Assembly (NCBI GenBank): GCA_002633005.1
Contig: NMRA01000005.1
Location: 193,613-256,823 of the forward strand
Reading direction: 5' to 3'
DNA from: Phoronis australis
Lineage: Eukaryota; Animalia; Phoronida
DNA length: 63,211 nucleotides
Positions 1 through 63,211 of this stretch are shown in pieces. Within the stretch, counting starts at the first letter, position 1. Each line of letters opens with the position of its first letter. The notes under the pieces are model-generated. The model worked only from the letters and a program-made list of their open reading frames with translations. It was not told where the DNA came from and searched no databases. The translations under genes were made by a program, and so were the position numbers.

Positions 1-461
1 ATACCCAGACATATCCTCATGTTTTCTTTGCTTGTGAGGTATGCAAGGAGGAGAGGGTACAGCTCTTCCAGGCACTCGAACAATACCCCAATGTTTATAA
101 AAAATACTCTGAAATTCCGCAATTGTACAACAAAATTAATTTCTTTCTATATGGATGTCAAGAACTTAACTCAAACGAAAATATGGTTTTATTTGAAATA
201 GTATCAAAATTTCTTTATAACATTAAATCTCTTTGTGTGAGTTGATAGAATTTTATACATCTGTATGAAAATGAATTATTTTCATTCGTTATCATATATC
301 ATTGTATTCTTAACATCAGTTTTTTATTTATGTATTCGTATATAATCATTGTATATAGACTTCTTTGTATTTTTTTACCCAGTTCTAATGCCTCTTGGCG
401 CTTTCTGGGTTATGTATATTCGTTGTATTCTGAAGATTTCGTAATAAACATTAAAAAAATC

Positions 462-839
462 ATTTCTTGTGATCCCATACAGTCAACATCCTGGCTGTCG
501 TTGATCAATAATCTGTATAATATGATCATGATATGTACTTCAGTGCATAATAACTATTATGTTTATGGTTTGGTAACCTAAACAAATGACATTGTCACTG
601 AAGTGTAACAAGTTTCCAAGGTAATACACATACCACCGAAGTGTCCACAGATGTATGGCTCAATGTGCCTTAAAAGAACACTTCCTTCACCACTTCCTAT
701 GGCAAATAATCAAGTAGGTTGCCAAACCATAAACATAATAGTTATTATGCACTGAAGTACATATCATGATCATGATCATATTATACAGATTATTGATCAA
801 CGACAGCCAGGATGTTGACTGTATGGGATGACAAGAAAT
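462..839. repeat. Long inverted repeat (MITE/foldback-like), arms ~120 bp around ~135 bp spacer
   Basis: 462-580 (atttcttgtgatcccatacagtcaacatcctggctgtcg...tggtaaccta) is the near-perfect reverse complement of 715-839. Confidence 0.85.
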
Positions 840-1319
840 AATTTAAATAAGTAATAACAAATAAACAATAATGAATAATCAAGAATAACAAATATATGAT
901 AAAAAACAATAATAAAATTAGTAAGTAATAAAAAATATAATTATCTTTTAGATCTGAATGTATTAAGACTGCAGAACGAAATGAAAAAAGTAATTAGAAG
1001 CATCAATGGGCATAGAATAAACTAATCAGTAGTTTCCAAAATCATGCAAGCAATTTATGACAATTTTCTATATCAGCAATCAAATGCAGGAAACAGTAAA
1101 GACACCCAGTCCATCACTGGATGACTGGCAAGAGATTCACGCAGAAATATCCTCTGTTTCAATCATGAACATCACCTATCTTAATCATTGAGGAAGCAAA
1201 AAAGCATGAGTCACGAATTTTCAATTAACTGTTGCTGCAGCCGTAGGCAGTGCAAAAAGCAACATTGCTTTTTTTACTGACGGAAGCCGTGATATCTTGC
1301 CACATTTGTTTATTGCACG

Positions 1320-1425
1320 CACACTCGCTAGACGTGTCTACAGTACATGAAACAACAATGTCCACCAGTGGCCGTCCGATGGGATTTCGCTAGGTGGACT
1401 GTCTCCCTATCTAGGGTCTCTGATA
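1320..1425. repeat. Dispersed ~105-bp repeat, copy 1 (copy 2 at ~3172-3275)
   Basis: cgctagacgt(g/c)tcta...aacaacaatg..c..ccagtggccgtcc.at.ggatttcgctag shared by both sites; 940-1030 also resembles 2520-2620. Confidence 0.7.
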
Positions 1426-2299
1426 GTAGCACCAAAGATGCTGAAGTTAATGGGGCCATGCCTAATCCGACAGCACCACTGACAATTCCCTCTACAGTCA
1501 CGGGCACAATAGGGAACGCTGGGTGCAGACTTTTCGGCATTCCCACTTGACTTACTTTCTCATGCAAGTCAACAACTTTCTGAAATGAATGAATACAAAA
1601 ATACATTTAAGGTATCTACACATGTTAACTACCTACAACTGTCTACTTGTCCACACCCAGATTTTTAACAAACAGCCTGGCTCAAGACTCATCCTCTGAT
1701 TTTCAGCATATTTTTTAATCAAAGGGCTTTAGAAATCCCAAGTATGTTAAACCAAACAAATATTTGAAATCCCAGTTCAGATCAAAAAAGTATACATCCA
1801 AGTCATGAAATCAAAAACAACAGAGTCCGCTTTTTTATAATAGTTACTATAGTATGTTAGCTTCAGGTAGCAATACAATTAGGTATAACAAAACCATCAG
1901 TCATGGAGGATGAAATTATGGTCATTATCAATTACGTCCTATTACTCCACCTAAGAGCTTTACTAAAGCAGCACTGCATGGTTCTCAGCAGATGGGGGTG
2001 TTTCACTGGGCTCACTCGTGGCGTAGCTGTGATCTATTGGCTGAAAAAGTATCATTTATATTATAACAAATACAACATGCAGGAAAAATATGTGGCATCA
2101 GCAATATTCTCTATGCAGCGTCACTCACTCTTCCCCATTATTGCAGCTAAGTAATAACCCTTCGGAGTAATGTTGCTTTGGAATAACACCTGATTGATAT
2201 ATTTTTCAAGTAATGACCCTTCGGACTATAGGTCCTTCAAAGTACAATGAATGCCCATCACAGTAAAGACCTAACTAAACCCATACTAGTCTACTGGAC

Positions 2300-2455
2300 C
2301 AGTGCTGTAGTGGGGCGTAGGAGCACGTAGGCGCAGCCAACCACCTTTTGGCATTTGAAAGTAGCGCCTACGCACCGTGAGTTACGTTCAGTGCTCAATG
2401 TGATACGGTGGGCTTTAGGCGCCTACTTACCTCTAATTTTACCTCTACAGCACTG
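2300..2455. mobile_element. hAT-type MITE, 156 bp
   Basis: TIRs cagtgctgtagtgg / cctctacagcactg; 8-bp TSD tactggac / tactggaa (1 mismatch). Confidence 0.85.
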
Positions 2456-4001
2456 TACTGGAACAAGTTAACATCACAGCATTTCTCCTTAGCAGGTCCT
2501 CACACTTGCTGTTTATCACCTATCTCTTGGATCTGAATGTATAAACACTGAAGTGAATCGAAGAAGTGAAAGAAATTACAGTTTAGAGCCAATCATAGAA
2601 TAGAAACACAAGTAATCAGTAGGCCCTAAGTCATAAAACACATGCAGAAAAATTTCGATAGATGGGTCCCTCACTCAAAATTCATTTGAGAACCAGTTAT
2701 TACTACAACTGAATAACGGGCGAAATTCATTAGAAGTAACTCACTAACTGGCACTAAAATCAAACACTAGAGTACCCATCATCCCGGCCATATGTAACGG
2801 ATTACCACAATTTTGCTTTGAGTAATCAAATAAAACCTTAAAACTTAAAGGTAAGACAAGTTCAAATTACTCTGCCAACATCAATGGTTGACAGGCAGCA
2901 TTTTCACAAAAAGAATTCTTTGTATCACTCGTATATCTCACCTGTCTTTATCAGTGGCGAGTGCAAGTCCCGGTTTTTCTGTTGAGCAAAAAGCTCCTCT
3001 GATCCTCTTTTTAGGGACTGCAGCCGGCATATCTTGTTTTGTAGTTACTTGACACAGCACTACCCTCAGAGGTATTAACTATGGGAAATCTATATGAACT
3101 ACATGATCAGATAAAATATCTTGTCTCTGTGACCGCTGACCACGAGTATCAGCCATATTTCTTTTTTCCCACACACCCGCTAGACGTCTCTACGGTCCAT
3201 GGAACAACAATGGCCGCCAGTGGCCGTCCAATAGGATTTCGCTAGCTGAAACGTTTCCCTCTCTACGGTCTCTGGTTGTGCTTAGTAACTTAAACATTGT
3301 AGCTCTCTTGAAGTTCATACATTCAGACACATAAGTGTATCATTTGCGATCGAGCTGGAAAAGTATGTTATAGACCACATTTCAAGAAAGAGAAAGAAGG
3401 AACAAATTTTATAGCTTTGAATACAAAACAGGTATGTTTTTGTAAAAAAAATAATTGCAGGCGGTCTGATACACGTTGTACCAGACGTGCGCAGGCCTCG
3501 CATGTGGGCCCATTGCACTGATCACCTGGAAATATTTTTATGCTTTATTAATATATGGTTAAAACCGAGCTGAGGAGCTAGAAACCTGGCTCAAGGGTTT
3601 AGCAGTGTGACCTGGTGGGCACTTATCAACCAGGCCACACTGCCTCCTCTATGTTTTTGTAAGGTACATATAGTGTTCTTCAAGTGTGTTCAGTTATTTT
3701 CACCAGTTGTTTTTTAGCTTGTTCAGCCCCTAGACTCATGCCCAGGCCATAGACAGTAGTACTGTCTCACCTGGCCCAGTAGAGATGGTAGCCATGTCAT
3801 AGTTCCTCCATATGCCGAAAGGTTTTCAGAGTTATGCATCACACTGATTAAACCATCAAAGTCATGTTGCTTATAAGTTTAATTAGAAGTACCTTTTAAG
3901 GAGAGGGATGCGGCCTTTGGAGGTCATTGTTTATTTGTTCCGAGCTCGAGCAAATAATCCAGAAATCCTGTTTTTCAAACAGTTCGTCGTTTCAAGTGTA
4001 T

Positions 4002-4168
4002 GGGATAAATACAAAAAGTACATCGATTGGCGTAGAAGATGTAAAATCCCACGAGACATTATTCCGCGTATCGACGGAGACTGAAGGTCGAGGTCGATAC
4101 GAGGAATAATATCTCGTGGGATATTACTTCATCTACGCAACTCTCGCTACGTTTTGTGTACTTATTTC
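4002..4168. mobile_element. Palindromic MITE-like element, copy 1
   Basis: Self-complementary (cccacgagacattattccgcgtatcgac ... gtcgatacgaggaataatatctcgtggg); homologous copy at 10940-11086. Confidence 0.7.
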
Positions 4169-4558
4169 AGCATGATATTGACAGCAATACCAGGATCCTG
4201 ATAATTCGTTCTCCCTATTATTTTTTAATTCAGATTATTGCTGTATCAGAATTAAATGACGCATAGATGTAAGGATTAGCCAATTTTCCTGGTACCCGCA
4301 CTTGTTTATGCCATGCTTGAAAACGCAACCTTTTCGGTTTATGTTATATAGTGTCGAGGGTGCGCATGGTGTAGTATACTACTCTCCAATTTTTGTTAAA
4401 TGAAATCGTGCCAACTTGAAAGTACACGTTTCGTACGGGAGTAAGTAAAACACGGACTTAATTTCAAATGATGCACAAATGACAAAAACATTATTTGTCT
4501 GCTCTTGGCGTGAACTAAAATGATAGAAAATATTCCGACGTTCTGCTAGTGCATTGAC

Positions 4559-4910
4559 AAAAGCATTTGTCGCTCGATTTTGATATTTGTGTTTGGTGAT
4601 ATCGAATTCCTTTTCCTAAATCAACCATATTACCCGGGGCTTGTTTGAGCTAAAATGTTAAAAAAATATGCCGCCGCTCTGCATTGTTACAATCGATAAA
4701 AGCATTTGTCGCACATTTCTGATGTGTTTGGTGATATCGAATTCCTTTTCCTAAATCAACCATATTACCCGGGGCTTGTTTGAGCTAAAATGTTAAAAAA
4801 ATATTCCGCCGCTCTGCATTGTTACAATCGATAAAAGCATTTGTCGGACATTTTTGATGTGTTTGGTGATATCGAATTCCTTTCATTAAATCAACCATGT
4901 TACACGGGGC
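4559..4910. repeat. Tandem repeat, ~135-bp unit x ~2.6
   Basis: aaaagcatttgtcg...gtgtttggtgatatcgaattcctt...aaatcaaccat recurs at ~4559, ~4698, ~4833. Confidence 0.9.
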
Positions 4911-6042
4911 TATTAGCAATAGCGAGGATCTGTTATTATGCACAGTATGTATAGCTTAGTCTCGTATACTGGTGAACCTTTTTGGAGTCATCTGTATAAT
5001 GAAAAGTGTGGGATTTTACTCGCTGTTTCTGTCGCCATTCTTAAAGTTACATAAAACCTGTGATTTCTGTCAAAGAAAAACAAGTTTCGATTTAATGCAC
5101 TTGTATCTTTATAAACTTTTCTTGTTCAGGAGCGACCTCTTAGCTCAGATGACATGTCTTCAGGCAAAACTGATAAAATTCCTCATCGCGCCGTGACCCA
5201 TAAGCGTGGTCCGAAGAAGTATCACACTCCCTTCCGCCATCTTGTTTTGAGCACGTATGTTTTGTCAGTTTAGTTGACAATTTAAAACATCCACACCCAA
5301 TCCCTGAATAAATATACTTAACTCTTTCATTGACCTGTAACTCAGACTTGCTGTTTTGCGTTATTTGCCTTTGACTTTAAAAAAATACAAAATTTGAAAC
5401 TTTTCGAAATTTTTACGGAATTTTGTAAATCTATACTTTTAGATAGTTTTGAACGAGATGTTTTTCATTTTTCGCTATGACGTCCACTTTTTGAATTCTT
5501 AGAGATTTCTTATAATGCTGTTCTTTTGTTGACCGATATTGCAGCACTGTTGTTGCTTTACCTTCTATTGAACAAGACTGTAGCCTATTTCTTATTGACT
5601 TCTGACATCTTCGACTGTGGTATGAATGTTATGATCATGTTCATCAACGCCACCATCATCATCATCATCGTCATCATCATCCCCATTAAGGTCTTTTCAG
5701 TTAATTTCGCTAAGTGTCGCTCTTCCGAGCGCTTTCATTCTATTTGTTGTGATAGTGTGGGTTGTGATCTGCGACCACTTCAGATAGGGAGTGAGGCTGA
5801 TTCATATGTGACAGTGGAGACGCATGTCTCACCAGGATAAATAGGTAGGAAACTTCAGTGCTAAGACAGCAACAAAATAACCCTCCAATACATTAAAGCT
5901 AATTCAGGGTAGCTATAACTAAATGCTCTTCAATTAAGTTTACTTAACATCAACTGAGTGTGCAATCACTATTTGGTAACTCATTTGGTGTTTTGTCAGT
6001 GCCTGTTCCATTAGATTTTATCACCCAGGGTAATTGCTATAT

Positions 6043-6590
6043 TTACTTGGCAGAATTCTTCCGCCAAGTATGTTGGTCTGGAAGCAAGTTTTTTTTTGTT
6101 TGTTCGCACGATACAGGTCGCAATTTTCGTCCGATCATCACGACATTTACACACAACACGTACTTCCGGAAGTACTGGAAGCCTATTGTTTTTCGTCGTT
6201 ACTTGGCGGAAGAATTCCGCCAAGTATGTTGCTCTGACAGCAAGTTTTTACTTGGCGGAATTCTTCGAATTCCGACAAGTATGTTGCTCTGTCGTCAAGT
6301 TTTTACCTGGCGGAATTCTTCAAATTCCGACAAGTATGTTGTTCTGTCGTCAAGTTTTTTACTTGGCGGAATTCTTCGAATTCCGTCAAGTATGTTGGTC
6401 TGACAGCAAGTTTTTACTTGGCGAAATAAATTTCGCCAAGTATGTTGCTCTTCCACTAAGTTTGTTTTTTTTTTTTGTTTTTTTTTTGTTTGTTCGCACG
6501 ATACAGGTCGCAATTTTCGTCCAATCAACACGAAATTTACACATAACACGTACTTCCGGAAGTACTGGAAGCCTATTGTTTTTCGTCGAA
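6043..6590. repeat. Array of ~55-bp hairpin-containing units with two ~110-bp direct repeats
   Basis: tacttggcggaattc-ttc-gaattccg(c/a)caagta variants at ~6043, 6200, 6250, 6305, 6360, 6416; 6086-6197 repeated at 6479-6587. Confidence 0.85.
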
Positions 6591-7558
6591 ATCGGATCCA
6601 AGATGGCGGCTGTGGCGGCCATTTTGTTTTCATTTTAAGATTCAAAGGCTTCTGGAGGCTGCAATTTTTTACGTACAAAGCTGAAAATCAGCACAATGAA
6701 TNNNNNNNNNNNNNNNNNNNNNNNNNNNNNNNNNNNNNNNNNNNNNNNNNNNNNNNNNNNNNNNNNNNNNNNNNNNNNNNNNNNNNNNNNNNNNNNNNNN
6801 NNNNNNNNNNNNNNNNNNNNNNNNNNNNNNNNNNNNNNNNNNNNNNNNNNNNNNNNNNNNNNNNNNNNNNNNNNNNNNNNNNNNNNNNNNNNNNNNNNNN
6901 NNNNNNNNNNNNNNNNNNNNNNNNNNNNNNNNNNNNNNNNNNNNNNNNNNNNNNNNNNNNNNNNNNNNNNNNNNNNNNNNNNNNNNNNNNNNNNNNNNNN
7001 NNNNNNNNNNNNNNNNNNNNNNNNNNNNNNNNNNNNNNNNNNNNNNNNNNNNNNNNNNNNNNNNNNNNNNNNNNNNNNNNNNNNNNNNNNNNNNNNNNNN
7101 NNNNNNNNNNNNNNNNNNNNNNNNNNNNNNNNNNNNNNNNNNNNNNNNNNNNNNNNNNNNNNNNNNNNNNNNNNNNNNNNNNNNNNNNNNNNNNNNNNNN
7201 NNNNNNNNNNNNNNNNNNNNNNNNNNNNNNNNNNNNNNNNNNNNNNNNNNNNNNNNNNNNNNNNNNNNNNNNNNNNNNNNNNNNNNNNNNNNNNNNNNNN
7301 NNNNNNNNNNNNNNNNNNNNNNNNNNNNNNNNNNNNNNNNNNNNNNNNNNNNNNNNNNNNNNNNNNNNNNNNNNNNNNNNNNNNNNNNNNNNNNNNNNNN
7401 NNNNNNNNNNNNNNNNNNNNNNNNNNNNNNNNNNNNNNNNNNNNNNNNNNNNNNNNNNNNNNNNNNNNNNNNNNNNNNNNNNNNNNNNNNNNNNNNNNNN
7501 NNNNNNNNNNNNNNNNNNNNNNNNNNNNNNNNNNNNNNNNNNNNNNNNNNNNNNNNNN

Positions 7559-8150
7559 AGATAGAGATTTGAACGGGCTTTCAGATGATAATTTCCATTT
7601 TGCGCTACGACGTCTACTTTTTGAATTATTCGAGATTTTCGGATCCCGTTGTTCCTATATGCAAGCACGCAGCTGGCTGGCTTTCAGTTCACTTTGTTTT
7701 GATTATGCCTAGTTGACCCAGACTGACCCAGCCAGCACTGGTCTACTGTAGACTGGACCGTCATGTTGCGCCATCTATTGTTCTTTATTGTAGTTGATTG
7801 TATGCTCTCTATTTGATTTTTGCTAGTCACATGAATGTTATCGTGTTTGACAAACTACCACTTTAGATAGAGATTTGAACGGGCTTTCAGATGATAATTT
7901 CCATTTTGCGCTACGACGTCTACTTTTTGAATTATTCGAGATTTTCGGATCCCGTTGTTCCTATATGCAAGCACGCAGCTGGCTGGCTTTCAGTTCACTT
8001 TGTTTTGATTATGCCTAGTTGACCCAGACTGACCCAGCCAGCACTGGTCTACTGTAGACTGGACCGTCATGTTGCGCCATCTATTGTTCTTTATTGTAGT
8101 TGATTGTATGCTCTCTATTTGATTTCTTCGCTAGTCACATGAATGTTATC
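7559..8150. repeat. 306-bp tandem duplication next to a gap; diverged relative at ~5430-5750
   Basis: 7559-7842 almost identical to 7865-8150. Confidence 0.85.
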
Positions 8151-9132
8151 GGGTTATTCATAATTGCCGTCTTGATCGTCATGATTGTCGTCGTCTCCCT
8201 CATCGTCGTCTTTTCGATTAATATTCCGCCAAGTGTCGCTCCTCCGAGCGCTCTCTTTTCTGTAGTTAATGGATTGAAGACAATAAAAAGTAAATATGCC
8301 AAGCTGTAAACAACAGTGAAACTTAATTCTTTCTCAAGGAGATCTGATCACGCGCACAGAATACGATCAGATGATGGCAAAAAGTAACGCAAAATGAGAT
8401 CCATTCTATGATGACAGGAAAGACTATGCCATCTCTAAGTCTAGATTAGCTATAAAATCGTACTTGTGTTTGATTCTTATTCATGTAACAGCAAATCGAA
8501 GTATTCCTTGGCCTTAAAGGTGGCAATCCCAGGTGGTCATCTGGTTGTTTCCTACTCTTTTATTTTAGATTATGTTGCAGGAAACACGCCTTTAGTCTGA
8601 AAAGCTACATTTGTCTGAAAAAGTTGAAGTCTGAAGTTTCTAAAGAGCTTTATATAAAGGTATTGAAAAGTTCATTTCACTAATAAAACCAACACCCACT
8701 AAACAGAAAGGGAAGGTCAAAATTCCATAAATGCTAAACTACTAAACATCTTATCAACTGATAAATAATGAGAACAAAAGATTAATAATGTTCAGGCGAC
8801 ATTTAAAAATCTTGTTGTTGAAGAAAAAGAATACTCCACTCTATATGAAACGTGAACAAACCAGATTATTCAAGCTTAAAAATAAGTTCCTCAGTTATTC
8901 GGCCCTGAAGTCGTTTAGATAGACCAGAATGTTCTGCATTTTCATTAAACTTCTGCAGTACCACAATATTGTAATTTTGTCATAATTTTATATTTGTATG
9001 AGTTTGTTTTGGTCCATTGGTCAGCCTGTCATTGCTCAAAAATCACTCGGACTCTGTGCTGGTGCCAGGAATGACATTGTATTTAAATTAGTCTTGTTGT
9101 CTCTTAGTTTACTAAGTTGTCTCTTTATATTA

Positions 9133-9270
9133 CATAATATAAGTATATTATACTCAATTCATAATATAAGTATATTATACTCAATTCATAATATAAGTAT
9201 ATTATACTCAATTCATAATATAAGTATATTATACTCAATTCATAATATAAGTATATTATACTCAATTCAT
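9133..9270. repeat. 27-bp minisatellite x5 (cataatataagtatattatactcaatt)
   Basis: Five exact tandem copies; unit contains the inverted repeat ataatata-ag-tatattat. Confidence 0.95.
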
Positions 9271-9344
9271 CAGTTTACCCGACATTTTACTGTATTGTTT
9301 TATAAGGAGTATGGATAATCATGATAGCAAGTAACAGCATATGT

Positions 9345-9790
9345 TCACGAATAGGCGAAACTGTTCGCCATTTGAAAACCAGGACCAAGGAACATCTAAA
9401 TTCTGACAGTAATTCACATGTAAATATTCACCTGCAGAGCTCCAATCATTGTTATCAGCAGTGCTCTTTCAATGACTTTGCAATAATAGACCAAGCAGTA
9501 ACAACAAAGGAGCTTAAAATTCGTGAGGCTTTACATATCAGTTGGTGCAAGCCCAATCTCAATAGGCAACTGACACACCACAGGTTGTCATTGTTGGTCT
9601 ATTTCATTGTCACTCCCTGTAACTGACTGTATCTGTGCTTCATTACTTGTTGCTGGGCCTAGCTAGGTGGCCACTGTATTGTGACTTCTGAGGATGGTGT
9701 TTAATAAATGACACCGAAACATGTCAAGTTTTAAAACCGTTGTTATTTTCGTGAGTATGGATAAAAATAATATTGTATTTGCTTGCTAGC
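9345..9790 (+). mobile_element. 3' fragment of a Penelope-like retroelement (GIY-YIG endonuclease C-terminal half plus pLTR region)
   Basis: IGETVRHLKTRTKEH...HL..S.HC.....F.IIDQA....ELKIREALHISWCKPNLNRQ matches the Penelope GIY-YIG tail; followed by a hammerhead motif. Confidence 0.9.
9683..9730 (+). ncRNA. Minimal type I hammerhead ribozyme
   Basis: gactt-CTGAGGA-t-ggtgtt/gacacc (stem II)-GAAAC-AT-GTC-aagtt; stem I gactt:aagtt; palindromic ACATGT stem III; GUC cleavage triplet at 9723-9725. Confidence 0.85.
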
Positions 9791-10939
9791 TCAAGTCAGA
9801 CTTAAATCAAACTTGAGCAGAAGTTGACAGCTTAGTGCATGCACCTCAGGAAGGCGAACACAATTTCGTTTATACATGTATATGAGCTGGACTAAGATGG
9901 ACATTTTGTTGTACAATGTATGAGCATTTACACTTAAAAAAGAAAAAATGCCAGGCGTTATTAACTGTGTATAACATCCAGTGAATGAATTTGGACAAAG
10001 ACTAATGACATTTTCCGTTGAAATTTTGATCTACTGAACATCCATTGACTGTGCTGAAATATATGTGCATCCAACAGTGTGTGCACATCGTTCCTATTTT
10101 ACATCAATTTTTCATGTTCTGTTCTACACCACTATATTCCAGTTCTATAGCACTATACTCCAGTTCTATATAAAAGGAATACAATTACCGTTCTTCTGCA
10201 TTCATGTTATTTTGTCATAGTTTGCAATTAACTCTGATGAACGTTAAAGTTTTACAATGCATTCAGTTCCCGCAACTTTCGTTTAAATTGTCTCTCATTA
10301 GTTGCTCGCCACAATTCCTTGAATAAATAAGTTATGAAGAAAATGAGGTTGTTTATTTTTTATCCCACGCGCGTTGAATCTGTCGAGGGAAATACGGCCA
10401 TATAATAAAGTTGTCCGTATTCACCTCTCGCACTACTTCAACAGCGACTTCTGACATGGAAAGGTCAAAAGGTAGGTCAATGTCGACTAGACGTCTTCAG
10501 CCGGTTCGATCATCAAACTTTCCGAATGTAATTTGAAGTAATACAGTTGCAAGAGTGTAACTAACACTCGACATGCATCCAGGCCCTAAACGTAAAATCT
10601 GGAACACAAATTATAAGACACTTTCTCTCAGTTTTCCATTGCTGAATACTAAATCGTCTGCAACTCAGGCGCCGATTCCTAGGAAATTAAAATATCAAAA
10701 ATTGTTTTTTTAACTATTTCAAGGAGATGTTACAAGTTCACTGCTCAGTTGCCGTTTGTTTTCATCTTTGCTACCTCTTTTTAAGAAATAAATCGTTACT
10801 GTTTTTTTTTCAAGACAAAACTTGCAACCTAACGCGCAAGTACATACATATAGGATGTGATCCGCCATGTGAACAGTCTGGGTGAAGTATTTGAATAATC
10901 TGCCGAAAAATGTAAGAAACTTAGGTATTCGAAGCGCAT

Positions 10940-11086
10940 GGGATAAATACAAAACGTACCTCGATTGGCGTACATGAAGTAATATCCCACTCGACCTTAT
11001 ATTCCGCGTATCGACCGACGCCGATGTCTTGTGGGATATTACTTCATGTACGCCACTCTCGGTACGTTTTGTGTATGTAATTATCC
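10940..11086. mobile_element. Palindromic MITE-like element, copy 2 (centre partly deleted)
   Basis: ggcgtacatgaagtaatatcccac ... gtgggatattacttcatgtacgcc; homologous to 4002-4168. Confidence 0.7.
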
Positions 11087-11117
11087 ATCAATTTATCTCA
11101 CTAGTGAGATAACATTT

Positions 11118-11189
11118 TGGCTGGAAACCGAGGCCGGTTTCGAACAAGTGATTAGAGACGCCGACTTTACCACTACACCACTCAGCGGC
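11118..11189 (-). mobile_element. tRNA-derived SINE head (degenerate)
   Basis: Minus strand: A box TGGTGTAGTGG and B box GTTCGAAAC, no full cloverleaf. Confidence 0.55.
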
Positions 11190-11679
11190 TTACGTCGTCG
11201 ACCGTGAAAATAGAATACTTAAATGACCACGCGCAACAATCGCATGTTCAGCAAAGGGCATTGCACCGATATTTATATGCTATGAAAAATAAGACGCATA
11301 ATTACCATAAAAACGTTACTTTAATTCAGTGAAATTTTTCTATTTTTTTCTCTCACTTGTAAATCGCCGATCTACAATTTGAATGCGGGTATCGTGTCGT
11401 CGGGATCCTTTGACTGACTTCAGAATTAGTCAGTTACTAGTGGTAATCTACTTTAGCAGACGATATTTTCCCTGTTGAAGCTGAGTGTGATAAAATGTGT
11501 AGTAAGCTATAATAGTTGCTAAACCTTAATTTATAGATTTACTTTATTTCTATTTTGTTTTATTTTTCAATTAGTTTCGAGTAAAAACATTATCTAACAA
11601 AAATAGCTCGGCTTTTCTTAAAAAGTCACGACCTCCGACCCCGGTATCTGACATAGAAAGTAGTTACAAAAGCGTGGTC

Positions 11680-12880
11680 TTTTTTAAGGTTTTCAAGTAT
11701 GTTTTTTGGCGACCGCCCCTCTATCAAGCTAACAGCTCTAAGGATGATTGCGAAAATTGGCATGTATGTTCTTACTATGAAGAGGACGGCTGACGATGAT
11801 TTTCCGACGACTTCGACTACTGTGGCACCTCCTAGTGGCAGTTTTGGCTTTTTTTGCGCCTATGGCTGTATCTCCTAAGCCGTTTTCAGGATCTTGGCTT
11901 TACAAAATTTAGCAAGTGTATTTATATGATATTGACAAGGGACAACGACGACTTTCGGCCTAATCTGACTACTAGTGTGCCCCCTAGTGGCAATTTTAGT
12001 TTTTTTACGTTTACCTCTGTATCTTCATGCAAAGGTCCTCCACATATTTTCATAAAATTTGGCATAAAGGCATCTATTAGTGACATGACATTATCATCTC
12101 GTTTTCAGATGGATTCGACGTAGTTTACGCCACCTAGTGGCCATTTTTACTGTTTTCGAGTCTGTTTTAGGCGTCCACTACTCTATCAACCAAACCGCTT
12201 TAAGGATGATTTTGAAAATTGGCAAGTATGTTCTTACTATGCAAAGGACGGCTGACGATGATTTTCCGATGACTTTGAGTACTGTGGCGCTTCCTAGTGC
12301 CAGTTATTTTTTGCGCCTATGGCTGTATCTCCTAAACCGTTTTCAGGCTTTTCTAAATTGAACAAGTGGTACTTATATGATGTTGACAATGAACGACGAT
12401 GACTTTAGGACGGATACGACTACCAGTGTGCCCCCTATATAGTGGAAATTTTAATTTTTAAGTATCTTCAAACGTCTTTAACGGAGTTCCATAAAATATT
12501 GAATATAGGCATCTATTGGTGAGATGACGCTGTTTTGGAAAGGAGGTATTTTGCGCCACCTAGTGGTCATTTTTGCTGTTTTGAAGTCTGTTTTTCAACA
12601 TCCACCCCTCCATCAACCAATCCATTCTAAGGATGGTTTTGAAAATTGGCGTGTATGTTCTGTGTGAAGAGGACGGTTGACGATGTCGACTTTTGACTAC
12701 TGTGGCGTCTCCTAGTGGTAGTTTTGTTTTGTTTTGTTTTGCGCTCACGGCTGTATCTCCTAAAGACACTGCAGGATCTTTATTAAATTTAGTTAGTGTA
12801 TTTATATGAATCTAACAACTGACAATGAATACTTTCAGGCGGATCGAACGAACGCTGTGCCTCCTACTGGAAATTTCATT
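11680..12880 (+). repeat. ~150-bp-unit array (HINE core), relative of 25255-26973
   Basis: Eight cgccacctagtgg-like motifs (~11822, 11977, 12128, 12285, 12428, 12553, 12702, 12857); same unit order as the 25-27 kb copy. Confidence 0.85.
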
Positions 12881-13185
12881 TTATGATCGACATATTTCCC
12901 GAATGATATATGGTAGTGCGTCGCAAGCTCGTTACCAGAAATGAAACTAAGACCTGGGTAGGCGATATAACGTCATTTATTATGACTAATACAATTACAA
13001 GTTGTGGGGAGTACACGGGAAAATGCGGTTTGGCTGTGTACGAGGTGGTTCGTATAGGCAAGAACATAAGAGATGATTCTTGACTAGCATACTGAAGACT
13101 GTCAACGAACGATGAGAACAACTCTCAATGCGGAGAAACAACTCATGCTACTGAAGCTACTAATAATACTTAAAATATAGTGAAA

Positions 13186-13188
<3 letters not shown>

Positions 13189-13253
<65 letters not shown>
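13189..13253. repeat. (AT)n microsatellite
   Basis: ~32 perfect AT units. Confidence 0.98.
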
Positions 13254-13255
<2 letters not shown>

Positions 13256-13544
13256 AGGGGGAAAGGGGGAGAGAGGGCGAGAGACCAGAGAAACACGAAA
13301 TAACCAATGAAGTAAATGAACAAATAAAGGATGCACTATGCTAATAAATAAAGAGTTCTAAGAATAGGAAGTATTACTCATCTCATGCGGAGAAAGTGGT
13401 GGTAAACAACAACAGTAAGTGATGTAATACGATGACTAAACTAAATGAACCAAAAACACATTCTGCGACATCCTTCCCCCACGCAATAGTTGAGGAATTA
13501 AAAACAACTAGTACTCAAAGACATGTACAATGAACAATGAAAAC

Positions 13545-14470
13545 CGGATCCCAGAGCTTTTTTGGGGATGAAAAGGTAACCAATTTTCTTTGGTGCCACA
13601 GTGCTCTGTGGGTTTCCTGATGCTTGGAAATGGCCGTCTGGCAGGTTCGCTCTGGTGGGTGTGGTCAGGAGAGCCAAGAGAATTACACTAAAAAATTGAG
13701 CTAGATCAACTTTTCTGGTAATTACCACTTAAAACTGCCTTCGATACCTGCTACGTCATCCATTGTATCAAAATTGGTCACTGCCAGACAATTTCAGTGG
13801 TGGGGAGTACACGCCAGACGAACATATACAGGGTACAAAAATTGAGCTAGATCAGTCCAAGAGGTAACCGCTTGAAATCAGTCGCAAAATATTCACCGTA
13901 AGCCCATTTATCACGAATGAACACTGCCAGACAAATCTAGTGGTGGGTTACTCCAGCCTGACACGCCCAAATACATGAATTGAGCTAGATCAACCTATCA
14001 GGTAACCGTTTGAAGCCAATTGCACGATGTTCAGCATCACTGATCATGGCACAACAGTTAGCTGCCAGACAATTTCAGTGGTGGGGTGCCCCTGCCAGAC
14101 GATTATCAAAAAGGGTTAAAAACTGAGCTAGATCAACCCAAGAGGTAACCGCCTAAAACCAGTTCCAAAATATTCACCGTAAGCCAAGGTATCACGAATA
14201 AACACTGCCAGACAAATCTAGTGGTGGGTTAGCCCAGCCAGACACGTCTAAATACATGAATAGAGCTAGATCAACCCAAGAGGTAACCGCATGAAATCAG
14301 TTGCAAAATATTCGCCGTAAGCCCAGGTATCAAGAACAAATACTGCCAGACAAATCTAGTGGTGAGTTATCCCCGCCAGACACGCCCATGTACCTGAGTT
14401 GAGCTAGATCAACCCACCAGGAAACCGTTTGAAACCAATCTCCCGATGTTCAGCATCATTCCACGTGGCA
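13545..14470 (-). repeat. ~121-bp-unit satellite-like element, inverted copy of 21508-22515
   Basis: gagctagatcaacc...ggtaaccg and ctgccagacaaatctagtggtggg recur every ~120 bp; whole block is the reverse complement of ~21610-22515. Confidence 0.9.
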
Positions 14471-14788
14471 AAACAATAAGATGCCTCCCTCAGACAAATA
14501 AAGAGTCGAAACAAAATTGATTATAAGCCCATTCACGCTGAATAAGCACCACAATCAGGAACCAGGCACTTCGATTTTCAATAGAGCCACTAAGTCTTTA
14601 CGACATAGGTCACCGCACAAGGTGAGATTTTTGTCTGCAAGTTTATGTCAGGGCATGAAAACCAGAAAAATCGCGCCTGAGGTTGCAGCGACCTCACAAG
14701 TCCATGCAAAAACAGCGGAATACGCCACATAATTCACTATTAAAAACAAAACCTAAAAACCCGTCGAAGACGGATAGCACATTGTGTT

Positions 14789-17149
14789 TACACGCGCAGA
14801 GTACTGTTGTTCCTGGGTTTTCTTCAATTTTATTACTCTGCGCGTGTAAGCGCTATTTTTTCTGATTAGTTAGGCTTATTGCGAAGTAAAGTAGGGTATT
14901 CAATTGGCATGTTGACTTACACCAGTGTGCTGAAATTGAAAAGAATTCCTTGAAAAACGTGAGACATATAATATTTTGAACGCTACATGACCTTTGCGCT
15001 AATTCACCTCATCCGGTGCATTTTAAGCATCTTTAGGAGAACTATTGCAAAGCCCATAAAAATGTGTTTAACGCTGAGAATCACAGTTGTCTAACGGTTG
15101 ACACATCAGAATACTTTCTGATTGAAAAGGTCAAAATTTCAGAAGAAAAATGCACCTAATGACCCCATGTTTGCACTAAATGACCTGAAACTTTGGATTG
15201 CGGTTTGATTTATCTTTGGCAATAAAACCTGTCAATTTGAAGTGTCTAGCTCAAAATTTTAGTTTGCACCTAATGACCTTTGACCTATTTCAGCTGATTG
15301 GATGACCCGATTACTTAGAAAAGTATTTTTTTAAATTGTGATGTCGACTTATACCTGTGCATCAAATTTGAAAAAGATAGCTCTAAAACTGAATGAGTAG
15401 CATTTTGAAAATTATATGACCTTTGCACCAAACGACCTCTTCCGGTGCAATATGGAATATGATTATATAACCAATCAAAATTTATATACTGTCAAAAGTC
15501 ATATGCTGAATTTAAAGACCGTACCTGCACCCAATTTGGAGTTATTAAGCCTCAACGTTGGTCGGAAGAAGAATAAGAAGAATAAGAACTAGAAAGATTA
15601 TTGTCACGGCCTGGAAATAATGGACTCTGCGCGTGCGTGTTACTGTACTTATGGGGAGTTACTGACAGCAACCCGTTTACCCATATGAAAAGGAATTCTT
15701 TGAAAGTGTAGAAGAAATTTCATATTAACATTTTCATGACCTTTCCACTAACTAACCTCTTCCGGTGTATTATGAGCTCCGATGAGGGAATAATTGTTAA
15801 CACAATTAGAAGTGTGGTTAATGCTAAAAGTCACATATGTTTTACTTTAAGCACTTCAGAATACAAGATGAATGAAGTGGTCAAAGTTTCAGAAGAAAAA
15901 TGCACCTAATGACCCCATGGGTGCACCAAATGACCTGGAAATTTAGAATTCAAACTCAATCGCACTTAGTAAACAGTTGCGTAATTCTGAAGTCTCTAGC
16001 TCAAAATTTTAGTTTGCACTCAATGACTTTTGACCTATATATTCTGATTGGTTAGGCCTATTGCAAAGTAAAGTAGGGTATTCAATTGGCATGTTGAGTT
16101 ACATCAGTGTGCTGAAATTGAAAATAATTCCTTGAAAAACGTGAGAAATATAACATGTTGAACGTTACATGACCTTTGCACTAATTGACCTTATCCGGTG
16201 CATTTTAAGTATCTTTAGGAGAATTATTGCAAAGCCCATGGAAAATGTGTTTAACGCTGAGAATCACAGTTGTCTAACGGTTGACTCATCAGAAAACTTG
16301 CTGATTGAAAAGGTCAAATTTTCAGAAGAAAAATGCACCTAATGACCCCATGTTTGCACTAAATGACCTGACACTTTGGATTCCGATTTGATTTACATGT
16401 GGCAATCAGACTTGTCAATTTGAAGTGTCTAGCTCAAAATTTTAGTTTGCACCTAATGACCTTTGACCTATTTCACCTGATTGGATGACCCGATTACTTA
16501 GAAAAGTAATTTTTTTAATTGTCATGTTGACTTATACCTGTGCACCGAATTTGAAAAAGATAGCTTTAAAACTAAAGGAGGAGTAGCATTTTGAAAATTA
16601 TATGACCTTTGCACTAAACAACCTCTTCCGGTGCAATATGGAATATGATTATATAACTAATCAAAATTTATATTCTGTCAAAAGTTATATGCTGAATTTA
16701 AAGACCGTACCTGCTCCCAATTTGGAGTTATTAAGCCTCAAAGTTGGTCGGAAGAAGAATAAGAAGAATAAGAATAAGAATAAGAATAAAATTGAAGAAA
16801 ACCCAGGAACAACAGGACTCTGCGCTTACACGCGCAGAGTAATAAGAATAAGAATAAGAATAAAATTGAAGAAAACCCAGGAACAACAGGACTCTGCGCT
16901 TACACGCGCAGAGTAATAAGAATAAAATTGAAGAAAACCCAGGAACAACAGCACTCTGCGCTTACACGCGCAGAGTAATAAAATTGAATAAAACCCAGGA
17001 ACAACAGTACTCTGCGCTTACACGCGCAGAGTAATAAGAATAAAATTGAAGAAAACCTAGGAACAAAGTACTCTGCGCTTACACGCGCAGAGTAATAAAA
17101 TTGAAGAAAACCCAGGAACAACAGTACTCTGCGCTTACACGCGCAGAGT
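14789..17149 (-). mobile_element. Nested/concatenated HINE (Helentron-associated, DINE-1-like): full copy 15588-17149 with six stacked heads, truncated body 14853-15587, inverted head fragment 14789-14852
   Basis: Reverse complement of the complete copy at 56018-57207; head palindrome actctgcgcttacacgcgcagagt x6; CTAG end at 15589-15592. Confidence 0.85.
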
Positions 17150-18349
17150 AACTAAGTTAGCAATAATTTTGAATCCGCTTCTGATTCAAACCGCGTCACA
17201 TGGCGTCGGACCGAACTCGGTAAACTTCGCCCGAGTGTCGCTGTTTGTGTAGATGACAGGATCGTGCATACGATAAGAGGAGGATGTTATTCATAAAGCA
17301 CGCGCGTGGTGGCTACAACAAAGGGTAAGAAGTGAGTCCAGAAGTGAATGTCTATACCTAAGCATAAAAGTCTAGCCCTAAGACCTAAGTAAGCTTCATG
17401 TTAATGTAAATAACAACGAGAGAAATCCCAAAAAGTAGTGCGGTGTGAATGCCTTAAACTCGGCTAAGAAACACAACAGCAGAAAAATTGAGATTTGTTA
17501 TTCTGCTATTTTTGGTTTAATTGCAACCATAGTACGGTAGAAGTGTAGGCATTTTCAAATTTTGATCGTCAAATTTGCAAATATGTTGTTCAACCAGTGT
17601 CCACTTTGATTGTTGGATGGATTGACATGCATGCGTGTACACGTTTGAACGTTTCTGTTCTTTTAAATTCGGTACATGCTGACAGTAAGTTCATTATAGT
17701 CAGTCCTCCGTCGTGCTAAAAGCCAAACCTTCAATTACTGTGTTTTCTTGCACTGGGAATACACCGTTGAGCATTTTCACGTTATGATGGAGGGGTAGGC
17801 ATAGACCTCAACTTTGGTCAATGAAAATCTTCTCTAGTCAATCAATGTCAATGGTGCACAACCCAACAGATTTCATACGAGCCACAAACTAGATGGAAAA
17901 GATTTCCAGGGTTCCATGTCACTATGACGAAGGTTCAATACTCCGAAGGTCCAGTACTCAGAATGCCCATTACTCCGAAGGTTCGTTATCTTCTAAAGAT
18001 CACTACTTTGAATTTCCACTATTCCAAGCTCTGGGCCCGTTCTCTAATCTTTGTACTCGAAACGAACTGGAAATTATTTTTGGCAATTTCTCTGCTCCTT
18101 TTGTGCGATATCAAGATAAGTGGTTATCAGATTGTGCTGGAATAATTATAGTTCATGCATATGAGTTTCTAGTCCAAGTTTGCACTTAAAAACCCTTACA
18201 TGCGTACTACAAACTCGAGTAAAAACTCGAAATTTCGAGTTTAAACTCAAACTTTTAGCTTTAATGTTGGTTTTGTCAACTGAAAAATATGACTAATCAA
18301 TCATCCACGTAAGTCATTATGTATTCGAGCATTGAGTAATGGACACTTA

Positions 18350-20343
18350 GGGAAAGTTACCGGTTCGGTACCAGTTATCATTATCGTACCACGTATTTTC
18401 CCGCCAAACTACGTATGCTTGGCAACCAAAAGAGTGATTACTTTTTGCGACCTCAAACGGCGATGACAGAAAACCAAGCAAAATGTCGAGCAGACAACCC
18501 GGTGAAAAACGGTGAGCATTTTCCACTTTTTTGACATGTTGATGTAAATTTTAGCTCCCATGAATAGTGTGATAAGACAACAACAAGTATAGCAAATGAG
18601 TGAACAGCGATGTGCCATCTGATAGCTCATTCTCATCTCTTTGTATGGTGTAATTTCTGGTTGCCAAATCGCATGCCAAATATTTTCAGCCCACGTATTT
18701 GAAAATAGGTCAGTGTCACGAGTGTCGTACCACTAGAGGTCACGGGTATGGTACCCGGGGTACGATACATGTAACCAAGAGGTACGATACAAAACGTGAT
18801 ACGTGTATGTAATGTGTTGTTTTTCTTGCGTTTTAGTACTATTTTTTTACTTTCAGGAAAATGTCATCGCCGTCGTCATGGACATCAGAGGATATGCAGA
18901 ACTGTCTCAAAGCTATAGATGAAGGATTGTGATTTAACGCTGCTTTTAAGCTATTTGGTATCCCAAAGCCCACTATTCGCCGTCACCGCATGGGTCTGAA
19001 GTACACGCAAAACATGCCAAGTTACGTGGAGGCCCAAAAGTTTTGCCTACAGAAATAGAAGCTGATTTGGTAGAACACATAAAAGGTCTTGACGATCTTT
19101 TTTTTGGTATCACGCCAAAAGATCTTATGAAACTTGCATATCAATTGGCAAAATCCCATGGCATCCATAAATTTAGCGAAACAAAACAGTCTGTCAATAA
19201 AACCTGGTACTACAGCTTTATGAGACGACATCCAGAACTCAGTCTGCGCACCCCAGAAGCTACATCTACTGGTCGCATGAAAGGTTTCAGCCGCCGAGCT
19301 GTTTCAGATTTCTTCCATAAATATTACGAGCTAATTGAATTACACGGATTTACTGCTGACAGAGTGTTTAATATGGAGGAAACTGGACATTCTACCGTGC
19401 AAAGGCCATCGAAAGTGATCTCAACGAAAGGGAAACGCCAAGTTGGAGCAGCAACAACCACTGAACGAGGAACAAATACTACTGGTGTCCACTGTCATTC
19501 TGCCATAATCCAATACATCCACCCCGATGCTCATCTTCAAGAGGAAACTGTGATTCCTTGACTGTTGATGCACCCACTGGTACAAGTTTTGCCTGCACTA
19601 ATTCAGGATGGATTGACGCTATAGTTTTCATTGAATAGCTTCGTCATTTTATCCGATCAGTGAATGCGTCAGTTGAAAACAAAGTCTTTCTACTCGAGGG
19701 ACATGCATCCCACACAAAAGACCTTGACGCCATTAAGCTAGCAGGGGAAAATGGTGTTTTCATTCTCTCCTTACCCAGTCACACAACGCACAGGCTCCAA
19801 CCCTTAGATGTTAGCTTTTTTAAGTCATAATTGTGATTCCGATGGAGACTCTGATTAACCTACATAAACCAGGCAATTTAAGTTTGTTACATAAGTATAG
19901 TTGACTGGTCCATTTTGTTGTCTTTAAGTGTTGGTTTGTTCGCACATATTTATAAGGACGTCTGTTAGCATTAGAGTCATACGGTAATGCTGTTTCTTGT
20001 AATATGTTTCTATGTGGCCAATAAAAGGTTTGACTGTTTGCACTGTTTCCTTGTTCATCTTTGCTTGGTGAAATACACGTAGTTATTAATGTAGTACCAC
20101 TGGTACGATTCTGATGTCTGACAGGTACGAATTACAAAACCGGTCATGTGAATCGTACTTTTATTGACTTTTCTACAACCGTGTTTTGCAGCTAAAACAT
20201 AATCATTATTCTTCTAAATCACATGTGCGGTTATACATGTGAAGCCACTTAAGGCTATGCCATAGCTCCCGATTCCGTGGCTAGTTCAGCGTGGCGTACA
20301 GAGGGGTGCATCCTTAAGTGGTACGAAACCAGTAACTTTCCCC
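18350..20343 (+). mobile_element. pogo/Tigger-like (Tc1/mariner superfamily) transposon
   Basis: TIRs gggaaagttaccggttcggtacca / tggtacgaaaccagtaactttccc; TA at left flank; encloses transposase pseudogene. Confidence 0.9.
18861..19830 (+). pseudogene. pogo/Tigger transposase (HTH_psq, CENP-B-type HTH, DDE_1), disrupted
   Basis: WTSEDMQNCL..FGIPKPTIRRH; WYYSFMRRHPELSLRTPEATS; VFNMEETG; KGKRQVG..T..ERG; PPMLIF; SGWI; LLEGHASH; LPSHTTHRLQPLDVSFFK; internal stops and frameshifts. Confidence 0.92.
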
Positions 20344-21507
20344 TTGAGTTCGCACAAAAGTAGATTAAAAATGCCAAACATTATTTCGAGTTCCATTTCG
20401 AGTAAAAAGATTCTAGACTGGGCCCAGAATTCCGACAGTTCACTATTTTGGTTGTGTGATCACGACTCATTCTCAAGCAGAGACAACATCTGGGGCACGG
20501 CTGCGGCGACCAACGGCGGTTTCAATATAAGAAGACTAAATGAGACTCCCCGACTTCATGAGGACTGGCAGGGACAGGGTGGCCTAATAACTTATAGTTT
20601 CGACCCGGCCGTGTGCGTCGCGCTGCGATTCGGTCTTGACATGAATTTTGATGAATTGTGTCATGGCTGATGATTCATCAGTATTCCTACTTCATATCAT
20701 TTTAAAATGCAAGTGCGTACTCATTTTAGGACATGCGGGCAATTTCGCAGGGGTGTGAATTCTGACTACCGTTTCCAGTTGTGCTGGCCAGCTGGAGACG
20801 GTGGTCACTGTTTACATAAAACCCAAAGTGTTTCAGTTAGTGCCCGGGCGTTGTTTTTGGTATAGGTGCATCTAATAGCCGAAATATCGTTTATTTTAGC
20901 ATGCAAAAGTTCAAAAATCACATCTGAGTCTGAAAGTTTAGATATGTTTGGAGCGGTGAATCTTCGGAGTGGTGAATCGGTGAAGTAGTGAACCTTCGGA
21001 ATAGTCAGTGAACCTTCCGAATAGTAAACTTTCGAAATAGTGGAATGTCCCCATTTCCAGCGATGTAAGCAACTTAAGTAACACGCTAAAATACAACCAG
21101 ATATACAATTTTGTTAAGTCATTCGCCAACTAGACTTCATATTTCCGTCTGAGTATGCAATAAGGTGTAATCAGTCATTTAAGCATGGCTGATTTGAAAC
21201 TTCGGCAGGAAATAACGCGAGAATGTTCTCTTTTTGGAACACATTATATCCTAACATGTGTCCCGTTCTTTGCAAGCAATCGTCACAGCATCCTCGTATC
21301 AGGTATTACAAATTCCGTCTCATCTCATGAACATGAATCGTCGTCGTGTATACAGATTTCCCTTCCCCCTAATTAAGCTGCGTCAAAGGCATCACCGAAA
21401 ACTCTACAGTGTCGACGTTTGCAAAATACCAAGATCCACCGTTCTTGAAATTCGAACCACCATGCTAGCTACATACCTGAACAGGATATTTGCTTTTGAG
21501 TAGAGAG

Positions 21508-22515
21508 ATAGGGGCGTCTAAAAAAGTCGCCCCTACTTCTGCACGCTACTGCCCCACCGCTAAAAATGTCTGTAAAGTATCTTTCGTTGCATGCAGAATG
21601 TTGCTCGACATTATGCAAATGGTTTCAAGCGGTTACCTGGCGGGTTGATCTAACTCAACTCAGGTACTTGGGCGTGTCTGGCGGGGATAACCCACCACTA
21701 GATTTGTCTGGCAGTATTTATTCTTAATACCTGGGCTTACGGCGAATATTTTGCAACTGGTTTTATGTGGTTACCTCTTGGGTTGATCTAGCTCAATTCA
21801 GGTATTTGGGTGTGTCTGGCGGGGCTAACCCACCACTAGATTTGTCTGGCAGTGGTCATTCGTGATACCTGGGCTTACGGTGAATATTTTGGAACTGGTT
21901 TTAAGCGGTTACCTCTTGGGTTGACCTAGCTCAATTTTTAACCCTTTTTGATAATCGTCTGGCAGGGGCAACCCACCACTGAAATTGTCTGGCAGCTAAC
22001 TGTTGTGCCATGATCAGTGATGCTGAACATCGTGCAATTGGCTTCAAACGGTTACCTGATAGGTTGATCTAGCTCAATTCATGTATTTGGGCGTGTCAGG
22101 CGGGAGTAACCCACCACTAGATTTGTCTGGCAGTGTTCATTCGTGATAAATGGGCTTACGGTGAATATTTTGCGACTGATTTCAAGCGGTTACCTCTTGG
22201 ACTGATCTAGCTCAATTTTTGTACCCTGTATATGTTCGTCTGGCGTGTACTCCCCACCACTAAAATTGTCTGGCAGTGACCAATTTTGATACAATGGATG
22301 ACGTAGCAGGTATCGAAGGCAGTTTTAAGTGGTAATTACCAGAAAAGTTGATCTAGCTCAATTTTTGAGTGTAATTCTCTTGGCTCTCCTGACCACACCC
22401 ACCAGAGCGAACCTGCCAGACGGCCATTTCCAAGCAGTCAGGATACCCACAGAGCACTGTGGCACCAAAGAAAATTGGTTACCTTTTCATGTCCAAAAAA
22501 GCTCTGGGATCCCGG
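21508..22515 (+). repeat. ~121-bp-unit satellite-like element (possibly rolling-circle derived)
   Basis: 7-8 units; begins with hairpin taggggcg-tctaaaaaagt-cgccccta. Confidence 0.85.
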
Positions 22516-22712
22516 TCTAATGCTAGAATTAACACGTGGTAAGGAGTGTCGGCTGGCAAAGCGACGGAAGGGTAGAATAAATGATGTGACAGTTAAGTCA
22601 GAGACCAACTCCAGATGTATCGCTCGAGTAATTGCACACGTAAAAAAACATGCGCCGTAGGTTGTGTTGTTGCTGTCAACTCGAAGGCTATAATAAACAC
22701 AAATGTATTAGT

Positions 22713-23808
22713 TCCAAGTTCGGTCGTCGTTTGCTTTTGCTTACGAGTTAGTCAACATGCCACGCTGTTGCTGCGTACTGGGGTGTACTCGTTATCGTCT
22801 CACGTACAGAGGAAAAACTGTCCCACTTGCCCGAGTGTACCGCGACACACTCCCACTGAAGGGTGGTATGAGCACCCAAACTGTTTACAACCCGACGTGT
22901 GACTCCCTCGCCACACACCTGGCACCTTCCAAATAGCTCCACAATAAACTTATCAAACTTAGGCTCACCGATCTGTTCATTGGATGACGAACTGTCCTCT
23001 TCACTGGGTGTCGAAGTGGGCATGTATTCACTCCCACTACTCAACATCGCTGCAGGGGTGCTTACAGGCTCTGGGCGAGAGACAACAGCACAGAGCGAAT
23101 CACTGCTAATTCCCGGAATTACACGCAATGGGGTACGTTCGGAGGCACGGGTGACAGTAGATGAAGTGCCTCCAGTCACTGTATAAGTGACCACAGCTCG
23201 CGAGACTTCTCGCTTCAAAAACGCACTTCTCGGGGTTGACGACGGGGCACTGCCGGGAATCAACAGCAATGGTATGGTACCCTTCTTCAGGCGTTGTTTC
23301 GCAAGGACCTTCATCAATTCCGCGTACATATTTGTCATAGTCTGACGGCAGAAAATGCTTGCCACACACTCGGTAACCTGCTCTACTGCTTTGTACGTTG
23401 CGTGGACGGGTAGCGCTGCGTTCTTCACATGAACGAGCCAAGTACGGCGAAGTGTGTCATCCTTTGGAAAGCGATGCAAGGTACCCAAAGCGCGTGTGAA
23501 ACGATAATGAGTACATCCCGGCACGGAGCAACAGCGTGGCATGTTGACTGACTTGTAAACAAAAGCAAACGACGACCCAACTTATCACAACCGAGGTAGA
23601 ACAATGACTGACTCGACAGCTCTCACAGTCAGACTATAATGAAAAGAAATTGGCGCGAAACTCTTGCCTCCCAAAACGTCACTTCCGGGGTAGAGGACGA
23701 GAAATTAATCAAATTACGAAAAGCTGTAATTAAGTGAAAAATGTGTCTGGGATAATCAACGAAACTTATTTTTGCTAAAAATGACATGAAAAAATGTTGC
23801 TTTCGCCT
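22713..23808 (-). mobile_element. Kolobok-type THAP transposon derivative, copy 1 (left end truncated)
   Basis: Right end ttcgcct-TTAA; minus strand MPRCCSVPGC...LHRFPKD...W...(YRVCGKHF in shifted frame)...LKKGTIP, then KFIVELFGRCQVC...C...H...WDS. Confidence 0.8.
22748..23542 (-). pseudogene. THAP zinc finger plus N-terminal part of Kolobok-like transposase; frameshifted, no DDE core
   Basis: C2CH THAP motif split across ORFs 22748..23542 and 23106..23441. Confidence 0.8.
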
Positions 23809-23939
23809 TTAAGAACAGTCCTATGAAGGAAATTCTTCGCTACAGACCAGAACTTTTGTGTATTTTTGTGCTCATTAGGGGGTTCATGATATTCGATGAC
23901 TTCATGACGTAACTATTTCTTGAGTTGCGACAGCGCCCT

Positions 23940-24190
23940 CTGTCCTGTCTGTTCGACTACTACGTCTGTTTGGCAGTACCAACATGTTCATTCGACGACT
24001 AACCTGTCTGTTTGTTTAACTGACATGTTTGTTCGACAAGTTACCTGTCTGTTTTGCGCAACTGACTTGTTCGTTGGTTGAATAACCTGTCTGTTTGTCA
24101 AAATTTAAGTAAACAACCTGTTTGCCAAAATTGAACCAGATAACCTGTCTGTTTGAAAACTAACTTGTTCATTCAACAGTGTTGTCTATT
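23940..24190. repeat. Degenerate short-unit tandem repeat (acctgtctgtttg core)
   Basis: Core motif recurs ~6 times. Confidence 0.6.
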
Positions 24191-25254
24191 TCATTGAACC
24201 TTTTCGCTGACCATGAAAAGCGTGCCTAACAAGTTTAATTGAGTGTAATTCTAGCCTATATATCGCGATAGTGGAAATTTCTTGATTTTTACACTCCAGG
24301 AGAATGGTACATAAAAGTGTTCCGTAGTTAGTTGTGAAATTATGAATTGAGGGACTAATACTTTAATATGCCGGTGTCTAGTCAATGGACCTTATACTTA
24401 ATGTTGTTCTCATGTCGCACGTTTGGTGTTGTTGTTTCATTTTCAGGTCTAAAATTTGCTTACAAATTCCCCGAAAACCCTCTTTCAAATAGTCAGCACT
24501 ACTAAAACACTAGGTTGCGGCCACGGGACATTTCTAGTCCCTAGAATTTATGTAAAAGGCGTGTGTAAGGTTTGGCGACTGTTTTAACTGTGGAATGGGT
24601 TGAAAATAATTTCAAGGAAACTGAGTTACTTGTGCTTTTGAATGAGAAAAGCCAAGTTTCTTAGCCGTGACCTACTTTTGATACAAAATGGTGGCTGTCA
24701 TTTGCTTTTCCCTGTCACCTGCTGTGTAAGCTAGACACTGCGATTTCAGGTGGCTCTCAAACATTTACTTTGGTGTGCCGGCGTCAGCAGCCAAAACCCT
24801 GCAGTGCATCCCCTAACCTGCAACGGTCTGCCATCTTGAATTAATCACCATGACAACATGTATATAATTACTATATTTTATGCCTTCACCAGTTCCCCAT
24901 TTTAGTGTGACAAATATGCTTCTGAATTATTGTACCAACTGGCAATTGCTTAATTTTATTTATATACTCATTTAATTTTGACGGTGGCCATTTTGAATTA
25001 TGAGTTACCATAGCAACACATTTTAAAGGAGAAAATTATATTTGTCAATTGAATCGTGCTCTGGTGTGTTTAGTTTCAGCTCTTTTAAAAATTAAAAAAA
25101 TTCTTCCTTTTTCTAATCACAAATCTCTTTCATTTACAGCCTTGTATGTTGGTGGCCATCGGCAATGCAAATTTTCATTGAATGGTGGCCGTCTTGGCCA
25201 AATTGCCGCAATTACATAATAGTCGGTATTTTTTCTAATTTTTGATTAATTTTT

Positions 25255-26973
25255 ATGCGCCCACATATTCAAATGTGGACGCATTGTGCCATCATCTCCG
25301 TCCGTCCGTCCGTCCGTCCGGCGTCCGCTGTTTTATCTCTAAAACGCCTCGACGTATCTTCATGAAATTCAGCACATGAGCGAACGGCATGAGCGAACTT
25401 TCGGACGGATCCGACTACCGGAGTGCCCCCTAGTAGCAATTTTAGTTTTTTACGTTTACCTCTGTATCTTCAAAAGTCCTGAACGGATTTTCATAAAATT
25501 TGGTATATTGGCACCTATTAGTCCTAGTGAGATGACTCTGTCATACCGTTTTGGTATGGATTCAACATAGTTTGCGCCACCTAGTGGCCAATTTTACTGT
25601 TTTCGATTTTTTTTTGCGTCCACCATTCTATCAACCAAACCTCTCAAGGGATGATTGTGAAAATTTGCACGTGTGTTCGGACTATAAAGTGGACGGCTGA
25701 CGATGATTTTCCGACGATTTCGACAACTATGGCGCCTCCTAGTGGCAGTTTTGTTTTTTTGCGCCTATGGCTGTATCTTCTAAACTATTTAAAGGATCTT
25801 TACTAAATTTAGTAAGTGTATTGATATATGATGTTGACAATGGACGTCAACAACTTTCGAACAGATCTAACTACTGGTGTGCCACCTAGTGGCAATTTCA
25901 TTTTTTTACGTTTACCTCTGTATGTTCAAGGGTCATCAACGTATTTTCATAAAATTTGGCATACAGGCATTTGTTAATGAAATGATGCTATCTCATGGTT
26001 TTCAGATGTATTCGACCTAGTTTGCGCCACCTAGTGGCCACTTTTGCTGTTTTCGAGTATATTTTTGGGCGTCCACTCGTCTATCAACCAAACCGCTTTC
26101 AGGATAATCATTGTGAAAATTGGCATGTATGTTTTACTATAGAGTGGATGACTCACGATGATTTTCCGACGAGTTCCACTACTGAGGCGCTTCCTAGAGG
26201 CAGTTTTGTTTTTTGTGCTTATCGCTGTAACTCCTAAACCGTTTGCAGGATCTTTACTTAATTTAGCTAATGTATTTATATGATGTTTACAACGGACAAC
26301 GACGACTTTCGAACAGATCTGACTTTTGGAGTGCCCCCTAGTGACAATTTTATTTTTTTATGTTTACCAGTCTGTATCTTCAAAAATCCTCAACAGATTT
26401 TCATAAAATTTTGAATATAGGCATCTATTGGTGAGATGACGCTATCATCCTGTTTTTGGATGGAATTGAGGTATTTTGCGCCACCTGGTGTTTTCTAATC
26501 TTATTTTTGGCATCCACCCCTCGATCAACCAAATCATTCTGGGGATGGTTTTGAAAATTGGCGTATATGTTTTCAGTGTGAAGAAGTCATTTGATGATGG
26601 CGACTGACTACTGTGGCGCCTCCTAGTGGTAGTTTTGTTTTGTTTTTCGCTAATAAATGTATCTCCAAAATACACTACAGGATCTTTATTAAATTTAGTA
26701 AGTGAATTTATGTAAATATAACAGGCCATGACTGTCAGGCGGATCGAACGGACGCTGTGCCCACAAAAGGCAATTTCATTTCGTTCTGTTTTCCTTTGTT
26801 TCTCTGAAGTTCCTTGACAGATTTTATGAAATATGGCATGATCCCGTTTTTGGATGGATTGTACGTTTTTGCGCCATCTAGTGGCCATTTTTATGATACA
26901 AATAAATAACCGTAAAAGCACACCATTTGCGATGCATTCGTGGGCCCATTTCAACGCTCCGCGTTGCTCTTGT
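25255..26973 (+). mobile_element. Complete HINE (Helentron-associated/DINE-1-like) with ~150-bp core array
   Basis: T-run, subTIR atgcgcccac with IR gtggacgcat, (TCCG)6, tandem cores, 3' subTIR gtgggcccat, hairpin caacgc-tcc-gcgttg, cttgt, T-run. Confidence 0.85.
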
Positions 26974-27619
26974 ATTTTTTCATGTCATTTTGTAAGTCTA
27001 AAATGTACCTCTCTATTTCAGGTTGCTATGGAAATTTAAAAGACACTAATTATCACTGGGCCATTTTCCATTTTGAACGCTCTAAATTTTCGCTTTCCCC
27101 GACTTTTAAGAAATGGCAATTAACCCGCCCAGACTTGTTAAGGTAAGGATGGCGTGTCATATGTTGCAAAATTCAATCTTCAAAAAATTATGTTTGATGT
27201 TATTATATGTATTCGATATCTTATATTTATTTATTCTTTGTATATTTGATGTTAACATTTTTGTATTCCATAATACATTCATGTGCAATTAACCAACTGT
27301 ATGTTCGATGTTTCCAAAGCTATATTTGATGTTTCCTTTTATATATGTTAATAACGGAACTTTGGGTAGTATCAGTGAAACGACCGACGGCCGTGATTGG
27401 TTAATATGACTGCTACCAACTTCCTTTTTTCGACAATTTAGCCAATGTCATTCATACTTGTGGACACGAATTAAGTTCGCACTATTTGCATGGACATTTC
27501 CTCAAAGCTTCAGTAGAACTGGCTTTAGTCGGATACTTATGAGACTGCGAGACTTTGTCTGAGTTAGGCCAAATTCAAGAGCATTTTGAAGAACAAATAC
27601 TAACCGTTTCACGTAACTA

Positions 27620-30600
27620 CCGTAAGCGTTTGGGTTAACGCCCATGCTCAGTTAACCGCCCACCCCCTACTTTAGGTGGATTTTCGATGTAACCGCCCAC
27701 TGCTCGGTTAACCGCCCACCTGCAATTTTTCAAGATTTCCAGTTAAGCGTCCACCTCTCGGTTAAGCGCCCATCCCCGACTTTTAAAGATTGAAGATTTA
27801 GCGCTCAGTGCTACGCAAACGCGCGATTTCCCGACTTTTAGAAGATGATCACATCTAGAGTGCAACGATGGCCTCCGAGCCGGCGGTTTGGTCATGTGAA
27901 TTATAATACAAGTAACGAATTCTTGTCTCGGGTCATGGATTTACTTCAAAATATAATACTTGAACGTTTTGTCACTTTATTTTCTTCCAATGTTCGCAAA
28001 GTTTAAGAACCCCGCCGACTTCAATGACTTTTAGCGACGCGGTCTGCCGCGCTGAGTTTCTGTCTGCAGTGTACTAGATAAAACATATATTCGAAAAAAA
28101 TCGGGCCAGAGAAATATGACAGTGGTTTTGCCAACCCTTCCAATTAGCTTTTGGTAGGAAACTCTCGTGTTTTAAAGAATTTCCGTAACTCACGGAAAGA
28201 TGTCAAATTCTCCCTATTTTGATGAGGTTATCGAGGATGTGTCGTGACCGAACGGACAGTGTACCTCGCTGACCGATTGGCTGCAGTGTCTCTTGATTTC
28301 TTAATTCAAACACTGGCAATCCGTTACTGGATGTTTGTGTATCATCTTGAAGAAATAAAAAACTGCAAGTCAAATTTTGTGTTTCGTGTTTCGCTTATTG
28401 CATCTCAGATAATTTGGCGTTAGCAGCTGCCGCCAAAGTCGCTGGCGGTTCTTTATATAGTACGATTTCTTGCGACAGGCGTAACTGTGAATTATCGTAT
28501 CCACCTAGCTTTTTAGCTTCCCGAATATTTTTGTTTCTACATTGGGCAGTTTCAGCCTGAAAAAAAGTCTTACCATTCGAGTCGGAGACATCTACGACGT
28601 AACTGAAAATTGGCGGCAGTGGTAATGACGTGCACGCAGATAGCTACGGGCATGGAACATCGGGTCCAGGTATCATCAAGCCGGAAATATTGGAAGACTT
28701 GACATCGTAGTTTTGGGTCATTGGAACGGAGGAATATCGTAAAACACTGTTTTTTGTAACAACAGCTTAAAAGTACATAGTCGCGCCGGTGTACTCCTTT
28801 AGGGAGGGCTGTCGCTGTTCTCTTTTGATGTGCGATCTCTGAAGTTGTGGACGCATGTAAGTCTCCACACTCTGGAGTGCGTGTTACCTTGACAAAAACG
28901 TATGTGATTGACAGGTGACTCATACCCACGCGTGCTGAATCCAGCCGCTGTCTTTCGTCACATAAAACATGACCCATATTGAAAGAGGCTGTTAAATTAC
29001 TTGACGGCATTTCCAAGTCTAGTGACGGCATATTGCGCGCAAACGGCGGGACCGACCAGTGCCACACTGCGATATTGCCGTAGGTGATATTATAATAGGC
29101 TAATCTATACATACTGCGTGTAAAATGTTTTTCGAGTTGCTTTATGTTTGCCAGGTAGGCCTATCTATTTTACCCCCCCCCAAAAAAAAAAAACGGTTCA
29201 CGTACGTTGGAATTTCCCGGTGGCAAGTACAAGACGTCTATAATCTCGGCTCGCATTTCCAAATTTCAGGTCGCCAAATGCGACTGGGACCTGCAGTTTC
29301 ATGCCGAGCGCGGAGTCTACGTTGCAAAACACTTACTCGGATCAAAGGACGCGTTGCTGATTGAAGCTCTTCACTAATTTAGTCGTATAGCCACGCAAAC
29401 CACGGATGCCGGTTACCCGAAGAATTGGAGCTACATCTACGAATTGTTTTTATCGTAATCTATTTTGCCCGGGGTACGCCACGAGCTATGTTGCAGAGTA
29501 AAACAAGAGGAGGATTGGGAATATTGTCATTTATTATGACGTAATAGATAAAACTAACTAAGACTCTGCAAGATGGGCATGGAAAAAACGCCCACCGGCG
29601 TGTACAATGAATAGCCCTGCAAGAGGGAACAAAACAAGAAAACTGCCTGAAGGGCTTAAAGGAAAAGTACAGAACATGAAAACAAAACTTGAAAGAAAAA
29701 AAAAACTAACAGGAAATATATACGAGCAAAAAAAGTGGAACCGACACCCGGGATGGGGGGTGGGGAAAAAATGAAGAGAACGAACGTAGGTCTTGTAGAT
29801 GACGAGGTAGGTGGCTGAATGAGAGACCACGTTGAACAGAACAAAGGAAATATGGGCGACCAATCAGGAGTCGCGTAGAGAAACGTATGAATACAAAAGT
29901 AGGCCCTAGAGGCTATAAATAGAGATGAGTAATGCAAAATAAACCCTAAGGACTAGTATCAAAATAAGGAGACAAGTGTCAAAATAATGACGATAAATGC
30001 ATTTAACAAGTTAAATTTAATTTATCGTAATCTATTTTGCCCGGGGTACGCCACGAGCTATGTTGCAGAGTAAAACAAGAGGAGGATTGGGAATATTGTC
30101 ATTTATTATGACGTAATAGATAAAACTAACTAAGACTCTGCAAGATGGGCATGGAAAAAACGCCATAATGGCAGCACGGAATGCTGAATTGTTTTTAGTT
30201 ACCGACGCAGATACTTTTGCGAACTGGTAATTTTTCCTCGGACTCTACTGTACCCGCTCACTAGACTCATCCCCAGTCATAGTGTTAGTAATTTTAAAAT
30301 AAAATGTTAAGCAAATGCTTTTTTTGAGTAATGCCTTTGCGGTAACTTTTGATTGGCGACTGGCTCATGTCCGCTTATACCCCCGATTCTCATCTTCTTT
30401 GCGTGACGCAATTGGAAGTGGGCAACGCCGGGCGGTCGAGATAATTACAGCTAGCCGCAGAACCATACGTTGAAAATGAGTCACGTAGTCTAATCTAATC
30501 TAAGCTAATCTCCAACACAAACACCCGAAACACAAAAAAAAAACACCTGAAATTGCTTTTCAAACTTTTATTACATCATTAATTTTAAAACTGGTCTTTT

Positions 30601-31073
30601 ATTCGGAACTTGACAGCTAGCACCATAAATTTGATGTCTGCTGTGACCTCTGCAACACGTGAAGCTCGCACGCGCGCATTTCTAAAGTGTCATCGCGTGA
30701 GAATAGTTGCAATCCAAGTTATTGTTACTGGTTGTCTGCACTTTGAATAAGATCGCAGGACGGCACTGGGCTATTACTCACCAGTTTTGTAAATTTAATT
30801 GTGATTGACTAATCTGTGGGCAACAGAACATTTCTTGGGATCGTCCGCTGTTATGACACTTTTAGCAACATTTGGAGACTTGACGATAAAGCTCTTTGAA
30901 TCTACGCGTTCCGAGTACGTGTGTCGTGTGGTACTCTGATCATGAGGTAAGATTAACCGCCCAGGGCGGTTGTCTGTCGTAATAAGCGCCCATGTTCAGT
31001 TAACCGCCCACCCCCGATTTTTTGGCTGGTTTGCCAATTTAACCGCGCAGGGCGTTAACCCGAACGTTTACGG
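27620..31073. mobile_element. Non-autonomous Tc1/mariner-type element, 3.45 kb
   Basis: TA-ccgtaagcgtttgggttaacgccc ... gggcgttaacccgaacgtttacgg-TA; subterminal gttaaccgccca repeats at both ends. Confidence 0.85.
29449..30164 (-). mobile_element. Retroposon 3'-end fragment with an identical 144-bp terminal duplication
   Basis: 29449-29592 = 30021-30164; homologous to 43535-43722 plus 45349-45680. Confidence 0.65.
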
Positions 31074-31315
31074 TATGTCCAAGTTGAGTGAAGATCGGAC
31101 TTAAGCGAGTTCTTCTGTACTGTGATCTAGCTCGCGGGAATGTTGAATGTGAAAACATCAGCACTGCATGGTACTATGTATTGTGATTTCAGATACACTG
31201 AAGATGCACTGTTTCCCTTACAAAAATGAACTTAAGTTTTCATCAAAAAACTTAAGTTTTTGGTCTGAAAAACTTAAGTTTTCATTCACAAAAACTTAAG
31301 TTTTTGACGAAAACT

Positions 31316-32075
31316 TACATGCTATAAACATTCCCACTAAATAAGATTGGTCCTAACCCCGCTTGTCAAGGTAAACACTGGGGTTTGGAAAATGGAACTA
31401 GACCGTATTTATCCACCTTGGCTGAGTCGTGCTCGGCTCACGATCAAAGGCATGCCGCCATGCTGCTCTATTCATCGAGTCACGAGCGAGGATAATTGGC
31501 TTCGCTCATACTGATATGATCAGCTGATTACAATCTAGCTAGCAGACTGTACTTTTTATGGAGAGAGTTTTACATAGTTTTCACTGTAATATTTGAAAAG
31601 AGGAGATAAAACAAATATGAGTACAACTTTGAAGTTTTCAAATCGGCCCAGGATAAGAGATTTTGCAACACAGCAACACTCACGACCACTTTCATTCGGC
31701 ACGCACGAATACAAAAATATAGGACCCAAGTTATTTAGATTTTGGAACACATGCATTGCAATATTCAAAATACGTTTATTATGAATCTTACATGCTGTAA
31801 AACGACGTTTAATTTCATTGTGCTCATTCATTGTCATCCGTCAAATCGGCAATTTCCGAGATGTGATCTGCGGCGTGCGCATATGTGTAAAAAACACGTG
31901 ATTGTTATGTTCCCGAAGTAGGAAAATTAAGAAATTTAGCATGCCGTTATTATTGACAGAGACACGATAAAAAGAATTTAGATTTTGACTATAGTCTTGA
32001 TACAGCAAGCTGGCTGACCACTGCGTCAGTGTGTCCGTTAGACCCAGAAATTTCACACAGCCCTGGTAGTTCACT
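31316..32075 (-). mobile_element. CR1/L2-clade LINE fragment (RT C-terminus plus 3' UTR)
   Basis: Minus strand CVKFLG and IHNKRILNIAMHVFQNLNNLGPIFL resemble CR1/L2 ORF2 tail; 31316-31727 repeated at 45680-46093. Confidence 0.55.
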
Positions 32076-32546
32076 TCGTCCCCAACATGTAGATTGAGCC
32101 TTGGACTATTAATGTTTTACTCCACGGCAGAGCTAACGACAGTCAGCCTGTGCACACAAAATCTGTGGGCTAACCAGCACTCACCTTGCACGTTACAGCC
32201 GTTTAAGTGAAAAACAATCTAGTAAATGCCATTTTCTTGCATAATCCTCCGCCTTTTGTAACAAAAAAGTCTGTCGTCGATTACCTGCACACGTACGCTC
32301 ACTCACTCTCATACGCAGACGAACTTCAAAACAAACGTGACAACAACATGTGTGTTCATCCAGAGATTTTTCTCGTGTTGTGGGGTATGATGTAGCGCAG
32401 ATTTGGACTTAATCGCAATTAATCTGGACTCCACATGAACTTTAAAAATTGTAAAAGATAAGGAAGATTTCAGGTAATTTGTTGAGTCGAAACTATATTT
32501 TTATTCAAGAGTTCCTATTGACGATTGCGATTCAGCGACGCATCAT

Positions 32547-33046
32547 TCGGCAAGTTTTTGCCCTGTGATGAGCACAATTTTTTGAAAAATTATCGTAATT
32601 TAACAACGGAAGTTCATAGCAATGCACCACAGTTTTGTAGAAAGACTGTCATAGGCTAAAAATACGCCACAGAGGGTAAATTTTATGAATCCAAGCTTCC
32701 GATTTTACCAGTTTGGGAAACCAGCTTTCAACTGCCGTAGGCAACAATAAGAATCCCCTCCCCGTGAAATGAATTTTTCTAAGCGTTTATTAGAGCCAAT
32801 ACAGTATACAGCTTTCCACCAAGGCTAGGTGATGCTAGGACATTATTCTTTGTTGCATTAGTAACTGGTCTTGGCTAATTATCATTTTATGGCCTGGTCA
32901 TCCATTCAGCCAAAAGTAGTTCTGGAGGTGGCTTATCAGCCAATTATTCATGCATGCTGACTCACAATAGAAGCCTGATAAGAGTGAAGGTGGATAAATG
33001 GGGTGTTCCTACAGTTTCTTGTGGTAGTGGATGTGTTCATGACATG
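32547..33046. repeat. ~500-bp dispersed repeat; inverted copy at 41048-41557
   Basis: Colinear reverse-complement match; second copy runs into a gap. Confidence 0.9.
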
Positions 33047-33054
33047 GTAAAGAT

Positions 33055-33229
33055 CAGGGGTGGTCGGGCGGATCCAGGACTTTGAGTTGGGGTGTTAGGG
33101 CAGAGTATTAGGTAGGGTTTTGCCCATCACACATTCACCCCCTGCCCCCCCCCCAACTGCCAAATGATCTTGTAACATCTTAGGGAGCCGGGGCCATGGC
33201 CCCTTAGCTGTCCTCTGAATCCACCATTG
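33055..33229. mobile_element. Degenerate hAT-like MITE
   Basis: cagggg...ggcggatccagg at left, ctgaatccaccattg at right; no clear TSD. Confidence 0.4.
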
Positions 33230-36200
33230 AAGATACTGGCATGGTCTTCACAAGAGGTCTTACGTAACGTAGTTTAGAGTAAAAATAAAATTATTATCTC
33301 ATGTACTACAGTAAATATAAAAATACTATATCCTGTACTCCTACCAATCATTTTACTGGCTGACATTTGCAAAGATATTAAATTGAGGTTTCAAGCAAAT
33401 TTCTTCTTGAGGGAAAAGAATTATATGCCCCTACAGACATGGGGAAAAATTTAAGTCTGAATATGCAAACTTTTGTAACATTCTAACATTCCACAACCCA
33501 GTAAAAATTCGAAAGCACATACTCAATTCCAAAGTCAAATCACACAGATTTTCCTTATTTGCATGGAATTATTTGGTGCAATTAGATAGGAATTATGCTA
33601 GTTTCACTGTGCGTAACAAAAGTTAACATGTTGACTGGTGAGAGTTCACTTGAGTACGTTGTGACCTATGCCGGGGTATTCCAGATAGGGTAATAGTAGT
33701 GGGATCGGGATGTCCTTTCGCATTCAGATCCTCCCAACAAACCTGAGCAAATCAGTCAAAATAGGCAATACAATAGTTACATTCATTTGGTGATTCTTAA
33801 TTTTGAGAACCAGGCACATGCGCACACCCAGGGGAGGCTCGAACGAGCACCCCCCCCCCAGGGCCCCCACTTGACGAAGTGGGCATATCAAGGTCAGCCT
33901 CATAGAAACAAAAAAACTGAGAAAACGAGACACAAGTCCACTAAAAAGCTGTAATGCAGGAATGAACTGTGCATGGCTCTCAACATACCCCGTTTTTTTA
34001 GTCAAGGTCAACATGCCCAAAAATTTGAGCACCCCCCTTATTTTAGGATGGGTGCGTGGATGTGGCAAGTGAACCTTGCAAATTATTGACTTGTAGTGAT
34101 ATGAGATTTCAAAATCAGGAGCTTTCAAGAATTACCACGGACATGGACATAAGCACACACAACCAATGCCAATATACCCAACTTGGGAAATGATTACGGT
34201 AGTCCCCACCTTGCATTGATGCTCACTGACACAACCTCAGAAGACAGAAATATAATAGAGTAATAGCCTTTTGTGAACGTCATGGCTTCCTCTGATGGAC
34301 CTCCAGAAGTATATTACGCGTTAGAAGTTAAGATAATTCACACGCAGAATTAGTCCATGTCGGTATGTGACAGCATGACTCGTGAGTGGCTGACAATAAC
34401 AATTGAACTTAACACATTCGTTGGAAATCACAGAACCGATTGTGGCCAATCGATTTTAGAACGCTCTCTGGCACTAACCTGACTTCCAAAACTTCTGAAA
34501 TGTCTTCTTGCTAGCTCTGCCCGTAGTAATATAGACTTCATTGTCGCGGGCTAGCCAGCACACGACTTTTTCTTCGAAGTTGACTGTCGGTTATAAAATT
34601 CAAACAGTAGACTTCCGGTGGAAACTGCCTTACGAATACAACTCAACACAAAGGAAACTTGCACAATAACTACGTTTTTTAAAGAATTGCATGAGTTCTA
34701 TTGATTACATTGTTAATCAGGTCAGTGTCTCAGGGTATTTGTCTACATTTAAATTCACAAAGACGTTCGATAATGATTACGTAATTGTACTAAATTCTGT
34801 ACTGACCAGGTTAAACGTTCGTGGATTTCTTGTTTGTATCTATATACCGTAAATGTTAAGGAAACATTCAGGCAACATTTTTATGAGATGATGGGTTTTG
34901 CATGAGCAAACAAAAAATTTTTGTTGGAAAATAATGGGAAAAATTTTGAACCAAAAATTAAATATCTCAAAATGTTAAAATTTTAAAAACTTAAAAACGT
35001 AAATTTTCATCATATAAAAACCTTAGAGTTTTTAGAAAGTTCAAGTTTTCCACACATGAAAAAATCCAGTTTTCTGAAAAACTTACGTTTTCCTGACTTC
35101 TTAAGTTTCTATAATTAGAAAAACTAAAGTTTGCGAAAAACTTAAAAAGTCAGGAAAATTTAAGTTTTTAAAATTACAAAAACTTAAGTTTTGTGATAAA
35201 CTTAAGTTATCAGAAAAACTTAAGTTTTGTTAGTACAAAAAACTTAAGTTTTCATGAAAATTTAAGTTATTACTTGAAACTTAAGTTTATTTGTTAAAAC
35301 TTAAGTTTTACTCCTGAAAAAACTTAATTAAGTTTCTGAAAAACTTAAGTTCCTGAAAAACTTAAGTTCTCTGAAAAACTTAACATTGTGTTGAAAAACT
35401 TAAGTTTTTAGCAAAAAAATTAAGTTCATTTTTGTAAGGGTTATTTATATACCCAAAAGCATAATTGTAACTGATATGACTATTTGTGTGAAGCTCAATT
35501 ACTCCCAGATATGTTGGAACTGTGTATGGACTCAAAACATTTGAAAAATGTGTTAATTTGGTATTAGCACTGGCATTCATGAATACTGTGTTCTGGAGTA
35601 ATTGTTTGCTTTTGGAATTTGCTCAGTGGAGGAGTTTGATGGACATCCCAAGAACGATTTGCAAAAAAGTTTATTCATCCACTCTTAACCGATCATCTTA
35701 ACCCATCGCAGTCTTTGTGAATGTTAGTCCGTCTTGCTCAGTTCAATTTCATTTAACAAGATTTTTTACTAGGAAGCAGTTGTAATTAACTTGTGCCCAC
35801 TCTTCACTTGTTATGACTAGCAGACGTTTAACATAATTGTGTTAACAAAAAGGTAGAATAGTTTCGTAGTCACTGCAATCGAAATTGTCCAAATTTCCTA
35901 TCTAAAGTTTGGCTATCACCACATTTGTACTTTTGTATCTATGTTATCCTTTGAATTAAGATTGAAGCTCTGATGAACTAATGGCATGTTCTGTTTGTTG
36001 TGAAATGTTTAGTGTAGCTGTAATCTGAAAATTTAAGGGATTGGTTCACAATTAACTGACTTCTAAGTTTCACTGCCAATCAAAATCCTACCACTGCTTT
36101 GGTACTTTAAAAGGCTTAAAAATAAAATAAAAAGATAGCAACCGGCCAAGAGAGAAACAATTAGACCTGGGTATTAAAAATAACGAAAACTGATGTGAAA

Positions 36201-37359
36201 CATGTTTAAAAGAGTTCCCACCATGACCCTGTGTCTCAAAAAGAATTTTATTAATACATCTGAAGAGATTTAATACATGCTGCTAAGAAACAATTAAGAT
36301 AAAAGTTGAAAAAAATGTTTCTGTTTTCGAGGTTGGACGTAAAATGTGGAAAGTTGGTTTTCATCGGTGCCCATTTTTATATAACCTATTATCATAGACA
36401 GTGATAATTAGTCAAACTTTTATTACAATGTCTTAATTGGCAATTCACACTGATGACAAGTCAGGGATTTGTTTACGCAAGTAGTCTGTATAGTTCTTCT
36501 CCTGGCGGCTAATTGTGGAGTTATCTTCTCTTTGCCGTGACTTTCCGCGACACTTTACTTGAGTATTACTTGGGTGCAGAACCAGCGTCGTCACACTCGG
36601 GGCAGACCCATGGATGCTCAGCTTTCCACGTCATCAAGTCACAAGGCTATAGGCTTAGGATAGACATGTACAAGGATACGTCGACTTCGAATGACTCAGG
36701 ACAGAAATAGTTGAGTAGACCTACGGTTCAGAACAAATTAATCTAGTTGTTTACGATTAAGAACCAAGCACTGTGATTTCCAAATGTTTGTAGTACGTTC
36801 TGATTTCTTGTGTTTAGCTGACAACAAGTCCCAAAACACCAAACTCACCTCGTTCGCTTGTGCTCGACATGTTTCTCTAATTCCGTCAGCTGGTTCATCT
36901 GGGTAATCTCTACACTGGCAATGTCGCATAAATAATGAGGTTTCACTGAAGGTCCGCCTACTTTTTTATATTTTTTTTAAGTTAAGAGTAAAATAACGGG
37001 ACATGACTGTAATTTACGAAATGAGTTAATTCTAGTGATATCTTTCGACTGGCAAAACTCATTCTGTGGATCTAAGCAGGTAAATTAGTAAAGGAAATCG
37101 TATCTTTAAGTTTTTATAATTCAAAAAAACTTAAGTAATCAGAAAAACTTAAGTTTTAATAGTACGAAAAACTTTCATAAAAACTTGAAAGTTTTCTGAA
37201 AAAGTTAAGTTCTTTGAAAAACTTAAGATGGTGCTGAAAAACTTAAAAATTTTGACATAAAACTGAAGTTTTAAAAACTTGAGTTTCTTTTAAAAACTAG
37301 CTTTTCATAAGAAATTTACTTTTTCCTTAAAAAGCTTAAGTTATTTTCCAAAAACTTAA

Positions 37360-38685
37360 AGGCGAAGGCAACCTTTTTTCATGTCATTTTTAGCAAAAAT
37401 AAGGTTCGTTGATTATTCCAGACATATTTTTCACTTATTTACTGCTTTTCGTAATTTGATTAATTACTCGTTGTCTACTCCGAAAGTGACGTTTGGGGAG
37501 GCAAGAATTTGGCGCCAATTTCTTTTCATATAGTCTGACTGTGAGAGCAGTCGAGTCAGTCATTGTTCTACCTCGGTTGTAATAAGTTCGGTCATTGTTT
37601 GCTTTTGCTTACGAGCCAGTCAACATGCCACGCTGTTGCTGCATACTGGGGTGTACTCATTATCGTCTCACGTACAGGGAAAGAACTGTCCCACTTGCCC
37701 GAGTGTCCCGCGATACACTCCCACTGGAGGGTGATCTGAGCACTCAAACTGCTTACATCCCGCCGTGTGACTCCCTCGCCACACACCTGGCACCTTCCAA
37801 ATAGCTCCAATACAAGTCCACAATAAACTTATCAAACTTAGGCTCATTGGATGACGAACTGTCCTCGTCACTGGGTGTCAAACTGGGCCTGTATTCACTC
37901 CCACTACTCAATATCGCTGTAGGGCTGCTTACAGGCTCTGGGGCTAGAGACAACAGCACAGGGCAAATCATTGCTAGTTCCCGGAATTGCACGCAATGGG
38001 GGTACGTTCGGAGGTATGGGTGACAGTAGATGAAGTACCTCCAGTCACTGTATATAGTGGCCACAGTTCGCGAGGCTTCTCGCTTCAAAAACGCACTTCT
38101 CGGGGTTGGCGACAGGGCACTCAACAGCGACGGTATGGTACCCTTCTTCAGGCGTTGTTTTGCAGGGACCTTCATCAATTCAGCGTACATATCTGTCATA
38201 ATCTGACAGCAGAAAATGCTTGCCACACACTCGGTAACCCTCCGTTGCTTTGTACGTTGCGTGGATGGGTAGCGCTGCGTTCTTCACATGAACGAGCTAG
38301 CCAAGTACGGCAAAGTGTGTCATCCTTCGAAAAGCGACGCAAGGTACCCAAAGCGCGTGTAAAACGATGAGTACATCCCGGCACGCAGCAACAGCGTGGC
38401 ATGTTGACTGACTTGTAAACAAAAGCAAACGACGACCGAACTTATCACAACCGAGTTTAATAAGAACAATGGCTGACTCGACAGCTCTCACAGTCAGACT
38501 ATAATAAAAAGAAATTGGCCCGAAACTCTTGCCAGCTCCCAAAACGTCACTTCCGGAGAACTGAGGACGAGAAATTAATCAAATTACGAAAAGCTGTTAT
38601 TAAGTGAAAAATGTGTCTGAGATAATCAACGAACCTTATTTTTGCTGAAAGTGACATGAAAAAAGGTAATGCCTTTAATTCGCCT
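37360..38685 (-). mobile_element. Kolobok-type THAP transposon derivative, copy 2 (both ends), ~310-bp TIRs
   Basis: TTAA-aggcgaa ... ttcgcct-TTAA; inserted into an aaacTTAAgttt unit; same internal structure as copy 1. Confidence 0.85.
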
Positions 38686-39289
38686 TTAAGTTTTTCCTCC
38701 AAACACTTAAGTTGTAAGCGATAAACTTAAGTTCAATTTTGTAAGGTTTGTTCAAATTTCTTAAGTACGGGAAAGTTGCCGAGAAACTGCATCGGTTTGT
38801 GCGCCGCACAAGAGTGTGAAATGTCAGTGTGGAACATGCTGCGATTCAGTCGGAAGCCACTGACACTTTGTTGGGCACATTTCAAAAGGAATCATGTTTC
38901 GACCCAACATAAAAGTGGCGTTATGATGAAGGACGCGCCACCTTGTAAGTGTAAATGCAAATTCTACAAATAATGAATAAACTGCTTGCATTTTTTAAGG
39001 GCGAGTGATGCCACTGACAGGCCCTCGACCCTGGCCTTAAGATGGAGTACTACCACAATTGTGTAGGCTTATGTACGGTATTATGTTTAGACCTCAGGCT
39101 GGTCATTCCATCATGGCAATCAGTGAATTGAATGACCCTGGTTTACATTGGCCTTTATGTCAGTGGTTATAAGTGTCTGTTTTGTGAATTTTGACCACCC
39201 TTTGGTTCAGTTGGTTGCGGTGGTTCACATTTGTCGATCTGTAGCAACGTGTGCAAGTGGGTCGAGTTCATACGAAAAAATACACTGGA

Positions 39290-39550
39290 CTTTCAGTTGA
39301 GACAGGAATTGAAACTCAATTGAGGTTCAGTTGAGAGTCAATTGAAATTCAATTGAAGTTTTTCCCGTGTAAATGAATTGATTCAATTCATTAGCATATT
39401 CAATAGCCATTCAATAGGAATTCAATAGCCGTTCAATAGCCATTCAATTCTCCATGCTGTACAGGATCATCCCATATTCAATAACAATTCAATAGCCATT
39501 CAATAGCCGTTCAATGGTCATTCAATAGCCGTTCAATGGCCATTCAATTT
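39290..39550. repeat. 11-bp-unit arrays (ttcaatagcc / caattgaa) beside a tttttcccgtg terminus-like motif
   Basis: Short tandem motifs in both orientations. Confidence 0.55.
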
Positions 39551-42500
39551 TTCTAACTACAGAATAATTTGAATTTCAAGTATTTTCTATAATAAATTAA
39601 CTCTTTCAAAAATATGATGTATTGTTGTACCTGTTCAAGAGATAAGAATAGTTCACAATCTTCATTCAACAACCTGGCATGCATAAATACAATCAAATCA
39701 TAGACAACTGAACATTTCGAAACCTTAAATCGAAACTTGCACAAGTATTACAGTTATCATACAGCATCAGTCAAAGAAAAACAAAAAGCAGAGCCTTAGG
39801 CATTTGAAAAGTAGCAGCCTTTGTAAACATTTTGAAGAATCTAATGCTGACTAATTGTAGATTGTTTTTTCAACATTTGTATGGTGAGCCTCGTACATGA
39901 AATAATCATATGACACTATGAACTTAGTTGAACACATCCATACGTTGAAGGGTAAATGAGTATTTTATATCCAGTTAGCTAAATAAATGTAGGCAATAAG
40001 ATAAAAAATAATAATTTCAGGCATACAAAGCTATAGCAGCAAAATATTTAGTTGTCTGAAAAGCACGGTCCACATGCGATACCAAATCTTTAAATGTCGG
40101 CATTGTACAGCCTTTCATGGTCTGCAGAACTCTGGAGTCCGCACTTTTCAGAGCACTGAGACTTGATGTAATCCATTAATTTGAGGTATCTGTCCACAAC
40201 AGGAACTGATGACCGGCACAGTGTTGGTAGGTCAGTGGACATTAGCTCTCAAGAGTTATAGTCTTTTCACTTCATCATGCATATTTTCAAAGTCTTCTTC
40301 TGTACTAAAAAAGTTGAAAAATATCCAGTTAGAGGGTATCAAATAAAGTATTAAGTAAATTTGAATTTTGTATTGAGCTTGTCGCTCAGGAAATACATAA
40401 ATGCTTTCTTATTTAATTAGCCATACTTTTTAGAAAATTTAATATGCTTTTAACTAAGAGCATTAATAAGGGGGTTATTTGCTACACTAATGGAAACTCA
40501 TAGATGAAGTTTGATTTTTAGTCCTATGAGCAGAACAGTTAATTAAACCATACTGCAGAGACACTACGGGTAGATGACTGGTGGCAATGGCAAACCTCTA
40601 ATATCCGATACATCTCTTGCCTATACCTCAATTATTTAGTTTCAGTTCATGTAACCAAAATAAAAATTTACTTTTCTCTCATTGCTCTGATGTGAGAATT
40701 TTAACACGGAATCATAAAAACGTGTTTCTAAGTCTCAAGTAATTAAAGTAAATAAAATATGTTAGGTCAAAACACGATTAACTGACACATGTCTTGGCAA
40801 CTACATGCACATGCAGGTTTTAGTCTGTAACCCAACTCATTTTGAAATCTGTGCTCTACTACATAACTTCCATAACCTTAATCAATTGAATCAGTTAAAT
40901 TTCCGTTTTGTTTGCAAGACTAAAGCTACTCATTCATATGTGAAACATAAATGTCACTTAACAATCAAATTGACAAAAATACAATGTTCAACTCAAAAAC
41001 TCACCATTTAATGTATGCAGTTCTTCGCTATCCATGCAACGCGAGTTCATGTCGTGAACACATCCACTAAAACAAGAAACTGTAGGAACACCGCATTTAT
41101 CCACCTTCACTCTTATCAGGCTTCTATTGTGAGTCGGCATGCGTGAATAATTGGCTGATAAGCCACCTCTGGAAGTACTTTGGGCTGAATGGATGACCAG
41201 GCCATAAAATGATAATTAGCCAAGACCAGTTACTATAATGCAACAAAGAACAAGTAATGTCTTGCATCACGTAGCCTTGGTGGAAAGCTGTATACTGTAT
41301 TGGCTCAAACAAACGCTTAGAAAAATTCATTTCACGGGGAGGGGACGCTTATTGTAGTGAGCCTACGACAGTTGAAACCCGGTTTCCCAAACGGGTAAAA
41401 TCGGAAGCTAGGATTCATCAAATTTACGCTCTGTGACGTATTTGTAGCCTATGACAGCCTTTCTACAAAATTGTGGTGCATTGCTATCAACTTCCGTTGT
41501 TAAATTACGATAATTTTTCAAAAAATTGTGCTCATCACAGGGCGAAAACTTGCCGACNNNNNNNNNNNNNNNNNNNNNNNNNNNNNNNNNNNNNNNNNNN
41601 NNNNNNNNNNNNNNNNNNNNNNNNNNNNNNNNNNNNNNNNNNNNNNNNNNNNNNNNNNNNNNNNNNNNNNNNNNNNNNNNNNNNNNNNNNNNNNNNNNNN
41701 NNNNNNNNNNNNNNNNNNNNNNNNNNNNNNNNNNNNNNNNNNNNNNNNNNNNNNNNNNNNNNNNNNNNNNNNNNNNNNNNNNNNNNNNNNNNNNNNNNNN
41801 NNNNNNNNNNNNNNNNNNNNNNNNNNNNNNNNNNNNNNNNNNNNNNNNNNNNNNNNNNNNNNNNNNNNNNNNNNNNNNNNNNNNNNNNNNNNNNNNNNNN
41901 NNNNNNNNNNNNNNNNNNNNNNNNNNNNNNNNNNNNNNNNNNNNNNNNNNNNNNNNNNNNNNNNNNNNNNNNNNNNNNNNNNNNNNNNNNNNNNNNNNNN
42001 NNNNNNNNNNNNNNNNNCTACAATTCCTGGCAACAGGCGCATTGTAATCCCTTGTCGGCGAGTCATAACAAGCGTCGAAAGCAGTTGTGGGAAAAGTCAT
42101 GTGAGAAGTTTGTGCTGCCCTTATTTCGGTATGTGTGCCTACGTCTTGTAGGGTTTCCAAAAGACGAGGAGGCGGGAGGGAAGTTAAAAACAGTTCGCTT
42201 CCCTGTCAGGTACATTTCTCATCATAACTTATTCATCTATAATTCCTCAATCCCCAAATGGAATTCCAGATTTTGTTTGCCGATTTCTAAGTAGACGTCT
42301 CGTCCCGTTCACTGCAACTGGTTAACTCTGAATGCCTGCACAAGTATTGTTTTTTAACTCAGGTGCCAAATGTCAACTCATTTGATACATCCCGGTAAAA
42401 TACAGAGATACAGTATCTGCAAAGTTTGACATCAGCGTAAGCCTACACAGCAATGGATTTTATGTCAGGACTAAATTAGCAACATAGATGTGATGTGATG

Positions 42501-42799
42501 TGATAAGCTGTTACAAATTTCAGACATTTTCGGGATTGGGTGAGGAAGTCAAGAAGTAAAGCTTAATAATTGCCAAATGTATCAAAGAAATAGCATAAGA
42601 ATATTTATTGAAACTAAAAAATGAATATTACAGAACACTCAGAATTCCACGTTATAGACATACTCTTGTAGTTGTAGCGACAGCAGACGATAATGTAGGC
42701 CTATAGTTCTTGGGGTGGTCTATATATTCCAATAGCGAGCGATGAATCAGCGCAGCTTTGCGTGATTTTGCACTTCACATCATAAAGAGTTCCATAGCA

Positions 42800-42958
42800 A
42801 CTCGAGTATGAGTGTCAGATTTGAGTACGTTTGGAGTCTACTCGAAATACGACATTAGATACGCTTTTTTTGAGTACGACTCCAGTGAGCACGATTTTGA
42901 GTATGAAATCTCGAGTATGAGTATGAGTCTGAGTACGGAGATTGGAGACCAGGCCCTG
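42800..42958. mobile_element. Right end of a hAT-like MITE with GAGTA subterminal repeats
   Basis: Repeated gagta(c/t) motifs ending in gccctg; left end not found. Confidence 0.4.
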
Positions 42959-43534
42959 ATTCTTCAAGTCCTTGAGTGTAATGCACGTATCCAATCTCTT
43001 CGCTGTCTGCATACTAGTTGTCCAGTTCTCACTCAAAATCGTAATTGTCTCCTGATCTGCTGTGTTCCACCATTGCAATTGAAATGACCTGAAATGTCTT
43101 CCACCCATTACATCATTTGGCGGTAAACTTGGAAGTAACAAATTTTTCTTCAGACATAAAAAATTGTGACTATATGGCATCAAAAGTGCTTAGTTAGATT
43201 TTATGATATTCATTTCATATTAGCTAATTAAAACCTCAAATGCTAAGAAAATGCATGGTGGGAACTCTTTAAACCCAACATTCCATAGGGAAGTGACCCT
43301 TTATTTGTCAAGATAAACAAAAATATCGTTTTAGTCATTTTGTAATAATTAAAATGTAAAACTACTCAGGACATTGTATGCGTAGCTCTGTGCTATGTCA
43401 GAGAAATCAATTTGGGTGTAATAAAAATTATTGAGAAAGTAGTGCTAGCAATTACCTTTCCACTGTATTAGCTTAAGTTTACAAGAATCATATGACCAGC
43501 AACGGACATGTTGAATAAACATTAAAAAGATAAT

Positions 43535-46093
43535 TCTAATCTATTTTGTCAGGGGGTTAGGCCACCAGCTTTCTTACAGTGTAAAACAAGATGAGGATTG
43601 TGAATAATGTCATTTATTATGACGTAAGTAGAAGAACTAAAGAAGACTCTGCAAAATGGGCAAGGAAAAAGCGCCACCGGCGTGTACAATGAATTGCCCT
43701 CAATGACAGAACCAAAACAGACTTAAACGAGCTTGCCACCGAAAAAACAACCTAATTTGTATCAATTTAGATCGAGTAGTTCTACTCCATAACGACACGT
43801 ACGGTTGTGTTACCTGACACCTGATGGCAGACGGAGGTGTTGAAATTATCCAATGACGTCATCGGTTTCACACGCTGTCTGTTCAGCAGTTCACAACACG
43901 GGTTACTGGTGTCAGCTTATCGCTTGAAGTCATCGTTTAACACCAATAAATCGATGTAAAACCCTTAAAAATACACCGAGTTCTCATAAAAACGTGTTGT
44001 TTTATTTGGCTATTATGGATTTATTGGAATTTGGTCACACCGTAGCCTACAGAGTTCGGCAGGCCGATAAGGTCCGTAGCAGGAGTTTGGGGTCTGTTCG
44101 GAGATAATTTCGAAGTATTTTCCGTGAGATACAGACAGGAGAACCTAGATCTGTGTTGTTTAGACTTGTGATTTTTTTAGTTCTAAACACAAAACGCTTG
44201 TTATCCTGGCCAGTGGCTCGAAGCCCGACTCAGGCCCGTCACAGCCGGCCGGATTGACTCTGCCGTTATCCCAGTCAAAGTTCAGTGGAAACTAAACTTC
44301 CAGTCAAGAAAATACTATACTAGTGAGTCAAAGTAATGTGCACCTGATTATGTTGGTAAACTAGCCACAAAACTGCAAATCTACTTACTTGTCGGGGGCA
44401 GCGAATTCAGGTTCCGCTTTGGCCACAGCATCGTCGGGCCAGAAGTTGTACATTGACAATCATTATTTGAGTAATTAAGATTCCCTAACACCTCACCGTG
44501 GGAAGGAAATCGAGTTGTTTCACAACATTTTCTGCCAGCAAACACTAAATTAGCGTGAGCTAGCTCACACGGCCTCGGTGTCCCGTCAATTAGTTTTATT
44601 GCACCTAAAGCCGGTAACACAGTGATTTATTCAATGCTGGCTTCTCAAATCATTTGCACTCACGAACACTCCAAAGGCATTACAAATTGTATCTAATGAG
44701 ACAGACTTTGTTTCAGTTTTATATAAGTATTGGTTAGGGTGAGAATAATTCATTTTGAAACAGAACGCTCAGTAATAAACACCAACATGGCAACTCGTAA
44801 TCCCGACTTAGGACGAGCTAGAGCTCACCAGTCCCGACTTCGCAGGTGGATCGTTAAGTTTTACAGGCTATCAATTCGAACAGGAATACAGTGATGAAGA
44901 ACTACTAGAGAGGCGCCGTGAACAAACTCAGATAACGGAACGTATGGAATTATTTGGTAAGCCAGCATTCGTCTGGCACTGTCGACGTCTGCAGGCCACA
45001 GGCACGGAGATGTTTCACGACCTCATACTTGCTATTTACAGCGTGCATTTTATTCTTTACTACCATGAGTTACTTAAGCATTTCGGACTCTCGAGGAAGT
45101 AAAAAAAACGATTTACCCGCTTTCCTTGCAGCTGCTTAGTTCTAACAAGCGGGAATGATGCACCTCAACTTAGCGGCATTCACACTGCATATGAACCACT
45201 GACGTTGCTAGCGTCATTTCTCACCTTCCTCACAGGTTAACGCGACACCTCTTGGCAAGATTAGGTCTACCGTATGCGAGGCGAAGTGGATATAGACCGA
45301 TTAAGACGGAAAAAAAAACTAATTAAATCGGGTGGCATTCTCCTTTAAGAAATGCGTGAAGGGCCGAAGAAAAATGTACAAACAGGTACTGCATAATAAG
45401 GTAAAATTATAGGCATTCAGTTATGGAGGGTGGGAAAAAAATGCAGAGCAAATACCTAGGTCTTGTAGACACCGAGGTAGGTGGCTGTCTAAACTAGACC
45501 ATACGCTGAACAAACGAAGTAAGAGTTGCCAATTTTGGCCGTGTAGAATGTATGAATTCAACAGTAGGACACCAGAGACTGTCAATAGAGATGAGTAACG
45601 CAAAATAAACCCTGAGGGTTGATATAAAAGTAAAAGTGACAAATGTCAAAATAATGACAATTAATGCATTTAACAAGTTATACATGCTATGAACAGTCCG
45701 ACTAAATAAGATTGGTCCTAACCCCGGTCGTCAAGGTAAACGGTGGGGTATGGAAAATTGAACAAGACCGTATTTATCCACCTTGGCTGAGTCGCGCTCG
45801 GCTCACGATCAAAGGGATGCCGCCAAGCTGCTCTATTCATTGAGTCACGAGCGAGGATAATTGGCTTCGCTCATGCGGATATGATCAGCTGATTACAATC
45901 TACATAACAGACTGGTCTTTTTATGGAGAGAGTTACAAATAGTTTTTACTGAAATATTTGAAAAGAGGAGCGAAAACAAATATGAGTACAACTTTGAATT
46001 TTTCAAATCGGCCCAGGATAAGAGATTTTGCAACACAGCAACACTCATGATTACTTTCAATCGGCGCGCACGAATACAAAAATGTAGGACCCT
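43535..46093 (-). mobile_element. 5'-truncated LINE-like 3' end, split by a Kolobok-type insertion
   Basis: 43535-43722 and 45349-45680 match 29449-30016; 45680-46093 matches 31316-31727. Confidence 0.6.
43727..45344. mobile_element. Kolobok-like non-autonomous element
   Basis: TTAA-acgagcttgccacc ... ggtggcattctcct-TTAA; removal rejoins the host repeat; right part repeated at 52511-53004. Confidence 0.75.
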
Positions 46094-46127
46094 TGATCCA
46101 TTCTTGTTGTTTTATTTACCAACTTAT

Positions 46128-46320
46128 GAGCTATGTTGAAAGGTAAAATGTCAAAGCAAAGGGGAATTTAAAGGCGACCAGTGTAAGCAAGAGATTTGAT
46201 CTCTACGTGACTTGGCAAAAATGTTCTCAAAATAACACTTAATGGCAGAGATTCAGATATCAATGGGTTTGCGATGTGAAAAGTGAGACTGGTGTGCAAT
46301 TAACCGTCTTAAACAATGTA
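46128..46320 (+). repeat. ~190-bp duplicate of the tRNA upstream flank (47252-47441)
   Basis: gagctatgttgaaaggtaaaatgtc...cagagattcagatatcaatgggtttgcgatg...caatgta in both. Confidence 0.9.
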
Positions 46321-46326
46321 ACCATT

Positions 46327-47222
46327 TGTCAGACGATTGTCTGTAGGTTTGTTTAAAAGGTAGCTATGCTTTGAAGTTGTGCGTAGATGGAGAGTGAATA
46401 ATCAAATCCAGTAATTAATTTATTATATGATAACCCCTAATTAGACAAATGAAACCTATTGTTAATTAAGTAATCAACTACAAAGAGAAACTACGCTAGC
46501 GCCCTCTTTAAAGATTACTTTAATCAAACAACCAAACGATCAAATGTCTTATCTGCTATCCAAGCTAGGACTCTCCACTTGTTGGATGTCTGTCCTGTTG
46601 GTGAATCTTCGAACTACACACACTGTATAGCGACAGTGTACTTGCTGGTCACCGTCTCTGGTGATGCAACACTTGCAGGCAATTTCTTCTACCCGCGACT
46701 CTTCTTGCTGGTCACAGTCTCTGGCTGATGACGCAACACTTCAGGTAGTATCTTACTACCCACAATGCAAGTGACAAGCTCTTAGTTAACTTCCGGTTCG
46801 TTAACCCTTGCCCTTGCCAAGATCCTTTCTAGAATCTTCCACGAGATGGCTCTGTCGTACAACTGCTTCTGTACACTGTAGCAAGTCTTTATGCTTCAAC
46901 TACTTTAGCGCATCTGATTATCTTGCTGATTTCAGCCCATAATATAACATTCTACTTATTTAGTGATTGGCTAATAAAAACCACATGATCATATCCACTC
47001 GTATTATTGGCTGTTACAATTTGTTCTCAGAATATTCTAGAATCTCTTGAGTACTTTGACCCCAGAACCCAAAGTTGTAAACACCATCTAAAAATAGATT
47101 TTGACGTTAAAATACATGTCAACAAGTCTGACCCCATGATTTGAAAGTACATATGCACAAATTTTGGGCAACTTAAAATGGATGTATTCTTACTAATTAC
47201 TGAATCAATATTTATTCTGACA
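46327..47222 (-). mobile_element. Solo LTR (Gypsy/BEL-type), 896 bp
   Basis: TGTCAGA...TCTGACA ends; 5-bp TSD CCATT (46322-46326, 47223-47227); minus-strand CCAAT motifs and AATAAA in promoter-to-polyA order. Confidence 0.85.
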
Positions 47223-47453
47223 CCATTTCATACAGTTCCGGATGTACGTCACGAGCTATGTTGAAAGGTAAAATGTCGAAGCAAAGGGAAATTTAAAGGC
47301 GACCAGTGTAAGCGAGAGATTCTCTACGTGACTTGGCAAAAATATTCTCAAAATAACACTTAATGGCAGAGATTCAGATATCAATGGGTTTGCGATGTTA
47401 AAAGTGTGACCCGTGTGCAAATAATTGTCTTAATCAATGTATCGATTATAACA

Positions 47454-47535
47454 GTTGCGATGGCCGAGTGGTTAAGGCGTTGAACTTCTAATTCAATGGG
47501 ATCTTCCCGCGTAGGTTCGAACCCTGCTCGCAACG
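47454..47535 (+). tRNA. 82-nt tRNA with Ser-type body and TCT (Arg) anticodon
   Basis: Acceptor GTTGCGA/TCGCAAC, D arm GCC-GAGTGGTTAA-GGC, anticodon arm TTGAA-CT-TCT-AA-TTCAA, variable arm GGGA-TCT-TCCC, T arm GTAGG-TTCGAAC-CCTGC, G73, T6 terminator 47540-47545. Confidence 0.93.
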
Positions 47536-47906
47536 ATAGTTTTTTAAAGCTCATGTTTTTTTTCCGACTCGGGTTCAAATTCTGCTTGCAGCGCCAATTT
47601 GTTTGCAATGCTTTCATCTTCTCAATGCCAAATAGCAATAAATGTTTGCCAAGAAGTATAGTTGCTTGATTTTTGTATAGTTACTTACGATACTTGCCAA
47701 TGATATCGAATTAAATCGTTTACTTTTTTCTATTGATTAAACAATGGCAATAGATTTTGTTTGCGTTATACTTAGATTACTTTCATTTTATTGGAATTAG
47801 TTTTTAATCATGAAATGAGTACACAGGTGTTGGGTTGAATTGAAGTATCGGACGTCATTGCATTGATTTTTTATCAGTACCACTCGTGAATCTCTTGGGT
47901 TTTTAA

Positions 47907-49848
47907 GGTAGGTGGGTACACAAAAAAATTAATTTTGACTGTTTTTTACATTTTTATGTCATCCTAATCTTTAATTCTTGATGCACAGTGTACTGAAGAA
48001 AAATAAAATCATTCTGAAAATCCAGAGTTGTTTTTTTAGCTATATTTGACCAAGCCTCAGTAAGTCATATGGCTTGAGTGCTCACCAGCTCAGTGATTGA
48101 CAACTGGGGCGGAGCATATATACAAGGACATTGGCTCCAATCTAACCCTGTCCACAAGCATTGCGTAACCGGGCAATCGAGAGTGATGTACCAGCTGATA
48201 TAGGTGTTGTAGCAAGACCAAAAATAAAACAATTCTATTTTTGACCGTGTGAAAGTTGGTAGTGAAATGGTGAACTAGCTCCTGTTCCAAGCCTGAGCCT
48301 GTTTGTCTATCTGCAAAAAAATTAAGTTGAGTACGCCAAGCCCTACCGAAGCCATCACGTGATGCACTCAGCTTGAGGAGTCCGTGCAGAAATTGTGCAT
48401 GTATAAGAGAAGTCGGTAATATAAGGTCAGGTGTCTTGCGAGAGGACGCTGAGTGTCGACGTGGGTGGTGTTGCACGATTCGGTGAAGACAAGCCGCGCG
48501 CGCGACACATGGACAACTACATGCCGTCAGAGTAGAATCTTCGCAGATAAACCGTGCTTCTGTGCTGGGACCACGCCGTGGACAAACTAGGCTGTCAAAC
48601 CCAGAGGATTTTTAACTTGCCATGCACTGGCCGTAACCCAAAGAATTAGAGAAATGACCCAGTGTTCAACATAACAAAAATTTTTCTAGTGCATAGATTC
48701 AAACATAACAATGAATTAAAACTCATGATATTATACGATTTTAGAGGAAAGCAATACAAGAAACTTTAGTAACTTGAGAATCTCACCCAAGCGGCGCTAT
48801 TTGCGCAGAAAGTGATATTTTCTTATCCCAAAGTCCATTCGGTACAGGCACGTAAAAATGTTGAGCCATTACTATGAAAGTAGTTCTTTATCCTCGTCGC
48901 CAACATTGTTATGTAGGCAGTAATGCGGCGATTTGATATAACACATATATTGGTTGATGATAATATTGGAATACTAACAAATAGGTCTGTGTAATATAGT
49001 TAGAGAGTCTTTTACAAACTGAGTTTAGAGTTCAGATGAATCGTATAAACAATCAACACATGGTTTTAATGTGTGGTTGGCACACCAGTACAGCAGACAA
49101 TAGATCAACGCTAAGCTCCGCCCACGTGACAGCCATATGTGTTTTGGTCGTCTGTCGTGCTTCTCAAGTTCGAAAAAATGATTGAAATTACGCTGTAAAC
49201 AAACAGGTATGTCACATTTTCTAAATATGAAGTAAATATCAGCTTTTTTCTAGTACCTCAACAAAAATTGGAACATAATGACCACGCATTCTTAACGAAA
49301 TTTGATCTCAAGTGGCAATCGATGACCGCATAGCTTCAAAGCCGTTTTTCTCGGCTCGTGATTTCAGGATAGTGACAAGATTCTCGGGCCTATTTTTCCA
49401 CAACACGTGGGTCAATTTTTACGAAAGTTGCAAATTTGAAATCCTCTAGGACTGAAGTAAAATCGCGTGCCAGGGTTTTTTGATAAATGGACCAGATTTT
49501 TAGTTATTAGATGGAAAGTGACCAAATGACAAAAAGTGGCGTGCTTGCCCCAACTCACACAAAAAATGCCACAAAATCATAATGATTTTGTACATATATT
49601 TGGTATGGATAAGTAGAATATTGCGTAAGGAAACAGTTGATGATGATCCCTATGCATTTTGAAAAAACAATCGAGGTAAAATTGGATTTTTTGAAAATTA
49701 AAAAATACGATTTTTTAAGAAAACGAACTACAAAAAAAACTTTTTTTTCGATTTTTGTCACTTTCAGAGTCATATCTAACTAGTTAAAACTCCCTTTTTA
49801 CTCATTTTAGTTAGGAACCTGGAGATTTGATCAGTGTATACACCTACC
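47907..49848. mobile_element. Kolobok-like non-autonomous element, 1.94 kb
   Basis: TTAA-ggtaggtgggtacac ... gtgtatacacctacc-TTAA. Confidence 0.85.
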
Positions 49849-50149
49849 TTAATGGGCAATTCTGGTCAACCTTAGGAGGACACTCTTGCTTTGGGACCTC
49901 TGCGTTGTTTCCCTTTGACAAATCCACTGACTGAAAAAAGGCATACAAAGTTAGAGTTCATAACACGTACCCGACTTGCAGGGTGTAATGCGTGTTGAAA
50001 ATCCCATTCACTTTTCCTCAAAGGCAAGTATGAAACACAAAGTATACAGAAGGAAAAATATAAGTTAAATCAAATAACTGAAATTTTGTATTTTTTAATG
50101 TTAATGGTTTCATCACTTTTGAATGTAATTATTGAAGCCTATAAAAATC

Positions 50150-50216
50150 TAGGCAATGACCATCGCCTCTGCTGGCCCAACCAGGTTGGGCCAGCAGAGG
50201 CGTTGGTCATTGCCAA
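50150..50216. mobile_element. Micro-MITE palindrome, copy 1
   Basis: ggcaatgaccatcgcctctgctggcccaacc-a-ggttgggccagcagaggcgttggtcattgcc, flanked by ataaaaatc(ta) direct repeats. Confidence 0.75.
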
Positions 50217-52510
50217 ATAAAAATCTATTCGGTGTAATCACACAAACACCCCACCCTCACAAAAATTTCCGCAACAATTCAGCTTAAAATCGAACTCTCA
50301 AAAAATGAGTCATTACGGGGTATATAAGGTTAATTACATCGCCGTGAATGCCGAGGAAGATACGTAAAATCACGCCTGTAAATGAACACAGTCCATGGGA
50401 CACGAATCGTAAAAAGAACCCTAATATCTGCCATGCTATTTTGCAAGTGTCACACGCGAGGTCACGCGCTCTCTCAGTCTCGCGCTTGTCCTTGCCTAAC
50501 TCAATGGAAATAGTTTGTGGTTGTCGTGCGCGATGAAAAAGTTAACGGCTACTAAAAAGTGGAATTCGAATTCTTCGCCATAATCATCTTACTTCAACAA
50601 ACATGCTTCATGAAAGATATGTACAGAACCAGAAATGATCGATGTAGAAACTAAGCGCTTTTTAAGTGAAATTTAGCCAGCGGAGGGGCTACGTGTTGCC
50701 TAGGGCCACGGTAGGCCTAAAGTAAAGGTACTTACATGGGAGCAGGTTTGCTAGAAACAATTGATACGGGGAAGGCCTGAAGGCTCTAATAAATTCACAT
50801 AACAAAAATAGTAGACCTAACGCGCAAGAAGTAATACGTTAAAATGTGCACCATTCTCTAATCATCTGTTACTGTACCTTAGTACTTACTTCTATTCCCT
50901 AAGCGCTTGAGCTTGGGTAGTTGACCGTGTTGAATTTCACTCGAGAGTCGAGTCCACGTCTCTTTCAAGTTTCCGTGTCCAGGCCAGTCGGGAAACTTAA
51001 CGAAACAGATTAGTGCTTACACGCTCATCCATGCACGTCTGCCCTGTTGCCACTCTTATCCACAGCTTGGCACTTCTCGCATACTTTGAAAAAAATCCGC
51101 GATCGCAAACTACGTAGGCCTACTCAAACATCTGAACCACGTGGGATTGTTTACTTCGGAAAATGACGACTGTATACCTACGTTTAAAAACAAGTTCCCA
51201 ATTGCTATTCGTTTTAACAAAATATTTCTCCTTATTGTATAATATGTTATATACTGAAACTTGCTTTTATTAAAACAAATTTATTGTGGTACATTTTGGC
51301 CTTTTGGTAGGAAATTATAAGTTGCCTCATGGCGGCGAATCACAATATACCCTTTGTAAATTCTTGCGCTCTGCTAGTACACAAGGTGGTAAATTTTTAT
51401 ATTAATAAAAACTTTATTTTCTGGCCTAGAAAGAAAATTCAAAGTTCTAAAATGCTTATAGTTTTTCGCGAGGAATTCGATTAGGCAGGTAAATTTTTAA
51501 AATAAACTTTACTTTTTTTGCCAATAGTCGACAGGCACGTAGTTTTATGACATAATGAGGTGTCATTAAAGGATTACGTACGTGACCAAGCAGCCCAGGC
51601 AGCTGGACTGAATTCAATGGGCTATTGTGTTCGCATTAGCAAACTCCAACCGTCGGACGAAGGCCGTCCGACGGTCAGTTTTCAGCTGGGAACGGTCCAT
51701 CATGAAATAGGCTTGGGTGGTAGACATTTTTGGATATAAAATTTACCTGAACTAAACATTTAATAAAGTCGAAAAAATCATAAAAAGAGGAAACTGGAAA
51801 TCCAATCAGAGAAAATCGACACCAAAAAAAGAATTCCTCTTGAAAGACGGAAATCCCAAGCCCTGATCAAGTCTGTATTCTCCAGGCTTCAACGTGTACA
51901 TAAATGCAACTGTCAAGTGGTATTCCTTCTTGAAATTGTCATGGCGAGCTCTCTGAAATGTAAACAGTCACAGTTTTGGTGGTGTGATTTTAAAACTTCT
52001 GGTGCTGATGACCTTGTGCACGTGCAGTAGTGTACCAAAACTTACACTCATGTAGTCAGAAGGTCACATCACTGTTTGGAAGGGCANNNNNNNNNNNNNN
52101 NNNNNNNNNNNNNNNNNNNNNNNNNNNNNNNNNNNNNNNNNNNNNNNNNNNNNNNNNNNNNNNNNNNNNNNNNNNNNNNNNNNNNNNNNNNNNNNNNNNN
52201 NNNNNNNNNNNNNNNNNNNNNNNNNNNNNNNNNNNNNNNNNNNNNNNNNNNNNNNNNNNNNNNNNNNNNNNNNNNNNNNNNNNNNNNNNNNNNNNNNNNN
52301 NNNNNNNNNNNNNNNNNNNNNNNNNNNNNNNNNNNNNNNNNNNNNNNNNNNNNNNNNNNNNNNNNNNNNNNNNNNNNNNNNNNNNNNNNNNNNNNNNNNN
52401 NNNNNNNNNNNNNNNNNNNNNNNNNNNNNNNNNNNNNNNNNNNNNNNNNNNNNNNNNNNNNNNNNNNNNNNNNNNNNNNNNNNNNNNNNNNNNNNNNNNN
52501 NNNNNNNNNN

Positions 52511-53004
52511 GTTAATTTTTACAGGCTATCAATTCGAACAGGAATACAGTGATGAAGAAATACTAGAGAGGCACTGTGAACAAGCTCAGACAACAGATCG
52601 TATGGAGTTATTTGGTAAGCCGGCATTCGTCAGGCACTGTCGACGTCTGCAGGCCACAGACACGGAGATGTTTCACGGCCTCATACTTGCTATTTACAGC
52701 ATACATTTCATTCTTCACTACCATGAGCCACTTCCGAAGCATTTCGGACTCTCGAGGAAGTAAAAAAACGATATACCCGCTTTCCTCACTGCTGCTTAGT
52801 TCGGACAAGCGGGAACGATGCACCGCAACATAGCGGCATTCACTCTGCATATGAACCACTGACGTCGCTAGTGTCGTTTCTCACCTTCCTCAGAGGTTAA
52901 CGCGACACCTCTTGGCAAGGTAAGGTTGACCGTATGCGAGGCGATGTGGATATAGACCGATTAAGATGGCAAAAAAGACTAATTAAATCGGGTGGCATTC
53001 TCCT
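52511..53004. mobile_element. Right part of a second copy of the 43727-45344 Kolobok-like element
   Basis: Matches 44853-45344; ends tctcct-TTAA; left part lost in gap. Confidence 0.85.
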
Positions 53005-53595
53005 TTAAGTGCTTGTGAACTTTTTTTTCCAATTTTTACATGTCGTGATAACTCCCATCTGAGACAGCAATGCCAGGTTTGCCAGGTGCCTTTTCTGAAT
53101 TTAGTAATCAACCTGCTATCACTAACTCAAATTATATATATTCATGACACTGTTTTCTCAGGAGTCTTCAATAATTGGATGGTTTACTGTTAAAGAAGCG
53201 TACTTCTTTGTTCATCAAACAGGGCTTGGAATTTTCCGCGGAAACGCGGATTTCCGCTTTTTTCAAATGTGCTTTCCGCTTTTTTTATAATATTTNAACT
53301 GCAGAGTCCATTGTTTTGTCACTTCAGAGGTGAGACAAAGACAACTTTTTGGTCAGGTTCTCCGTGGTAGTCAGGATGATTTAAGTGCTTGTGAACTTTA
53401 TTTTCCAATTTTTACATGTCGTGACATCTCCCCTCTCAGACAGCAATGCCAGGTTTGCCAGGTGCCTTTTCTGAATTTAGTAATCAACCTGCTATCACTA
53501 ACTCAAATTATATATATTGATGACACTGTTTTCTCAAGAGTCTTCAATAATTGGATGGTTTACTGTTAAACAAGTGTACTTCTTTGTTCATCAAA

Positions 53596-54061
53596 CAGGG
53601 CTTGGAATTTTCCGCGGAAACGTGGATTTCCGCTTTTTTCAAATGTGCTTTCCGCTTTTTTTATAATATTTCCGCGTAAAAAATCGGATTTGATATAAAA
53701 TTTTCGCGGCAAATTCCTTTCTTACCGCGGCGTTGCAGACGACGTTCACCTCGAAAAGCGGAAGTTGCTCTTTATGTTTCGGAGAAACGTAAATTGTCAA
53801 CATTGCCGGGACATCTGGGACAGCATGGTGGGATGTTCAATGGCGTCTCGTGTTATTGTTAAGCGCGGCGACAAATACTGCTGCTCTGCAGCCAAAAATG
53901 TGTGGGTTGGGAGTGGACGGCCGAGCTAAAAGGATGCAGACGCATGCTACTGTCGGGGAAAGGTTCACATTTATCATTTCAAGGTTGGTTATCGGGCATG
54001 ATTTGGGCCGTAAAAGTTTCAAAGTTTCCGCGTTTTTTGTCATTGGTCATTCCAAGCCCTG
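53596..54061. mobile_element. hAT-type MITE
   Basis: TIRs cagggcttggaat / attccaagccctg; flanks share atcaaa; extra ends at 53220 and ~51865. Confidence 0.75.
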
Positions 54062-54428
54062 ATCAAAACGAGTCAGTCTTCTTGATGTTAAATTTCAATT
54101 GGGATAAACTTGCATGTTTCAGTAGTTGAAATCTTGTCACAGAAACCAAAGTCACCTGTTCAGGCCGTCTGTTCCTAGCTGGCCAGAAGCGCTGACACTT
54201 ATTATGCGTGTATGACATTTGCAAACATTCTTTGGTTCCTATGCATTGATTTTAACAGATGCTTACAATGTGATAAATGTGCCATTTAACATTTTGGGCT
54301 CATTTGATCTGAAAACATGAGAAAGTTTGTTCCAGTTACTTTTGGCCATAAATGCCAGTGAGCCATGTAAATAGTGCATGCGCCAATTTGTCATTTGAGT
54401 TTTTTGTAATAGCACTTATCTTTATAAG

Positions 54429-54666
54429 GAATGTCCACAAGATGTCACCGTCGTCAGATCTCCGCAAGGTGGGTGCCTTCACGCCCATGAGCGCCACACC
54501 TAAAAATGATGACTTGGACGATATTCCCTTCATGTCTCTGCTCCAGCCATTGGAAAATGAACAAGACATCCCGACAGAGACAACAGCCAAAAACTGCGAG
54601 GAGACGAACGAAGAAGAAATGACTGGGACGCAAACAGAGAACACAGACTATGTCATGATTGAATTG
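54429..54666 (+). CDS. ATG13: Autophagy-related protein 13, penultimate coding exon (5' boundary tentative)
   Basis: Open frame ...RKVGAF...DIPFMSLL...ENTDYVMIEL ending at donor TTG|GTGGGT; YVMI matches the ATG13 LIR (human DDFVMIDF); acceptor tttataag| or cacaag|. Confidence 0.8.
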
Positions 54667-55248
54667 GTGGGTAACCATGGTGACTGGTTGTACTGGATGC
54701 TAAGTGCGGGTTTCATAGACGCAAGAACTTCTAAAAAATGAAAGTTCGCAAATAATTTTGCGAGATTTCGTCATGTATTACAAACGAAGCACATGATCAC
54801 ATTAGCTTCTTTCCTGAGGTTCGGGTGTCAATAGCATGTATACCTGGTGTGGCATATTTAATAAGTGAGTGAACACAAAAAGCCATTAAATGAATGTGAC
54901 GACTACTTTGTACTTTAAGACAATGTATATGGAAATTTTTGGTGTCCACTTCACCAGTTTCATGCCCGTTTCCCAACAAAATTTAATTGCAGTTTCTGCA
55001 ACTGTGGACAGAATTTCAGTGACCTAATCAATCCGAGTTCAGGTTTATTGCTTCTGATATTCGTGTTGAACTTGATTTAAACATTTGTTTTTGTTGTCTG
55101 CTATGTGAATAGTGAAAAGAGAATGGGATGAGAGTCAAGTTTTGTTTTACGAAAAGCTTTGAATACTTAGGAATGAGTACAAATCTTAAGATTAGATTTT
55201 GGTATGAAATTCATGACAGCTGATGCTAATCATATTCTTTTTTTTCAG

Positions 55249-55452
55249 AAAACGCCATTTGCTGAGCCTGAAGCCAATGCCGATCTTGGACAATTTTACA
55301 AGGACTGTCAAGCAGCGCCACCTTTGGTCATGTTTGAAGATCAGTCAGATATTCAGCAGACTTTGTCTGGTATAGATGATCAGTTGAAAGTTTTTGAATC
55401 ACGCCTGCCAGATATAGACGACTTTGTCAAATCACTACAGATATCTGGTTGA
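55249..55452 (+). CDS. ATG13: Autophagy-related protein 13, last coding exon
   Basis: Acceptor ttttttttcag|, phase 0; KTPFAEPEANADLGQFYKDCQAAPPL...DQLKVFESRLPDIDDFVKSLQ resembles the ATG13 C-terminus (human DLGTFYREFQNPPQL...EFDAFVETLQ); TGA stop. Confidence 0.88.
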   Translation, partial: KTPFAEPEANADLGQFYKDCQAAPPLVMFEDQSDIQQTLSGIDDQLKVFESRLPDIDDFVKSLQISG

Positions 55453-56017
55453 AAATTGGTGCCTGCTACACCTAAACGTTCAATTGTCAGCTTCCAAGAA
55501 AACAAAAAAAAATGAACCATAACTAATATCTCTTGTTTACCTAGTTATCTGTGACAGAGCGGTTTTCAAATGCTGATGTCGATTTGGTGCGTTGTGAAGC
55601 ATTCCTAGCAGTCTTTTATACAGAATCAAACTCCAAATTCTTTACAACGCTTCATAGGGTTATGTTTCATACAAAAGAAACTCTTGATATCATTGGCTGT
55701 TGAAAGGAGCAATTCTGTACTTAATGACAAGGGTACAGGTACAGTGGAATAGATCACTATGATAAGATGATTCAGTGAATATCAGGCTTGTTCTTTCTAG
55801 ACAAATTGATATTGATGAAAAGACGATGTGAACTAAACTTTACTTGATATTGCTAGATCTGGTGCATAAGGTCATGGCCATGTATTTGAATATTACATAA
55901 CAGACTTTTATTTGAGGTCGTTTACACATGGACACGAACAAAGTTTTAATTTCAATAAGGAATTCACAACACATATTTTTTCAAGTTTCGTGGAGTGGTT
56001 TGAGCCAACTAATATTT

Positions 56018-57207
56018 ACTCTGCGCGTGTAAGCGCAGAGTACTGTTGTTCCTGGGTTTTCTTCAATTTTATTCTTATTCTTCTTATTCTTCTTCCCACC
56101 AACTTTGAGGCTTAGTAACTCCAAATTGTGTGCAGGTACGGTCTTTAAATTGAGCATATGACTTTTGACAGTATATAAATTTTGATTGGTTATATAATCA
56201 TATTCCATATTGCACCGGAAGAGGTCGTTTGGTGCAAAGGTCATATAATTTTCAAAATGCTACTCCTCCTTTAGTTTTAAAGCTATCTTTTTCAAATTCA
56301 GTGCACAGGTATAAGTCAACAAGGCAATTTAAAAAATTACTTTTCTAAGTAACCGGGTCATCCAATCAGGTGAAATAGGTCAAAGGTCATTAGGTGCAAA
56401 CTAAAATTTTGAGCTAAACACTTCAAATTGACAGGTCTGATTGCCACAGGTAAATCAAATCGGGATCCAAAGTTCCAGGTCATTTAGTGCAAACATGGGG
56501 TCATTAGGTGCATTTTTCTTCTGAAAATTTGACCTTTTCAATCAGCAAGTATTCTGATGTGTTAACCGTTAGACAACTGTGATTCTCAGCATTAAACACA
56601 TTTTCCATGGGCTTTGCAATAATTCTCCCAAAGATGCTTAAAATGCACCGGATAAGATCAATTAGTGCAAAGGTCATGTAACGTTCAAAATGTTATATCT
56701 CTTACGTTTTTCAAGGAATTCTTTTCAATTTCAGCACACTGGTGTATGTCAACATGCCAATTAAATACCCTACTTTACTTTGCAATAGGCCTAACCAATC
56801 AGAAAGAATAGGTCAAAGGTCATTGAGTGCGATTGAGTATGAATTCTAAATTTTCAGGTCATTTGGTGCACCCATTGGGTCATTGGGTGCATTTTTCTTC
56901 TGAAAGTTTGACCACTTCATTCATCTTGTATTCTGAAGTGCTTAAAGTAAAACATCTGTGATTATTAGCATTAACCACACTTTTAATCGAGTTAACAATT
57001 ACTCCCTCATCGGGGCTCATAATGCACCGGAAGAGGTCAATTAGTGGAAAGGTCATCAAAAAATTAATATGTAATTTCTCCTACAATTTTAAAGAATTCC
57101 TTTTCATATTGGTAAACGGGTTGCTGTCAGTAACTTCCCATAATAATTCCAGTAATACGCACGCGCAGAGTCCGTTATTGTCACGCCGTGACAATAATCT
57201 TTCTAGT
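56018..57207 (+). mobile_element. Complete HINE (Helentron-associated/DINE-1-like), 1.19 kb
   Basis: TT-actctgcgcgtg..gcgcagagt head, (ATTCTT)n, core repeats, 3' subTIR cacgcgcagagt, hairpin ttattgtcacg/cgtgacaataa, CTAG-TT. Confidence 0.9.
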
Positions 57208-58036
57208 TAATTATTTTGGCAGTACTTGATGTTTTGGTATTGGATGATTTGCAGAAATCAAGATAAATGGTGACTGTCCTGGTATCTGAAGAATTTATGT
57301 ACAAATATAATACGGTATTTCTTTCTAAAATGTTTTCGAAAATTTCACTATTTCACCTGATAAGACCATGGCTTTTTGTACCAGTTTTTCGTAAGTTATT
57401 AGTACAGAAATGATTTGAGAATATACAACAATCCGAAAGACTCGTTTTGACCCCGGCATTGAAAACGTATAATGCCCTACTATGTAGTCACCCTGGCTGG
57501 TGGCGTCTGATAGAAGTCAAGTGCTGATGAAAAAGTGTGGAAGCCATTGATTGGCTAAACCGTGTGTGAGGGTTAAGAAATATAACACCTCGTTAATACT
57601 TGTCTATTTAGAGCTTATATTTTCTCAAAAACAAAATTTTGGTCTCGCATTGTAAATTTGTCTTTCGTGAGGCACAAGTGTGTACAGTGAGGTAATGTGG
57701 TGCAGTGGTCGAAGTTCTTGTAAACGCAATCAAAAGTAATTGGACAAAATGATGATGTTTAATAGCCCGTTATTATGTGTCATTCTGGCTACTGTGGTAG
57801 CCATTTTTTGCTTGCATTCGGCCGTCATGATAGTGAACGGTGTTTGCGCTTGGCCGTCATGATGACAAATTTGCTTGCCCTCTGCCCCAGTGAGGAATTT
57901 CGGCTATGTCATTTTGTCCGATTATTTTTGGCTTGTGCTGTATGGCTGTATTGCCTCCTTGTGCTCTGTGGTGAGTTTAAAAGGTAACAAAATGTTACGA
58001 ATTTTTATGTTGAGCAATGCTGAGCATGGATGAGGC

Positions 58037-58092
58037 TAGGCAATGACCATCGCCTCTGTTGGCCAACCGTGAGAGGCGATGGTCATTGCCTA
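58037..58092. mobile_element. Micro-MITE palindrome, copy 2
   Basis: taggcaatgaccatcgcctct ... agaggcgatggtcattgccta, flanked by ggatgaggc direct repeats. Confidence 0.75.
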
Positions 58093-59059
58093 GGATGAGG
58101 CTATCCTTGATTAAATGTTAGAGAGGATTTGAGCAAAACATAGAAGATTAACAAACTTTTTGATTATGTAATGACTGGAAATCTGTTTGACAGGAAGATG
58201 ATTTTATTGAGAGATAGTTAAATCCTATTGCCTGAATTTATGAATCACTTAGCTGGTGTAAATGTCGATGCAAGTTCCATTAAAGGACTTAGGAATTGAG
58301 CTATCGCAAGTTCCGCCCCCTTGCGAAAAATCGACAAACTAGGTTTTACCGGCTGTAGACGTCTTGGTTTTACTCGACAACGTGTTGTTTGTGGGGTAGA
58401 ATGGCGGCTTAGAAAAGAATGTGTGTCAAGAATGCTGCGTTCTGATTGGTCAATTAATCCGTCTCTCAAAATCCTGGTGATAGGTCTACTCTTGAACGCT
58501 GAGGAAATGGTATCCCTCGAGTTTTTAGTTGCTGAAAGACGCTGGGAAAGTGCGCTTGACATTCAGTGTTGGCCAGGTTGTTTAGATATACTGATACAAA
58601 CTGGAACAAGAACTGCACAATAATGCAAACATGCCTGCCTGCACGTCTCCTTATAGAGGAGATTGTTAAGTACCAGGTTGATTGGACTGTATGTGTTAAA
58701 CTTTAGTCGTAGGCACTCATTGTAAATAGCAAAACTTTTTTTTAACTTATTGATTGTTTAGCCACAATGAGCAAGGATGGTACCAGGAATTTCCGAAAAT
58801 AGGTGTATTCTTAACAACTCATGCATGTTTGAGAAAGACTGCACCACGAAGTGTTGACACAGTTTCTGAATAAACGCAGCGGCGTGTTGGTTACATTTGA
58901 TGTTTTTGAACGGTCGTTTTCTGAATGGGTCTATTTTCGGAAATTCCGGATACAATCCGTTCTGTAAACTGTTTGCTTTAAAATGTACATGTAGTCTAAA
59001 TGAGTAATACATGTGTTTGTAAACTCTTTATTTATGATTGTGTGTGTGCATAGGTGTCT

Positions 59060-59825
59060 TGGGGAAAATATTGAGTTTAGTAATTAACCCCGATTAACGT
59101 TATGCGGTTGAAAGAAGATTTAATAATTTGTGCGGTTTTATAGTTGTGTGTGGGGGGGGGGGGCTCAGGCCCGATTTCACCTGTCCGATTCAGACCACCA
59201 GCGTAACTGTAACGGAACTATGGCTAAGTAATGGCGCTCCCGGTCGATAGGCGCGTGATACCCTAGGCGACCGGCAGTGGTGCTGCGCATTACCACGTCG
59301 TCTGCTCCGTCGTCTACTTCATTTTTTCAAAGAAAACGGAATGTGAGTGACGAAGAAGAAACAGAAGCTACTGATAAGATTTAAATTTTAATCGAAGTCT
59401 CCGCTTAGAACCTCATCATTCTCTCTTTGTCATATATTAAAATAAGACAATTTCCAAAGCAATCGCGTGGTTAATGCCATCACGATCAGATTTGGTCTTT
59501 TGGGCAACTGAAAACTATTTTAAACACAACTTTTGCTACGAACTGGCCTTAGTATGACATTAAAAGTGGAAACGTGATGGCGCAGTGGTAGAGCACGCGC
59601 GCTTTGGCAGGCAGGTCGTCAGTTAAAGTCCTTGGCATTTACGAATTTTTTGTTTTTTTTTTTCTTTTTCCTTATTTGATAATAGTTCAGAAATCACGGA
59701 AAATGCTTGTTTTTAGAGGCAAAGGCAAAATTTTCTCCTGGGCGGGAGGGGGAATCCCCCATTCGGCGCTTCGCGCGATCATTTACGACAAAAGTTGGGC
59801 CCCTCCCCCCTTGATATCCACTGGT
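59060..59825 (+). mobile_element. hAT-like non-autonomous element with an internal tRNA-like segment; second copy from ~62911 to window end
   Basis: 59080-59292 matches 63015-63211; tggcgcagtggtagagc A box at ~59578; gggcccc-rich ends. Confidence 0.5.
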
Positions 59826-60773
59826 GTGCTAGAATAAATTGTACAGTCGTGGTTGGTCAGGAGCACTGTGCAACTGCAAATTGTAAAGACTTGGTAAATA
59901 ATGTGACTTACGGAGAGAGTGCCAAGTTACCCTGACAGTGATGGATACGGTTAGGACAACGCAGAGTTAGGCCACGCCTACAGTAGTTGTCGTTGCCAAG
60001 ACCCCTAAGCGCAAAGCCAACATGGTGTGCTACACCGCAATTGGTTCTATACAATAATGTTTTGATGTTTCACATAAACTTTTGCCATGTATACAACCGC
60101 ATCATCAAAATGGCCCACGGGAAGCAAATAAACTGTTGCACGCAGTGGTACATCCAGGACACCAAGCCTTTGAGTCCATTTATAGACTACGGCAAACCGG
60201 AATGCCAACACATTGACACGCCAACTTTTATAGGAGTGTTTTGTTTCAATGACACCGTGGACACATTTGGTTCGCGGTCATCATGTTCCAGAGCTGTTTG
60301 CTTAGCACTACAAAAGATAGTGAAAAAATACTCCCCGGCATGCAATTTGTCTTGTTTGTTTAACGTTTCATTTTTAGGGTCCACTGGTGGTCCAGAGTGA
60401 AGTGTCTTGGCTGGCGTTTCCGTAAGTATGGCTACAACCCACGGTGGCATGCATGCAGTTACTCGTAAAACTCAGTGTTCACGACCTTGCTTTAAAGTAA
60501 ACATTTGTAAAATGCTGTGTAAAGATGAATTCATTTCGTTTTATATTTAGTCTATGGATTATCTAGGCGTACTATCTGTGGCTCCAGGTCCCAACGCCAG
60601 CGTAACTTCGAAATACACGGAGGACCGGGGCCACTGGATTTGCGGCCGGGGCGACGTTTAAAGTTACTGGCCCAACAGCGGGCCAGTAACTTTTAGATAT
60701 ATATCCTACATGTTTGTGGATGTGGTCCCATATTCAATTAATTCAAAAAGTGTTGTTGACTTATTTTATTTGA

Positions 60774-60945
60774 GGAGACGGTGTGGCTCAGTGGTTTGAG
60801 TTCCGGACTCCATACGGCCGTATGGGACCCGGGTTCGAATCCTGGCTTTACTGGCGGACAATCGAGCATTGCACAAAAGTCTCCTACTCCTCTGAGCTCG
60901 GTCTTACTAGTGAATGTATGCAAGGGAATGAATGAGAACCTGGAT
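60774..60945 (+). mobile_element. tRNA-derived SINE
   Basis: A box TGGCTCAGTGG, B box GGTTCGAATCC, no acceptor stem, non-tRNA body follows. Confidence 0.75.
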
Positions 60946-61640
60946 ATAATGCGAAAGCGATTTCTGGGGCTGTGCTCATTTCTTTGCCTCTCACTCTTGA
61001 ACGCCAACGACTGTACTTTTGAACATTGCGGGAAATACGTGATCGCCCCATTCACTTACTCTACAAATGCGATATAATATGCGCGCCAGTTGGTTAGCTC
61101 AAACTGGCCGCCGCGGTGTCACTTGCTCCGTCAGGTGGCAGTCGTGTTTATGCACTCGATCAGCTATTCCGTGTCAGCTGCGCCCGTGTCAGCTGTCTCT
61201 CGTGTAAATGCGGCTAATTAAACAAGCATCAATCAAATACTGTGTTACATAACCACATAGCCGGTGACTGTGTAGGTGATTTCGTGACGACTGGAGACTA
61301 TGCTGCGGAACCAACAGGCAAGAACAGTTCAAAAGAACGCTGAGAACATCACACGAGACTTGAAAGAATATGTCGCGTGAACATGGGATCAGAATCGGTA
61401 TTTGACGCATTTCATTGGCTAATATTTTCAGCTACTTTTGCAAACTTTCTGAAAGCGCCTAAGAATGTTTCGGACCACACCATAACGCGAAAAAACGTCA
61501 CAATCAGCGCGGTGCTTCTACTAATTCAACTTACAGAACTTTGTGGTGGAAAAACATTTATTTTTCTTGTAAGATGTCCTTCTTATCAAATATCCACGAC
61601 AATATCCTTGCAGCAGGTCCGGCGGTGTTGGCGCCCAAGC

Positions 61641-61927
61641 CGGGGGATCACTCATTGACAAGGTGCTCACAGGCGTGTACCAAAAAATGTTGAGAGGCCC
61701 CCTACTGCGGGTGTCAGGTCTGCTAATTCCTACCCCCTTTTGCGGGATAGAATTTCCTGCCTCGCCCCTTTTGTGGGGTTGAGGCCAAAGCAGCTGGGCC
61801 TTTTCCGGGGACTAAATGGAAATTTACTTGCCTATTGGTCCCAGAAAAGTTGCTGAAAAAGTAATGCCTACTCCCAATTTTTCCGGGTACACGCCTGCGG
61901 ACACCTTGTCAATATGAGTGACCCCCG
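61641..61927. mobile_element. MITE with ~42-bp imperfect TIRs
   Basis: cgggggatcactcattgacaaggtg...caggcgtgtacc vs ggtacacgcctg...caccttgtcaatatgagtgacccccg. Confidence 0.7.
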
Positions 61928-63211
61928 AGTGCCAAAAAAGCGGTCCAAGCAGACGATCGTAATTTGGAAATGTGCGTCTCATTTCCTAGTCATGGTCGCA
62001 AAAGTCAACAAACGTGAAAACGACAACCCTATTAATCGTCAAACGACGGCCCCGTCTTTACTTTGAGCAGAGTATTGGAGTCGCTAAGAAATTCTCAAAC
62101 CATTCACCTGTTTCAGGGGCTACGTGCGCGACATACGAGTCGTTAAAGTGCAGGCCTATACTCAAGCGCTTCAAGTGCCATACTTACGGGTGCGCACCAG
62201 TGTTCGAACTTCAGCAAATGTACGTGCTGGCCCACAAGGCCAGTTAGTCTGAAAAACTATTGGCCCGGCTGTTAAGTTGCTGGCCCAGCTTTGAGCAACT
62301 AACGGCGTTTTTTTTCTTAGTTTTCCTGTACACTAAATACGCATGTGCTTGAGAACCCTACATTGTTATGTTATTAACTCTATTAGAGCAGTTGTTGGTA
62401 ACTAAGATGTATACATTAACACCAAGTAAGCTGTGGTTAAGAAATAAAAGCCCCGAACTGGATTCAACCAATATATTTTTGCAAAACACGGTTCATCACT
62501 AATAGAGTGGTTCTGTCCTCTAAACATTAACCCGAACTGAACTTACAGTCACACACGTCATATCATCACAAACTAACAACCATGTACTAAAGTTAATATT
62601 CTCTTAAGAGAACACCTGAAAACATGGCTTACATTAGTCTACCTTGTAGTCCTTGTTATACAGGAACGCAAGAACAAATCAACAGTTGTTTCACAACTCG
62701 CGTTGTACAACGCAGTCCTGAGAAATACCCTGTATTCGACTTGAAGCAAAGGTCAGACTATTCCGAACTTGAATAATTTTAAAACTTATTTGTATGACAA
62801 TGTTGTACTAAGGAAAAAAAATTTTTAGAAAGAGATTGAACCTCTACAACATTCATTATATATAATGTTACTTCCCATAGTAAAGGACTTGTCAATAAAA
62901 TACAAGTGTGTAAGCCTGCGGATTTAGGGGGGCCCACGGGGCCCGGGCCCCCAGCCCACCCCCCTTGACTGCCGCAAAAAAATAAAACAGCAAGAGCGTA
63001 GGGAAATGAGTTTTTTAATTAACCCCGTTAATTAAAATTATACGGATGAAACAAGATTTAAATGTGTGCAGTTTTAGTGTTTGGGGGGGGGGGCTCAGAT
63101 CCAATTTCAAGGGTCAAATTCGGAACACGGCGCAATCGTAACGGACTTATGGCTAAGTATAGGCTCTCCCACGATATCCCAGGCGACCGGCAGTGGTGCT
63201 GGGCACTACGA

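Follow-up and report, generated by a model that had tools for sequence, protein, structure and literature searches.

The nev-tRNAs of nematodes are nuclear tRNAs in which a class II body with intact stems carries a class I anticodon, and their charging is described as following the body (PMC3333845). In C. brenneri, they include Arg(UCU) and Arg(CCU) types, and the survey in the same paper, covering about 52,000 tRNAs from 46 genomes, is described as finding intact class II bodies with class I anticodons in nematodes only. The major nev-tRNAs are derived from leucine tRNAs, are leucylated, occur in multiple copies and are conserved across nematodes (PMC3333845, PMC4300185). Isotype-switched alleles and anticodon shifts also show a mismatch between backbone and anticodon, and serine-backbone switches are described as either fixed or rare (PMC13010820, PMC3923123); the survey in PMC3923123 gives just one shift involving a Ser/SeC anticodon. 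A tRNA-Ser(UCU) has been engineered in yeast, where the intact form gave no transformants and dampened versions, carrying G26A or G9A, were viable, inserting serine at about 3% of arginine positions, mainly at AGA (PMC6827378, PMC8473984). The same reports place C40U among 22 dampening changes on a yeast Ser tRNA with a Pro anticodon. In invertebrate mitochondria, a tRNA-Ser(UCU) delivers serine to AGR codons (PMC9976931, PMC4615739), whose meaning shifted from Arg to Ser early in bilaterian history (PMC5633667); in mammals, the mitochondrial Ser tRNAs described in PMC9976931 have no long arm. Bacterial allo-tRNAs are long-armed as well and can carry serine, on a framework of a 9-bp acceptor, a 3-bp T stem and a 6-bp D stem (PMC11231383).

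The window considered here (the whole stretch of DNA analysed, 63,211 nt) contains a single tRNA gene by ARAGORN, at 47454-47535 on the plus strand, with the anticodon TCT; the Rfam tRNA model matches the same interval (61.4 bits, E 7.4e-11). The gene combines a Ser(UGA/CGA)-type body with the UCU anticodon, has no intron and does not encode CCA. It is a class II gene with a 7/5 cloverleaf in which all 24 scored pairs are standard (23 Watson-Crick and one U.G, in the T stem), including seven of seven in the acceptor stem. The A box lies in the D arm (47461-47471), followed by the anticodon arm (47480-47496, anticodon at 47487-47489), the long variable arm (47497-47510, with a 4-bp stem and 3-nt loop at 47498-47508), the intact B box in the T loop (47514-47523, from the sequence and the Rfam alignment) and the discriminator G73 (47535). 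A T6 run, the predicted Pol III terminator, begins four bases past G73 (47540-47545), and a T8 run follows at 47556-47563. The features given in the initial annotation are all present; the gene is real, intact and unusual.

Some of the described systems can be set aside at this point. The standard 7/5 cloverleaf rejects an allo-tRNA, and the Pol III signals and cytosolic type of the gene reject a mitochondrial insertion in the nuclear genome, mitochondrial tRNA-Ser(UCU) being itself encoded in mtDNA. Some allo-tRNAs do have Arg anticodons, and 8/4 forms exist. Natural Ser bodies with a non-serine anticodon are also known as Candida tRNA-Ser(CAG), which underlies a true codon reassignment, and as a human tRNA-Ser(AAA) variant; these concern other codons, and reassignment is not indicated here. 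The gene resembles the nev-tRNAs in its nuclear class II body, class I anticodon and intact stems, but it has a Ser body with G73, was seen in one copy and probably belongs to a spiralian. Unlike the isotype-switched alleles and anticodon shifts, it differs by two anticodon bases and two compensated pairs. It shares the Ser body and UCU anticodon of the engineered yeast tRNA but keeps G9 and G26, and two of its G-C pairs have become A-U. In the open-access literature we came across no natural nuclear tRNA that joins a Ser body to a UCU anticodon; a Ser-to-Arg switch may be listed in the supplements of PMC13010820 (Tables S5, S6) and PMC3923123. Because the undampened yeast tRNA gave no viable transformants, a natural, fully paired animal copy needs an explanation, be it silence, dampening or mitochondrial sorting.

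How firmly is the body that of a serine tRNA? A pattern built from this gene, which left the anticodon and positions 30 and 40 unconstrained, gave at least 135 matches at 130 or more metagenome loci. The 135 matches listed all have Ser anticodons (79 TGA, 41 CGA, 13 AGA and 2 GCT). The closest natural Ser gene among them, a Ser(UGA) gene (L130), has an identical variable arm; the six differences are at anticodon positions 35 and 36, at C2-G71, which is U2-A71 here (47455/47533), and at G30-C40, which is A30-U40 (47483/47493). Outside the anticodon arm, a natural Ser gene agrees in 63 of 65 nt, whereas the best of 13 viral Arg(UCU) genes reaches 38. The HMM scores are 81.6 bits for Ser and 30.4 for Arg, a comparison that is partly circular, since the Ser set was fetched with a pattern from this gene. 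The serine-type body proposed earlier thus stands. The accompanying claim, that TCT needs at least two anticodon substitutions, holds when counted from UGA but not from Ser(GCT), which is one step away. Natural Ser genes with an AGA anticodon on a UGA/CGA-type body also occur (L027 and L050-L054; 13 of the 135 matches listed), and L027 is a tandem AGA/CGA pair, otherwise identical, which indicates that anticodons do swap on this type of body.

Eukaryotic SerRS recognises the long arm and G73. In mammals and plants, ArgRS relies on A20 and C35; U36 counts with C35 as an arginine determinant, and a tRNA-Arg may carry G73 (PMC9976931). The listed viral Arg genes have A20, and the base after G18-G19 here (47472) is T. 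With the long arm, the main SerRS determinant, and G73 kept, and with U in place of A20, serylation is predicted, in agreement with the earlier proposal. The structure is weakened relative to natural Ser genes. Its cloverleaf energy is -25.1 kcal/mol, compared to -27.6 to -33.9 kcal/mol in the 50 fully paired of 54 natural Ser genes, so that it is less stable than all 50; against shuffled sequences its folding energy has a z of -1.84, with 11 of 200 shuffles folding equally well.

The four changes outside the anticodon amount to two Watson-Crick compensations, an outcome with P 4e-5 for four random substitutions; one compensated pair from two random substitutions would have P 4e-3. The initial annotation had noted the pair in the anticodon stem (TTGAA/TTCAA) and missed U2-A71. 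In 54 natural Ser sequences from the matches listed, pair 2:71 is C-G in 49 and T-A in 3, and A30-U40 is found in none of the 57 distinct full-length sequences from the 135 matches listed. At P 4e-5, two compensated pairs argue firmly that the gene is not a decaying pseudogene. On the other hand, natural Ser genes often differ from one another by compensated pairs (5 of the 16 nearest-neighbour comparisons with at least two differences were fully compensated, among the matches listed), so that compensation demonstrates selection on the lineage but does not tell when the anticodon changed.

The anticodon arm as a whole is of Arg(UCU) type. It is identical in 17 of 17 nt to that of a phage tRNA-Arg(UCU) (L189), whereas the best of the 54 natural Ser genes from the matches listed reaches 14 of 17. 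At least 119 matches to the arm motif with U40 were obtained in viral contigs, one of those listed being a real tRNA, and the arm pattern gave two matches in prokaryote genomes, neither of them a tRNA. In the other 19 viral Arg(UCU) loci (12 distinct sequences), the pair is G30-C40, as it is in Ser genes. A human tRNA fragment in a table of PMC12233860 matches the arm in loop and 3' strand and has G30.U40, and by our own reading its parent is Arg(UCU). Two phage tRNA-like genes with an irregular anticodon loop (L145 and L146, positions 236-319, 'tRNA-???' in ARAGORN) also lie beside a tRNA-Arg(UCU).

Ser(UGA) and Arg(UCU) genes have a stem in common on either side of the loop, which makes short homology available for arm transfer. 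A single arm transfer or conversion could account for three or four of the six changes, and we infer that the arm was likely acquired through recombination, the presumptive donor being a tRNA-Arg(UCU) gene or cDNA. The same picture may result from stepwise change in which the arm co-adapted, or from one G34U substitution in a Ser(GCU) arm. The initial annotation had read the 30:40 compensation as evidence against a read error and simple decay, and both conclusions stand; as proof of selection on the switched tRNA it is weakened, because the whole arm is of Arg(UCU) type and a single recombination event could have brought it in. Arm transfer leaves U2-A71, which is not part of the arm, unexplained. 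This pair indicates a lineage that was at some time under selection for pairing, more in keeping with a useful gene than with a neutral one.

The surroundings also hold traces of tRNA-derived DNA. A remnant of a canonical Ser tRNA 3' end, followed by CCA, starts 37 nt downstream of the gene (47572-47596, plus strand); it has two mismatches over 22 nt to a natural Ser 3' end, where the next-best site on either strand of the window, the gene excluded, has seven. Since only 3 of 122 natural genes from the matches listed encode CCA, the remnant is likely a reverse-transcribed copy of a mature tRNA, and it points to cDNA insertion at this locus. It retains G71, which suggests that U2-A71 is particular to the switched gene. 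On the minus strand the remnant resembles a retroelement primer-binding site, but it runs past position 58.

The 5' flank of the gene (47253-47447, plus strand) is duplicated at 46128-46326 with 91% identity, by self-BLAST and alignment. This 199-nt duplicate, 1.1 kb upstream, stops 6 nt short of the tRNA start and has no tRNA; it was not seen among the contigs compared from the two DNA runs described below. High-copy repeats occupy 47150-47223 and the sequence from about 47900 onward. The former is the end of a very high-copy element, with a summed contig depth above 200,000 in one of these runs (X4); within 47150-47900, RNA-seq reads fall on this part alone. At 60774-60850 and 59572-59640 (plus strand) are two degenerate tRNA-like heads carrying A-box-like and B-box-like motifs; the Rfam search did not detect them, and they are probably SINE copies. 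A Pfam search of 16 and a further 150 of the 515 ORFs returned transposon domains and two weak matches below the cut-off. Decayed elements include a pogo/Tc5-type transposase (18885-19830, plus strand), 71-72% identical to gastropod elements, and two copies of a THAP-domain element on the minus strand (22716-23813 and 37584-38690). An ORF at 9306-9626 (plus strand) resembles a GIY-YIG endonuclease, by motif, and has no Pfam match; a 52-aa frame at 40093-40248 (minus strand) resembles, on visual inspection, the terminal exon of a further gene and likewise has none.

The host can be placed from the last two coding exons of ATG13, at 54430-54666 and 55249-55452 on the plus strand (all three PDB matches are ATG13, best E 0.012; 77 homologues and a profile search agree). 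A profile search of the whole window did not recover the conserved N-terminal exons; the intron may exceed 54 kb, N gaps may hide the exons, or the locus may be a partial duplicate. Across 30 clusters of homologues, the best-scoring named one is Owenia, followed by oyster and horseshoe crab, with echinoderms and a hemichordate lower; in a tree of 67 columns and 77 rows the exon's neighbour is Owenia, at weak support (82/76). The named homologues included no protein identified as nematode. By these exons the host is probably a spiralian. The transposase's resemblance to gastropod elements does not serve to place it, and two word-based protein searches and the Atlas yielded no usable match.

The TCT anticodon is authentic. 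A 726-nt contig from DNA run X4 matches 47190-47900 without a difference, TCT included, and a contig from DNA run X1 matches 47330-47946 with one difference, outside the anticodon, which rules out the read error that the initial annotation had also thought improbable. The two runs represent one sample, possibly the source of the window itself, and cannot be counted as independent. There is nonetheless a hint that the sample is a second individual: 24 31-mers are common to 47345-47398 and 46224-46277 and should break a contig there, but the X1 and X4 contigs are unbroken, and the 91% duplicate is unseen. Graph cleaning could also leave such contigs unbroken.

Among the X1 and X4 contigs (those resembling human DNA excluded), no second TCT copy was found and no other contig covers the anticodon, a result in which diverged copies may hide; self-BLAST and alignment likewise gave no second copy of the tRNA within the window. 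One contig covers 47332-47900, apart from paralogue pieces over the 3' half of the tRNA. An X1 contig of a paralogue shows C40, and the host's own Ser paralogues appear canonical. Depth is flat across the gene and its flanks. The possibility raised in the initial annotation, that the gene is one of many SINE-like copies, therefore falls: with flat depth, a T6 run four bases after G73 and no second copy in the window, a tRNA-derived SINE is rejected. The gene contig has a depth of 22.5 in X4, against 19.3, 21.3, 36.9, 40, 41.2, 44.8 and 65 for seven further pieces (of 343), and 4.68 in X1, against 5.45-13 elsewhere. From this comparison, made in X4 on eight contigs, the depth looks halved, and the gene is possibly hemizygous, present on a single haplotype; the evidence is thin.

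Outside this sample, the TCT version was not seen in organisms B and C, both found by small word shares and both carrying the neighbouring repeat; the contigs of organism B hold ordinary Ser genes (CGA, with C40). The combination of Ser body and TCT gave no match in viral contigs and none in metagenome contigs, two collections in which animal DNA occurs only by chance, and a Ser body with A30-U40 and any anticodon gave none in viral contigs. Three RNA-seq runs with the same species label (about 18-19% of each) have no reads over 47254-47900, and ordinary Ser tRNAs, which would be the positive control, have none either, so that this zero has no bearing on expression. Coverage in run X5, taken as RNA by guess, is confined to the downstream repeat.

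What, then, is this gene? The explanation that we tentatively put first is a weakened and tolerated isotype-switched tRNA that mistranslates at a low rate. A Ser(UGA/CGA) gene would have acquired the anticodon arm of a tRNA-Arg(UCU), likely by recombination with the gene or a cDNA; Pol III would transcribe it from the internal boxes to the T6 run, and SerRS would charge the product with serine. U34 would then read AGA, and AGG less well, and serine would be placed at a small share of cytosolic AGA codons. Tolerance would come from the single gene, possibly on one haplotype, from the weakened stems and from competition by the normal Arg(UCU) tRNAs. The allele would then bring little or no benefit and would be no change of the code. 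Several points go against this explanation. U2-A71, outside the arm, implies past selection on pairing and better suits a useful gene; the halved depth comes from eight contigs, and diverged TCT copies could be hidden; and nev-tRNAs are described as maturing with no detectable mistranslation in vivo (PMC4300185), from which it follows that a charged tRNA need not mistranslate.

The strongest of the other explanations, unlikely though it is, makes the gene a silent or near-silent copy, intact and not yet decayed, that is untranscribed or whose RNA is degraded. The site is dense in repeats, with high-copy elements about 230 nt upstream and about 370 nt downstream, the stability is the lowest among the Ser genes compared, and the gene may be hemizygous; in Caenorhabditis, polymorphic isotype switches are described as mostly rare and species-specific (PMC13010820). 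However, no pair is broken, the A and B boxes and the terminator are intact, two pairs are compensated, and the neighbouring Ser remnant has decayed while the gene has not.

Rather unlikely is a nuclear tRNA that is serylated in the cytosol and imported into mitochondria to read AGA/AGG, in place of a lost or degenerate trnS1. The anticodon and the predicted amino acid fit the bilaterian mitochondrial code, and ATG13 places the host with the spiralians, in which mitochondrial AGR should stand for serine. Replacement of a single tRNA by import is described in marsupials (PMC11571959). Import would also explain how a tRNA of a type lethal in yeast survives, and the compensated pairs imply selection. 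Most bilaterian mitogenomes, on the other hand, are described as keeping 22 tRNAs, a 'missing' Ser1 being usually there with another anticodon; an essential gene in one copy would not be expected at halved depth, and the sequence offers no readable import signal. A stricter form, in which the serylated tRNA is kept off cytosolic ribosomes and serves mitochondria only, its two A-U replacements acting as marks for sorting or dampening, is a slim prospect.

Slimmer again are the chances of a selected role in the cytosol or nucleus, either regulated low-level Arg-to-Ser mistranslation or a non-decoding function (as a source of fragments, a primer or a chromatin boundary) of the kind discussed for the nev-tRNAs. 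Such a role would suit a gene that has two compensated pairs and whose arm matches its UCU anticodon, and fixed switches from serine backbones are described in two of three Caenorhabditis species (PMC13010820). But there is no second occurrence in the viral and metagenome contigs or in organisms B and C, and the one copy seen is possibly hemizygous.

That the gene is a remoulded arginine tRNA, charged with arginine despite the long arm and serving as an extra Arg(UCU), is very improbable: C35 and U36 are present, G73 is allowed in tRNA-Arg (PMC9976931) and the arm is Arg-type, but A20 is absent, both SerRS determinants are kept and the engineered yeast Ser(UCU) inserts serine (PMC6827378, PMC8473984).

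A nuclear code in which AGA/AGG means serine, as the recoding proposed in the initial annotation would imply, can be rejected with near certainty even though the tRNA has the right make-up, since one weakened copy, the only one seen, could hardly serve two codons and the AGR columns of the pogo-like transposase align with R and K in a small test (at its 7 AGA/AGG sites, homologues have R in 42% and S in 1%, and at 5 of these sites the most frequent residue is R or K; controls in the same protein give R in 64% at 15 CGN sites and S in 54% at 20 TCN and in 33% at 11 AGY sites, the element being decayed and some columns coming from shifted frames). The two ATG13 exons contain no in-frame AGA/AGG and so are of no use for this test.

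The meaning of the locus depends on which of these explanations applies. A silent or private copy would be a curiosity of tRNA gene turnover. If the tRNA served mitochondria only, its anticodon would obey the mitochondrial code, in which AGR is serine, and contradict the cytosolic one, and a bilaterian would be running two genetic codes from one nuclear tRNA pool. If the gene is expressed, as the tolerated isotype-switched tRNA that we favour would be, it would join the nev-tRNA kind as a natural allele that mistranslates, with a serine body and a host that is probably no nematode. It would also be a likely example of anticodon-arm exchange between tRNA families, an intermediate of the type required by ambiguous-decoding models of code change.
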